Of a DNA stretch of 64,000 bases, positions 1 to 64,000 are shown one piece after another. The position numbers and the translations under genes are program-made. Under the pieces are notes generated by a model. That model did not search any database, was not told where the DNA came from, and saw nothing but the letters and a program-made list of their open reading frames with translations. The DNA is taken from the NCBI GenBank assembly GCA_013239625.1, contig MU054738.1:7163855-7227854 (forward strand), in the 5' to 3' direction. Source of the stretch: Lama guanicoe (lineage: Eukaryota). How positions within the stretch are numbered: position 1 is the first letter of the stretch; each line of letters begins with the position of its first letter.

Positions 1-1006
1 CGGCAATTTGCCAGGAGAGCACGGCTTAAATGTTCTCTCCAAGAAAAAAAGACGTTAAGTGAGGTGGGCGTTGGGGGAGCCCTTTCACAGTTACGGGTGT
101 ATCAAACGACCACGATCTGCCCTTTGAATACCTGACAATCTCCTCTGTCAGTTACACACGGATGGAGGTTACCGGGGGTAAAGAGGATGGGACGGGATAA
201 ACTGGGAATCTGAAAACTGCTCCTCTTGGGGAGGGATGGAAATGTTAGCCGTCTGGACTGCGGTGGTGACTTCACAGGTGACGGGACATCCATCAAAATT
301 CATCAGAGTGAACATCTGGAATGTGTGTGGCTTACACATCTCAGCAAAGGTGTTAACAGAATAAAACATCTTACACAAGGAGACAGGCTAATTACACAAG
401 AGCAGGAACAGAAGATGTCACGACAGACACGTGCGCGGGCGACCACATCTCAGTTTTAGAGCTGAGAGGTGCGTTTCGGGTTTAGCTTATAACTCAGTGT
501 GTGGGAAGAAACAAAAGCCCCGTCGCTGCTGGGAGGGTGACGAGTTCCTGGACCTGAGACGCTCATGGCGCGTCCCCCCAGAGCAATGCGAGAGACAGCG
601 CTGTCGGCCCTCGGCTCTCAGGAAGCACAGCCCTGGCTTCACGGAACCATCGCGCCCGTGGTCTCGGGATTTCAGGACAAGAAACTACAAGGGAAGCAGT
701 GCTGCCAGGAGCTGGGTGGAGGTCGGGATGGAGGGACCAGCGAGGGGATCCACCCCACGCTGTACGCTCCGACGCTCTGCCTCAGGCTCGGGGGGAACTC
801 AGCGCATCGGGCGCGAGGGACTCCGCCTCCTCAGGCCGTTCCCGCAGATGCGAACGGACGAGCAAGGGTTCAACCCCGGGTGGAGACGGGGAAACCTTCT
901 CCCTGATTCACTACAAACTCCACCGCTGGAAGCGACGGGCCCCACACAGGCCCCACCCACGGGCTCCCGGGGACTCGTCAGGGCTGCGCCCCACCCCGCG
1001 CGGCAC

Positions 1007-1189
1007 CTTCAGGATGGAGCGATGGAAGAAGAGCGCCAGCAGCTGGATGAGGTCGTAGAGGACGTAGCCCTCCTTCTTCTCCACCCCGATGATGTTCGGC
1101 GGGTGGTACGGCTTGTCCTTGTTCAGCTCCACATTCTTGTTCCAGGGAAAGAACCCAAACTGGAAGAAGTACTTGACCACGATCGCCAC
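1007..1189 (-). CDS. PIEZO2: PIEZO2 coding exon (~E43), VAIVVKYFFQFGFFPWNKNVELNKDKPYHPPNIIGVEKKEGYVLYDLIQLLALFFHRSILK
   Basis: 183 nt, phase 0->0; gtag| acceptor, AAG|gtgccg donor; the gene continues beyond the window start. Confidence 0.97.
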
Positions 1190-1364
1190 CTACACAGATG
1201 ACAGGAAGTTGACAGCAGAGCAGCGTTAGCTCCTTCATCGTGGTGGCGCTTTCGCGGGCGTCAGCATCTATCAAGATGCACCCAACTGCACCTCTGAAAC
1301 ACGTACAGCTTACTGAGCGGGAATTACACAACGAAGGTGCTTTCTGAGAAAGAACGGTTCTAAT

Positions 1365-1768
1365 CTGCAGCAGCGTGGACGGACCTAGAGTTGATCTAAG
1401 TGAAGTAAGTCGGACAGAGAAACGCAACTGCCGCATTATCACTTGTATGTGGAATCTAAAAAATGATACCAATGAACTTACTTACACAACAGAAACAGAC
1501 TCACAGACACAGAAAAGAAACTGATGGTTTCCAGGGGGACAGGAGGTGGGGAGGGGCGAAATGGGAATTCGAGATCAGCAGATGCAAACTGCTGTGTATA
1601 AGACAGATAAACAGCAAGGACCTACTGGTCAGCACAGGGAACTGCACTCAGTATCTTGTGATAAACATCACACGAAAGAACATGAAAAAGAATGTATGTA
1701 TGTACCACTGAATCACTATGCTGTACCCCAGAAACTAACACTGTGAATCAACTGCACTTCAATAAAAA
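1365..1768 (+). mobile_element. LINE-1 3' end (artiodactyl L1 3' UTR)
   Basis: ggacctagag..ctaagtgaagtaagtc...atcacttgtatgtggaatctaaaaaa...acagaaacagactcacagac...ctgaatcactatgctgtac...cttcaataaaaa. Confidence 0.85.
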
Positions 1769-4324
1769 GCTGTTTGGTTTGAAAAGCGAGGATAGTTCTA
1801 CGTGGGAAACAGTGACACAAAAATTCAAGAAGCAGATTTCCCCGTGCTGACGATGTGCAGTGTGACACGTCCTCGCTGCCGCGGGCACTGGCTTCAGAGC
1901 AGGCACGTTCCACGGCGGACCTGCCAGGTCTGCCAGGGCACTCCTGCCCCAGCTCAGGCGGCTTCTGCCGTTGTGTGGAGGCGTTGGCTAATTTTACTGA
2001 TTCAATTAAAGACTTCTGGACTCATTCGGCTACTAAATAAGCCATGTCGGACAAATGCGAACAGGAAGACCTTTACAGTGTACACAGCGCGGTCACGTGC
2101 AGCCTTCGGGAGCACCCAGGCTTCAGGCACACAACTGTCACTTTATTCTGACCTTTCTTCTCACCCTTTGATTGCTCACGGGAAGTTCTCTTCAAGAATA
2201 AATAAAAGTAAGCGAAACAAAAACTTGCCAGTCGTGCTGGTAACTAGCTCAGGGTGCGAACGCTGTGGAGACGTGCGCTGAGACGGGACAGCTGACGGTC
2301 TCATTGGAAACCACATCCACCGTCTATGCCATCAGCGGTTAATTGCGTTACACACAATTCACCAATAAGAAATATTTCACAAAGTCCTCTCCCTTTAGCT
2401 CTCCTCTCTCCCTTCTTCCCACAGTCAAGCTTCTGCAAAGAGCAGCCCTGAGAGCCTCGTCTTGGTGACAGCATCCCTGTGTCCCCGAATCCCGAGGATT
2501 GCAGCAGAAGCCTGCAGTGTGTCCACCTGCTCTTCCCCCTCACACACCCCTGCCAGCTTCCATTCCTAAAACTGCTCCTTTGCCCACTCATGTCAGCTCC
2601 ACTGTGGTTCCATCGGCCCAGACTCGTTTCCCACCCAGAAAGTAAAAATAGCCTCCCAGCTGGTCTCTAGGCCTCCGCTTGCATCACGTGTAAAAAGCTT
2701 GCTGAAACACACACTGATGGAGCCTGTCCCATTCGCCTCCTTCCACCCGAGGGACCGAGTGCTGAGCGTGAGCAAGCTCAGTGGACTGTCAGTCCTGAGG
2801 GCCTCTGCCCTGCTCCGGCTCAGCCTCTTCCCAGCAGGCACAGCGCCGTCAGTCTGGGCACATGCCAGGCTCTCTCTGCAATGACTGGACTCCCTTTAAT
2901 TTTCGTCCTTCGCTGCCCTCATTCTCCCCCCATCACCCTCCCTTCTGAGCTCACTTCTGCGGACAAGCTGCCGAGATGGCCTGTCTCCACCTCCCAGGCT
3001 GCGTGAGGCTGGGCACCTGCTAACTCGTGTGCGTCTCCAGCGCAGGGCAGTTCTGAACAGGAGGAGATTCTGTGTTTACGTCCATCCGCTTGCCGCAGTT
3101 GTGCGCGACCACTGAGAAGCAGGAACGGCCTTTTCTTTTCAACCTCCCCTTGAACCCTCCTGCCTGGCATAGCTCTGGGTCGCTGCTCCACGGCCGGGCT
3201 GCAGGAATTAACCTCACCTCATTTCCTGACTCTGCCTGCCTCCGGGTGGCAGAGGAAACCAACCGCCCCACTTGCACTCACTGGGAAGGCTTTAAGACGA
3301 AGGCTGTGTTATCAGTGGCTCTGTCTTCCTTCTCCACATTCCTAGTACCTGCTCCTGCTTCACTCCTGGGCACAAAACTCCCCTGTGCAGAGGAGTCGGG
3401 GGGTACACCTGCACCCCAAATAGGGAGCCAGCTGTGTCCTGGGTCACCAAGTCATGGAACAGAAGTAACATTTAAGAGCCATCATTTGGGCAACGTTGTA
3501 ACGGACAGGCTAACTGAAGTCACAGATGCGTATACATTTGGCTTCACATCTTTTGTTTGTACTATGGAAATAAGATAAAGGATGTCGATACTTTAAAATG
3601 AATTCTTTTGGGGTGATTTCATATGTAACATTGTTTTAACTCTACTGTTGGATTACTTACAAACCCACGAACTTTCTAGACTTGAACTGGACATCAGTCG
3701 TGCGTCTTAGCCTTGAAGGAGCAATTACAGTACCTGCCAGTGAAAGCTTCCCTTAGGAACCAGCTCAGGCAATGGGCCCAAACCCAGGAGCACGAGGAAC
3801 CGTGCGGCCGGGGGAGACGGTCGGCGACCGTCTCCCTGTGACTCCTGGGGTCAGGGTGCCGCGGGGCTGTGAGCTGCTAGGCAGGAGAGAAGCCAGCTTG
3901 GACATCTGGGCCGAGTGTCTCTCATCCCTCATGTGTGATGGAAACGGGGTGACAGTTCACCCTTTCTGTCATTCCCGTTTTTAACTGGGTGTTTCTATGA
4001 GTTCATGTGTTGACGTGTGGAGAGTGGCTTTTGGTTAAAAAATGGGAAATACGCACATTGCATCTAAGGGCTTATGTGTTGACTGATCCAGCGTCCACTC
4101 CCTGAACACATACCAGCCAGGCGGGTAACTCTGGGCCCACGAGTCAGTCTCACCCGGCTGTTTCCTCCCCTGTGAGACGGAGTAACACCTGCACCGCCTC
4201 GGGCGGGTGTGAAACGTGAACAGAGCCGGAAGCTGCCGGCCCCGACGCCTGCCACTGTGACCACGTGCCCCCCACGCCTGCCCCGTGGCCGTCTGGGGTC
4301 AGGCAGGGGCCCCGCCCAGCGCAC

Positions 4325-4583
4325 CTCGGTGTAGACGATGGCCGTCATCCAGAAGCGCTTGCTGGGCCGCGGCACGGACAGCATGGCCCAGAGGAAGATG
4401 AGCACGGGCAGCACCAGCGTGATCATGGAGGCGGAGACCATGTGGTTGAGCACGATGACGAAGTAGCACACCGTCTCGGAGCGCGCCACCAGCGTGTTGT
4501 ACATGGCGTAGAAGAGCAGCAGGAAGCGCGGCTGCCCCACGTAGAAGCGCTCCGACTCCTCCAGCTCGTCGTCGTGGAACATC
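4325..4583 (-). CDS. PIEZO2: PIEZO2 coding exon (~E42), MFHDDELEESERFYVGQPRFLLLFYAMYNTLVARSE...FWMTAIVYTE
   Basis: 259 nt, phase 2->0; GAG|gtgcgc donor. Confidence 0.97.
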
Positions 4584-4688
4584 CTGCCGGAACCGCCGCA
4601 TCAGCGCCCGCCCCGCGGCCCGGGCGCTGAAGCCGGGGCGGCCCCGCGCAAGGGCAGCACGCCAAGTCGCGCACATTCCACAGGTTTA

Positions 4689-4956
4689 GAAAACAAGCCT
4701 GCGGTTAGCGGGGGCTGGAAAGGGGGGGAGGGGTAAACTGCTAGGCGGGAGAGAAGCCAGCTTGGACATCTGGCTTGCTAACTGCTGCATATAAAATAGA
4801 TAAACCACAAGGGCCTGCTATAGTCAGCACCTCGTAACACCCTGTGATGAAACAGAACATGAAAAGGAACATATATAACATGTGCAACTGAATCATGAGG
4901 CTGTGCCCCAGAAGTTAGCACAACGTTGTGAGCTGACTACACTTGAGCTAAAAAAA
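4689..4956 (+). mobile_element. LINE-1 3' UTR fragment, interrupted by a 36-bp local copy
   Basis: gaaaacaagcct.cggtta...tataaaatagataaaccacaagggcctgctatag...ctgaatca...actacactt..aaaaaaa. Confidence 0.75.
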
Positions 4957-5250
4957 GTGGTAATAACTTTGTCTTGGTTTCTCTAAAGTACCCATTTCCG
5001 TTCTGCGTGACCCCCCGTCCCTCCTGGCTTGCGACGAGCCCAGCTGTCTGGTGGAGTCACCCTCAGATCACGTGGCACACGGAGCTGTTAGCCTGTCACC
5101 CGGCGGCCAGGGCACCGAGGCGGTGCGCGCTCCCCGTACAACTACCACTGGGAACGGCACGTTTGCTGGGGACGTCCGGTGGCCGCTGGGCACACGGCCT
5201 CTGCACCCAACAGCACAGCTGACACCCAGGAGGTGGCCACGGGTTCTTAC

Positions 5251-5577
5251 TTGCTCAGCAGCAGCTCGCTGGCTGTCAGCTCGTGGGTCAGGGGCGGCAG
5301 GACGCTGGCCTCCAGCCTGTCCGAGCGGCTGTCGTCAGGGCTGACCGCCATGTGGGTCTGGCCGGCTGAGTCATCCCGGGAGTCAAAGGACAGGTGCTCG
5401 AAGCTGACTGCCTTGCTGTAGGATGGCGGGGCCTCCACGTCGCCGTCCTCCGTGGGGTCCTGGAGCGACTCAGCGTCCTGGGCCCCCTCGGCCTCCTCGG
5501 CCTGCTCGGCCTCCTCCTCCTCAATGGTCTCCGTGGTCCCCTGGCGTGAGTACAGCGTGGTGCACTGGGTGGGCTCG
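5251..5577 (-). CDS. PIEZO2: PIEZO2 coding exon (~E41), EPTQCTTLYSRQGTTETIEEEEAEQAEEAEGAQDAESLQDPTEDGDVEAPPSYSKAV...ELTASELLLSK
   Basis: 327 nt, phase 2->2; acag| acceptor, AA|gtaaga donor. Confidence 0.95.
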
Positions 5578-7189
5578 CTGTCGGGAGAGAGGACGGGCCC
5601 CGCCCGGTCTCAGCATCCCTGCGCCCCTCGAGGGGGGCTTGAGACGCCCCCAGCACACCCACACCCGCACGCCCAGGCAGGTGAGGGGGTGAAAGCACAC
5701 CCCCCCAATTCCATCTGCTTTGTTCCTTCAGGATAATCCGTCTGATCTGCAGAGACGGCAGCAGCAAAACCTGACACTGACTGTGCCCTCGGCCGAGAAC
5801 CGAGCCAAACCCCTGGTGGGAGGTTTTAAGTCACATCAAGGCTCCCAGCTGAGAACACGGAGATCCCCGAATGCACATACTGTACCCGTTTCTCTTGCCA
5901 CGGACACCGTGTAGACATGTGAGTGAGCGAGCGAGTGAATGTGCTTGGCGGAGCCTGAGAGTGAGGAAACAGATGTGCACGAGCTCTTGGTCCTAACTCG
6001 GGGGTGTTCAGGACCCCCAGGGCTTTGGCCCAACGCGTGCACATCACGTAGAAGGCTCTTGGAACACCAAGCCAAGCCGGCCCCTGGCTAAGACTTACCT
6101 CCGAGACATGGCCTCCGAGGAAGCCGGAGATTGACTGACCGCCCCAGCGAGCTGTCAGGCCGCTGCAGCCAGCCCCCACCAGGTCTAACATGCAGCTGGA
6201 TGACACCCACGACAGCCACGCTGCCTATGGTTTTGGATATGGTCTGGCCCTGAAGGGAGTCAACAAATCCTGGTACCTCCGGGAATCAACCCAGTGGGAT
6301 GGCGCAGCACATGCCCGCCGGGACGCCTCACACGGCCGCGGCGTTCTCAGCAATGCCAGGGGCGCCAGCAGCTCTGGACTGAGGTGCGCAGCTCCCAGTG
6401 GCCAGGAGCCAGCACCCCCGATTCGCCAAAACGGACGTCAGTTTTGGGCTGGGCTACCCGGGCGAGCCGGTCGGTGTCAGGATTGGCACCCGGCCACTCA
6501 CACTTTCAGAGGCAATTCGAAAAAGAGAGCGTTTGGATTTCACGCAAATAATTTTGTTTCTGAATGATTTTTGTTTTCTGGTAGGATTTGAAGAGAAAAC
6601 TAGGCCCAAAGTAATCTGTTTGGACCCAGTGGGTTACAGTCTACAAAGGTGACACATTCTACTGCATAATGAGTATTTTTTTGGGTGGTAAAATATATTC
6701 TGGTTTCTATGCCATTTACACATATAACACAGATTTCTTCCCTATCCACTAAACACGACTACACACACCAGATTTTCGGATTTCTTCCTACTGCGGTGTC
6801 TTTGGATGAAATCATGAGAAAAAGTGTCCTGTCCTTCCTGACACACTTCTCCCCGCAAGGACTGCCTACTTGAGCTCTCCGTCAAGGAGGAAACATGCTT
6901 GGCTCTTTGGAAACAGGAAGTGCAGAATACTTACAAAGTGATGGGCAATGTGTACAGTGGGGATTTTTAGGAAACTCCTAACAGACAAAAATGGAAGAGC
7001 AGTTAGTGTGACAGAACGCTGCGCTGGGAACGACCTGCTGTGTCCCAGGCAGGGCGGCGGTTATGCTCTGGGTGGCATGCAAATCCTTAAGAAACACAAA
7101 AACCCCACACATCACAAGAACTTCCACGTGCAGAGATGCGCGGGGAGAAGAGACAGTGACGGAGGAGGCATGCACCACAGGGGAAGCAC

Positions 7190-7357
7190 CTGGAGGCTAA
7201 GCTGGTGCTGTCAGCAGACGAGGAGGACACGTCCATGCTGAGCATTTTGCGGAGCCCGGGTCGGGCGCGCTCACTCGTTTTAGGCACAGTTTCTGGTCCG
7301 TCTAAATCGTCAAGGGTGGACTGCCTCGAGAGCAGCATGGTTGCTTCAGTGTAACAG
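7190..7357 (-). CDS. PIEZO2: PIEZO2 alternative cassette exon E40, SCYTEATMLLSRQSTLDDLDGPETVPKTSERARPGLRKMLSMDVSSSSADSTSLAS
   Basis: 168 nt, symmetric phase 2; ctaac branch motif and ctag acceptor, CAG|gtgctt donor. Confidence 0.93.
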
Positions 7358-8505
7358 CTAGCAGCGCAAACAGTTAGAGACACAGAGTTACAACAGCAGT
7401 GGGACACCTGTGACACATGGGCCACCATGCAGCAGACCACGTGCCACCAACGCCGGGGACAGGGTGGGGCTCAGGACAGCACGGGGCCTGCCCGGCAGGA
7501 CGCTAGACCACACAGCCCCGGCGTCCACCCACGCGCTGGCTGGTGCTACGTGAGGAAGTGCTACTCTGGTGGGACAGGGACAGGGAACTACGGCACGCCC
7601 CGACATGTCTCCCACAGAGCAGAAGTCATAGCTTCAGAGCTTTGCAACTGAGTGCTTTCCCCAAGGAAAGGACATCTGTTCTATGAAGAGACCCCAGTCC
7701 TCGGTCCACGGAGAGCAATCTGGAGCCGAACTGCTGACACAGAAGTGTCTGCTTATGTGGAGTTTGCATCAATGTCATTTTTTAAACACAGTCTCCGGGA
7801 GGAACGCGGCAGCTCAGGACTGGCCACAGCAGGCTGATTCCCACCCCGTTCTGCGAGGGACACTCGGTCAAGCCAAACTAGACGCCTGTGGAAGAGATGC
7901 TGGTTTGACACACGACTGGCTATCAACCAGCATCAGAAGGACCAGGAGTGGAGCAGCACGGGGCACCCGCAGGGGAAGCCTGGGGGCGCGGCCACTTTGT
8001 CTGCCAGCTTTTCAGGGAGCCTGAGGAAGCCCGGTCTTCCAGGCCAGGTTTTAGGTGTTGGCGGAGGTCACTAGGGCGCGATCCCACAGGCTGAAATGCT
8101 CAGTTCCTGTCACCCAACCATCAGGGGGCGAGTGATGGCAGATTCAAGACTGAGCTGCACTGGGTGACCCGACTCGGAACCACAGCCAACAGAGCTCAGA
8201 GGCGTGATTTCAGTGCTCACGCAGAGCTCAACCCCAGGCGGCGGCACGCACTGCAAAGCCGGGACGGAGGCGCCTGGGACGCTCCCTTCCAGCCTGGGCA
8301 CAAGAGGCCCAGCCGACCCAGGGGACGAGCCCTTGTGATGCTGAACAGCTGACCCCCTGGATGAACGTCACCCTCAAGTGACCCACGAGGGGACCTCCTG
8401 TGTGCCTGGAGCACAGTCAGACGCCACAGTGACTGTGAGGCAGATGTGGGAACCACTCGGGATGATGGCGTGATGTCTGGGGGTCAAAATGACCCTCGTT
8501 CTTCC

Positions 8506-8668
8506 TTTTTAAAAAATTATTTATTTATTTTTGGGGGACGGGGAGGTAATTAGATTTATCTGTTTATGTATTTATATGATGTATTTATGTGATGGAGGTG
8601 CTGGGGACAGAACCCAGGACCTTGGGCACACTAAGCACGTGCCTGACCGCTGAGCTGTACCCTCCCCC
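8506..8668 (-). mobile_element. tRNA-derived SINE (camelid Vic-1-like)
   Basis: Reverse complement reads ggggagggtacagctcagcgg...gcttagtgtgcccaaggtcctgggttc...acctccat, followed by an AT tail and ctaattacctcccc. Confidence 0.8.
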
Positions 8669-10140
8669 TGACCCTCGCTCCTTTCAATGTCCACGTGTCC
8701 TGGGTGAAGTGAGCAGGTGACCACAATGCGACCTGGAGACACACTGGACACGCCTGCAGCTGACACTGGCTGCCTGCCGGGTTTTAGGCAGATCACGTCC
8801 CCTCTCTGAAATCCCCATTCCATCAGTCGTGAGATGAGGGGACTGGAGCTCTGAGCTTCTGCGACATTTCTGTTTTCAGACGTGGACACGTGGCCTCTTG
8901 GAGGTTGGCGGCAGGAAGGTGCCAAGCACTGTCTCCGCAGGGAACCACGGCTCCACCCCCACGGCCCATCTATCTTGCTCACTCTGGGCCAGCTCCCGCC
9001 AACCCACAGACCCTGCACGGCCCGGACTCCTGGGTTACGTGTAACAGTCCATCTGCCATCCAAGCTGGGGCTGTTTTCAAAGTGAAAGGGAAGAGGGGGA
9101 GTTTAGCAGTAACAGGTGGCGAGTCTCAGCGGGCAGATGCCCTCACGGTGCCGCCAGGGCGCACAGCACGCCTCTCAGACTTCGTTAAAAAGCAATCAAT
9201 AGACTTACACCTCTCCTCCCTCACAGCTTTTGACCAAGGGGGCGGCTTTGTATTTGTAATCTTTGGTCAGATTTTAAAAGATCGGCTTGATTTTACTTTA
9301 GCCAGTTTTTTCTTTTTCTTTTCTCTCCTAAAATTGTGATTTACAATATTTAGTTACTTCCTTCATTGGCCACATTATCATTTGTTATGCAGCTAAAAGT
9401 TACCAAGACAGGAATCACATATGTTTATTTTACGGGCAAATGATTTTCAGTTCACTTTCTAATTTTCTAATTCATGTGATTCAGAAGTTGGTTGTGAAGC
9501 CACTGTTCTCAAGCCAGGCTCACATATAACACTCAGGAGGCCTGAGAAACCCCTCAGATTTTACGGAAAATTTTTGTAGTTATGCGTGCTTTTCTGCTTT
9601 GGAGAAAGTCTAGTGTTGTGACATTTCAGAAGAGGTTCACGGAAAATCTGTTACCAACCACTGTTAGTGTCGTTGTAAATTAACAAGGAAAAGGCTACTC
9701 CGTCCAGCCCCTTCGTACTTGCCAAGCTTAGGGATCTAGGTGAGTTAGAAATCTCTGTGCTATGAAGCAAGGCAAAAAGGAGTGCAAAAAGTTCATCTGA
9801 AAAAATGTCACCCATCACATTATGGGGCAGCACATTTTTTTGAAGAATGTGCACTGTGCACGTATGTGACCGCATTCCTTACTACGTGGGAAGAAGGCAT
9901 TCCAGCTGAACACGGACGTGGCTTTCAGTTAACAGAGCTGCGTGAAGCCTTCTGTGGTGAAATTCAGACAAAGGAAAGCAGTTTGTGTCAGACCCAGCCC
10001 ACAGTCAGCAAACGCAGAGTGGGGCTGTCCCAGGCTGCGTGCAGGGACACCGGGACGTGGTGTGCAAATGAATCAACGAATGAATGAATGAATGAAACAT
10101 TTAGGAAAATGTACATCTTTAAAACAATTTTCTTCGCTTT

Positions 10141-10269
10141 GTTTTTTGGGGGAAGGTAACTGGTTGGTTATTTATTTATTTATTATTTTTTAAATGGAGG
10201 GACTGGGGATTGAACCTGGGACCTCGTGCACGCTAAGCACACGCTCTACCGCTGAGCTACACCCTCCCC
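10141..10269 (-). mobile_element. tRNA-derived SINE (camelid Vic-1-like)
   Basis: Reverse complement reads ggggagggtgtagctcagcggtagagcgtgtgcttagcgtgcacgaggtcccaggttcaatccccagtccctccatttaaaaaataataaataaa, with A and B boxes. Confidence 0.85.
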
Positions 10270-10585
10270 ACAGGAAGGGCATTTGAAAGGCATTAAAGAG
10301 GCAGCTCTCGATACAGAAAGGAATTTGGTGACAGGAAGGCGCATCTGACTTGCTTCTAGCTTGGAAATCTCAGTCCTGTGCCTGCGAGTCACACGCGGTT
10401 TCTCGTGGTTTTTACTGGCTCCTGCTTCTCTCTGGCTCAGTCCAGGGAGGCAGCGCTCTGCCTGGCTGTGCGCGCGGAGACAGCCTGCGATGGAAATCCC
10501 GCACCTCACCCACCGCTTCTCACGGTGAAGAGTCCACCCCTCCCTCCTCTGTCAAAAGCAACCCCACGTGTGGCACGTGACGCAC

Positions 10586-10752
10586 CTGGAGATACTGTCG
10601 TGCGAGTCTAAGCTGTCCATCCTGCGGGCTGTCTGTGCACCTGCAGGGGCGCCCGGACGGTCGTCGATGGTGTCCAGCCCAGACTCCCGGGAAAGGTTCA
10701 TCATGTGGTTCTGGTAGTACATGTGGACGCTCTCCCGCGTGGGAACGTTGCC
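10586..10752 (-). CDS. PIEZO2: PIEZO2 coding exon (~E39), GNVPTRESVHMYYQNHMMNLSRESGLDTIDDRPG...DSLDSHDSIS
   Basis: 167 nt, phase 0->2; CAG|gtgcgt donor. Confidence 0.96.
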
Positions 10753-10962
10753 CTGCGGAGAGGGAGACGGCTCAGTCCTGACGGGAGCCCTGGCCTGGGC
10801 GGCCTCCGGGCATCCCTCAGTGTCGACGCCATTGGGCAGCATGACATGTTGAATGGGATCGAACACCAAGCTAGTCGGGTCGGCACTGATGTCAACTCGT
10901 TGAATTCATGGTGCCGATGTGACTGGGTCATACTGAACCAGAAATCCCTCCTTGCTCGTGGG

Positions 10963-11262
10963 TGGAGGTGGGCAAAAGGTACACACTTCCAGTTACAAAA
11001 TAGTCGGGGGTGGAAAGCACACCGTGGGGACTACAGTTAACAATGTCACACTGCGTATTCAAAGTTACAAAAGAGCAGATCTTAAAAGTTCACACCACAA
11101 GAAAAAAGACTTGCAACTATACGTGGTGACGGATGTTAACTGGACTTACTAAGGGGATCATTTCACAATTTATAAAGACACTGAGTTATGCTGTACACCT
11201 GAAACTAATATAATGTTATGTGTCAGTTGTATCTCCAAAAATTAAGAAAAAGAAGTTTAAAA
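10963..11262 (+). mobile_element. LINE-1 3' end (L1MA/MB-type)
   Basis: aaaaggtacacacttccagttacaaaata...gactacagttaacaat...agatcttaaaagttc.caccacaag...tgctgtacacctgaaactaatataatgttatgtgtca. Confidence 0.8.
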
Positions 11263-11498
11263 AAGAAATTCCTTCTTAGATGGAGATGATTTTGCTACAT
11301 CAGAGTAACTTTTCCAGAAAGGAACTATTATTTTTAAATGCAATCTATGAACTGTATGTGGTTATATTTTGTATCTCTGGGGAGATCCTGATTTTCCCTA
11401 AGGGACGTTTCAGATCAAAGTCCCCAGACTCAACAACACGATCCTTCATGGACACGACGGAGCCTGTGCACCTGCGAGCTGTGGTGATGGGGGTGGGA

Positions 11499-11543
11499 TG
11501 TGTGTGTGAGTGTGTGCGTGTGTGTGTGTGTGAGTGGGTGTGT
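11499..11543. repeat. (TG)n microsatellite, imperfect
   Basis: tgtgtgtgagtgtgtgcgtgtgtgtgtgtgtgagtgggtgtgt. Confidence 0.9.
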
Positions 11544-11718
11544 AGCCTCTGATTATTTTCATTCTGAGTGTGGAACACACTGAAATACACAAAAAAGCAG
11601 AGACTGTCGGGAGAGAGGGTTCTGTCCCACCCTACTTGGCGTTCTGCATGTGGACCTTCGAAACCCCTACGAGGTGGGGTTTTGCACGACCGAACCGCGT
11701 CGGCAGCTTCAAGATCAC

Positions 11719-11885
11719 CTTCTTAATCTCCCTGGTCAGCATGCACCTCTCGATCCTCAGGACGGTGGATATGTCGATGTGCTCCCGTGAGATGGAGTTG
11801 AGCCACGTTGTGAAACTGTCCACGGTCGCCAGGAACAGGACCCAGGTAAACTTCAGAATGTTAAATATCCTCTTGATGATGTTAT
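11719..11885 (-). CDS. PIEZO2: PIEZO2 coding exon (~E38), DNIIKRIFNILKFTWVLFLATVDSFTTWLNSISREHIDISTVLRIERCMLTREIKK
   Basis: 167 nt, phase 1->0; AAG|gtgatc donor. Confidence 0.96.
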
Positions 11886-12779
11886 CTGGGAGGAAGAAAA
11901 GCAACAGGCTGTCACAGGCACACAGCGCCCTCAGCTGCGGAGCCGCGGGGGCACGGCGACGCTGCCCGGGTCCCGTCCCCGGCGGAGTGGGGCCCTGGGG
12001 GTGAGGGCGGGGGTTGGGGGGGCCGCAGGCTAGGGGGCTGCCAGCAGGGCTTTCTGCCCAGGCAGAGAAGGGCCCTCAAGACCAAACCAGGGTAGAATTT
12101 TTAACCTCTGGTCACAACATCAGGCAGAACCGGTCTCTACGCAGACACAGGCTTGACTGAAGTACAGCCTGCACTCAGAAGTGACACGGGGACAGAAATG
12201 CCCGCATCCATCCAGGCAGCTGGGTCCTTCCACGCTTTTCCTCCATGCTCCTTCTTCTTTTAAGTAATAACTGTCTTGGGAAACAGTCCTGTTGGATCTG
12301 GAAGACTCTGATGCTTGCCCACTGCAGCGGGATCTCAGCTAAAGAGGCCAGTCCACACGCTAAGAGCACAGCGAAGCCGCTGAGTGATCTTCCTCTTCAG
12401 TTTCTGACCACACCAAGCTGTGCCAACTGCGAAGCTCTGCCTGCGGGATCAGCCCTTCCCCCGCCACAGGCGCCCTGAGACCCCCACGCAGCTGGCTTTG
12501 CGCCCTTTCCCGCGCTGTGGGCCCACGGACAGCACGGGCCAGCTTGCCCCTGGGGGCCGAAGGACACTTATTTTTTTTCTCATACTCATTATTTCCTTAG
12601 ACGCTGTGGTGACAAACCTAATTATTCCACGGTTTTGCTGTGGGTGTTCCTGACGACATGGGAGCACGTGGCACGCATCTGGTCAACGTGGGTGGTCACA
12701 GACTAACAGGGGAAATCGGGGTTGTTATTCTCATTTATTTTTTAACCAGAGAGCCGGCCAGGGGAGGGAGCAGGAGCTC

Positions 12780-12935
12780 CGAGCGCAGACTAGACTTGGA
12801 CTCCTTGGGCCCCACCCCTCGAGGCTGCGCAGGTTTGGAAACGTCAGCTAAGTTTTCTCTGCCTCGGTTTCTTATCAGTTAAATGGGGAAGAGGGTTTTG
12901 AGGGGGTTAAGCAAGTTAATTCGTGTGAAGGTCAC
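12780..12935 (+). mobile_element. MIR SINE remnant
   Basis: ctctgcctcggtttcttatcagttaaatgggga...gggttttgagggggttaa...gttaattcgtgtgaag. Confidence 0.6.
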
Positions 12936-13773
12936 GGAAGAGCAAAGAAGACGTGAGCCCCAGCCATCGTACACAGCTTCGCAGCAGCCGTGGAGCACCG
13001 GCCCCCACGGGTGGGAGCCACACTCGGGAAACGTGGTGCCAACCGGGGCTCCGAGGGCTTCGGGAAGCCTCGTTCTGTGCCAGCAGGTGGCGTCCTCGGA
13101 TGCACCTGTGTCCAGAGCAGAGGAGCCAGAAACTCTTGCCTGCTGGTAAGTGAGGCCGACTGAAGCCCCTGCTCTCGGAGGGAGGAAGAGCCGTGTCTGT
13201 GGGACGAGAGGCATCTGGGTTCACAGCATTTTGAGGATTTTATTTCCCCCCTTTTTTCCCCAGTGGCTAAATCTTCCTCCCAATCGCAGACTCTGTGAAC
13301 CTCAGAGGACCCTGTGACTGGGCAGGGGGTCAGGGGACATGGATTCTGTCCCTGACCGCGTGGGGTCCCAAGCAGACTCGCTGAGGTTTGGTTTTTCTCC
13401 CTAAAATGAGGAGGACCACTCTTTTCCCTAATGGCACCTCTCATTTCACTCTGGTTCCATGTTCTTTAAGTTAATGGCCAGGAGTTTTTGTTGCCTCTGT
13501 TCTGATGGCTTCTCTGGGACGACCCCCCACCTCCTTTCACAGGTACTGGGATGAAAGAATTCACAAACCGACTCTAACCCTTGGATGTAAAGGTCAGGCC
13601 TGCGTTTACGAGTCACTTTGCACCTGCACTTGAGATGAGATTTCAGGGGATGCTGGTTCTTGAGCCACAGCATGAAAACGGGACTTACTCTCCGTTTCCA
13701 GGCAGCCTCCCGTCACAAACCGCCCAGAGAAGGGGATGCGTCCCAGCCTCCCTCCCCGAGCGTCTTTAGTTAC

Positions 13774-13833
13774 CTGGACCATCGGACTTCTTCTTGACCG
13801 GCTCCTCCTCTCGGTCTTCCCACTGCACGGGAC
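13774..13833 (-). CDS. PIEZO2: PIEZO2 coding exon (~E37), GPVQWEDREEEPVKKKSDGP
   Basis: 60 nt, phase 1->1; gcag| acceptor, CAG|gtaact donor; translated by hand. Confidence 0.93.
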
Positions 13834-14229
13834 CTGCCAAGAGCATCCCCTGCGCGTGAGTCACGGCCTCTGAGGGTCATTAACACCAACCCCCCTTTTC
13901 TGGACTAAAAGGAGTTTTATATTTAAATCTGGGGCACTCTCCCGATTTGGAAGAGCTCCTGGGGAGAAGTCGCAAGCGTTCTTAGCTGTCAGACTCTCTT
14001 CCGTTCAGAATCGGAATCCTGCAACCGGGGTGGGAAACCTGCAGACCTCCGGCCAGCCCTCCCGGCCTTCTGTGATCCATCTGCCGGCGGGGGCTTAACG
14101 GTTTTCTATTTTTAATAACTGAAAGAGGTCTAAAAAGAATAATATTGTGTGCACTGGAAAGTTACATAAAACGCACACCGTACTGGAACGCAGACACGCC
14201 CACCGTGTACCTGCGGTCCCAGCGGACCT

Positions 14230-14331
14230 CATCCTACGGTGGCGGAGCTGAGTGGCCACAGGGACCCACGGTCTGCAAAGCTGGCAATATTTACTACCTG
14301 ACCCTTTCCAGGAAAAGTGTGCTGACTCCTG
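14230..14331. mobile_element. MER58-like (hAT-Charlie) end
   Basis: ggtctgcaaagctggcaatatttactacctgaccctttccaggaaaagtgtgctgactcctg. Confidence 0.6.
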
Positions 14332-14447
14332 TTACGCATCATCAAGTTTTCATTTTGGAAATCATGGGATAATGCTATAAGTTTTAGTGTGTCACCTCCT
14401 AAAATAACATCACAGAGTTTACACTTCTCGCCCTCTTATTTAACGCT

Positions 14448-14513
14448 CAGGTTGTCAGATCTAGCAAATGAAAATATAGGACACCCGGGTAAATCTGAAT
14501 TTAAGATAAATAA
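14448..14513. mobile_element. MER33-like (hAT-Charlie) fragment
   Basis: caggttgtcagatctagcaaatgaaaatataggacacccgggtaaatctgaatttaagataaa. Confidence 0.6.
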
Positions 14514-14539
14514 TAGAAATAGAAAAAGGGAGACATTTA

Positions 14540-15440
14540 ACAAACAGGTTTAGCATAACAGGTCTCTACTTCACAGAATAATAAAAAATTCAAAATGTAA
14601 ATAAAATTACCAGGAAATATTTGCATAAAATTTGGGGGGAAGACTTTCTTAGGCAAGATGAAACACAGAAACTGCAAAAAACTTTAGACCTATGTCACAT
14701 CAGAAAAAATGAAATATTATTTAGAAACCATACACCGTAAACTAAATCAACAGATAAGTATCGGGTTGAAAAACAGATACGTGTAACACGTAAGAAAAGT
14801 GAATGATCCCTAACGTGTGAACATTCTCTAAATTAATAAGGACAAAGAGCCCAGCAGACCGGTATTAGGAAATTATGATAGAAGAGCTTAAACCTTAGAT
14901 TTGAAAGTAAAAGACAGCAAGAAACTATTTAATAAAAAACGTTCAGTCTCACTGTTTAGGAAAATGCAAATGAAAGCCACCTGCCATCCTTGAGAAAGAC
15001 ACACAGTAAAGAGCAGCGATGCCCTGGGGGAACCACGGGGGAGCCAACACTCTCGTACATTCCGCGTGTGAGGGCATGTTTCTAAAATCTTTTGGGAGAC
15101 TGTTTATTAAAGAAAAAAAAAAAGCACACACTTAAGTCCAGAAATCCTACTCTTAATAATCTCTTTTGCGGAAAGTGTGTGTTCTCCCTGACTTTTTGCT
15201 ACGCCTTTAAACACACACCCACGTCCAACTATACAGGAATTTCTGTGCGAGGGTGTCTGTGATACGCTGCTCACCGCGGCAGGAGTCCGGAAGCAAACCT
15301 TATGTCCATTAGTGATGGAACAGTCGGATAAATTATGCATATCCATGCTGCAAAATATTGCTGCAGCTATTAAAAAAGGATGATACAGTTTTATAAATAC
15401 TTAATTAGAGAAATGTTCATGACGCATCACTAATGAACGC
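14540..15440 (+). mobile_element. Ancient LINE-1 (L1M/L1ME-type) ORF2-end/3' remnant
   Basis: A-rich segment with aaatgcaaatgaaagccac, aaatcctactct, aaacct.atgtccatt...ggataaattatg..tatccatg, gcagctattaaaaa. Confidence 0.55.
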
Positions 15441-17089
15441 ACAGGAGCAGTCTGTGCGGCATGAACTTATTTCCGAAAAGCAAACCAGGGAAAGGGCGCC
15501 CGAGCACAGGTCTTTCGCTACGGGAGAGGAGGGCAGGGATCTGGGGCCTGAGGGCCAGTTCCCGCGCCAGAGTGCACACCCCCTCCTTCCTGCCTGGCTT
15601 CTTACACTGGCTGTGCCTTAACTTTGCCTTTTTAACCCAATAAAGTAAAATGAGATGAAAGCTACCAGGAGGGAGCAGGGAGCAGAGCGGTCAAAAGAGA
15701 GGAAGGTTTGGCAGTCAGCGCTCCTCAGAAGTGGTGCTTCCCTTTTCTGTCCTGTTTTGAATCCATTTCTGATCTCACAGGCACTCGACCTGGACAGCCT
15801 CTCATAAGAGCCAACTGTAACCAGCCCGGGGCCCCCTTCAGACACACCACTTAAGCTCAGTCTCTCCACCCCTCTGCCAGAAGCCAGCACTCCAATTAAT
15901 TTGCTCAGTATTCTCCTGGACTTCCTCTTGCACTGATACACGATTATATGCACCCATTAAAAATGCAAAATACTGTCTTGAGGCACTTTAGTGTCCTTTG
16001 TTTCATAAATGGTTTCACACTGTGGATGCCGGTCTGCAACATAATGAGTCAGTTCAAAGTAACCCATCTCATTTCTTAAACAACTAATGAGAATTCCTCA
16101 AGACGCTGGTCACGTGATTTCCTTGGCTCGTCTTTAAGTGAGCATTCAGGATGTCCCTGGACTTGTGTCAGTAATGAATAACGTTTGGTGAAGATTCTTA
16201 GACACGTGTGTTTGTGCTCACGTGCACATACCGACTCGAGGTGAGCCGCGCGCCGGGAGGTGGGGCTGACCTGAGTGGGAGACGCAGGCTACAGTCGGAT
16301 GGGCTCGGACACCTGCATGCAGACACCCCCACTCCTCCAGACAGTGATGTTCTCAAGTGTTTAGGTTCTTGCCAGCCCGACTGGTGACAAAAACAGCAGA
16401 CCAAGGTATTTGGCGTTTCTCATGATGCTAGTGAGACCAAGCCCCTTCTGGCCATTTCTGCTTTCTGATACTGGACTGTCTTTCGTATCTGTTCATTCAC
16501 TGGGTTGAATTTTCTTTTGACTGATTTTTAGAATTTCTTAATATACCCAGACCACTAACCTGCAGTCTGATGAATACAATGTAAGTATTTTCCCTGGTGC
16601 CCCAGTTCATCTTGACCTTGATTTTGGTGCGTTTTGCTGTAATTTGGAATTTCCCCCCCTTAGAAATGTGTTCCTGTCGTATGTTTTCAAATGAGTCGGC
16701 ATAATGCTGAAAATGGCACGGCAGTTATGCTCCATTTGGGGTCCAAGTTCTTGATCAACTTCCAAAGTTCACCTTGCTCGTTAGGTTTTCCCAGGAACAG
16801 CTTTCACATCGCGATCCTGTCCTTTCTGCTCATATTTCTTTCCTACAACTTGAAATCCACCTAAAAATGGCCTTTTCCTCCCACTTTCCTTGGGTCCATT
16901 TTGCTTGCCTCTTCCCATTGTATAAAGTGTGCCTTAACTTAAATTCATGTCTAATTTATTCGGAGTGTCAGACCCAGGTAAGGAGGGACCCGTAGAACTC
17001 TCGCACTCTAGAAGCTGAGAACCTCCTTCCTGCAAAGCTCCCCTCGTGTGCTCGAGGCCACAGAAGCGGGGGCGCCCGCACACACTCAC

Positions 17090-17204
17090 CCTCCGCGGCC
17101 CCGCTCCTCCGGCCCCGCGGCTCCGCCCTCGCAGGCCTTTTCTTCTCTCTGCGCCTTTGCCGCAGCGCTGTCTTAGGGTCGGTAATCCAGGCTTGATACA
17201 CAAA
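17090..17204 (-). CDS. PIEZO2: PIEZO2 coding exon (~E36), FVYQAWITDPKTALRQRRREKKRPARAEPRGRRSGAAE
   Basis: 115 nt, phase 0->1; GAGG|gtgagt donor. Confidence 0.95.
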
Positions 17205-20200
17205 CTGCAGGGAGAAAGCTTCATTACTGTCTGGCTTCTTTGTAAGTTGAATTAAAAGAAAAGGGACCAACACCAAACTTCCTGACTTTCAGAAATATTT
17301 CTTTCCTCCCAACATATACTTAACCTCCCTTTCCCATACCCCTCGTCATGCTGAGCTGACCCGTGCCGTTTCCTTTGTCATGAAGTAAAACGAGAAAGAG
17401 ATGTTGTCGGCGTGTATTTCATGTGGCGTCGGACAATCACAAGATGCTCTGGGCGCACACACGCCGCCGCCTCCCCCAAGCCCTCCACCTGTGATGCCCA
17501 GTTCCCGATTCTCTTGCGTCACACGCGATGGAACAAGCTGAAGCCTCGCTCAGCGTCATCAGAGCAGTCTTCTCCCCGCACAAATGAACTTTACGTCAAC
17601 CGCAAAACGTCTTTTGTTCTTTTACTTTGGGAGGATAGCTTGGCACGTTTGATGCTCTTGTGAATGACAGCTATTGCCAGCAACTTGAGAAAGGGCTTTG
17701 TAGACTGATTAGCATTTGGAGAGGAAAAATTATGTGACGCTCAGGTTAAGGGGTTATCCCAGAACGGCACGGAAGCAAGGCAGTGGTGCTTTCGGTTGCC
17801 TTTTGTCATTTTCGTTCAAGAGTTGAAAATAGTTGCATTAACGTACTATCACCCGTCACCACCATGGCAGAGCGATTCGAACAGCCCGCCCACCACAGTC
17901 TCCCAGGTCATGCAGAAGGAACAGAAGGAAAAACCTTGATACACAGACCGCAGCCACAACATGAAGCCGAGCAGGCATGCTCCCCATGCACCCGCAGACA
18001 CGCCTGGTCTCAGGGAAGCTGGGTTTTCTATTATGAACGTAAAGTTGAAAATGTTTCGTGGGGGGCACTTATAAACCCAGACACTTTCATTGTATTCTGT
18101 GTTATTTTCAGATTTCTGAAATCTTGGAAAAACACTGTGTAAGGAAGCCACTGGCACTGTGACGTCAGTAAAGTAAAGAGAGGTCAACGTCTCCGTACGT
18201 GGGAAATGCAAAGCGCAGGGGTCACCAGGAGAGAAAGTGCTCCTTTTTCCTCAGGCAGAAATCTGATTCTTACAGGCAATGAACACGGATATACGGTCTG
18301 TATAATTTCCGAATAATAAACCCAGGAGGCAGAACGTTATTCTATCTTATGCCAAACAGATATTTTGAAAAGTGAGAAGATGAATTGGGATTTAAAGGAG
18401 AAACACTAAAAAAAAAAAAGGCATTTTATATTTGATGGTTACTGAGCACGTTAACCGTGAATTCTATGAAGACATTCTCTAGGGTTTGGTACATTAATAA
18501 GCCAACTTGCTTCAGCAAAATACTGATTCTTTAAAAAAAAAATCTGAGCTGCTAAACACAAGATGTTTTCAGGCTTAAGAGCAACGTATGGTGACATTTA
18601 CCTAAAGAAGCTTTATCATGGTATTGCTGTTTGATAACGCAATGATGCCAAAGATAGACAGCAAGAAAGGAGCTCAGATCTGTGAACGTATTAGGTGCAC
18701 AAGCCTTTTGCTCTGTGGGAGGGAGGAGGGTGAGGAGAAAGCGGCGGTGGGCGGCTTGGGCAGAACTGAAGGGGTCTTACAGGAAGGGCGGGGCCCTGAC
18801 ACGCTGTCCTGTTGAGAGGGAATCCCTGGTTCTCCACGTGGTCCTTAAGTGACCGACACCCTTGCCGCCTTCGCACTGAGATGAGCGCTTATGGCAGGCC
18901 AGTAAGGGGGCACCCGGGAGGCGGGAGTCTCGTGACGGGTCCTCGTTTGTAGGTAAACGATCTCCCCTTCGATCTCGGAAACAGGACTGTTTCTACAGGT
19001 CCAGGAACATCTGGCAGAGGGTCAGTCCAGCTGTTTTGGGAAAAGGCTGGTAATGAAGGTGGATGAATTAGGAAGATCCTAATTCTTACTAACTTTCTTT
19101 CTGAAACGTCTCAATTCTTACGTCGAAGTGGTAACTATCACCCAGTCTCATGGGTTTCTCTGGGGAATTAAGACACGTGCACCACTGACGCCAAGTAGAA
19201 AAAGACACAAAAATGTGCAGAAATGACTTCTGGCTTCTCCCACTGCTGCTGCCCCGAGCGAGCGTCCCCAGCTTTATCTGAGATTCTATCCTGAGTGATT
19301 TTATCTTAAATGTTTGGGGAAACGGATTCATGTGACTGAAAACTTATTATGCAAAAAGTATTTAATTTTTACAACAGGAGAGAACTGAAGTGGAGATCCT
19401 TAACTGAAATTGGTTAAGTTTCCAAAAATGTCCTTTAATTCTGCTGTGATCAAGAAGGTTCTTTATATTGCTGGTGAGAAGATTTTTTTTAAGTAAGACG
19501 GGGGTAATCACATTGTAATCTTTGATATAAACTCTTAAATATGAAAGAAAAAATTCTTTGCTATAAACTGTTAACTAGACTCAGATGGAAGTCTGAGAGG
19601 GGAAGGAGAAGAAACCCCGGGAGGGGCCGCAGTGAACATCAAACTGAAAGCCAGACCCTGGCATTTAGAAAAGGGAAGGAGCCCGGAGGTCTGGCCCCCG
19701 CTGCTCGAGGCAGGCCAGCACTCACACAGCCCCCGGGAGCCTGGGAGAAAAGAGAGGGTTTCAGGTCCCGCCAGAAGCACTGAATTCAAAGAACCTGCAT
19801 TTAAGTCGGATCTACAGGTAAACGTGAGAAGCTCTGGTCTCCGTCACCCTCCAAGCCTGCTCAGCACTGGGGCTCAGTGTCAGTCCAAGTGCCTGCTTCA
19901 GGGTCAGGAGAAGCGGCTTTCTCTCCAGTGCAAGGTCAGGAACGCCTCCTTCATGACGTCCACCAGCGCCCTGGCCCGGCACAGGGAGCGGGCCCCTTCT
20001 GGCGGGCGCTGGGTCAGTCACCTAACGTTCTCTGGCAGTGTGCCCAGCACCGTCACCGCGGTGTGGCGAGACCGTCCTCGGCAGCTAAGCCCAGTGGGGA
20101 GGGGCTGAGCTCGGGACGGAAAATGCCAGCTGAGAGCCAACTGAGGAAAACGGGGCTTTGAGAGGAAGACAGAAGGGGGTGGAGCAGAATGAGTCTCCTC

Positions 20201-20578
20201 TTGCGGATCTGGACTGTTACCAGCTTTCTGAGAAAAATGACCGTCGCTGACACGTCACCTCTGACACATGCAACCAGATGTGACCCCTGTAACGGGAGGT
20301 GTGGCCACGACACGGACAGAAATGAGACGTGCATCTGCGTTTTCTCTCTCTATTTTTCGACAGGCTCTGATGTCAACTGGAAAGCGAGAACCAGCGAGAA
20401 TAAGAAATTTGGCTTCTTGAAAGAGTTTTTGGAAAAGTCCGCCTAATATTTTAAATTTGTGTCGTTCTCTCATCGTCCGATCTATAGAACAGGGAAAAGG
20501 CAGATGGCGGGAACAGGGCTCTGCTTGTCTAGTCTACGGAGCGGAGGGCCACACGCCAATCAGTAAAACAGCAAATAC

Positions 20579-20677
20579 CTTTGCAGCTCTGATTAAGTAC
20601 TGCAGAATAGTTTTGGGAAGTTTAATGACAGACTTGGGCAAGGCTAAAATGGCTGACGCAAACTTCCCAATAGCTCT
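20579..20677 (-). CDS. PIEZO2: PIEZO2 alternative cassette exon E35, RAIGKFASAILALPKSVIKLPKTILQYLIRAAK
   Basis: 99 nt, symmetric phase 0; ctaat branch motif, pyrimidine tract and tag acceptor, AAG|gtattt donor; matches the recalled long-isoform peptide. Confidence 0.92.
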
Positions 20678-21905
20678 CTACAAAGAAGGACAAAGCAAGA
20701 GTCATTAGTTGAAGAAAACCAGAAACGGATCATTTAATACACTGATGTCACTATGAGTTTGTCTACAGTCATCAGCGACCAGGTTAAAATGGCTGCTGGT
20801 GAACCTGGAATAAAACGGCTCTGCTCGTCGGCGGAGAGTGAAGAAAGCTGTCCGTCGTTCACGCAACCTGCAAAAAACGGTCCAGGCGGCACCGGCCTCT
20901 CCTTGGCTGCGTGATGAGGGATGATTAGAAGAAAACCCATTGGAATCAAAATAAACAAGTTTAGTCATTAGTGTTCGACAAGCCAGCTGCACACGTGCAC
21001 ACAGACGCAGAGACAGACACGGGGCCGGGGACAAGCGTCAGAGCAAGGTGTCCCCGGGGGCAACCTGGCCCTCCGGCCTCACTGGGAAGACAGGGGAGGG
21101 TGGCTCCCACCGGCTGGAGCAGACCCGGCCAGCACACTGACAACGGCCTTTCCATACACACATCACGTGTCTTGGCGGATGTCCCGCCGTGTGCCCTGTG
21201 CAGTCACTAATGGGACGTGACAGTCCCCTATGTGTCCCTTTGTAAAAGGGATCTACATCAGGTGTTCCCCACGTGTGTAACTCTGCTGACGAATCAGCGC
21301 TTGCACAAGCACTGACGGTCCAGCCTCCGGGCACACGGGACACTGGGCTGCTGGGCTCTGTCACTGAGAACGACACAGAGCAGGTTCTGAAAAAGAGGCA
21401 GTTACTCCGAGAGTCTCAGAACGGTGCTGGATGTTTTCATGACTTCTAACCACGTCTTAAATCTTTAGCAAATACAGACAACTGATCTGCAAAATCGGAG
21501 GCGACATCTAGCGACCACTGGTTTTCTAAACAAAAGCAAGTATTTTACTTTCATGGTCGTCTGCCTCGCAGATGGAACCCTAGTCCACTCAAGCAGCCCA
21601 AAGCAAAACAGAGGCCCCCCGAGGAAGCCCTGTGTTTGTTTAGAGCATCAGAACACCCGGTGACGTGCGTGAATGTGGTCCGGGCTGGACACCCTCCTGC
21701 AGGAAGTCCTCCGGCCACGACGGCAACGTGAGAGCAAGCGGGGACAGGCCCGGGGGACGCGCGGTCTCAGAAGGGACTGACAAGCCTCCGGGAGACACAA
21801 CACATGAGCCGAGCCGGGCAGAAGGCGCCCAGGCCAGCAACTGCGTCTGTCGGGAAGAAGCACACTCCGGGGGAAAGGCCGTGATCTCCGCGTCGCCACG
21901 GTTAC

Positions 21906-22012
21906 CTGGAAAGCGGACCTTCTGGGAGGCTCCTCCTCTTCTCTCTTCAGCTCCTCCTCCTCCTCCTCTTCGCTATCCGTTTCAAACAAATAATAATCTC
22001 CACTCCTGACCA
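21906..22012 (-). CDS. PIEZO2: PIEZO2 coding exon (~E34, latch), MVRSGDYYLFETDSEEEEEEELKREEEEPPRRSAFQ
   Basis: 107 nt, phase 1->0; conserved SGDYYLFE motif; CAG|gtaacc donor. Confidence 0.96.
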
Positions 22013-25000
22013 CTAAGCAAAACAAAATATTTACTTACTTCTTGGAAGAGACAGAAGACAGCTGGGGGCTTATTATCTTAACGATATGCCCTCCCTCCCC
22101 CAAAGACACACAGATTATTCATCAAAGGACCAAGGACCACAGGAAGAGACAGGAGGAGGAGGCAGGAGGTGAAGGGGCTCGCTCCGGCTGTGCCACGAGG
22201 GGCTGGCGGGACGGGGGCTGCACAGCCCAGGCCTGGTCTCTGCCTCGGGGAGGGGGGCGGGGGGAGCTGGCCAGGGCTGGGTTCAGCCAGCATTTCTTCC
22301 TCCTTCATGTCAATTTATCACAGATGCATCAGATCCACTCTGCAGCAGCTGACTTTGTGACTGAGATGGCCAAAATAACGGAAAACTCTCATCGGGTCAC
22401 GATTCAGCAATTTGGGTCCTCTAGACAAAGCCAAAGCAAAGCAGTGGCTCTGGTGCTATCTGAGGGTCCAAAGGGCTGAAGCACAGCCAGGCGGGACGGT
22501 TCAGGGCCAAGAACCAGCGTCCCCAGCCTTCCACCTCACTGTCCACTGGGCAGGCTCGGATGACAAGACACTGGGACGAGATCTGTTTAAAGAATCACAG
22601 GTGGTCACAAGGAGGAGATGGGCGGGGGGGCATCAAAAACAGAGAGACCACCGCAAAAACACCACCACCACACTCTGGCTGCTCCTCCCCGCAGGACGGG
22701 ACGGACAGAGGCACGGTGGACGCAGTCCACGCGGTTTATGCTGGGTGGCTCTGGTCAGCCGAGAGCGAGGTCCCCAGGCTTCCCGACGTTGGAGGAGACA
22801 GCACTGACTGTCAGACACAAAGCACAAGGCGTGCGGGTCGTCCTGGCCTCTCCCACATTTTCCCTGCCAGGACATACTGCACTGGGAGCAGAGAAAGCTC
22901 AAGAGCCCGAGAGCTGAAGGAACTCGAGAATCGAATCTTTCTCAGTTTGATCACTATTTAGGCTGATCAGAGAAAAGGGACCCAGCGTGTCTTCTGCGAT
23001 GCTACTGTCATTGCAGGAAAACATATTCCCGGGTTCAAGTTACATCCGCCTTTCCAAATGCGGGGGGGCTTTTGGAGGACACGACCCGAGGTCTTTAGTC
23101 ATTTTGGGGACTCATCCATTGTAAGGTAACGGGGAACCCTGGCTTGTGTAAAGTCAGTTGCCTGAATATCACTAAACACGGTCAAAAGGGAAAACATTTT
23201 GCACATGACTTCAGATGTATCTGAAGCCTCCGTCCGTGAAGACGCAGAGCGAATGAATTGGGCCTTATATCCTTGAACAGAAGCCCTGTCATTTGTTACT
23301 CGTCTTTTGAAGAACCCGGCCAGAGGGCTGGGTCCAGGCCGGAGCAAACAGGTGCAGTACAACGTAAGAGAAAGCAGGAGCCAACCAAAGCCACAGCACG
23401 ACGTCTGGCGGCGAGGACGGCCTTTAAAGTGACGCTTCGGATAAGCTCAGAGATCCGCAGGGAAGTCACGCAGACTTCAGGGCACGTGGTCATTTGGTAA
23501 AAATGGAGACTTCCCGGGTTGAACATTTTACCCTCATTATAGGCTCTTCAGTCAACAAGAGCTTGAAGTGTATTCAATCATACCTTCTCTAACTTTTTTT
23601 TCACGTGGACACCGAGTCCAAGCAGTTTTCATCATGAGCAGTCATATGTTGGTTTTGTCATTTAAAAAATGCTGCCAATTTGTATGTGACACACGGAATT
23701 AATGTATTAAAAAAAAGAAGGAAATGCTTAAAATAAGGTCTCCTAGTCCTTTGTAAAATATGGCTGAAATGAAACTAGGACATGAATGGAGAGTATTTTC
23801 TGAAGTTCCCTCTGCTCATCACAAGGACAGAAGTTCTTACATGCATGTTTGTTACAAGGACCAGCCGGCATCCGTCCACAGGACGCCGACACTGACGCTG
23901 AGCGGGACCGTGGCTCTTCAGATCCCACCACCTGCATCCCAGAAACTCAGCCCTTTAGCTCAGCTATTTGACAGCGAAGTGATGGGGCACCAAGTTAGGT
24001 GACACTGAAGTGATGGAAGGTACGATTGAACAGCAATAATGCGATCGTCTGTGTGCACACAGATGTGGAAGAGGGGGGCCTGCCACCTGCAGGCCACGTT
24101 CAGATCGCGAGTGCTCACCAGCAACAGGGACAGAGCAGCGACGCCATCGCGTCGTCAGCAGGCTTACGCACGGGGGTGCCAACTACTCACTCTTACGCTC
24201 GGCACCTCTGAGAAACACCTCTGTCAGAGCCCGTGACACAAGGGGTCAGAAAAAGGGCTTTCAACCAAGGGCTTCCGGATCTAAAGACAAGGTTTGGAAC
24301 TCGTCAGTCTACAAAATAAATCACAGGTCAGTTCCTCTCCTTTCCTTACCAGCTTGTCAAAATAATGTTTTGTAGGAAAAATTTAATGCCACGGTGAGAC
24401 TCTGATTCCAAACTATGCATCACACACATCCCTGCATTATTGCACCGGGAGGTGCTGTAACCAGGCACGTGGAGCTCACTACCAGGCTTCCAGAACCTGA
24501 CATAATGAGGGTGAAATGATCGGGAAATCTACAGTCAGTAACCTTCACGGGAAGTTCTTTCAAGGATAACCAACTTGTAAGGGGACGATCAAAGACCATA
24601 TCCAGTTCCTTCCAAGATGCAATGTTCAGCTGAGAAAAGGCGAGAACCACCAAGACTGAGGTGGGGATTTACACCGAGGGAACGGACAAGTCATTCACTA
24701 TGACCCCATCTCGCAACGGACAGGTCTCTCTAAACCGGCAAAGGGCCCTTTAAAAACAGAAGGATGGGCACAGTTTCCTTGTGACTTGATAGGAGCAGAC
24801 ACGTGGTGTTGCACTAGGGGACCACGGCCAGGCCAGCAAGCCGGTGGGAGGCAATCAGAGCCAGACAGAATGTCCAACTGCATCCTGATCTTTTGACTTG
24901 AGCAGCGGATGAAATGCAGCTCTTCATGAGGCATGCATTTTTTTAATGCCGTAATGCTAAAATTCAACATTTGGGGTTGAACTTGACGACATCCAGGCAT

Positions 25001-25913
25001 ACTGAGCAAATTTTGATGAGCAAGTTCCTGAAACTGGCTTGCTGATTTTAGAAAACGATCTCTTGGGTGACAGGCCAGACTGGAGCGCATCACCCCATGG
25101 CAACAGCATTGCAACAGACAGCGGGCTCTCCTTTGCCACGCAGAACAAGGACACCCCCGAGTTCCGCATCTCCTCCATCTTTTCCTGCGACGGAGGAGGG
25201 TGCACGACTTCACGCGGCTATCACGCTCTGCTTTTCCAGAGCTGTCTTTGGACTTTGCTCTGAACTGGTCATGGCTGAGCTGCAGGGGCCTGCGAGGCCC
25301 TGCCCCACGTGGGGCATCAGATCTGGAGTGTAGTTTTACAGCTTTCTTGAAACTGAGGAGGAGGCAGTGAGAAAGTCAATGCGTTTTAAGGCATCCTCAT
25401 CCTTAAGGTTAACACCTTGCCAAGAAACGTTACATGCAAGTGAAACTAAAGCTCTGGGAATGAGGGGAGGGGAGGCTCCTCGGCACCACGCCCAGTGCCT
25501 CACAAAGAGGGTCACAGGCACCTCGAACACAGTGATGCTCTGACGTCAGAGCCCCGGGCGGAGCTGAGGCTCGTTTTTCATCTGGGTTTTTAGCCACGGA
25601 ACAAGCACATGTCACGGAGCCCTAGACCTCAGCCCTGGGTAACAGAGAAGTCAGCTCCTCTCCCCTCTCTGAGCCCATGGATGCTGCCGGGGGCTTTCTC
25701 CAGCTGGCGCGGCGATCCGCTGGTGGCTCCACCAGACTCCGCTGTCGGGCTCAGACACCCACAGGGATCACACTTTTCCTACGCTCTGACCCCCTATCAA
25801 GTCACAAGGCTCAAACCATGCATGGGACACACAGGTCACGGGGACGCCTGAATTCTGGTCAAGGATATAAGGGTTAGAACTGACGAAATTGTAAGAGGAT
25901 CAAGGAAACCTAC

Positions 25914-25985
25914 TGGAAGCATGGTCAACCCAAGGCCGCCACCACTGCTTTTTTTTGCCCTTGGTTTTCTGTTTGTCTGCTTCTC
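25914..25985 (-). CDS. PIEZO2: PIEZO2 alternative cassette exon E33, READKQKTKGKKKQWWRPWVDHAS
   Basis: 72 nt, symmetric phase 1; ttttag| acceptor, CCA|gtaggt donor; translated by hand. Confidence 0.94.
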
Positions 25986-27013
25986 CTAAAATAAAATACG
26001 TCCAAACATTAATTCGTGTAAAGTCAGAAAACAAACTTTGAAAACCACTCTTTTAACAACTCAAATTGTCAAGCTCTAGACAAGCTGCGAAAATACATCA
26101 GAGGTCAGGAAACTACACGGACTCTGAAGCGTTCCCGCGGAGCGCGGTCGGTTTCACGAGGTAAGTATGAAGGATTCTAAGGACATTATGCCACATTTTC
26201 ACTTCCTTCTCAGTAGCTGAGGGCGTGTAAAGAAATACAATAAAGAGGGCTTATCTGTCAAAAATGCATCTCACCTTGAAATTTCCATGGAACTAACAGA
26301 AAAGAAACATCACCCATATATTACAGAACAATTTAGTGGCAAATAATTGGTTAATACGCATACATTGCAATAACTGGAGATTTTTCTTGTGATTATTTTA
26401 ATGCATGGCTGGGAAAATATAAATTTAATGTCAATGAACAGACATCATGTACCGGGGAGATACTGCACATTATTTCTCCATCCCCTTCAAGTAGGAAAGC
26501 ATGCAAATAACTTTAAAAAGACCTTTAAACTAAACTGGATATAACAAATCTATAATTTGATATAATAAATCCGTATTTCATCTTAAGTTTCATTGGAACA
26601 GACCACAATAGAATGTTATTTTAACTACTATTACTCAGATGCCTATGTATTTCTTTTCTGTGTAACATTCACAGAAACCAACCATCTTAAACACCTTCCC
26701 TAAAGGCACACACGCAGTGAAGTCACGCGCGTCGTCTTCAGCAGCACACGGCTGTGAAACGGAAGCAGGCTGTCTGCTGACTAAAGTCATCCTGCTGAAG
26801 GCGAGATGCTCGTGAAGTCATGGATTCATCAAACATGTGCTTCACGAAATAAATGCATACCGTTCACCATGGGGAACGTATAACTTGCTGAGCTAAAGAG
26901 ACACATTGATAAAATTGGCAGAACAAAAAGCAACGCCATCTGACAGCCCTGCCCAGTGCCCCGCTAAGACTCAACGCCAAGCACGCGAGGAAGAAGGAAG
27001 AGCCTCCACATAC

Positions 27014-27135
27014 TTTCGTCGTCCTCTTCAGAGAGTTTCTGCACATCCTGGCCGTCCCCTGGCTCCTGGGTCAAGCTCAGCATCCTCTCCTTACCCTTTT
27101 TGTACTTCTGCTGCCTGGCCTTGATGCGATCCATC
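27014..27135 (-). CDS. PIEZO2: PIEZO2 coding exon (~E32), MDRIKARQQKYKKGKERMLSLTQEPGDGQDVQKLSEEDDE
   Basis: 122 nt, phase 2->1; AAA|gtatgt donor. Confidence 0.96.
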
Positions 27136-29028
27136 CTGCACAACAGAACAGCAGCAGAAAGCCGAGAACACCCGCGGTCACCCACACGCTTCCACGCAAG
27201 CAGCTAGAACCGCAGGCAAGGCGGCCAACGCCTGGGACTTGTGGACAGTTACTCGTTAGCAACAAGTGTCCCCCTGCTTCCTTATGTCCATGTTCTCTGC
27301 ACTGCATAGACGCCAGCTTAATAATGCAATCAATAGTGATTATGCTTAGGTTGGATGTGCAACATTTTACGTCCACCTACACCTTGTACCCAAGCCATTC
27401 TGCACACAGCATGTTATGAGATGTAAATCCTTTATTCTCCCAGGTTCTGCACTAACTGTCTACCTCACAAAGCTGTTGTGAAGATCGAGGGAAAAGATGT
27501 ATGTGTGTGAGAATTGTTTTGTAAACAGCAAGTTGCTCCTCAGATGTTCAAGAGTATTTTATCAGGTCTTGTGACTTCTCTATGTCAAATCGAATCTCTT
27601 ACTGGATCTGGAAAAATGCACTATTGCAGGTTTTGTTTACTCAGAAACCGCAACGCTGGACTTGACCTCCCAGACCTGCCCCCTTGAAATGTTTCACTCT
27701 TAATTTAGTTTCTTAACATTCTGGATATAACGCTCAAGTTTTTCAACTGACTTAAGTGGCATTTCTGCTTTGTGCAGCTTCAACGACATTTTTCAGCCTG
27801 CCTTCTGCAATGATCATCGCCTTCATTCTTTGTTATTCTGACCTCTCATCGGAGAGGACGCATTCTCCAACAAATAGGGAAATCCAGTGAAGTAAATTGT
27901 GGCAACGGGCCTCGCTTGTGGGAAATTAGGAACACAGTCTAAATGCGGGTCCAAATCTGTTACTTCTGCAGCCGGGAACAGCACTAGCAACAGCTACACC
28001 ACATTGTGTTTTCATCACATACGTTTATGCGGCTCGTAGCTCTGTGCTGATAGGCACGGGGTAGGGCAGTGCACACTGGCAAATGCTCCTGCATAGGGAA
28101 GGAGCTGGGGAACGAGCCTGGGTAGAAGGAAGCTGTCTTAGCAAACTCAGGGAGCTCCCGGGGGCTGACGGTGCCTCTGTTCTCCTGGAGAAAGCAGCTC
28201 AGTTTTGAATTCTATGGCCGTCAGCTCTTCAACCCACCCCTACACCCAGGAGGTGCTCCCAATCTTCAGAAGTTCCACTTACTGCTAGAAAGTCCACTCT
28301 AGGAAAATAATTGTTTTCTGTGGGCTAATTAAACACGAAAAGAAAGAAACAACTCCCAGCTCTCCGGGGTGGAGTCCATTTCTTGGCTTGCCCAGGGCGG
28401 CGCGCGAGGAGGCCTTCACCTGGACACAGGGAAGCAGCAGGCGCGTTTCTAGTGCTGCGTCTAGCTGGTTACAGATTGTGTGGTGGTTTTTTTTTTTTCA
28501 GTTTTGGATTTTAAGTCACCCAGAATAGAGGTCATCGGTTTCTTCCCAAACAGACTGGATCATTTTATCTCTAAAGAGCCTTGCAAAGCGAGGACTCTGC
28601 GTTTGTTCCCTTAGCCCCTAGAGCTAACGGACATTCCCCCAAGTGAGTGTCACTGGGACAGGCCCTGCCTCGCTCACTAACTCATTTACTCTTTACAAAT
28701 ACCCAAATGGAACCGTGAGCCCTAGCTGAACACAGGACACTGGGATCCAGAGAATTCCAGAGACCTGCTCCAGGCTCCGGAGCAGAGAGTGAACTCGGAC
28801 CTGACGCTGGTCTCGGCCACGGCGGCTCCCCTCCCCTCCCCCTCTCTGTCCTTTACACCGTTACACTTCAGTCCAGGCCAGGAGCCACTGCCCCTTGCAG
28901 GGCAAACGCCTGGGCAGGAGTGAAAGTTACACGGACAGACGGGTTCTTCAGGGGGCGGGGCGCCCTGGGAGCTGCGATGTGGAGGGAGGGGACCAGGCAA
29001 ACCCACAATAACACGAAAGCGTCCTTAC

Positions 29029-29118
29029 TGCCTCTTCAGCTGGTCCATTGACCTTTTCTCTTCCTCGATTCTTGCCTTGACAGCCTTTACGATCGTGGCC
29101 TGGAAAAGTTCAGCCCCT
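29029..29118 (-). CDS. PIEZO2: PIEZO2 coding exon (~E31, beam region), GAELFQATIVKAVKARIEEEKRSMDQLKRQ
   Basis: 90 nt, phase 2->2; tttag| acceptor, CA|gtaagg donor; translated by hand. Confidence 0.95.
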
Positions 29119-32100
29119 CTAAAGGAAATTCAGAAACACAGAATAAATGAACACTTTTATCATCGTTACCCACCCTCCCTGAAAACGGTTACGAAGGGTT
29201 AGGAAAGATTTCTTCTGGGGCAGCTGGCTGGAGCCTCTGGGCTGGAGTGGGCGTCACGCAGCCCAGTCTAGAAGCTCCTTCCCAGGGGATGGACAGGGCA
29301 CAGCCTGCAGCCTCCCGGGGGAGGGAAGGAGGGCGCTGTGCACGCCGCTGGGGGCCATTAAAGGGAAAACAGTGTGTGTTTTCTGAGACTTTCAAGGGCT
29401 CTCCAAGCCTGTCCCCCAGCAAGCGGTCCTCATCATAACAGGAGGGGACGTTTTTAGGAGTGAGTTCAGGTTCGTTTTCCACTCCATCAGCAGGATAGGG
29501 CTGGAGGGGCTGGGGCATCCCCACAGCAAGTGCAGTGGGGTGCGCGGTCCAGCCTCTGGGCTTCTCTTCCCTCTGTCCTTCCGTTCCTCCTGTTCGGTCA
29601 ATGTCAGGTCCCAATGGAGCACATCGGCCCCTCACCATCCTCAACTCTGCCCCAGTGCCGTCCTGTCCCCTCTGCTTGGCAGACCCCAAGTCTGCAGGAA
29701 ACCAGTGGGGTGCCAGCCCCGTGCTGGGTGGTGAGGGGCTGGTGTCAGGGGCACAGAAATTCAGGGCTCTGGGAGGATGGTCCTGAGCCCCCACCCGCAC
29801 TCCCCGGACACTCTCCTGCTGTTCTCAAGTGGCTACTTCAGACTGCTTACACTTTCCTCAAATCTAGAATATTCTGTTGAGGGCTTTTCACGCCTGGGAC
29901 ATGACGCAGCTTCCCACTTCCCAAAAAGAACACAGTCACGGGGTGATGCCCTTTCCTGAGGTGACAGTGACATGGAAGAGGTGACACTCCGCTGTCCACG
30001 GCCTGCCTGAGGGACCCCGCCCCCCGCCTGTCCTTTATCCCTCCCTGCACCTCGACCTTCCCACCATGACTGAATCCTGCCCGTAAGCATGCCGACAGGC
30101 TCCGATCTTGCTAATCTTGGAGAAAGAACCACGCACGCCCCACGGTTTCCCAGGCACAGCGTCACGTCACTGGCCCTGCAGCCGGACTCCTTGCAGGCAC
30201 CGTCCACCAGCCTTTCCCTTCCGCCTCCACTCACTGGTATTTGGCTCTGACCCCACCTGTCGAGGCCACTGATTTCAGTGCTCAGGGTTCAGTCTTGTCT
30301 TTGAGTATCTTGTCTCCTGAACGTCCATCCGCTGTGAAGAGCACCCCCCGGGTCCCACGCTTTCCCGGGTTCCCGCTCTCCTTTCCAGCTCAGTTCCCAC
30401 CTTCTCCGCGGCCCTGCCCTCAGCCCAGCTCTTACATGTGAAGCCCCAGGGTCCTCTTCTCACCTTCACACTCTCCCCAGGCAGCTGCGGCCACTGCCCT
30501 GCCCCAACACCGTCCATGTCACATGACACTCAAGTCTGTCCACATCTCCAGATCCATCCACTCCGCTGCCCGCTGGCTTCCAGCGGGCTGACGTCACAAG
30601 CTCACGAGACCCAGAACCCCGCAGTCGTGGCCCGTCCTCCCTCCCGGCGAGAGCTCACAGACCCCCGTCCCTCTGGGGTCGGCACCACCACCGGCTAGAG
30701 CCAGAATCCTGGGCACAGCGCCCCTGTGCAGGCTCTGTGAGGGAGGGCAGTACCCCCTCCCCCGATAACAGAGGAGGCAGTGAACATACATGGATGAATG
30801 ATGCCTACTCTTGGGAAATGCTGCTGTGAGTTCAATGCTTACGAAGTCATGGCTTTTCTCTGACAAGCATGAGCTGTACTCTGGACCAAAGCCTCCCGTT
30901 TCTACAACACAAGGAATATGTTTTCTGAGTATTTGTGAGAACTTTGAGAGAAAGACCCTGGCTCACTATTATATCCTGGTGGTCTAAGGACCGAATTTTA
31001 GAGAAAGGCATTTTGGAAAAAGACGCATTTACCAGCAGAAGTACCGGCTGCTGCCACATGCAGGTAGATACGGTGACTAGCGGCTCGAGAGCTTCCAAAA
31101 TGATGTCCCGGGCACCAGAAAAACAGCTCTACCGGTAAATTCCTGGGCCAGTACTGGCCCTCAAGGAAGTCAGAGTACATCGTGAGGACTGAGGGGCAGC
31201 AAGGTCCTCAGATTACACAACTGGGTCTCTTTTGTTTGGCTCCAAGTCGGTAACAAGGGCTGGGCGTCTTCCCCCTTGAAATGCACCTCTGAAACTAACA
31301 TTCTGCTTATCCTGGCAGGAGAAGGCCTGGGCCCTAGGAACACTGACGGTGAAACAGAGACGTTTTAGTTTAGGCCGCAAATCAGAGTGACAGACACGGG
31401 CAGCTCACACGATGCAGACCAGTGTCCACCAGGCTGCGGGGCACCACCGTCCGACGGGGCCCAGCCAAGGCCCGGGTCTGAGCCGGGCACGCTCTCCAGG
31501 ACCCCGTGCTGCCTCTGCCCCATCTCAGCGACACCCTCTCTGATCCCTAGCTCTCTTCCCGGTCCTTCCCCCAACCCTCTCAGATTAGGGGCAGAAAATG
31601 GAAAACGGGCAGAATCTAAGGAGAAGGTGATAATCAAATGGTGCCAGTGACCTGGAGAACAGAAAAGTCAGGTTGTTGGGCAGAGACCGGAGGACGGGCC
31701 GACGGGAAGAGGCTGGAGCAACACTCTCCTCCGTCTACCACCTGAAAGTACTAGACGGCATGTTTCTCTCTTTCCAGGAGTTTCTCCTTAACGTGGAGGC
31801 AAGGAGGGGGAAGATGGACCAGCCTCCAGACCACCGTGGCCCAGGTCCCTGTTCTGACAGAGGCCAGAAGGAGCTGCCCTGGGGGCGAGCTAGACTGAAG
31901 GGGCGCAGGGCACCAGCCAGTCCCTGACTTTCCAGGGTGTCCAGCCCCCGTTGGGCACAACTCCACTCCCGAGACTGACTTACTTTTCTTCTATTTTAGA
32001 CCCTGGAGGCCTTGGGCTACAGCCTCCTGGGTCAGCTTCCTTGGAAGGTATTTCTCAATTTCCCGTGGTTCTACAAGCAAGCTCAGACCCCAGGCATGGC

Positions 32101-32147
32101 ACAGCATCCCTTCCAGACAGAACAGCTGACCCCACGGCCTGACCCAC

Positions 32148-32307
32148 CTTGATGCCAGGATCTGAGAGGCTTTTATGTCCGCCACGACGTGCAGGAAATA
32201 GTAGCTCATGAAGACTCTTCTCTGCAGCAGGAGGAAGGCAAAGCATATGCTGTCCCAGATGATCCCTGCTTCCCCGCTGGGCAGTTTGCACGAGGAGTCA
32301 TCGTCCG
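32148..32307 (-). CDS. PIEZO2: PIEZO2 coding exon (~E30), PDDDSSCKLPSGEAGIIWDSICFAFLLLQRRVFMSYYFLHVVADIKASQILASR
   Basis: 160 nt, phase 1->2; AAG|gtgggt donor. Confidence 0.96.
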
Positions 32308-33375
32308 CTGGAGCAAAGGAAAAAAAATTGAAGTGAGCATCCATTTCTTTGCGATTTTATAAAGTCTGCAGCACGTCAGACTTGGGAGGTCACACAGGCC
32401 TAAGAGTCACCCTAGGGCACATCGACTCCCTTGTGAGTGGATTTATTGACCATCAAGGGCTCACATTCCAAATCCAAGCCCAGTGCCGATTCAGAAGGCT
32501 GACCGCGAAGTGAGCTCTTGGAGACGTACGGTGCAGGAGGCTGCTGTCCCAGGAGGGCACCTGAGTACTCCTCTCTCTTTGGGAGAAAGGGACCCTCATC
32601 CCCTCAACGAGGAAGGCTACGGAGAAGTAGTGCCTACGTCCCAAGGCCTGAGGAAATCTCTGGTCCAAAAGACACTTCCGTTGTGGGGAGGGGCTGCACC
32701 CCGGGCAGGGCTGCTACGCTCTACGCTGTTCATCTCCTCATATAGTAAGGAGGGAAAGGGGGCAACAGCACATCTGACCCCAAGTCAAAGCAGATTCCAG
32801 CAACTCTTCACAGGAAGGCAGCGCTGGGAGAGCGCCAAGTTCAAGCGGCCCACCCGCGTGGCGCTGTCCAGGGTCCTGGCGCAGGAGGCAGAGGGGAGGA
32901 AATGGGGCTCCCTTCTCTGTCCTGGGGTGGGCGAGGTGGGGAGTCTAGCTCCAGAAACTCTGCTGTTCCTCCCAACCGTCCTCCCCCCGAGCTGGAGGGT
33001 CTCTGAGCTCCCGGCAGGGAGGAGGGTCTGGAGCGGAGCTACTTTGATGGCCAGGAACACAACCATGGGGACTCACGGGCACTGTGACCCTTCCTACTGT
33101 AACTCAGGGAAGTTCAAGTAGTAGCCACAGGCCACACACGACCCCCAGACCTGTTGTGGGAGGAGGGGGACCGGAAGTCTGTAAAGATGGCCAGTGCCCG
33201 GAGGGGGCGCATCCTGCCACGGACGGACAACAGGCTCCCAGCGCAGCACCAGCCTACAGCGGCCTTAGACAGTGGACGGAACTGGGAGTTGCGCTTTGAG
33301 CCGGTGTTTACATTCGAAGGACCAGCTGCCCTGCCTTCTCTGTCTCCCGTCCCCAAACTCGCTTCTCGTACTCAC

Positions 33376-33472
33376 GCATGTGGTAGCCCTTGACTGTGCA
33401 GGCCAGGCTGAAGGCTTGGATGAACCAGCAGCTATTCTGAACCAATTTCTCAATATAGCCGCAAGCGCCTAT
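33376..33472 (-). CDS. PIEZO2: PIEZO2 coding exon (~E29), IGACGYIEKLVQNSCWFIQAFSLACTVKGYHM
   Basis: 97 nt, phase 0->1; tttcag| acceptor, |gtgagt donor. Confidence 0.95.
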
Positions 33473-35728
33473 CTGAAAAGCAAACGGGAGAGGCACACTC
33501 TGAAGCCCTGCGCCAGAGAAGGAGGCTGCTGCCCTGCGATCCCAGCACGTGCAGGGACTCCGAGTCTCAGTGCTCACAAGGGGTAAGAGCTGCCTGGTTC
33601 AGCCCCCGCGGGGCAGGGCACCTGATACGTCATTTCTTGGGGGCGTCAAACCCAGCGAGTAAAGGGCGAGCCCTCGGCGTGAGGCTGTGGGCACCTGGAA
33701 GCACCTCTCCTTCCAAAGGGGGACTCTTAGAGCATCACAGGAACGAGCCCGGCTCTATGATGCATGGCCGGCGGGGGGCGAAGACCCCAGGACTGGGCTT
33801 CTGGCACGGGTATCTGTATTTTTCACTCTATTATTTCCCACGAGTCAGACACAGAAGCCTGCAGGGCTTGCCAGGAGATAACCACACGCGTTAGTTCCCG
33901 GAACAGGCAGACAGCGTGTGCCCCGGGCTGGCTCTTGTCCAGCCAGTGCTCTGAGTGGAGGTCTCTGCCGACCGGCATGTCGTCGTCTCGCGTCAGTGAT
34001 TTCCGGTCATGGTCAAGTCCACATCCCAAGGTGGGGAAAACAGCCTCCTCCTCAGGGAACATCCTCCCTGCCTTGTCTCCCTGGACATCACTGAATCTGT
34101 CTTTCAAGTTTCTGATGGATTCAAAAGGCATCGCCTCCAGGAAGCCTCTTTCCAGCTTATCTATGGAAGGTAATAGGAGTTTGGCTTCGTGCTGTTTTCC
34201 TGAAATGTTGTGATAATTAGCTTTAACAGATTGTACTAAAATTATTTATAAGGAAGTCTGTTTTCTCCTTTGGAATGTGAGTTCCTCAAGGGTAAAACCT
34301 GAGTACTGCTCAACTCCAGTTCTTCAAGATACAAAACAGTGCCCAGCAGAGCACAGATCTGCAACACAGGCTTACGAATGAGTGAGTGAGCGAGAGAATC
34401 AGTGAGTGAGAGAGTGAGCTTTGTAGCCACACGCTTTTGAGGAACAGTTGTGGGGATCAGTCTCCAGCCACAGATCGCTCCCCAGCGGACTGGCTTCAGA
34501 ATGAAGGGCGATCCCATGTCCTGTCTCCTCCTCCAACTCTCAGGACACCCCTACGTGCAAACAAATGGTAGTGGGGTTGAACTAATGCAAAAAATCACTT
34601 TTTACTACCAACTAGAAACTTAACATGTTAACGGACTGTAGACAAAATAAATCCTTCAAATAACATACTAGTGGTTACATACAGATTTGGTGTCCCAAGA
34701 CCTCTGAACACAGCAACGCACGTGCCAAAAAAAAACAAAAAACAAAAAACAGTTAAGTGCTTTCCAGTGGAATTGCCAGGTGAGCTCATCTCTCAGTCCC
34801 AGGAAGGGGAGAAGCAGGAAGCCGCGGCTCGCTGCTCCTCTAACGCACCTGCTCCTCTAACGCACCTGCTCATCTAATGTACCGACAGCTACAGCCTGCG
34901 GGCGGCAGGCGCTGGGTCAAGGGGAGCTCGGGCTGTGTGATTCCTTCAGCTCGGGGAAGGCTGTTCATCTCCTCATACAGTAAGGAGCTGAAAAGGTATC
35001 TTTGTGGCCTGAGAGATTTCATGGGACTTTGGGATGACTTGTGGGCAGTTTGTCTACCAGGTCAGGGGCCATGTGGTGCCCTGGAGCGTGGCTGTTTAAC
35101 GTCGCAGCAGCCACACTTTGCAGAGGAGAGGGGTCTGCCTCAACCCTCCGCTGTTCTGGCTGGTTTCTGTCCTGACACTCAGAGGCCAAGAGGAGCTGTG
35201 AAGCTGCCGCCTCCTCAGCATCTCCCACGTCTCATGGGTTCATGACATTCCTGCCTCGCTCTCCTGTTCCTCCTCATCCCAGCCCAGAGTCACAGAGCGG
35301 TCCACACTCCATTCCACAGCTCTTTCCAGGTAAGAGAGTTGCTTTTAGCCAACCTGATAGATATAATTTTTGAAGCAATTCCACGACTGATTCAACTCAC
35401 AAAAGGGCCACATTGTCGCACATGGCAGGAGGAACGACAAATCGTTCCTCGGAGCGGGATGGAATTTTAAATTAAAAAATACATTCTAGAGTTTATGCCT
35501 ACGAATACGTATCCTCCGGTCGTGTGACCTTGAGAGGACGGAAATGAGCCCAAAGGATTCCACTTAATATGGCAAGGCAAAGAAAAGTAAATGGTCGTTT
35601 GAACTGCGAGCATCTCATCTAGGGCTTTTAAGAGAGCAGCGCGATGCACCCTGGGCTTTTAACAACCACAGAACGGATCTCCGGACTCACACCGGACCGC
35701 GCGTGGGTTCCCCAGGGGAGCCACTTAC

Positions 35729-35972
35729 TGACAGGATGTTCTTCATGGTGATCACGAAGACGTTGTACGCGATCAGCCAGTCCCAGTAGCGCAGGATCAC
35801 CCTGATGGGCCTCAGCAGCAGGTCGCCCCCGAAGAGCAGGAAGTAGAAGCAGGCCAGCAGGTAGCCCATGCAGAAGACGCTGATCCTAGTGGTGCCGGTG
35901 ATGAAGACAACGGTGAGCACGAGCCAGAACAGGTAGCTGAAGACGACCACCTTGGACATATCCAGGTACGAC
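35729..35972 (-). CDS. PIEZO2: PIEZO2 coding exon (~E28), SYLDMSKVVVFSYLFW...YWDWLIAYNVFVITMKNILS
   Basis: 244 nt, phase 2->0; TCA|gtaagt donor. Confidence 0.96.
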
Positions 35973-37538
35973 CTGGAAGCAACACCGGGCTGTGGAGGGG
36001 CGGCCCCACGCACCACCACACAGGGCCTGCCGGGGCGTCTCACCCGGGAAGGGCTGCGCGGTCCACCCGCCTCCACCTGGAAGCTGTGAGCCCTGCGTTC
36101 ACCCCTCCCCACACACCGCCTGGTCTACGGGAGACCTCGCCCCGGCAGGGACGGACGGGGAGGTCACGGGAAAACACCATGCCTGTGTTTAATATCATCG
36201 AATTTAGGCCTAACCTCCCACAGGCAGCCAGCTTTTCTGCCTACCACCCAGTACTCAGAGGCCCTCTCTTTCTTCCTAAGGAGCCACAAAGACTCATGCG
36301 GCCGAGGAAATTCCATGACACAGACACCTCCCAGAGCAAGAGGGCGACGGAGAATGGATTCCTGCCCATGAACTGGGAGTGAGCAGATGACAACAAGCAG
36401 GTTCCACCTGGGATGACCAGCTCTCCTTCAGATGAGAAGTCACCCCGACAGCAGACACACAGCTCCAGGCTCTGACTGACACTCCCTCCGCACCTCCCGG
36501 GGCCAGTCGAGGGCCCTGCGGTGGGGGCCGGGCCTCCACTGCGACCTCCTGATGGGAGGTGAGGCCACCACAAGGGTCTGTGACCTGCTGCAGCAGAAAC
36601 AGCTGCTGGGGGTCCCGGGCCTGGGACACTGGCTGACAGAAGCCATGCTTCCGGGCTGCGCCCCCCTGCATTCGCTTAATCAGAGCAAACGCAGAGGTTT
36701 CGCTTTGGTTCTTTCTCTTTCCTGGTTTGAGGAGAAATGCTGAAGAGCCAGTAACAGGCCAGATATTTGAAACACGACTTGGCATTTTGTGGGACTTAAT
36801 ACGGAATCCTTCCACCAGGCACGTGCCACGCTGTCCAGCTTCGCTGGGGAATCAGTCGTACCTCAGAGGCCCGCTATCAGGCAAGCGGACTTTGGAGCTT
36901 CACTGTTTTTAAAGTAAAATACTCAACATTTTAACATGTTTGCATGAGTTTTCTCATGAAATACACCATACTCATCTGCACATGAAGGAGAGCGACTAAG
37001 ACGCTGCGTCTTGGCATCCCAGCACCGCACAGGTGGAGCGAGGGGTGTGGCGCAGGCGCGGTACCTGACCGCCCCAGGACTCCCACCCCCCGGCGTGCGG
37101 CGTGAAACTGGGCGAGAGCGTATTTGAGCGAGAGTGTGTTTGTGTGCACGCGCGTGTGTGTGAGTGCGCTGTGTGTTTCCATGCGTTTCCCCTCCTTGCC
37201 TGCAGCTGCTCATCCCACCTCCAGGAGCCCCAGGCCTCCGCTCCTCCGGCCCGACTGCCTTGGGTTCAGAAGTCAGCAAGCCGAGCTTGAGAGAATGACA
37301 GGGAGACACCAAGCCAGCACGCTTCGGGAAGGAGCCTCGGGGACCCGGGGCAGGGAGTGACCCTGTGTCTGTCCTGGGGTGAAGGGGCAGCTGGCTGCTC
37401 TCCGGAGCGGCCGAGGGGTGTCCAGGGAGGATGGAGGCTGATCCGGAAGTCGGCTTCCAGACGGCTGAGCCGTCCTGCCCCGGGGCCGCTCAGTTTCCTG
37501 TGTGTGTACTGGGAGAGAATGGGGCGGGTCAGGGCTAC

Positions 37539-37704
37539 CTGCAGTGGACGAAGTCTGGGACAGGGTTGTGCTGGCTGAAGGCGGCGGCGTCCAGGCTCAC
37601 GCAGATCTCCACGTTGTCCCCCGCCATGACGCGCACGGCGGCCTTGTTCTCATCCTCAAAGGTCTGCCGCTGCAGGGAGGCGCACAGGAGCAGCAGGAAG
37701 TCGT
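37539..37704 (-). CDS. PIEZO2: PIEZO2 coding exon (~E27), YDFLLLLCASLQRQTFEDENKAAVRVMAGDNVEIC...PVPDFVHCR
   Basis: 166 nt, phase 1->2; CAG|gtagcc donor. Confidence 0.96.
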
Positions 37705-38075
37705 CTGGCGAGACAGCGGTGGGCGATGAGCCCCTCCCCGCCCTCTGGGCATCAGGAGGGCTGTAGGCAGGGCCCCGCTCCCGCCGCCCACGCGGGGGTG
37801 CAGGAGGGGCCGCAGATGCCCAGGGCTTGGGGGGCCGTCCCAAGACCCCGTCCACCCATCAGAGAGTGAAGGCATCAGGGGCTGAGATGGGTCTTCTGCG
37901 ACCTGCCCCCCGACAACGTCTGCGGGCAGGTACCCTCCCCAGGCCTGGAGGGGCCGTTGAACAGTCTCGCTCCTCTTCCTCTCTTTACAAGCCCAGGACG
38001 CAGACGTCCGGCCTTCTCTGTCCTCTCCACCCGCACTGCACCTGTGACCAAAGACCTCCCAGGACACGCACTTAC

Positions 38076-38177
38076 AGACGAGGAACACGGGGTTGGGCCG
38101 CACGATGAAGTCTGGGAAGTACAGCCACTTGACGATGTTGTCGTTGAAGCTGGCGCCCTTGAACCTCCAGGGGTAAT
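38076..38177 (-). CDS. PIEZO2: PIEZO2 coding exon (~E26), DYPWRFKGASFNDNIVKWLYFPDFIVRPNPVFLV
   Basis: 102 nt, phase 1->1; ccag| acceptor, |gtaagt donor. Confidence 0.96.
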
Positions 38178-38260
38178 CTGGAGGGCGGGGGGAGGTCAGG
38201 GCCCGTGCCCCCATCTGCGGGGAGCCCCCTTCCCCCGCCCCCGCCCGCAGCGCCGCTCAC

Positions 38261-38465
38261 CCCGGCAGGGCGCGGGCGGGATGCCGATGCACACGAAGTA
38301 CTGGAAGGTGATGATGCAGGCCAGGAAGCAGCAGTACTTGGGCCAGATCTCCGCGATGGCCTTCCTTCGGCGCCGGTACAAGACGGCGATCAGCCAGCAG
38401 GCGTGAATCATGGCGTAGAAATCCATCCGCTGACCGATCACGTTAACTGACATGAGGAAACAGGT
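38261..38465 (-). CDS. PIEZO2: PIEZO2 coding exon (~E25), TCFLMSVNVIGQRMDFYAMIHACW...CIGIPPAPCR
   Basis: 205 nt, phase 0->1; GGG|gtgagc donor. Confidence 0.96.
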
Positions 38466-39063
38466 CTGCGTGAGGATGAAAGAGGCAGTCGGGTTTACAG
38501 GGAAGGGGAGTGGGGTCAGGGGTGCGCCCTGAGTGGGCGGGGGACCCGCGCTCCTGCTGTTTGCCTGCTCTGCCTCTTTGGGGGCGTCTTCGCCACGAAG
38601 TCAGAGGGCTGGACATAGGGCTCCCGCCGGGAAGACTGACCAGGCCACGGCGACTAAGAACCACGCTGAGTGGTGGAGAGAACGGCGGCTGTGAGCTCTC
38701 CTGAAGCATCCCTGCTCCAAATACACTCCCCAGGGACAGGCCCAGCACCACGTCAGGTCAGAATGGCCGGCCGAGGCCCCACATTCAGAATGCGCAAAAC
38801 AGCCATTTGGGCGTTTGTAAGACCAGAGGCCCGGGGGCCAACTCCAGCCGCAGAGCAGGGGAACCGGCACCTGGTCCTGGAAAGACTCAACCAGGCCAGG
38901 CCGACTCTTCGCCGCATCCTCCTCCCTGGGCCCGAGGAGACAGAGATCAGGGCGTGGAGACGTGCAAGGAAGCCCCAGGGTCCGTCCCCGACCCAGCCCT
39001 GCAAAGCAGCCGCTAGAATTCTTACCGAAAAGAGAAAGAAAACAGGTGAGCAAGGAAACCCAC

Positions 39064-39264
39064 CTCCAGCCCAAACTTGTAGAAGAAGTAGTTGATAAAA
39101 TACTTGGCACAGCTGACCAGCCCGTCGTCCAGGTGGTGTCTGGTGACGTCGTGGAAGATGGTCTTAGACACGGGCGCGGCGAGGTTGTTCCGGCCCCGGT
39201 AGTACTCCTGATGGCGGTAGACGGTGACCTCGAAGGCCAGGATGGCCAGCATCAGCAGGTTGTT
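39064..39264 (-). CDS. PIEZO2: PIEZO2 coding exon (~E24), NNLLMLAILAFEVTVYRHQEYYRGRNN...KYFINYFFYKFGLE
   Basis: 201 nt, phase 0->0; gcag| acceptor, GAG|gtgggt donor. Confidence 0.96.
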
Positions 39265-40566
39265 CTGCAAGCCAGAAACAGCGGGGCTGAGGCCGTGCGC
39301 CGCCACGCAGTCGCCTAGAGCAGCCCGGCTCTGAACAGCCTGGGTGTCTGAAAGGACAGCGCTCTGTAAAATCCCGCCTCCATAAAATACAGTCCTGACT
39401 CAATATGGTCACAAGGGCGGAGTTGCGTGCAATGCGCCAAGCAGGCTGGTTGGATCTACGATGCCCAGACCGACGACGGGCGACGGCCCTTCCTGCTCCT
39501 GGGAAGTACACACCTGCACACGAAGAAGTGCCCTGGGACCTCGGGGGGGGGGGCTGGACGGGCCAACCTTCTGCGCAACTGAAAGTGAGAAACACCTGTA
39601 CAGTGATCTACAGGGACCCCCTGGGAGACAGACTGAGCTGGAGGACGGGGCTTCCCATTAGAGGGGAACTTCTGAGCGCCTCCAAAATCTGGCTGGAAAG
39701 AGCAGCGGATGGAAAAATGTGCGGATTATACCGCAGAATAACAAAGGTGGTAATGATGTTAATGACGACGCAGCTGACCTTCACGGGCCAGACACCACTC
39801 TGGTCACCCTCTTCAGATCCAAGCTGCTTTTATCCTTGCACCTTTTAAAGGCAGACACTGTTCCTACTCTGCCAACAGCCTCTGCCACGTGACATGAAAG
39901 CTACGCAAAGGAAAATGAGATGTCTAGTACACCTGAAGATTTCAGGAGCCGAGACACGTGTTAAGCGCACGGCCAGCACGGCCCAGCGGAGCGCGCTGTG
40001 GCTCACGGGAACCGACCGCTTCCACTTGTTTGTTGCAGCTACTTGCAGTCAAAATCCTCTTTTCGCAGATATGCTCTTTTTATCTAATTTCCTCTAAACC
40101 CATATATGCCCTTTGTTAGACTCTGTAAGGAATGAGAATTCACAGAGCAAAAGATTTCTCATGATGCTACCCCTCCTTCTCAAATAATCACTGGTGACCA
40201 TTTGGTACGATTTACATAATATTTCTTTGTGTCTAAAGGGGATCACAGGTGTGGTGTTTTGAAGTTTGCTTCTTCCCCTCCAACTCGGCAGCATGTCTTG
40301 GGCACCCTTCAGAGTCTGATGTTGTCTCTACTGCAACCTTTGAGAACGTTCCAGTGACCATATTTGTCATGCTTTATTCAATTAACCTCAGACCACTGGA
40401 TGAATCTCTTTTCAGGGCAACGCAATGCTGCTCTGAATATTCAGTCATATGTGCTGCAGGTGACTGCAAACGCCACGTAAGAGGGTGAGGTTACTATACG
40501 GGTGAGACTGGGTCCCCGGGGAAAGGGATCAGACGTTAACTCCGCAGAGACAGACGAGGCCTTTAC

Positions 40567-40692
40567 CCGCAGGTAGACGAGCAAAGGGGAAGACTTCCTC
40601 AGGCCGACCCACTCGGCGGGGTCGATGGGGGCGCTGTAGAGCAGGGACTTGTTCAGCTGCTGGAGGGGTATGTTCGTTTGGTTTTCATTTGG
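40567..40692 (-). CDS. PIEZO2: PIEZO2 coding exon (~E23), PNENQTNIPLQQLNKSLLYSAPIDPAEWVGLRKSSPLLVYLR
   Basis: 126 nt, phase 0->0; tttcag| acceptor, CGG|gtaaag donor. Confidence 0.95.
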
Positions 40693-40948
40693 CTGAAAAG
40701 AAGAGACAGGGGAGTAAGAAGTGGTCCCTCCGATCAGGCGAGTTCAGACTCGTCTCCTGCGGCTCTGCGCAGAGGCACCTGCCGGGTGGGGCGGGAACCC
40801 CGACTCAAGGGGGAAATCCCAGCTTCGGAAGAGACCGGGGTCCAGGCCCCCCCCCCCGCCCCGGGCCCAGCTGACTTGGGTCCAACAGCCTGTGCCCGGG
40901 GATGTGGGTTCACCAGTCAGCAAGTCCCCGCAAGTCTTGGAGGCTCAC

Positions 40949-41125
40949 CAAGGAGCAGTTGACAGAGAAGTTCTCAGGTTTGATGGTTTGCAGCTGGTAC
41001 AACATCTTGCAGACGATGATCACACACGTCCAGACTGTGCAGACGCTCGAAGCCAGACGGCGCAGCTTGGCGTACGGCAGAGCAAAAGCCCAAGAAATCA
41101 GAAATACGTAGTTGAACAGAGACAC
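40949..41125 (-). CDS. PIEZO2: PIEZO2 coding exon (~E22), VSLFNYVFLISWAFALPYAKLRRLASSVCTVWTCVIIVCKMLYQLQTIKPENFSVNCSL
   Basis: 177 nt, phase 0->0; cag| acceptor, TTG|gtgagc donor. Confidence 0.96.
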
Positions 41126-43139
41126 CTGGGGACAAAAATACGTAATGTGGCTCGACATCTACAAAATGTGGCAACTTGATTTGTCCGGTTCCACTCGGTG
41201 AATCAAACTGACTGAGTTCCCAGGCCACGCCCTTGGGGCCAAGAGACTTGCCCGGAGCAGAGACAGGTTGTAGCCGGAGGACGTCTACTAACGTGACCCC
41301 GGGCAACGCAGAGGCTCCTGGGAGCAGACTCACAAGGGGTCCTCGGCCTAACCTGGAGCGCTGGGAAGCATCCCCTGGAAGAGGCGACACCTGCACTGGC
41401 CCTTGCAGGGTGCCTGAAGTTAGCCAGGCCAACAGAGGGAGAAGGACGTTCCAGGTAAAGGACGTACAGGCGGAGGCAGGAGTGCAGGGAGCAGCGTGGT
41501 GGGGGCAGGTGACCCCAAGCAACTGGTGATTTTGGAGTTGGCAGTACTGAGCCGCAGCAGAAAGTGAGGCTGGAGGTGCAGCTGGGGGCCGTGTTTCTGC
41601 GGCCCTTTAAGTCCTGTGCATGGGCCTCTGTGCAGGGAGCAGAGCCACGAAGGGCTTTACACTGGGGAACCCCGAGGAAAGATGGCATTTCATTTAGATT
41701 GCGTCACTGAAGAGCGCAGGTGCGTCTGCGGGCTGGGCCCGAGGTCAGGAGACCAGCTCACACACCCTGCAGTCGTCCAGGAGGACAGGGACAGGGCGAC
41801 GCCAGGCCAGCGCCGCAGAGGTGGGAGGTGGAGTCGGCCGGGGGAAGGGGTGAAGGAGGAAGCACAGGACAGGGACGCCTCCCAGGGTCTGACGGGGCAC
41901 CAGTGCCCCCGGGGGGCCACGTCGGAGACAGGGCCTGGGGTGGGGCAGCTGCAAGGAGGGAAGGGGTCAGCCTGTGAGTGTGTTTATCCATCAGGGGAGA
42001 CGCCCACTCATCTCTAAGCCTTCCTCACAGCTCACAGTCCCTTGAACGGCCTGGAGGCACCACCATCTCACTCAGCCCTGGAAAATCCTCACTTACTCTG
42101 AACATCGTCACCCTCGTCTCTGGATGTGGCTAAACCGAGGTCACAGAAGCACTCCGTGCTATCGGGGGGAGAAACCGCGAGCACGCGGCTGGCAAAACTG
42201 AATGTGTGTCCAGCACAGGCGCTCACGGAGCTGCGCGTCCCGGCCTGGCTCGCGGGGCTGCGAAACAGCAACATGGCAGCTCCAGGCTGGTGGCAGTTCT
42301 GCGGTGCGTTACCTGCTTGCCTCCAGGACAAGGCAGCGCCGTGAGCGCTAAGCGCGGAGGCTTTAGGGGAGAAGAGCCGCCTTTCAGAGCTGCTGGAGGA
42401 TGAAAGCACCGCTGGAGGAGGACTGGCCCACCCACTACAGAGCCGCCACAACACGACAAGTAGCAAACGTGGGAGGCGCTTTGGGACACTCGAGGCCGAG
42501 GTCCTGCCCAGCGGTCACCTGGAGAGATGGGGCTGGAGTTCCAGACGCACGACCCGCCGCGTGGGGACGGCACGCGGGACACAGGCGCTCCGGCCGTCAC
42601 CCACGGAGCACGCAGAGTCAGAGGAGGGGATGCGGACAGAGCCCGAAGGCCCCCGAGCAAAGCTGGTGACCAGGGAGGAAGGGGCCCGGGAAGTGCGGGT
42701 TCGGAAACCAGAGAGGGGAGTGCGAGGACGAGGGTCACCAGGATCCACTGTCACGGAGAAGCAAGCAGGATCAGCGTGGACAGGCCCGGTCGGGGGGCTT
42801 CTGTCTTTTATCGCTTTCCAAACAGCAAAACTGGGGCTCAGGGAAGGTCCCAACCACTGCGGTCCTTCACGCAGTGGTTGGCTGTGGTCTCCTTGCACCC
42901 CTGATGATGGGAATCTCACGGAACGTACGTTAAAGAAAATGGCAGATACCGGGGCCCCTGAGGTCTGTCCCCCTTCCCAGGACGCTGTCCTCTGCTTTGC
43001 TGAGCGTCTAGTGTGTGCCCGTCTCAGACCCTGGTGCCCTGATGTGCTAGGAATTACACCTGAAAAGTCAGGGAGACCCGGGGAAGGGAGGCGGCGCCGC
43101 GCTGACGGTGTGGCTGGAAGGACGCCGATGTTCACTTGC

Positions 43140-43300
43140 CTCTTTCACGGACACCCAGATGATGTACGAGGACACGATCTTGACGATGTGCAGCTCCAGG
43201 ACCCACCACAGGGACGTCTGCAGCTTGTGGAAGCACTCCAGGAACTTCAGGAACAGCACCGTCAGCCGGTCGATCACCAGATGCCACTTGTTCCTCAGAT
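43140..43300 (-). CDS. PIEZO2: PIEZO2 coding exon (~E21), DLRNKWHLVIDRLTVLFLKFLECFHKLQTSLWWVLELHIVKIVSSYIIWVSVKE; GC donor
   Basis: 161 nt, phase 1->0; the donor must be GAG|gcaagt to keep frame with the next exon (VSLFNY). Confidence 0.93.
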
Positions 43301-43971
43301 CTGCAACGCAGGGAATGCACCCAGCAACACAAAGGGGGCGTGTGTGCGTGCATGCGTGTGTGCACAATGATTATTTAGAGCTTATCTTGTGTTGTTCCGA
43401 CTGTAATGAGAAACTGCAAGACAACCAGAGTGGACGAATCCAAGAGCCTCAATCTGGCGGAAGGGGGCCCACGGATCCCATATGTGAGGGCACGGACATC
43501 ACGCGCTGACACGGAGACACCACAGCACTGCTTTCACGCACCTTCTTATTACATTTATGTGAAAAACAGTGTCGACTTTATTTACCATTGAGGCTGAGGT
43601 ATATAATTCCCTAATTTACCCCAAATATTAAGTAGCTGAGCTCCCTCTAAATGACACTTTTCTTGCCAAAACAGTGCTCCCCTACGTGCCAGTCCCCTTC
43701 CTGGGGCTTAACAAGGGGGCAGGCAAGGCGCCACCCTCCCCCGCCACCCAGGAAGAGCCTGAGAGTGGACCCTGGTTCTGGGCCTGAACCCCCGGCCACA
43801 GCCCACCAAGTGCGCCCAGACTCACCCTAGTGACAGTTTTTAATCAAATTAGTCATTCTCTGCTTTCTACCTCGTGTATTCTACCTTATTATGTTGCAGC
43901 CTTGGCCCAGGCTTCTGCCTGGAAGGTCAGTCTGGGTTCCCTGGAAGGAAAGCCCCACGGGGCCTTCCAGG

Positions 43972-44063
43972 ACCAGCACGCCCCACCCCTTGCAGACAGA
44001 AGCTCAAGGCCCTGCACAACCAGCACGCCCCCCCACCGCAAACAGAAGCTCACGGCCCTGCAC
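43972..44063. repeat. Two-copy ~46-bp tandem duplication
   Basis: accagcacgcccc...cagaagctca.ggccctgcac occurs twice head to tail. Confidence 0.8.
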
Positions 44064-44576
44064 GGGCTGAGACTGGGGTCCCTGTGTGCAGTGGCTTCCT
44101 GATGCGGCTGGGGTGGCGCCGCAGTGACGGCCTTGGCTCTGAAAGTTTGCCAGGCTTTACTCATTCACAGAGTGACTCGGGTGGCAGGTCAGCGCAAGGG
44201 TTAGGCCCTACCTGGGCATGCTTCAGAGGCGGGGGTGGCAGGTACGGAGGGAGCAGGTGCGGCCCAAGTTAGGGTGAGACGTCACTGTAAGTAAAGCTCG
44301 CGCTTGCCTTCGGGCAGTGAGACAAGCCTGGTCCCGAGCCCTCGGCCCCCAGGGCTCACGCTTCTTCGCTGGAGGACACATCGCGCAGCGCAGGGGGCGC
44401 TTCTGGGTGAAGGGCCAGCCCTGGGGGGAGCCTGCCTCTGGGAGGGACCGTCCGCACACAGCGCCGGGGCAGCGAATGACCGTCACAGCCCCAGGGCGTC
44501 ACCCCAAAGGCTATGCTCTCCAGTTCTCCCAAACTTCCTGGAAGCTAATAGACTAAAGGAAGCTAAGCAGGACCCC

Positions 44577-45135
44577 GTGGGCCCCTGGGGACAGAACCCC
44601 GCGTGTCCCCGCCTCTCGTTTGTAGAAAAGCATTAGCCTCCTAGGCCTTCCCTGGGCCCCAGGAGCGAGCTAAGCAGAGAATGGGGACACGCAGACATGC
44701 GGGAAGACAGGCAAGCACAATGGTTCAGCCTTGAAACAAAGCCAAGGACTTGGTTTCTCCTTCTGGGGGCTGCAGGTCACACCCTGAGCCGCACCCTTGA
44801 GTCATTTTGCAGGCGCTGAAACCCCCGCCAGGTGGAGGCGCTGGCTGCACGCTGACCCCCAGCACCCGGACCCCAGACGGCCTGGAGCCCAAAGGGTAAC
44901 GATGTCACCTCCCAGTTACCTCAACACCAGCCTATGAGAAGGTCCACGGACTGACGTGCACCGGCAACCTTCTCCCCGACCTCGCCTTTAAAACCCTTCC
45001 CTGAAAGCCACCGGGGAGCTGGGTCTTCCAAGCACGAGCTGCCCGCTCGCCCTGCTTGGCGCCGCAGTGAACACACTTCCATTCACCGCAGCCTGCGTCC
45101 AGCGCACACCCGTTTCACCCACTTGGGGCAAGTTT
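44577..45135 (+). mobile_element. Probable solo ERV LTR, antisense to PIEZO2
   Basis: LTR-like order of motifs: gcctttaaaacccttccctgaaagccaccggggag.tgggtctt..aagcacgagctgccc...cctgcttggcgcc (TATA-like box, then decayed polyA region); boundaries approximate. Confidence 0.5.
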
Positions 45136-45180
45136 CACTCCCGCCGCCCGTCAGCCAGCACCCGCTAGCGGGCAGCTCAC

Positions 45181-45383
45181 CTGACGCCGCCTCCTCCTCG
45201 TCCTCGTCCTCGTCGTCCTCGTCCTCGCTGTCTTTGCTGAGCTCACTCTTCTTGGCCTTGGCGGGGCAGCCCCCCGGCTTCCCCTCCCCAGGCCCAGCCA
45301 GCGGCTTGGTGTCCGCCGCCCCCAGGCGGGCGGTCAGGTTCATCATGGCGAGGTCGGGGAGGCTTCCCTCGGGGTGGGCCAGT
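45181..45383 (-). CDS. PIEZO2: PIEZO2 coding exon (~E20), LAHPEGSLPDLAMMNLTARL...DSEDEDDEDEDEEEAAS
   Basis: cag|A acceptor, CAG|gtgagc donor; 203 nt, phase 2->1; acidic low-complexity tail. Confidence 0.94.
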
Positions 45384-45735
45384 CTGCCGGCAGAGAGCAG
45401 GGAGTCAGGGCACGAGGGGCCCGGGACACGCGAGCGAGGCGTCGTGGAGGAGGACAGACGAAATGGAAATCAGCACACGACATGGCCTGGCAGGTGGGCT
45501 TGCGAGCGCCTGGGCGCTTTTTTACTTTTTAAAGCTCTTTCTAAAAATGAACTGTCAATTTGGTGAGGTTCGGCTAGCTTTTCCAATTCAGGTTCGAGTG
45601 ATTAGTCGGTCATGAGAGCTATCGACACCTAAACTTGACATTTCCCCGCAGGAGAAAATGGTCAGAGTTCAGGCCGCAGAAGCATGAAATGGCGTCGTGT
45701 GAGCTAGCATTTCATGGCTTCACAGGGGGACTTAC

Positions 45736-45768
45736 TCATTTTGGTGGATTGGTAATTTTTTCTCGATG
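45736..45768 (-). CDS. PIEZO2: PIEZO2 alternative cassette exon E19, (S)IEKKLPIHQNE
   Basis: 33 nt, symmetric phase 2; long pyrimidine tract and gcag acceptor, GA|gtaagt donor; matches recalled SIKKKLPIHQNE. Confidence 0.88.
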   Translation of the reverse strand, partial: HREKITNPPK

Positions 45769-48700
45769 CTGCTCAAAGTAATTGAAGTGGAAAGGAAAAA
45801 GAGGAGATGAGAACAGAAGAATTATAAGGAGAGTCAGAGATCACACATCATGCTACAGATCATCACTATCGTGCTCCTGTGTGCGGCTGCAGCAGGCCTC
45901 CGCCCAGCGCATCCCGGGGCGGCGCGCGCAGCGTGCTCCGGCTGGGGGCCCTGCGCTCGGCAGCCGGCCTGAGATGGACGCGGCTGCAGCTGTGGAGGGC
46001 GGGACACTCGGACCGTGGGGGCAAATCACGCCATGCTTTTCAAGGCAGGCAGCAGACCACCCTGCAGCAGTCAAGTCAGTCGCATTGGAAGGAGGATTTC
46101 CTAACCTCTCAGGTGACGTGGCGTTCCCGGCAGCCTTGGCGCAGGCCGCTCCCATCCTGCCACCGCCTGAAGCAGACGCAGCGGAGGCTGGCGCTGGCAG
46201 GGGTAAGAAGCCCGCCTCCCGCCCCCACCCGAGGGCAGGATGCGAGCGGCTGGACCAGGGTCCCGAGAGGAGGCTGCGCGCCCCGCCCAGGGTGGGAGCT
46301 ACAGCCTCGGGGAGCCTGGGCGGGGGCACGCGTTTCATGGTGGGTAATAACAAGCCTGCTCTTGCTCGGCCTTTTTTTTTTTCGAGTATATTTTTTCATT
46401 CGCATTCAAACAAGCGTCTGAGGCAACATTCGTGGGCAGTGAAGCAGGCGTTAGGAGACGCTCTGGTTTCTCCACCTGCGATAATTAACCCACACGTCAT
46501 GGCCTGGCTGTCACGGGGTGGACGCTGAGTAATGCCACTGTGTTTGTGCAAGTGTGCGCTCCGAGTAAGTTATTTAACCTTTCTGGAATTTACCTTTTTT
46601 TTCAAACAAAATGAGGACGTCTGGGTGGATAAAAATCTTAAGGTCACGTGCAACTTGCTGGTTTCTCATTTACAATACCTGTGATGTTGAGTGGCTATTG
46701 CAGTGAATTTGTAATAAAGCCACAGACTTTCAGACAGCTTATCCTTCCAGAGTAATTCTGTTTAGCAGGGTGCCAAGCAGGTAACTGTGGAACGTTGGAA
46801 ACGGGCTGTTACTCTGATGAGTAGAGGACGTTCTGAGGGTGACGGAAGACATCGCGCTGGGGTGTGCTTTGCTTTCTCAGGCCAGAAGGCTCGCCCTCCA
46901 CCTCTGGAAGGGCTCCCCACTCCTGAAGCTGCAGTCCCGCACCTTCTCCAGCAGGCCTGCTCGTCAGACCTCAGGGACCTCGTCTCCTGCCCTGCGTTGT
47001 CAGGAGTCCCACGTGTTGAAAGGTACCGAGGTGGCAGTCAGGTGCTGCACACCTGTCGGTATTTCTGTGTTCCCTTCCGGGCTTGCTGGGGAAGGCACCT
47101 TACAAGCGAGAAGACACTTTCCTTACGACAGGAATGTGCAGCTTGTAGTGCGGAAGTACCGCCATTTCTGGCGTCTACCTGGACGCTACCAGGACTGGAG
47201 ACTGACAAGAAAACCACTGTCCAGTAATGAACGCAGAGATGAGGCTGTTCCTACAGCCGCCACTTTGGCCGCGCAACGAAACGTCCTCCAGCAATGGGGC
47301 CCCGAAAGTGCCGGGCGGACGGAGGGGAGGCTGCTGACCACAGGAATGAGCATTCGAGTACACCTCTTGGAAGGGAGTCCAGGAGATGCACTTCTGGAAA
47401 CCTGTCCCAGGTGCCAGGGGTCTGGGACTAGACGGAGCTGGGGGGGGCGGGGGAAGGGCTTCTGGGCCTGAAGCCCTTCCTCTCTGACATCCTCCTCGCG
47501 AGGAAACAGTGGCACGATGCCCGCGGGAGCTGGGACGCCCGAGCTCGCCAGCTTGTAAAACGGGACAAAAAAAGAAAAAAGAGAAAAGGGGGGGGCGTGT
47601 ATGGTGCTGTCACTTACTCGCCTAGGAGTCTGCGATCTGAAACTTCACGGAGAACACCTGCGTGCATGAAACGTGTACAAATGGAAGTATTTTCAATGTA
47701 TGATTGGATTTTATTCTTTTAAAAAGACACCTGTGTGAATCCTTTCATCTTCCTACCGTTTTCCTTCACTTTCATCACAGCGTGTTTTATAGGCCACACA
47801 AAACTGTGTGAAAAGCGGGCCCTCGCGAATCAGAAAGACTAAGATTCAAACCTCAACCAGACATCGGACCCACCAGGGGGCCTGGCCAAGCTCCTTATCA
47901 GGTCTTTTAGGTCTCAGTTTGCTGAGCTGTAACGTGGAAGGACAGCACTTACTTCCAAGGAAGCTGCGAAAAGGAAGGTGATTTCCGTCCAGCGCTTGAC
48001 AGGGGAACATTCGTGGAGTAAGGAACCCCCTGCTCGTGACGGGTCTTCTTTGCTCCTTGACAACCTGTGTCCCCCTTTCACGCAGAGGCAGCGGTGGAGC
48101 TGGAGGGACCACACAGCACAGCAGGTGGGGGGTGCGCCACACTCAGGCCATATGTCTGTCAGCAGCAGATCCCTTAGCAGGCCTGGGGCTGGACACGGCC
48201 CTTTAGACGAACTGGGCAGACGTTTCTTCCTCGGGACTCTGTGTCTGACAGTCTCAACGCCGGGCCCCCTGCCGGCAGCGGTCACCTCCCTCGCCGCCCG
48301 GCTGAGCCCGAGGGCCACCGCAAAGCTGGGGTCTACTTCACTTAGATCTGTCCCCTCTAATAAAACTTTTAAAAGACCTGCTTTTTCAAAAAACCAATCA
48401 AACACCACACTCTAGTAAAAGACGTTCCCTGAAACTCCCAGCAAAGAAACTTGGAATACTCTTGACTCCACCGATCTCACCACCGGAGGCGGCGTTCCCC
48501 TCTGGGGTGACAAACCCACCGGCTGAGAGATGGGCTCCCAGGGGCCCCGCCCCCACCGTCCTCAAATCCCACTGTGCTGCCATCTCTGCCGTCGGCGAGA
48601 CCACTCCCTTCCCTTTGCATTGTCTCAGCCACACCTGTAACTCTGGTCCTGCTTTCATTCTGATCCCCGCTCTGAGCTCCACCCTCTGCTTCTCGACACC

Positions 48701-49288
48701 GTGGTTCTCTCCTTCGCATCCTGAGAGAGCAGGTCATTTCTCCTCGTTCATTTTCTCTCCCTCTCTCACCCCCCAACCGGCTCTCTCCTATGTGTGGGTT
48801 TCTCAATTTGTGCCTCCACCCTTTTACCCTAATTACTGCTTGTGGGACCCCCACCCCAAGAGCAGAAATCCGACCTTCCTCTGTGCACCTCCCTGCAAAC
48901 TGCAGCCTCGTGCTTGGTGTGCCCTGCGAGTCCCTGAGTGTCTGGTGAACGGACTCTATGCACTGGAGAGACATCCTTATTTGAAACAGAAGAAACAAGT
49001 TATGGAGAGTTGAAGAGGTTTAATTCTGTCCTAGGAAGTGACTTTGGCAAGCTACTTCTTAAGCTAGTTTCCATGAAAGAAAATGCAAATTCTACCATTG
49101 TAAAATCTCCTCGGGTCTAAATTCCACTTACTTATAACTGCTGTAAAGTACACAGCACTCACCTCATTCACTGGACTCTTAGAGAAAAGGAACTCTCTTG
49201 TCACTTTGTAGTATTTGTAAATAATCCTTAAAGTAGAAGTTCTAAAATGCTAATATTGAATTCTAGAACCCACAAGCACTTTTAGAAT

Positions 49289-52200
49289 CACACGCCCCCC
49301 TGTACACTGTGCTCCTCTCTGGTCACTGACATCGCACGCCCTCGTCTACCCTGCGCATCCTCTCTGGGCACTGACATCCCACGCCCTCGTCTACCCTGCG
49401 CATCCTCTCTGGGCACTGACATCCCACGCCCTCGTCTACCCTGCGCATCCTCTCTGGGCACTGACATCCCACGCCCTCGTCTACCCTGCGCATCCTCTCT
49501 GGGCACTGACATCCCACGCCCTCGTCTACCCTGCGCATCCTCTCTGGGCACTGACATCCCACGCCCTCGTCTACCCTGCGCATCCTCTCTGGGCACTGAC
49601 ATCCCACGCCCTCGTCTACCCTGCGCATCCTCTCTGGGCACTGACATCCCACGCCCTCGTCTACCCTGCGCATCCTCTCTGGGCACTGACATCCCACGCC
49701 CTCGTCTACCCTGCGCATCCTCTCTGGGCACTGACATCCCACGCCCTCGTCTACCCTGCGCATCCTCTCTGGGCACTGACATCCCACGCCCTCGTCTACC
49801 CTGCGCATCCTCTCTGGGCACTGACATCCCACGCCCTCGTCTACCCTGCGCATCCTCTCTGGGCACTGACATCCCACGCCCTCGTCTACCCTGCGCATCC
49901 TCTCTGGGCACTGACATCCCACGCCCTCGTCTACCCTGCGCATCCTCTCTGGTCACTGACATCCCACGCCCTCGTCTACACTGTGCATCCTCTCTGGGTC
50001 ACTGACATCCCACGCCCTTGTCTACACTGCGCATCCTCTCTGGTCACTGACATCCGCGCCCTCGTCTACACTGTGCATCCTCCCTGGTCACTGACATCGC
50101 ACGCCCTCGTCTACACTGGGCATCCTCTCTGGTCACTGACATCCGCGCCCTCGTCTACACTGTGCATCCTCCCTGGTCACTGACATCGCACGCCCTCGTC
50201 TACACTGGGCATCCTCTCTGGTCACTGACATCCGCGCCCTCGTCTACACTGTGCATCCTCCCTGGTCACTGACATCGCACGCCCTCGTCTACACTGGGCA
50301 TCCTCTCTGGTCACTGACATCCGCGCCCTCGTCTACACTGTGCATCCTCCCTGGTCACTGACATCGCACGCCCTCGTCTACACTGGGCATCCTCTCTGGT
50401 CACTGACATCCGCGCCCTCGTCTACACTGTGCATCCTCCCTGGTCACTGACATCGCACGCCCTCGTCTACACTGGGCATCCTCTCTGGTCACTGACATCC
50501 GCGCCCTCGTCTACACTGTGCATCCTCCCTGGTCACTGACATCGCACGCCCTCGTCTACACTGGGCATCCTCTCTGGTCACTGACATCCGCGCCCTCGTC
50601 TACACTGTGCATCCTCCCTGGTCACTGACATCGCACGCCCTCGTCTACACTGGGCATCCTCTCTGGTCACTGACATCCGCGCCCTCGTCTACACTGTGCA
50701 TCCTCCCTGGTCACTGACATCGCACGCCCTCGTCTACACTGGGCATCCTCTCTGGTCACTGACATCCGCGCCCTCGTCTACACTGTGCATCCTCCCTGGT
50801 CACTGACATCGCACGCCCTCGTCTACACTGGGCATCCTCTCTGGTCACTGACATCCGCGCCCTCGTCTACACTGTGCATCCTCCCTGGTCACTGACATCG
50901 CACGCCCTCGTCTACACTGGGCATCCTCTCTGGTCACTGACATCCGCGCCCTCGTCTACACTGTGCATCCTCCCTGGTCACTGACATCGCACGCCCTCGT
51001 CTACACTGGGCATCCTCTCTGGTCACTGACATCCGCGCCCTCGTCTACACTGTGCATCCTCCCTGGTCACTGACATCGCACGCCCTCGTCTACACTGGGC
51101 ATCCTCTCTGGTCACTGACATCCGCGCCCTCGTCTACACTGTGCATCCTCCCTGGTCACTGACATCGCACGCCCTCGTCTACACTGGGCATCCTCTCTGG
51201 TCACTGACATCCGCGCCCTCGTCTACACTGTGCATCCTCCCTGGTCACTGACATCGCACGCCCTCGTCTACACTGGGCATCCTCTCTGGTCACTGACATC
51301 CGCGCCCTCGTCTACACTGTGCATCCTCCCTGGTCACTGACATCGCACGCCCTCGTCTACACTGGGCATCCTCTCTGGTCACTGACATCCGCGCCCTCGT
51401 CTACACTGTGCATCCTCCCTGGTCACTGACATCGCACGCCCTCGTCTACACTGGGCATCCTCTCTGGTCACTGACATCCGCGCCCTCGTCTACACTGTGC
51501 ATCCTCCCTGGTCACTGACATCGCACGCCCTCGTCTACACTGGGCATCCTCTCTGGTCACTGACATCCGCGCCCTCGTCTACACTGTGCATCCTCCCTGG
51601 TCACTGACATCGCACGCCCTCGTCTACACTGGGCATCCTCTCTGGTCACTGACATCCGCGCCCTCGTCTACACTGTGCATCCTCCCTGGTCACTGACATC
51701 GCACGCCCTCGTCTACACTGGGCATCCTCTCTGGTCACTGACATCCGCGCCCTCGTCTACACTGTGCATCCTCCCTGGTCACTGACATCGCACGCCCTCG
51801 TCTACACTGGGCATCCTCTCTGGTCACTGACATCCGCGCCCTCGTCTACACTGTGCATCCTCCCTGGTCACTGACATCGCACGCCCTCGTCTACACTGGG
51901 CATCCTCTCTGGTCACTGACATCCGCGCCCTCGTCTACACTGTGCATCCTCCCTGGTCACTGACATCGCACGCCCTCGTCTACACTGGGCATCCTCTCTG
52001 GTCACTGACATCCGCGCCCTCGTCTACACTGTGCATCCTCCCTGGTCACTGACATCGCACGCCCTCGTCTACACTGGGCATCCTCTCTGGTCACTGACAT
52101 CCGCGCCCTCGTCTACACTGTGCATCCTCCCTGGTCACTGACATCGCACGCCCTCGTCTACACTGGGCATCCTCTCTGGTCACTGACATCCGCGCCCTCG

Positions 52201-52556
52201 TCTACACTGTGCATCCTCCCTGGTCACTGACATCGCACGCCCTCGTCTACACTGGGCATCCTCTCTGGTCACTGACATCCGCGCCCTCGTCTACACTGTG
52301 CATCCTCCCTGGTCACTGACATCGCACGCCCTCGTCTACACTGGGCATCCTCTCTGGTCACTGACATCCGCGCCCTCGTCTACACTGTGCATCCTCCCTG
52401 GTCACTGACATCGCACGCCCTCGTCTACACTGGGCATCCTCTCTGGTCACTGACATCCGCGCCCTCGTCTACACTGTGCATCCTCCCTGGTCACTGACAT
52501 CGCACGCCCTCGTCTACACTGGGCATCCTCTCTGGTCACTGACATCCCACGCCCTC
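49289..52556. repeat. Intronic minisatellite (VNTR), ~3.3 kb: 14 x 45-bp monomers, 2 transitional units, then 28 x 89-bp dimers (44+45 bp)
   Basis: Unit gggcactgacatcccacgccctcgtctaccctgcgcatcctctct repeats from 49321 to 49950; dimer register runs 50042 to 52533 (2492 bp = 28 x 89). Confidence 0.97.
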
Positions 52557-52692
52557 CTGTAGTAGCTTGCACACAGCAAATTCAAGTTTGGCTCTTGGGA
52601 GATTTCTGAAATTTTTTTGTTCCTCCAATATTTTCTACCTGTAGTTGGCTGAGTCCATGGATGCAGGACCCGCGGATCTGGGGGCTGAGTGT
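52557..52692 (-). mobile_element. MER2/Tigger3-like DNA transposon terminal fragment
   Basis: gcaaattcaagttt..ct.ttgg...tttctg.aattttttt..aatatttt...gttgg.tga.tccatggatgc matches the recalled MER2-family end. Confidence 0.65.
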
Positions 52693-53548
52693 GGCAGCCC
52701 CTGTCGTCCGGACCCATCAGACCAACTCCTGCCCTCTTTGGTGCCGCAGCCACCTGCTCTTAGAGCACATGGTAAACACGTTATGAGAAACGCAGAGGGA
52801 GGGAGACAGAGCGTGTGGTTCCTCAGGCTTAGAGGGATGGGATTTCTACAGCTGCTCGACCTTTCTAGCCAGAGTCTCTACCTTATTTCTCTGCCCAACA
52901 GCGGAAAGCCCGAGGCTGACTTTTCTCTCCCACACTGTCAGCAAAACTGACCCAAAGGGAACTGGCCAGTGCTCACTCTTCTTGTTTAGAGGTCGCACGG
53001 ACGCACCAAGTTTTGACACTTCCTGCTAGAAGGTCTGCCTCCTACGGTTCGCTATCTGGTCGTCAGCCTCGGGAGTTTACTCGAGAGAAAACAGAACGGA
53101 AGAGACAGCCAAGGAATCTCTCAAAAGGTGATTCTGTGACCTGGATTTGTCTCAAAACACATGCTTCTGTTGCCTGCATCACCGCCTTTGCTACTGACGA
53201 CGTGCACTGTCAGAGTGGACGTTCTAAGCGCCTACTTAACAGAGTAAGAAGGCTTTCGGCAAGTCAGACCCCAGGGGACCCTTTCTGTGCGCTCCCGGGG
53301 CGCTCGGGGACAGCCCTGCTCTGTGTGTGTGGCGCCCCGCACGCGTCTCTCCTGCCGGGTGCCGGGTGTCCACGGCAGCGCGGGCTTTGCCTTCTCTGCA
53401 GCGGGACCCGGTGCTGTCCGTCACACGCCGCCCTTCGTATGTGGCTCTTTCGAGTAGAGGTGCATTTGAATAAGTTGTATGTGTTAACATCCTCTTAGCC
53501 ATAGATTGTCATGGCTGTTACCACTTCATTTGGGAAGCAGCTCCTGAC

Positions 53549-53627
53549 GGGGCGGGCGCAGCTCATCGGGAAGAGCACGCTTAGCACCCATGAGGCCCTG
53601 GGCTCCACCCCCAGTGCCTCCACTAAA
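53549..53627 (+). mobile_element. Diverged tRNA-derived SINE (Vic-1-like)
   Basis: ggggcgggcgcagctca...gcttagcacccatgaggccctgggctccacccccagtgcctccactaaa. Confidence 0.7.
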
Positions 53628-54202
53628 CACAGCTGCTGGGGGTCGGCTGATGGTTAGGTCCCCAGGATTGGTGAGATGTGGACCCCGGGGTGGATCCGAC
53701 GGGGACTCCAGGCCTGAGCGGTGGGGGTCTCTGGCAGGGGGGGTGGGACAAGCAGGGGAGGAGGCTGGGAGGCCGGTGTCGGAGTCGGTGCTCCGGGCAC
53801 CAGAGGGAGGGCAGCCGAGGTCCAGCGGGCAGTCGGCGGTCTTTGCGGGGGAGCTGGGTCTTGAGCTGAGCTCTCAATTATGTCTTCAGGAGGGAGAGGA
53901 GCCCTCAGGCCAGCCTGGGGCTGGTTCTACCCAAGGATGCATTAGTAGGACACACGACTGAACCACGACCAGAGGCCGAGCGCCAGCTCAAGACCCCCGG
54001 CAGCCTCCGAGACCCCTGGGCGGCACCATTTGGCCCCAACACTGAATAGTTTGGCTTGCAAAATACACCCATGAGCATACCTGGAGAGCACGTCCACTAT
54101 CTGACGACACGGTTTTTCATTTACAGAACAGTCAAGGGTTTAACACACCAAGAGACCATTAAAAAAGCAAGCAAGCAAGAGAGGAAACACTGAGGTACCC
54201 AC

Positions 54203-54244
54203 CTACTGATTATTAGATACACGCGCCCGCTGACTTTGGCATGG
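54203..54244 (-). CDS. PIEZO2: PIEZO2 alternative cassette exon E18, SHAKVSGRVYLIIS
   Basis: 42 nt, symmetric phase 2; upstream ctaac branch motif, pyrimidine tract and cag acceptor, AG|gtgggt donor; matches the recalled long-isoform peptide SHAKVNGRVYLIIN. Confidence 0.9.
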   Translation of the reverse strand, partial: PCQSQRARVSNNQ

Positions 54245-54584
54245 CTGCGCGTAGACACGGAAGCACAGGGTGGCAGCGGGGGACAGGAGGGAGAGAGAAA
54301 GAGGAGACGGTTAGCCAGAGAGCACGGGCTGGCTGCGCCCTGCCAGCTCGGCAGCACGGCGTCATCAACACATCCCTGCCCCCGAGAGTCCCCGGCAGCG
54401 AGGTTCAGCAGTGACACGACATCAGACAGAGTCAGGAAAGCGCTTGACAGTCCCACGCCTCTCTGTCGACACCCCCTCCCCGGCTCACACGCTCTCAGAC
54501 ACCCTCACGGCTTAAATGTTCAGAGGACGTGGGTCCCGTGAAACACAACCTCAACGATTCATTCCCACACCTCCCCCAGCAGCA

Positions 54585-54614
54585 AAAATAAAATAAAATA
54601 AAATAAAATAAAAT
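54585..54614. repeat. (AAAAT)n simple repeat
   Basis: aaaataaaataaaataaaataaaataaaat. Confidence 0.9.
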
Positions 54615-56550
54615 CCTCTTAAGTATCCAGATTCAACACTTTGTTTTCTTAGGTTTTTCCAAAACTGAGGTTAAAAAAAAGTCATTCTGCTTCTGCACGC
54701 ATCAGAGTCATGCATGAAACCCAGTCTGGACGAAGTGCAGCGGTGGGCATTTAAATAAGCCACAGACAGCTGGGGCCTTGTTACTAAGTCTGTGTCACGT
54801 AAGAATCCCACAGATACTCTCTCAGTTTGTAAGTGAATCGGTGCAGCCTGAAGCGTCGCCGCAGCGCTTCTTTCACTCGGAAGGGCTGAACGCAGTAAAC
54901 TGCTTCCTTCGCAGCCGCCACGCCCCACCCCCCCCACGGAGCGCCCGGGACGCACAGAGCAGGGAGCGCGCGGCCGGCTAGTCACAGGGACCGCGGCACC
55001 GGGGTCCGCGTGAGGCATGAAGCGCATCGGTTCCTCCCGACTTGGGAGCCTCTTTTGGGGAAGCAGCTATGAAGGAGGCGAGAACAGAGAAGGCAGAGAG
55101 GACAGTCGATCCCAACTCTGAAAATCTCCCTCTCTCTGCACCATTTTGACTTGAATGCCGTCATTTACTGGGGTTCTTGGGAATAAAAACACCATCAGGT
55201 GGAAGCTACCAGCAAGAAAAGGACTAACTACAAGAGGAAGATTCCCTGAAAAGACGGGGCACGGGTCAGACGTTCCAGGTTGAAGCTTTGTGGACTTTTA
55301 TGTTAGAACCTTGCAGGAAATCCCACAACATGGGCCTTGAGCGAGTCCCTCCAGCTCCCTGAGCTACTAGCAAACTGACTTCCACAGAACCGGAAATGAA
55401 GCCCCACGGTCCTAGGCCGTCCCGAAGGCCGACGCCCACTCTTGCCTGGTCCTTTATGTCTTCCTGGGGAGGTCACCGTCAAGGGGTGCTCAGACCGCGG
55501 CACCCTCCGCCGTCCCTCCATCTCTGGCCCAGCCCGGGGGACGCGGGCTGGAGCAGTGTGGGAGACGGGGTCCGGGCCTTAACGTGAGCAGTCCTCCTCC
55601 TCCAGAACCCCCCTCCCCCAGTAGCGTCCTGTGTCCTCACAGGGAGCTCTGCTGGGCAAGCTCGTCCTCCCACAGTCCCCTCCCGACCCGGGCAAAGCGC
55701 TGACAGCTCGCTCTCTCGGGAACGGTGCGTGATGAAATGCTACTTCATCTTCTTTGGATGCACACTTTTTTCCCCTTGGGAAATGAGTCTGGGGAGTCCA
55801 CGTAAGCTAAGGGCGCTGGCATAGGACACTCCCTTATTCGCTTCACAAGGGTTTTCCCAGGAGCTGACTCGCTGGCTGTCGCGTGAAGCAGAGAGGAAAG
55901 CCAGCATTAGCGCTCGCTAGACGGGCACTCGTGCATCCCCATGGTGGGCCGACGGAGGGCCGAGTGATCCCCACTGTGGCTTCAACACGCAGGCCAGGGA
56001 GAGCGATGGCCCGTCTGCCACCTGTAAACCATGTGTATTTAGTGACGAGAAGGCAATCACAGGGGCTGGTGAAAGAAAACGCTGCCTTCACGTTCTTCCC
56101 TTACGTGTTATTCCAGTTACTAGCAGACGGAGGAGTGTCTGCCTTCAGCCGAGGCCCTTCCCTTCCAAAATGCAAGGGGATTCTGCAGTGAGCTCTCACT
56201 CACAGGGCTGGTGACTGGCTGCTAGGGCGGCAGAAAACTCATCCTCTGAGTGAGCCGGATTCTATAACTTCTCAAATCAATCACCAGCCTGGACGCAAAA
56301 CGCACATCACCACCCCTGAAGAATCTGAGTCTGCACGGCTGCTCGGAAACCAGCTCGCACGGCAGTCAAGGCCCCCGCGCTAACCACCAGAAACCACTGC
56401 CACTTGCCTCAGAACGTGCCATCGAGTGTCCCACACCTTCCCTCATTTTCCCCCCACGCATGCTCATGGCAAGTTCAGGGCTGAGACGCTAAGTTAGATT
56501 ACTCGTTACCTGCCAGGCAGTGAGAGGCAGGTGCCCCTGCGCGGGCTCAC

Positions 56551-56724
56551 CTGTAGACGGCGCTGTCTTCCTTGCTGGGGATGGACTTCAGGTCCGTGAG
56601 CTCCAGGAAGCGGTCGTGGAAGTAGTGCAGGTGCAAGATGCAGACCAGCAGGAAGGAGGTGGGGATGAAGATGCGGGTGAAGAGTTCCGCTACCGTGAAC
56701 TGCTTCAGGCCGAGGTCCTCCAGC
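56551..56724 (-). CDS. PIEZO2: PIEZO2 coding exon (~E17), LEDLGLKQFTVAELFTRIFIPTSFLLVCILHLHYFHDRFLELTDLKSIPSKEDSAVY
   Basis: In ORF 56547..56930; cag|G acceptor, AG|gtgagc donor; 174 nt, phase 2->2. Confidence 0.96.
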
Positions 56725-57239
56725 CTGCGAGCAAAGCAAGACAAAGAGCAAGAAGCTTTCTTAGTGGATGAAGACACCCCCCTCACTGTGGCTGGCATCC
56801 CCCGGCCACCCTCAGCCCAGGGTGGCTTTGTCCCCTCCGGCGCAGCTAACCCACCCTGGACAGGGCAGCGTCGGTGGCTGCTTCTCCGTCCTTGCGGACT
56901 CCCGCCTGCCGTCCTCTGGGACCACCCCACGCTGCCCTGCTTGCCCCTTCCCCCTCCAGCTCCTCCTTCTCGGCCGGACCCTGGGTGCTGACGGGCCCGG
57001 GCTCAGCGGGGAGTCTCTCCTCTAGCTGATTCCCCCGCCTCGTCACCTCACCCCACCCGGGGATGCTTGCTCCACCTTCACACCCACGACGCAAACGTGC
57101 AGTTACGGCTTGGGTTTCTCCTGGGGACTCCGCTACACAAACGCCTGCTGGAAACTGGCTGTCCCTCAGGGTCTCACACTGAGTGTCTTCAGGAGAGTCT
57201 TCTCCATTTCCCTGCTTTCCTAAGACAGCTGCGCTGCCC

Positions 57240-58016
57240 CCACGCTGGCTGCTCTGGTACAGCCATCTACCTCGTGTGAGATGCCGAGGTCAGGACGTCT
57301 CCCTGGGTGCTTCGCTTGCCTTTGTGGCTCCACCACTCATGCTTCCTGTAACCTCATCTCTGAATCTGCCCCCTCTGGCTTCTGTCTCGGCCCTCCTGTT
57401 CTAGGTGAAGCACCGCCTTCTCTCACAGGACCCCTGCTGACCAGTCTTGTGTCGACCCCTGCCTCCCCACTCGTCACTGTTCCCTCAGCCAGGCAAGAGT
57501 TCTTCAAAGACTTTTCAAAATGCCACTGCCTATAAGCCATGCACTTCTGGGCGCCTGGCGGGCCCCTCCCACCTCTTCCCTCTCTACGCTTCCCTTGCCA
57601 GGCTCTGGCCTGCCCCAGGGCCTTTGCATTTGCTATTTCCTTTTTCTGGAATGTTCTTCCATTTCCAGCTCCCAAATTTCACACTTTTCTAAAGACAAGC
57701 TCCTCCTTATTCAGGTGGAGTTTAAATGATGCCCCACCTCCTCTGGGAAGCCTGCCCTGACCACTCCATCTACACAGGTCGTGTCCTCTCACTGTTCACG
57801 ACCTGGCCTGTTTCTGTTTCCTTCACAGACGCATCACAGTGATTTCTTTGTACATGAATTGGGTTTTTTTTTTTTTTCGGTTGGTCTTTTGGTCTTCTCT
57901 CCTAGAATATAAACTCCATGGGGCTTAGACTGTCTGTCTTGCTTCTGATTGCATCCTTGGGTGAAGAACAGCGTCCGGCCCACGGGGGGCATTCAAGACT
58001 CACTTGCTGAATTGAT
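57240..58016 (+). mobile_element. LINE-2 3' remnant
   Basis: ccccagggcctttgcatttgct...ggaatgttcttc...cctcctctgggaagcctgccctgacc...agaatataaactccatg...cacttgctgaattga. Confidence 0.7.
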
Positions 58017-58665
58017 GTGAAAGACGTGTGAGTCTCCTTACAAGGGGGACCAGGGGACCTTCCTTTTAAGCTTTCCTCTCAACCACCTCTGGGCATTCGG
58101 CTCTGTGCCCAGCTCTGGCTGGATTCCTAAACAAATCTCACAAACTGACAGAAGCAAATCAGAAAAAGCTAGAGTCCCATCTGCTTCATGCACAGGACAA
58201 GCTTCACCACCACCAGTCCACTGGCACTTTTCCTCCGGCACCGACTACTCCTCAGAATCTCAGCGCCGGCCGCGCCCGTGAGGAGAGGCCCCTGCTCTCC
58301 ATGACGAGCCTGTGGACGAAGAACTGGGCGCCGGCGAGGAGCACACAAGGCAGGGCTGCAGGGACCCGGCCCCTAACACTCGTGGGACACACATGGAACT
58401 GACACCAGACAAGGCCACTTCCTTAACAGGAGGCTGAAGGCTCCCTCTTCAGCCGAGTCTTACTGAGCGCCTGCTGTGCGCCAAGAGCTCAGGGTCAGGT
58501 AGGAGACCCCAGACGGCCAGGACGGGAGTCCTGCCCTGGAGAGGCTGGCAGACCGAGGCAACATCGTGCTCCACTAAAACCTCCCGTAAAGACGTTGTGA
58601 ACAACACGCATCCATGGTTCCCCCTGTTCGTCACTTTCCGCCCGCGGAACACCACAACTGCTTAC

Positions 58666-58814
58666 TTTTCCTTTTTCAATCCAGTCATGTTTTGCCACAG
58701 GCCTGGGAAGTTTTCAAACTGATACGTGTATATAAAAATAAGCACCAGCATCGTGTAGATAACCACGGACATCCAAAAATATTTCAGGATTCGCCTCCAC
58801 CACTCATAGTGCAC
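58666..58814 (-). CDS. PIEZO2: PIEZO2 coding exon (~E16), VHYEWWRRILKYFWMSVVIYTMLVLIFIYTYQFENFPGLWQNMTGLKKEK
   Basis: Translated by hand; cag|GTG acceptor, AA|gtaagc donor; 149 nt, phase 0->2. Confidence 0.96.
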
Positions 58815-59587
58815 CTGTGGATCAGATGTTGAAAAACAAGTTAGAAAAAAAATTGCTTATTGAAGACTCACAAAAATATCCAGCTTCCTCAAGGAAGATG
58901 GGGGATTCTACCTACAAATGTTTGAAAACAAGGTCAAGTTCACTTCTGGTTTTGGAGGTTCTGTTCCTCGTGGATGTGGGTGGACGCGGACTGGAACCGG
59001 TTTCTCCCAGCAGCTGTTAACTGTGTCTTTGGGCAAAGCTGCTGGACCACCCCGAGCTGGTGCCCTCCTTGAGGGTACTTACTTTACAGCCATTTGGAGG
59101 GTGAAGTAACCGTATATGTAAGGCCCCGGTGATCCCTGGCCTACGGGGCTTTCAGGATGTACGGTGGCAGCTGCTGCCACGTGGGTCTTGCCGGGGGAAC
59201 GGCCTCCTTTTTGAAACTCATGCCGTGTGACTACAAAGGTGAAACCGAGGACACGGGAGACATCCCTCTTGACCACAAGCCCGTGGATTTTCACGAGAGA
59301 CCATCTACCCGGAATTTCAGAAAGTATTTCGGAACTTTATTGACTTCAGCTGTGACACTTTCACCTCCACGTGTAACACTCTCTTTCTCATAGTTGGTCT
59401 ATTTGTTCCTTTGGTTGTCTGCAAGGACACTTCACTGTCACATCTGTTTTTATCACCAGGTTCCCTTCCATCTCAGTTAAAATGGAAGCTGTGCAGCGGC
59501 TAACTTGTTTTAATTTAACGTTTTATAAATTCTAGTTCATGCAAACTGCAGCACTTGTCGCATTATACACATGTTTGCATGTGCCCG

Positions 59588-59618
59588 CACACACACACAC
59601 ACACACATACACACACAC
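59588..59618. repeat. (CA)n microsatellite
   Basis: cacacacacacacacacacatacacacacac. Confidence 0.9.
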
Positions 59619-59896
59619 TTGGCTTTCTGATTCCGAAGTCCAAAATACAAATGGACTGAGCACCATGCAGTGTTTTCGATCATTCAGCTACTGTTCTTAA
59701 ATTATTATTCAAAAATACAATCCAGCTATATAGGCTTCTTTTGTTAATTTTTGAAAGACAACTTTTTTTTTTCTGACTTTTTAAGAACCTGGCATTTTAA
59801 AAGAGTGAACGGGTGGAACACAGCCATGTCTCATTTTAGGACCCCTGGTGGGTGATGCTCGGTCTCATCAACTACGTCAGGTGACATGTTCACGAA

Positions 59897-60001
59897 GGGG
59901 GAGGGCGCCGCTCGGGGGCAGAGCCCTGCTTAGTGCGCACAGGTCCTGGGTTCAACCCCCAGTCCCTCCATTAAAAACATTAATTAATTAATAAACCTAA
60001 G
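59897..60001 (+). mobile_element. tRNA-derived SINE (Vic-1-like)
   Basis: gggggaggg...tgcttagtgcgcacaggtcctgggttcaacccccagtccctccattaaaaa...ataaacctaa. Confidence 0.8.
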
Positions 60002-60144
60002 CACCACACCTGCCCCCAGGAAGGAAAACAGATCACAGATGACACGTTCACGAGATTCTGGTAACAGGACCCCATCAGAGGAAGCTCAGGCACACTGCTG
60101 GACAGATGTGAGGACCGAAAGACAGAGGGCCACCGCCCACCCAC

Positions 60145-60428
60145 CTGATACAGGGCCACACAGAACAGGAACAGCACCATGTAGATGATTTTGTACATCA
60201 CGATTTTGCCCTCGAAGCTGACAAAGAAGAACATCCCGCCACAGACGTAGATCCAGTACTTGATGAACACGGCCACCACCAGGTTCCCCAGCACGTTCAT
60301 GACGTCCTGGCCGCCTTCCTCCTCCTCCTCTTCCTCCTCCTGCCTTCTCTCCTGCTTCTCCTCCTTCGTTTCCTCTTCCTCCACCTTCTGCTGGGCCTCC
60401 CCTTCCACCTGGACGTCGTGTTCCTCAT
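60145..60428 (-). CDS. PIEZO2: PIEZO2 coding exon (~E15), DEEHDVQVEGEAQQ...KYWIYVCGGMFFFVSFEGKIVMYKIIYMVLFLFCVALYQ
   Basis: ORF 59980..60408 contains the PIEZO2 peptide; aag|AT acceptor, CAG|gtgggt donor; 284 nt, phase 1->0. Confidence 0.96.
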
Positions 60429-61813
60429 CTTAAAACAGAAGATGGTGCCGTGAAACCGAGCCAGTCCCCCGAACCGAACCTCCCGCTGACCGGGTGTGAC
60501 GTGGGTGTGACACTGAGCGTGTGTCGGACGCGTCACTGCACGATCTGGGTCATTCAGAGTGTTCTCCCGCCCCAGGCAGAATTCACCTAACTCAGCATAG
60601 TCAGTTTCCCTAGCTGTCCTGAACCAGAGTTTCAAAGAAAGACACCTGGTAATATTGCGACACTAATCTTCCTGTAACACCCACTTCACCTCCGATACGC
60701 GATGACAGCCGCAATGACTGCGGGACTGCGGGACGTAGAAAGATACACAGCAACAAACAACACAAATGAAAACTACGACATCAGCTTCGAATTCTGACAG
60801 TCACACGGCTCTGGACGCTCCTGGCCATGTTTTGCTGAATCTGGGTTATGGTGACGATCTTGACCGAAAAGCCTGCTTTGAAAGAACTAAACGGGTAAGA
60901 GTTAAAGCCAAATACGGCTTGATTTAAATTAGGTTTGAAGAGTCACTGTAATTTAACTGAGGCTCAAACAGTTTTGTGCATTGCAATTAAAAGTGTATTT
61001 GGTCTTCCTTCAAAATATGCTAACACGGAGGACTCGTCTTCGTGTTCCCAAGGTGACCTCCAATTTGAATAATTTATTGACGTGACCAGGAGTTCCCAGA
61101 GTGAGGGGAACGCAAGGGAGGTGAGGGGTCAGAGCAGCTCTTGGTCTTACATGGCCTATTCTTCACATAAAGTACCTGGTGAACTGAATCCCTCTGGTCC
61201 TAGAGACGTCCAAACTCAAACAGTCAAGATGTAAACCTTGCAGATTTTAGCGGCTAAAAAACAACTCCGCATGTGGGCCTCAAAGAGAAACTATGAGGAA
61301 AAGATGAGTTGGTCTGTGCTGGCTTTCTCATCCTTACTGGGTTCCTCGTAAAGGCACCAGCCTGGCTTCTGCATTTACAGCCTCCTCTTCTGAGAGAAGT
61401 CTGCCTACCCCACTAACGGCCTCCAAGCCGTTTCACAAACGTAACACTGTATTCATCGGTGTATCAGGGCAGGGATGAGCACTACCCACGCAGCAGGTCT
61501 CAAACTCCAGAGGTGATCACCAAGACATCACCTTCTTTTCCGACTTTGCGGTTGAGTTGTTTTGGAAGAGGAGGAGATGTGGGTCCGTTTCTTGGTCCTA
61601 ACCCTCACTGCAGCCTGACCCTGGAGAACCCAGTGAACATCTCTGAGCTTCCCTAAGTGGGAAGCTCCTGCAGACGCCCTGTGTGTGGGAACTCAGCACC
61701 AGGAACCTCGTCTATCTGCTCACGTAGTGCCTGGCTTCCCTGGGGCAGAGCACAGAGGTGCCGCCATGTCCCAGGGGCCCTTACCTCAGTCATACACCGC
61801 ACATGCCAGTTAC

Positions 61814-61937
61814 CTTTTTCTTCACTTTCCTGGCTTCCGATTTTGACTTCAGACAAAAGAGCTTCCTTTTCTCGGAGAGCTTTCTGCTCTGTGAGATGCT
61901 GCCTGAGCAGGAGCCAGAAGGTGATGGTGAAAAGTAT
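61814..61937 (-). CDS. PIEZO2: PIEZO2 coding exon (~E14), ILFTITFWLLLRQHLTEQKALREKEALLSEVKIGSQESEEK
   Basis: Recognisable PIEZO2 peptide; cag|ATA acceptor, AAG|gtaact donor; 124 nt, phase 0->1. Confidence 0.96.
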
Positions 61938-62257
61938 CTGAAAGCGGAGAATTAGCAAGACATGCATTCACCCATCCGCAGTGTGAGGGTACTTCCTCAG
62001 TCACGACGCCTTCTCCACCTTTCAGTGGGAGCACAGCCAACCTTTCTCTCTGAGTTCGAGTCAGCCACCCCCGTGACTACAGCTCAAAGTCCCCAGCTTT
62101 TAAATCTCCTTCCCGAGGACGCCACATGCCCTCCGGTGCCAGGGGTTCCTTCAGCACCTGCGCGGCCCCGGGGAAAAAAACTTAATGATTTCAGGGAGCT
62201 TTGTTCTTCAGGGAATATAGGATCTGGCACACAGCAGCTTTTTTTTTTTCCCTAGAT

Positions 62258-62937
62258 TTATTAAGGTAGAATTCACATACCATACTACTCACCCATTTGC
62301 AGGGTACACGTTAGTGGTTTTTTGCATATTCACCACATAGTTGTGCAACCATCACTGCAATCAATTTTAGGATATTTTCATCCTCCCAAAAAGAAGGCCC
62401 ATAGCAGTCACCCTCTTTCCTCACCACCCCAGCCCCAGCCCCACACAACCACTAACGCACTTCTTGTTTCTACAGATTGCCTAGTCTGGACACTTAGTAG
62501 AAATAGAATTATGTAATATGCATTCTTTCATTCGTGGTTTATGTCACTTGGTATAATGTTCCCAAGGTTTACCCGTGTCATAGCATGACTGCTGCTCTAT
62601 TCCTTCTTATTGCCAAGTAAGATTCCATTGCATGCAGAGAATACTTATCTACTCACCAGCTGATGCGCGTTCGGGACTTTTTTGGCTGTTACAAGCACAA
62701 TTTTTTTGTCTGGACTTGTTTTCTGTGCTCGTTGGTACGCACACCTAGCAGTGGAACTGCTGAGTCTTACGGTAACTTTAGGTTAACGTTCTGAGCAACT
62801 GACGAGCTGTTTTCCACCACTTTTATTTCCCCACCAGCACGTGCGCCCCTCCAGTTTCTTGATTTCCTCACTGACATTTCTGACTGTCTTTTTGATTCAG
62901 GCCATCCTAGCGAGTGTGAAGCGGTATCTCACTGTGG
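62258..62937 (-). mobile_element. LINE-1 3' end (L1MB-type), sense to PIEZO2
   Basis: tttatt.aggta.aattcacatacca...ttgtgcaaccatcac...attttcatc.cccaaaaaga...gccatcctag.gagtgtgaagcggtatctcactgtggt. Confidence 0.8.
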
Positions 62938-63668
62938 TCCACAGTATGATTTCAAAAAATATTTGCCAAAGAAATGAAAAAATAAACAGACTCACAGACG
63001 GGTCATTTTCATTTTGAGTAACTGCCCACTATACTACCCATAAATGTCCATTAGCTGTTTCCCTTCAATGTGAACCAGTGCCAGTAAGTCCTGGTAAACA
63101 CGCTCAGTCAAGAACCAAAGGGCTCAGACTTCCGGAAACCTGGGATTAAACTTCTGGAAGCCACAACAAATTGAACTGTAGCTGCAATTTGGGTGGAAAA
63201 TGCTGCTTCTAGCATGTTTACAGAGCCTAGGAGTAACTTGGGGTGGACAGGACATCTTTCCCAGGGACAGTGGGTTAAAAGCCAGGCTTTGAAGGCAGCA
63301 GCTGACTACGACTTGATGGAGCCAGAAAGGAGGTGCCCCGGGAGGCGGAAGGGTGCTGCCGGGCTGCTGAGTCTGGCCCCGCTGGACGTGTTCAGACCCC
63401 GAGGACCTGGGCCACACTCTTTCTTTCTCTCACTTTCTATTCCAGTGGCCCACCCAGCACTCTGCAAACAGCGGGTGTTTAATAATGTGCCCTGACAGAC
63501 GTCACCGTGCTAGAGATTGTATCAGCTTCGAGTTTGCTGCTATCACAATGCAAAGCCTTGTACCTTTTTTTTAGCTCCTGAGCACCTGAAAATGTAAGTG
63601 CAGACTCTAATTTCCCTACAATTTTTTTTTACATGTAGCAAATGTATTTCTCCTAAAATGTTTCCTCT

Positions 63669-63728
63669 AGGTTCAATCTCCAGTGCCTCCTCTAAAAATA
63701 AATAAGTAAACCTAATTACTCCCCTCTT
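63669..63728 (+). mobile_element. 3' half of a Vic-1-like SINE
   Basis: ggttcaatctccagtgcctcctctaaaaataaataagtaaacctaattactcccc. Confidence 0.7.
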
Positions 63729-63906
63729 CAAAATCTAAAATGTTTCCTCCCCAAAGAATTGTTAATTTTAGATTAGACAGAAGGTCCTTCAACTAGCTAG
63801 TTAGCATGCGTGTTTAAATGTCTCACTGATGTTCTGAGTCATGGATTTACACAGTCAAAAGTATGAGGTTTTCAATTTCTCGTGTAGAAAGAGATGAACT
63901 TAGCAG

Positions 63907-63909
<3 letters not shown>

Positions 63910-63938
<29 letters not shown>
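63910..63938. repeat. (GT)n microsatellite
   Basis: tgtgtgtgtgtgtgtgtgtgtgtgtgtgt. Confidence 0.95.
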
Positions 63939-63940
<2 letters not shown>

Positions 63941-64000
63941 AAGACGGAGAGGTGGAAGGAAGGCGTGTCAGAGCAGGTGACTCGTGAGCAAGAGTCTGAT

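Follow-up and report, generated by a model that had tools for sequence, protein, structure and literature searches.

A probably cryptic 18-nt exon-like element and predicted long-range RNA helices around the lateral-plug exon of PIEZO2

Neural microexons of the SRRM3/4 type (3-27 nt) are a close known parallel to an 18-nt element in the intron before the lateral-plug exon E33 of PIEZO2. The candidate shares with them its length, AG/GT bounds, preserved reading frame and strong donor, a long stretch ahead of the acceptor that is AG-free and weakly structured, and an insertion point in a disordered protein linker. Neural microexons are usually deeply conserved. A UGC motif accompanies 74-79% of SRRM3/4 microexons (PMC12871342; bioRxiv 10.1101/2024.09.17.613571), whereas the candidate has a UGC only at position -49, lacks a counterpart in a fish intron and is represented in none of 331 proteins. 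Cryptic microexons, defined by a PSI below 10% in more than 90% of samples (bioRxiv 10.1101/2024.09.17.613571), likewise have exon-like sites but are hardly or never seen to be included, and the candidate is known here from its sequence alone.

A second comparison is offered by the known cassettes of the same gene, of which seven are described in human (E10, E18, E19, E22, E33, E35 and E40; bioRxiv 10.64898/2026.02.16.706133) and five in mouse (PMC12490864). Both lists derive from sensory-ganglia sequencing (Szczot 2017, cited there). The candidate resembles these cassettes in being short and in frame, and it adjoins E33. However, the known cassettes are seen in transcripts and proteins, while the candidate is found in 0/331 proteins and in neither list; in the available text of both papers no cassette is placed between E32 and E33. 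The initial annotation of this DNA had taken E33 for a regulated cassette equivalent to the lateral plug of PIEZO1, which is borne out by the published homology of PIEZO2 E33 with the PIEZO1 plug (PMC12490864) and by skipping of E33 in 16/331 proteins. Conductance differences among PIEZO2 isoforms have been traced to E33 (bioRxiv 10.64898/2026.02.16.706133). The beam-to-latch linker is disordered and structurally unresolved, its deletion approximately doubles the unitary current, and the latch residues are Y1568, L1570 and F1571 (PMC8924262, PMC6628815). The insertion point of the candidate corresponds to mouse R1538 (alignment with 6KG7, counted by hand) and falls in this linker, which limits conductance.

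A third comparison concerns intronic RNA structure. PCCRs are complementary regions of at least 10 nt that lie no more than 10 kb apart and pair with an energy of -15 kcal/mol or stronger, and their catalogues contain many false positives (PMC8052449). Three predicted helices of the E33-E34 intron, termed H1, H2 and H3 below, lie within these limits of length, energy and distance; conserved arms with compensatory change, a further PCCR criterion, were found for H1 (in the fish-like contig L002) and H2 (in the bird-like contig L003). Like the RNA bridges of ENAH and RALGAPA1 (PMC8052449), H1-H3 consist of conserved complementary intronic arms in nested helices, and as in bridges of the ENAH/RALGAPA1 type one arm, in this case of H1, has a regulated cassette exon approximately 50 nt away. 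They differ from those bridges in that the PIEZO2 helices are so far sequence predictions.

The window, i.e., the whole stretch of 64,000 nt analysed here, contains 28 mapped PIEZO2 exons, all on the minus strand. Across the 26 internal exons compared, an alpaca PIEZO2 model matches the window at 1296/1296 aligned residues, and camel models show 98.8% identity, which identifies the source as a camelid. Exon numbers follow the initial annotation and the published PIEZO2 numbering; the labels E18, E19, E35 and E40 on other exons of the window are assignments that we presume to be correct. E32 (27014..27135, minus strand) encodes the end of the beam and the start of the beam-to-latch linker and ends in a phase-1 donor. 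The lateral-plug cassette E33 (72 nt, 25914..25985, minus) has a weak donor (CCA|GTAGGT) and is present in 315 of the 331 PIEZO2 proteins that span the junction. E34 (21906..22012, minus) encodes the latch. Two further short in-frame cassettes on the minus strand, presumably E18 (42 nt, 54244-54203) and E19 (33 nt, 45768-45736), each have an AG-free zone of 82 nt before the acceptor. A GC-AG intron with the donor GAG|GCAAGT is located at position 43140.

The candidate occupies positions 26275..26292 of the minus strand, in the 1028-nt phase-1 intron between E32 and E33 (between 27014 and 25985). An 18-nt AG…GT segment with a pyrimidine tract, a TAG acceptor and an AAG|GTGAGA donor had been reported there, and all of these features are as described. 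It encodes IPWKFQ and, as also claimed initially, translation stays in frame and free of stops with or without E33, one Arg being exchanged for IPWKFQG. Two splice matrices were used for scoring, of which the first was trained on the window itself (27 mapped junctions) and the second contains approximate human frequencies. The donor outscores 14/27 true donors with the window-trained matrix and 27/27 with the human one, and the acceptor 8/27 and 15/27 true acceptors, respectively. The 3' splice-site region (26293..26373, minus) comprises the pyrimidine tract, the TAG and an AG-free zone of 79 nt, which is longer than that of 26 of the 27 mapped acceptors and resembles those of E18 and E19. It folds less strongly than shuffled sequences (z +1.45). 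A branch-point-like TTAAC lies approximately at -59 from the AG (by eye, against the consensus), and the UGC at -49 is the sole one within 50 nt of the acceptor. The exon at 38177-38150 begins with PWRFKG and resembles the PWKFQG of the candidate (13/17 aligned bases), a likeness that is probably due to chance.

These features exceed chance only modestly. Within the E32-E33 intron alone, 9-42 of 1000 shuffles contain an equally good in-frame pair. Among all AG-GT pairs of 3-51 nt that are in frame and free of stops in the 56 kb of introns, the candidate ranks seventh with the window-trained and first with the human matrix, and 57/60 and 18/60 shuffles of these introns, respectively, contain an in-frame pair (3-30 nt) that is equally good. 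Score and 79-nt AG-free zone are combined in 2/60 shuffles, by a criterion that was picked after the candidate had been seen. Other high-scoring in-frame pairs on the minus strand, at 19740 (15 nt) and 58036 (33 nt), have AG-free zones of 37 and 20 nt and are probably pseudo-exons.

The initial annotation had also pointed to an RBFOX motif and an AT-rich setting. Both exist, a TGCATG at 26505-26500 (minus strand) inside an AT-rich island at 26176..26725 with a GC content as low as 0.28, but as support for the candidate they are at chance level. TGCATG occurs 23 times on the minus strand of the window and AT-rich islands of this kind number 14, so neither feature is special by itself. Two searched parts of the candidate's island are single-copy in the genome; of three other islands checked, two are single-copy too and the third contains a repeat fragment. 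We therefore rejected both the motif and the AT-richness as evidence.

Traces of use were sought in proteins. The initial annotation did not recognise the peptide from the reference protein and asked for a search of PIEZO2 isoforms; in agreement with its impression, IPWKFQ, variants of the motif and inserts of this kind are absent from all of the 331 PIEZO2 proteins that span the E32-E33/E34 junction (15 of them camelid), most of which are automated models and not independent observations. The 331 belong to 388 proteins collected by searching protein sequences in three ways and by looking up three protein clusters. One search covered proteins of up to 2000 residues (best 52 of 56 candidates), and a second contributed the best 120 of 1008 matches under a ranking that penalises inserts. 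The third contributed the best 120 of 835 matches and scored only residues past the junction. The second search was the first source of 116/331 proteins, while 215/331 were first obtained by routes without an insert penalty. The camelid cluster was covered in 15 of its 26 members, and sensory ganglia may be missing from the annotation data behind the camelid models. Two models deviate at this place in other ways: in goat (P0326) E34 is extended upstream by nine residues, likely an annotation artefact, and a gecko model (P0248) has one additional residue at the E32-E33 junction.

The candidate is likewise no annotated alternative exon of PIEZO2, as it is contained neither in the annotated isoforms examined nor in the published cassette lists. 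The word "microexon" does not occur in the available text of bioRxiv 10.64898/2026.02.16.706133. Eight supplement files of the mouse MicroExonator study (PMC7821500) do not name Piezo2, and the candidate sequence has no match in its table of 2,987 rows. A literature search on microexons in PIEZO2 listed unrelated papers, and VastDB or supplements beyond those seen may list the event. PIEZO2 is represented in a human DRG long-read supplement only by two 3' fragments, which are uninformative on the junction, and nothing on the candidate was found in the supplements of PMC10634934 and PMC11632617 or in the accessible part of PMC13232204.

Orthologous intron DNA was available from metagenome contigs, two of them fish-like (L002 and L004) and one bird-like (L003). 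These are the three matches to a pattern for E33, which had no matches among genome contigs or viral contigs; a degenerate pattern for the candidate had none in the metagenome contigs. The 278-nt fish E32-E33 intron contains no counterpart of the candidate, the best local score being equalled by 433/500 shuffles. On the upstream side of E33 the bird-like contig extends for 222 nt, and a comparison of the candidate would need 290 nt.

We consider it reasonably probable that the candidate is a cryptic exon-like element, which nearly all PIEZO2 transcripts would normally skip. Ordinary exon definition does not work for an exon as short as 18 nt, and inclusion would depend on a dedicated activator, e.g., SRRM3/4. 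The sole UGC lies 49 nt from the AG, and for this reason the element would mostly be passed over, with E32 spliced straight to E33 or E34. Because it is too short for exon definition and without a well-placed activator motif, skipping is its most likely fate. The earlier reading as a microexon is unproven, with the odds against it. That reading supposes a real, tissue-restricted microexon missed by annotation, the six mostly hydrophobic residues of which would be inserted at mouse R1538, 30 residues before the latch residue Y1568, where they would shift the plug in the lateral portal and alter conductance. We regard this as unlikely, although several features speak for it. The donor is strong and the acceptor fair, no in-frame pair of 3-51 nt in the gene scores higher by the human matrix, and the frame is kept whether or not E33 follows. 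An AG-free zone of 79 nt like those of E18 and E19 is joined to such a score in only 2/60 shuffles, and, as reported for neural microexons, the region upstream folds weakly and the branch-point-like motif is far from the acceptor. The AT-rich flank is single-copy, the linker governs conductance, and about a quarter of SRRM3/4 microexons have no UGC. Against this reading stand the absence of the peptide from 331 proteins, of the element from the fish intron, and of any entry among the published cassettes, as far as these are accessible, and in the mouse MicroExonator table. A UGC close to the AG is also lacking, and two other AT-rich islands are single-copy as well.

Alternatively, the donor may feed a stop-containing poison exon or act as a decoy that competes with E33 splicing, and thereby tune the level of PIEZO2 or the inclusion of E33 while contributing no peptide. 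Upstream acceptors combined with the same donor would give exons of 134, 210 and 383 nt, all with a stop or frameshift, and the 134-nt form scores 8.03 against 8.57 for the candidate with the human matrix; the acceptor of the 134-nt form, however, reaches only 4.27 with the window-trained matrix. The AT-rich island continues for approximately 400 nt upstream, beyond the needs of a microexon, and human introns are reported to contain conserved cryptic poison exons, but PIEZO2 is not named in one supplement of the human poison-exon paper. Overall we judge this explanation improbable. A more elaborate proposal, to which we give a slim chance, is that PIEZO2 has an eighth cassette, in which the microexon would act as a "mini-plug" of intermediate conductance in transcripts that skip E33, and the choice between full, mini and no plug would be set by a vertebrate-conserved scaffold of three RNA helices. 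If so, the Pro-Trp of the microexon would be placed eight residues before the latch, where the Pro-Trp of E33 itself stands ten residues before it.

Conservation around E33 in the fish-like and bird-like contigs is concentrated downstream of the exon, in the E33-E34 intron. Here three predicted helices have arms of 17-21 nt at distances of 1-2.6 kb, with H2 and H3 nested in H1 without crossing. The 5' arm of H1 (25852..25872, minus) begins 41 nt and ends 61 nt past the E33 donor and is conserved in the fish-like L002 and L004 and the bird-like L003; its 3' arm (23263..23283, minus), 2.58 kb downstream, is conserved in L002. The 17-nt 5' arm of H2 (25793..25809, minus) is conserved in L003 and 100% complementary to the 3' arm (24777..24793, minus), which opens a 79-nt block (24792-24715) with 81% identity in L003. 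The 5' arm of H3 (24502..24521, minus) is identical in L003 at 18/18 nt, and its 3' arm (23521..23540, minus) is complementary at 18/20 positions. The block at 24792-24715 may carry protein-binding sites; a further intronic block (24615-24593) is 87% identical in L003.

Pairing in H1 involves 19 of 21 positions, all Watson-Crick, a number reached by 0/100 shuffles, and its duplex energy is matched by 2/200 dinucleotide shuffles. The duplex energies are -26.8 kcal/mol for H1, -34.8 for H2 and -23.2 for H3. An alternative pairing of the H1 5' arm, with the beginning of E34, was discarded because it reaches -15.6 kcal/mol, against -27.2 with the arm in the intron. The 27 introns (56 kb) contain five inverted pairs with a length of 17 nt or more and a complementarity of 90% or more. 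Three of these are in the E33-E34 intron, and 0/40 shuffles contain any. The other two, with arms from 46292/45932 and 46250/46161 on the minus strand (46292-45913), lie 150-520 nt upstream of the cassette E19.

In the fish-like L002, the two H1 arms are 711 nt apart and rank first and second among its intronic matches to the window. They form 18 Watson-Crick pairs and one G-U pair around the same central C-U mismatch as in the window. One pair is doubly changed from A-U to G-C, another differs as A-U to G-U, and one mismatch has become a C-G pair. H2 is kept in the bird-like L003 with a G-C to A-U double change, so that conservation of the helices is observed in one fish-like and one bird-like contig, with one double change each for H1 and H2. 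L004 parallels L002 no further than a position ahead of the H1 3' arm, so its lack of that arm is no test. Judged by spacing, L003 ends before the positions of the 3' arms of H1 and H3.

Nothing found here ties the candidate itself to the helices, since the E32-E33 intron contains no inverted pair of the above length and complementarity and, among the 25 longest of 48 complementary pairs, none touches the candidate. The one TGCATG beside the helix arms (25822) is missing from the bird-like L003, and there is no GCATG within 300 nt past the H1 3' arm. Our literature search found no papers on intronic RNA structure in PIEZO2. Five supplements of PMC8052449 do not name the gene, and the full catalogue of that paper (916,360 pairs) may list H1-H3.

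We interpret the three predicted helices as a likely RNA bridge that helps to set E33 inclusion. H1 would close a loop of 2.6 kb that begins 41 nt past the weak E33 donor and contains H2 and H3. The effective E33-E34 intron would thereby shrink from 3.9 to approximately 1.3 kb, and the conserved distal block at 24792-24715 would be moved beside the E33 donor. Such a bridge would favour E33 inclusion wherever the binding factors are present.

If the 18-nt candidate is cryptic, as we favour, it is an ordinary element of its intron. If it is used, it adds one microexon to an already known class and, as a real microexon, would open a new axis of isoforms at the linker by which the lateral portals are gated. 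H1-H3 would be a new instance of intronic RNA structure. In the literature searched we found no cis-elements that control E33 splicing, and E33 determines the conductance and calcium permeability of PIEZO2. The conserved helices beside this exon would offer exact targets for shifting the isoforms of a channel of touch and pain.
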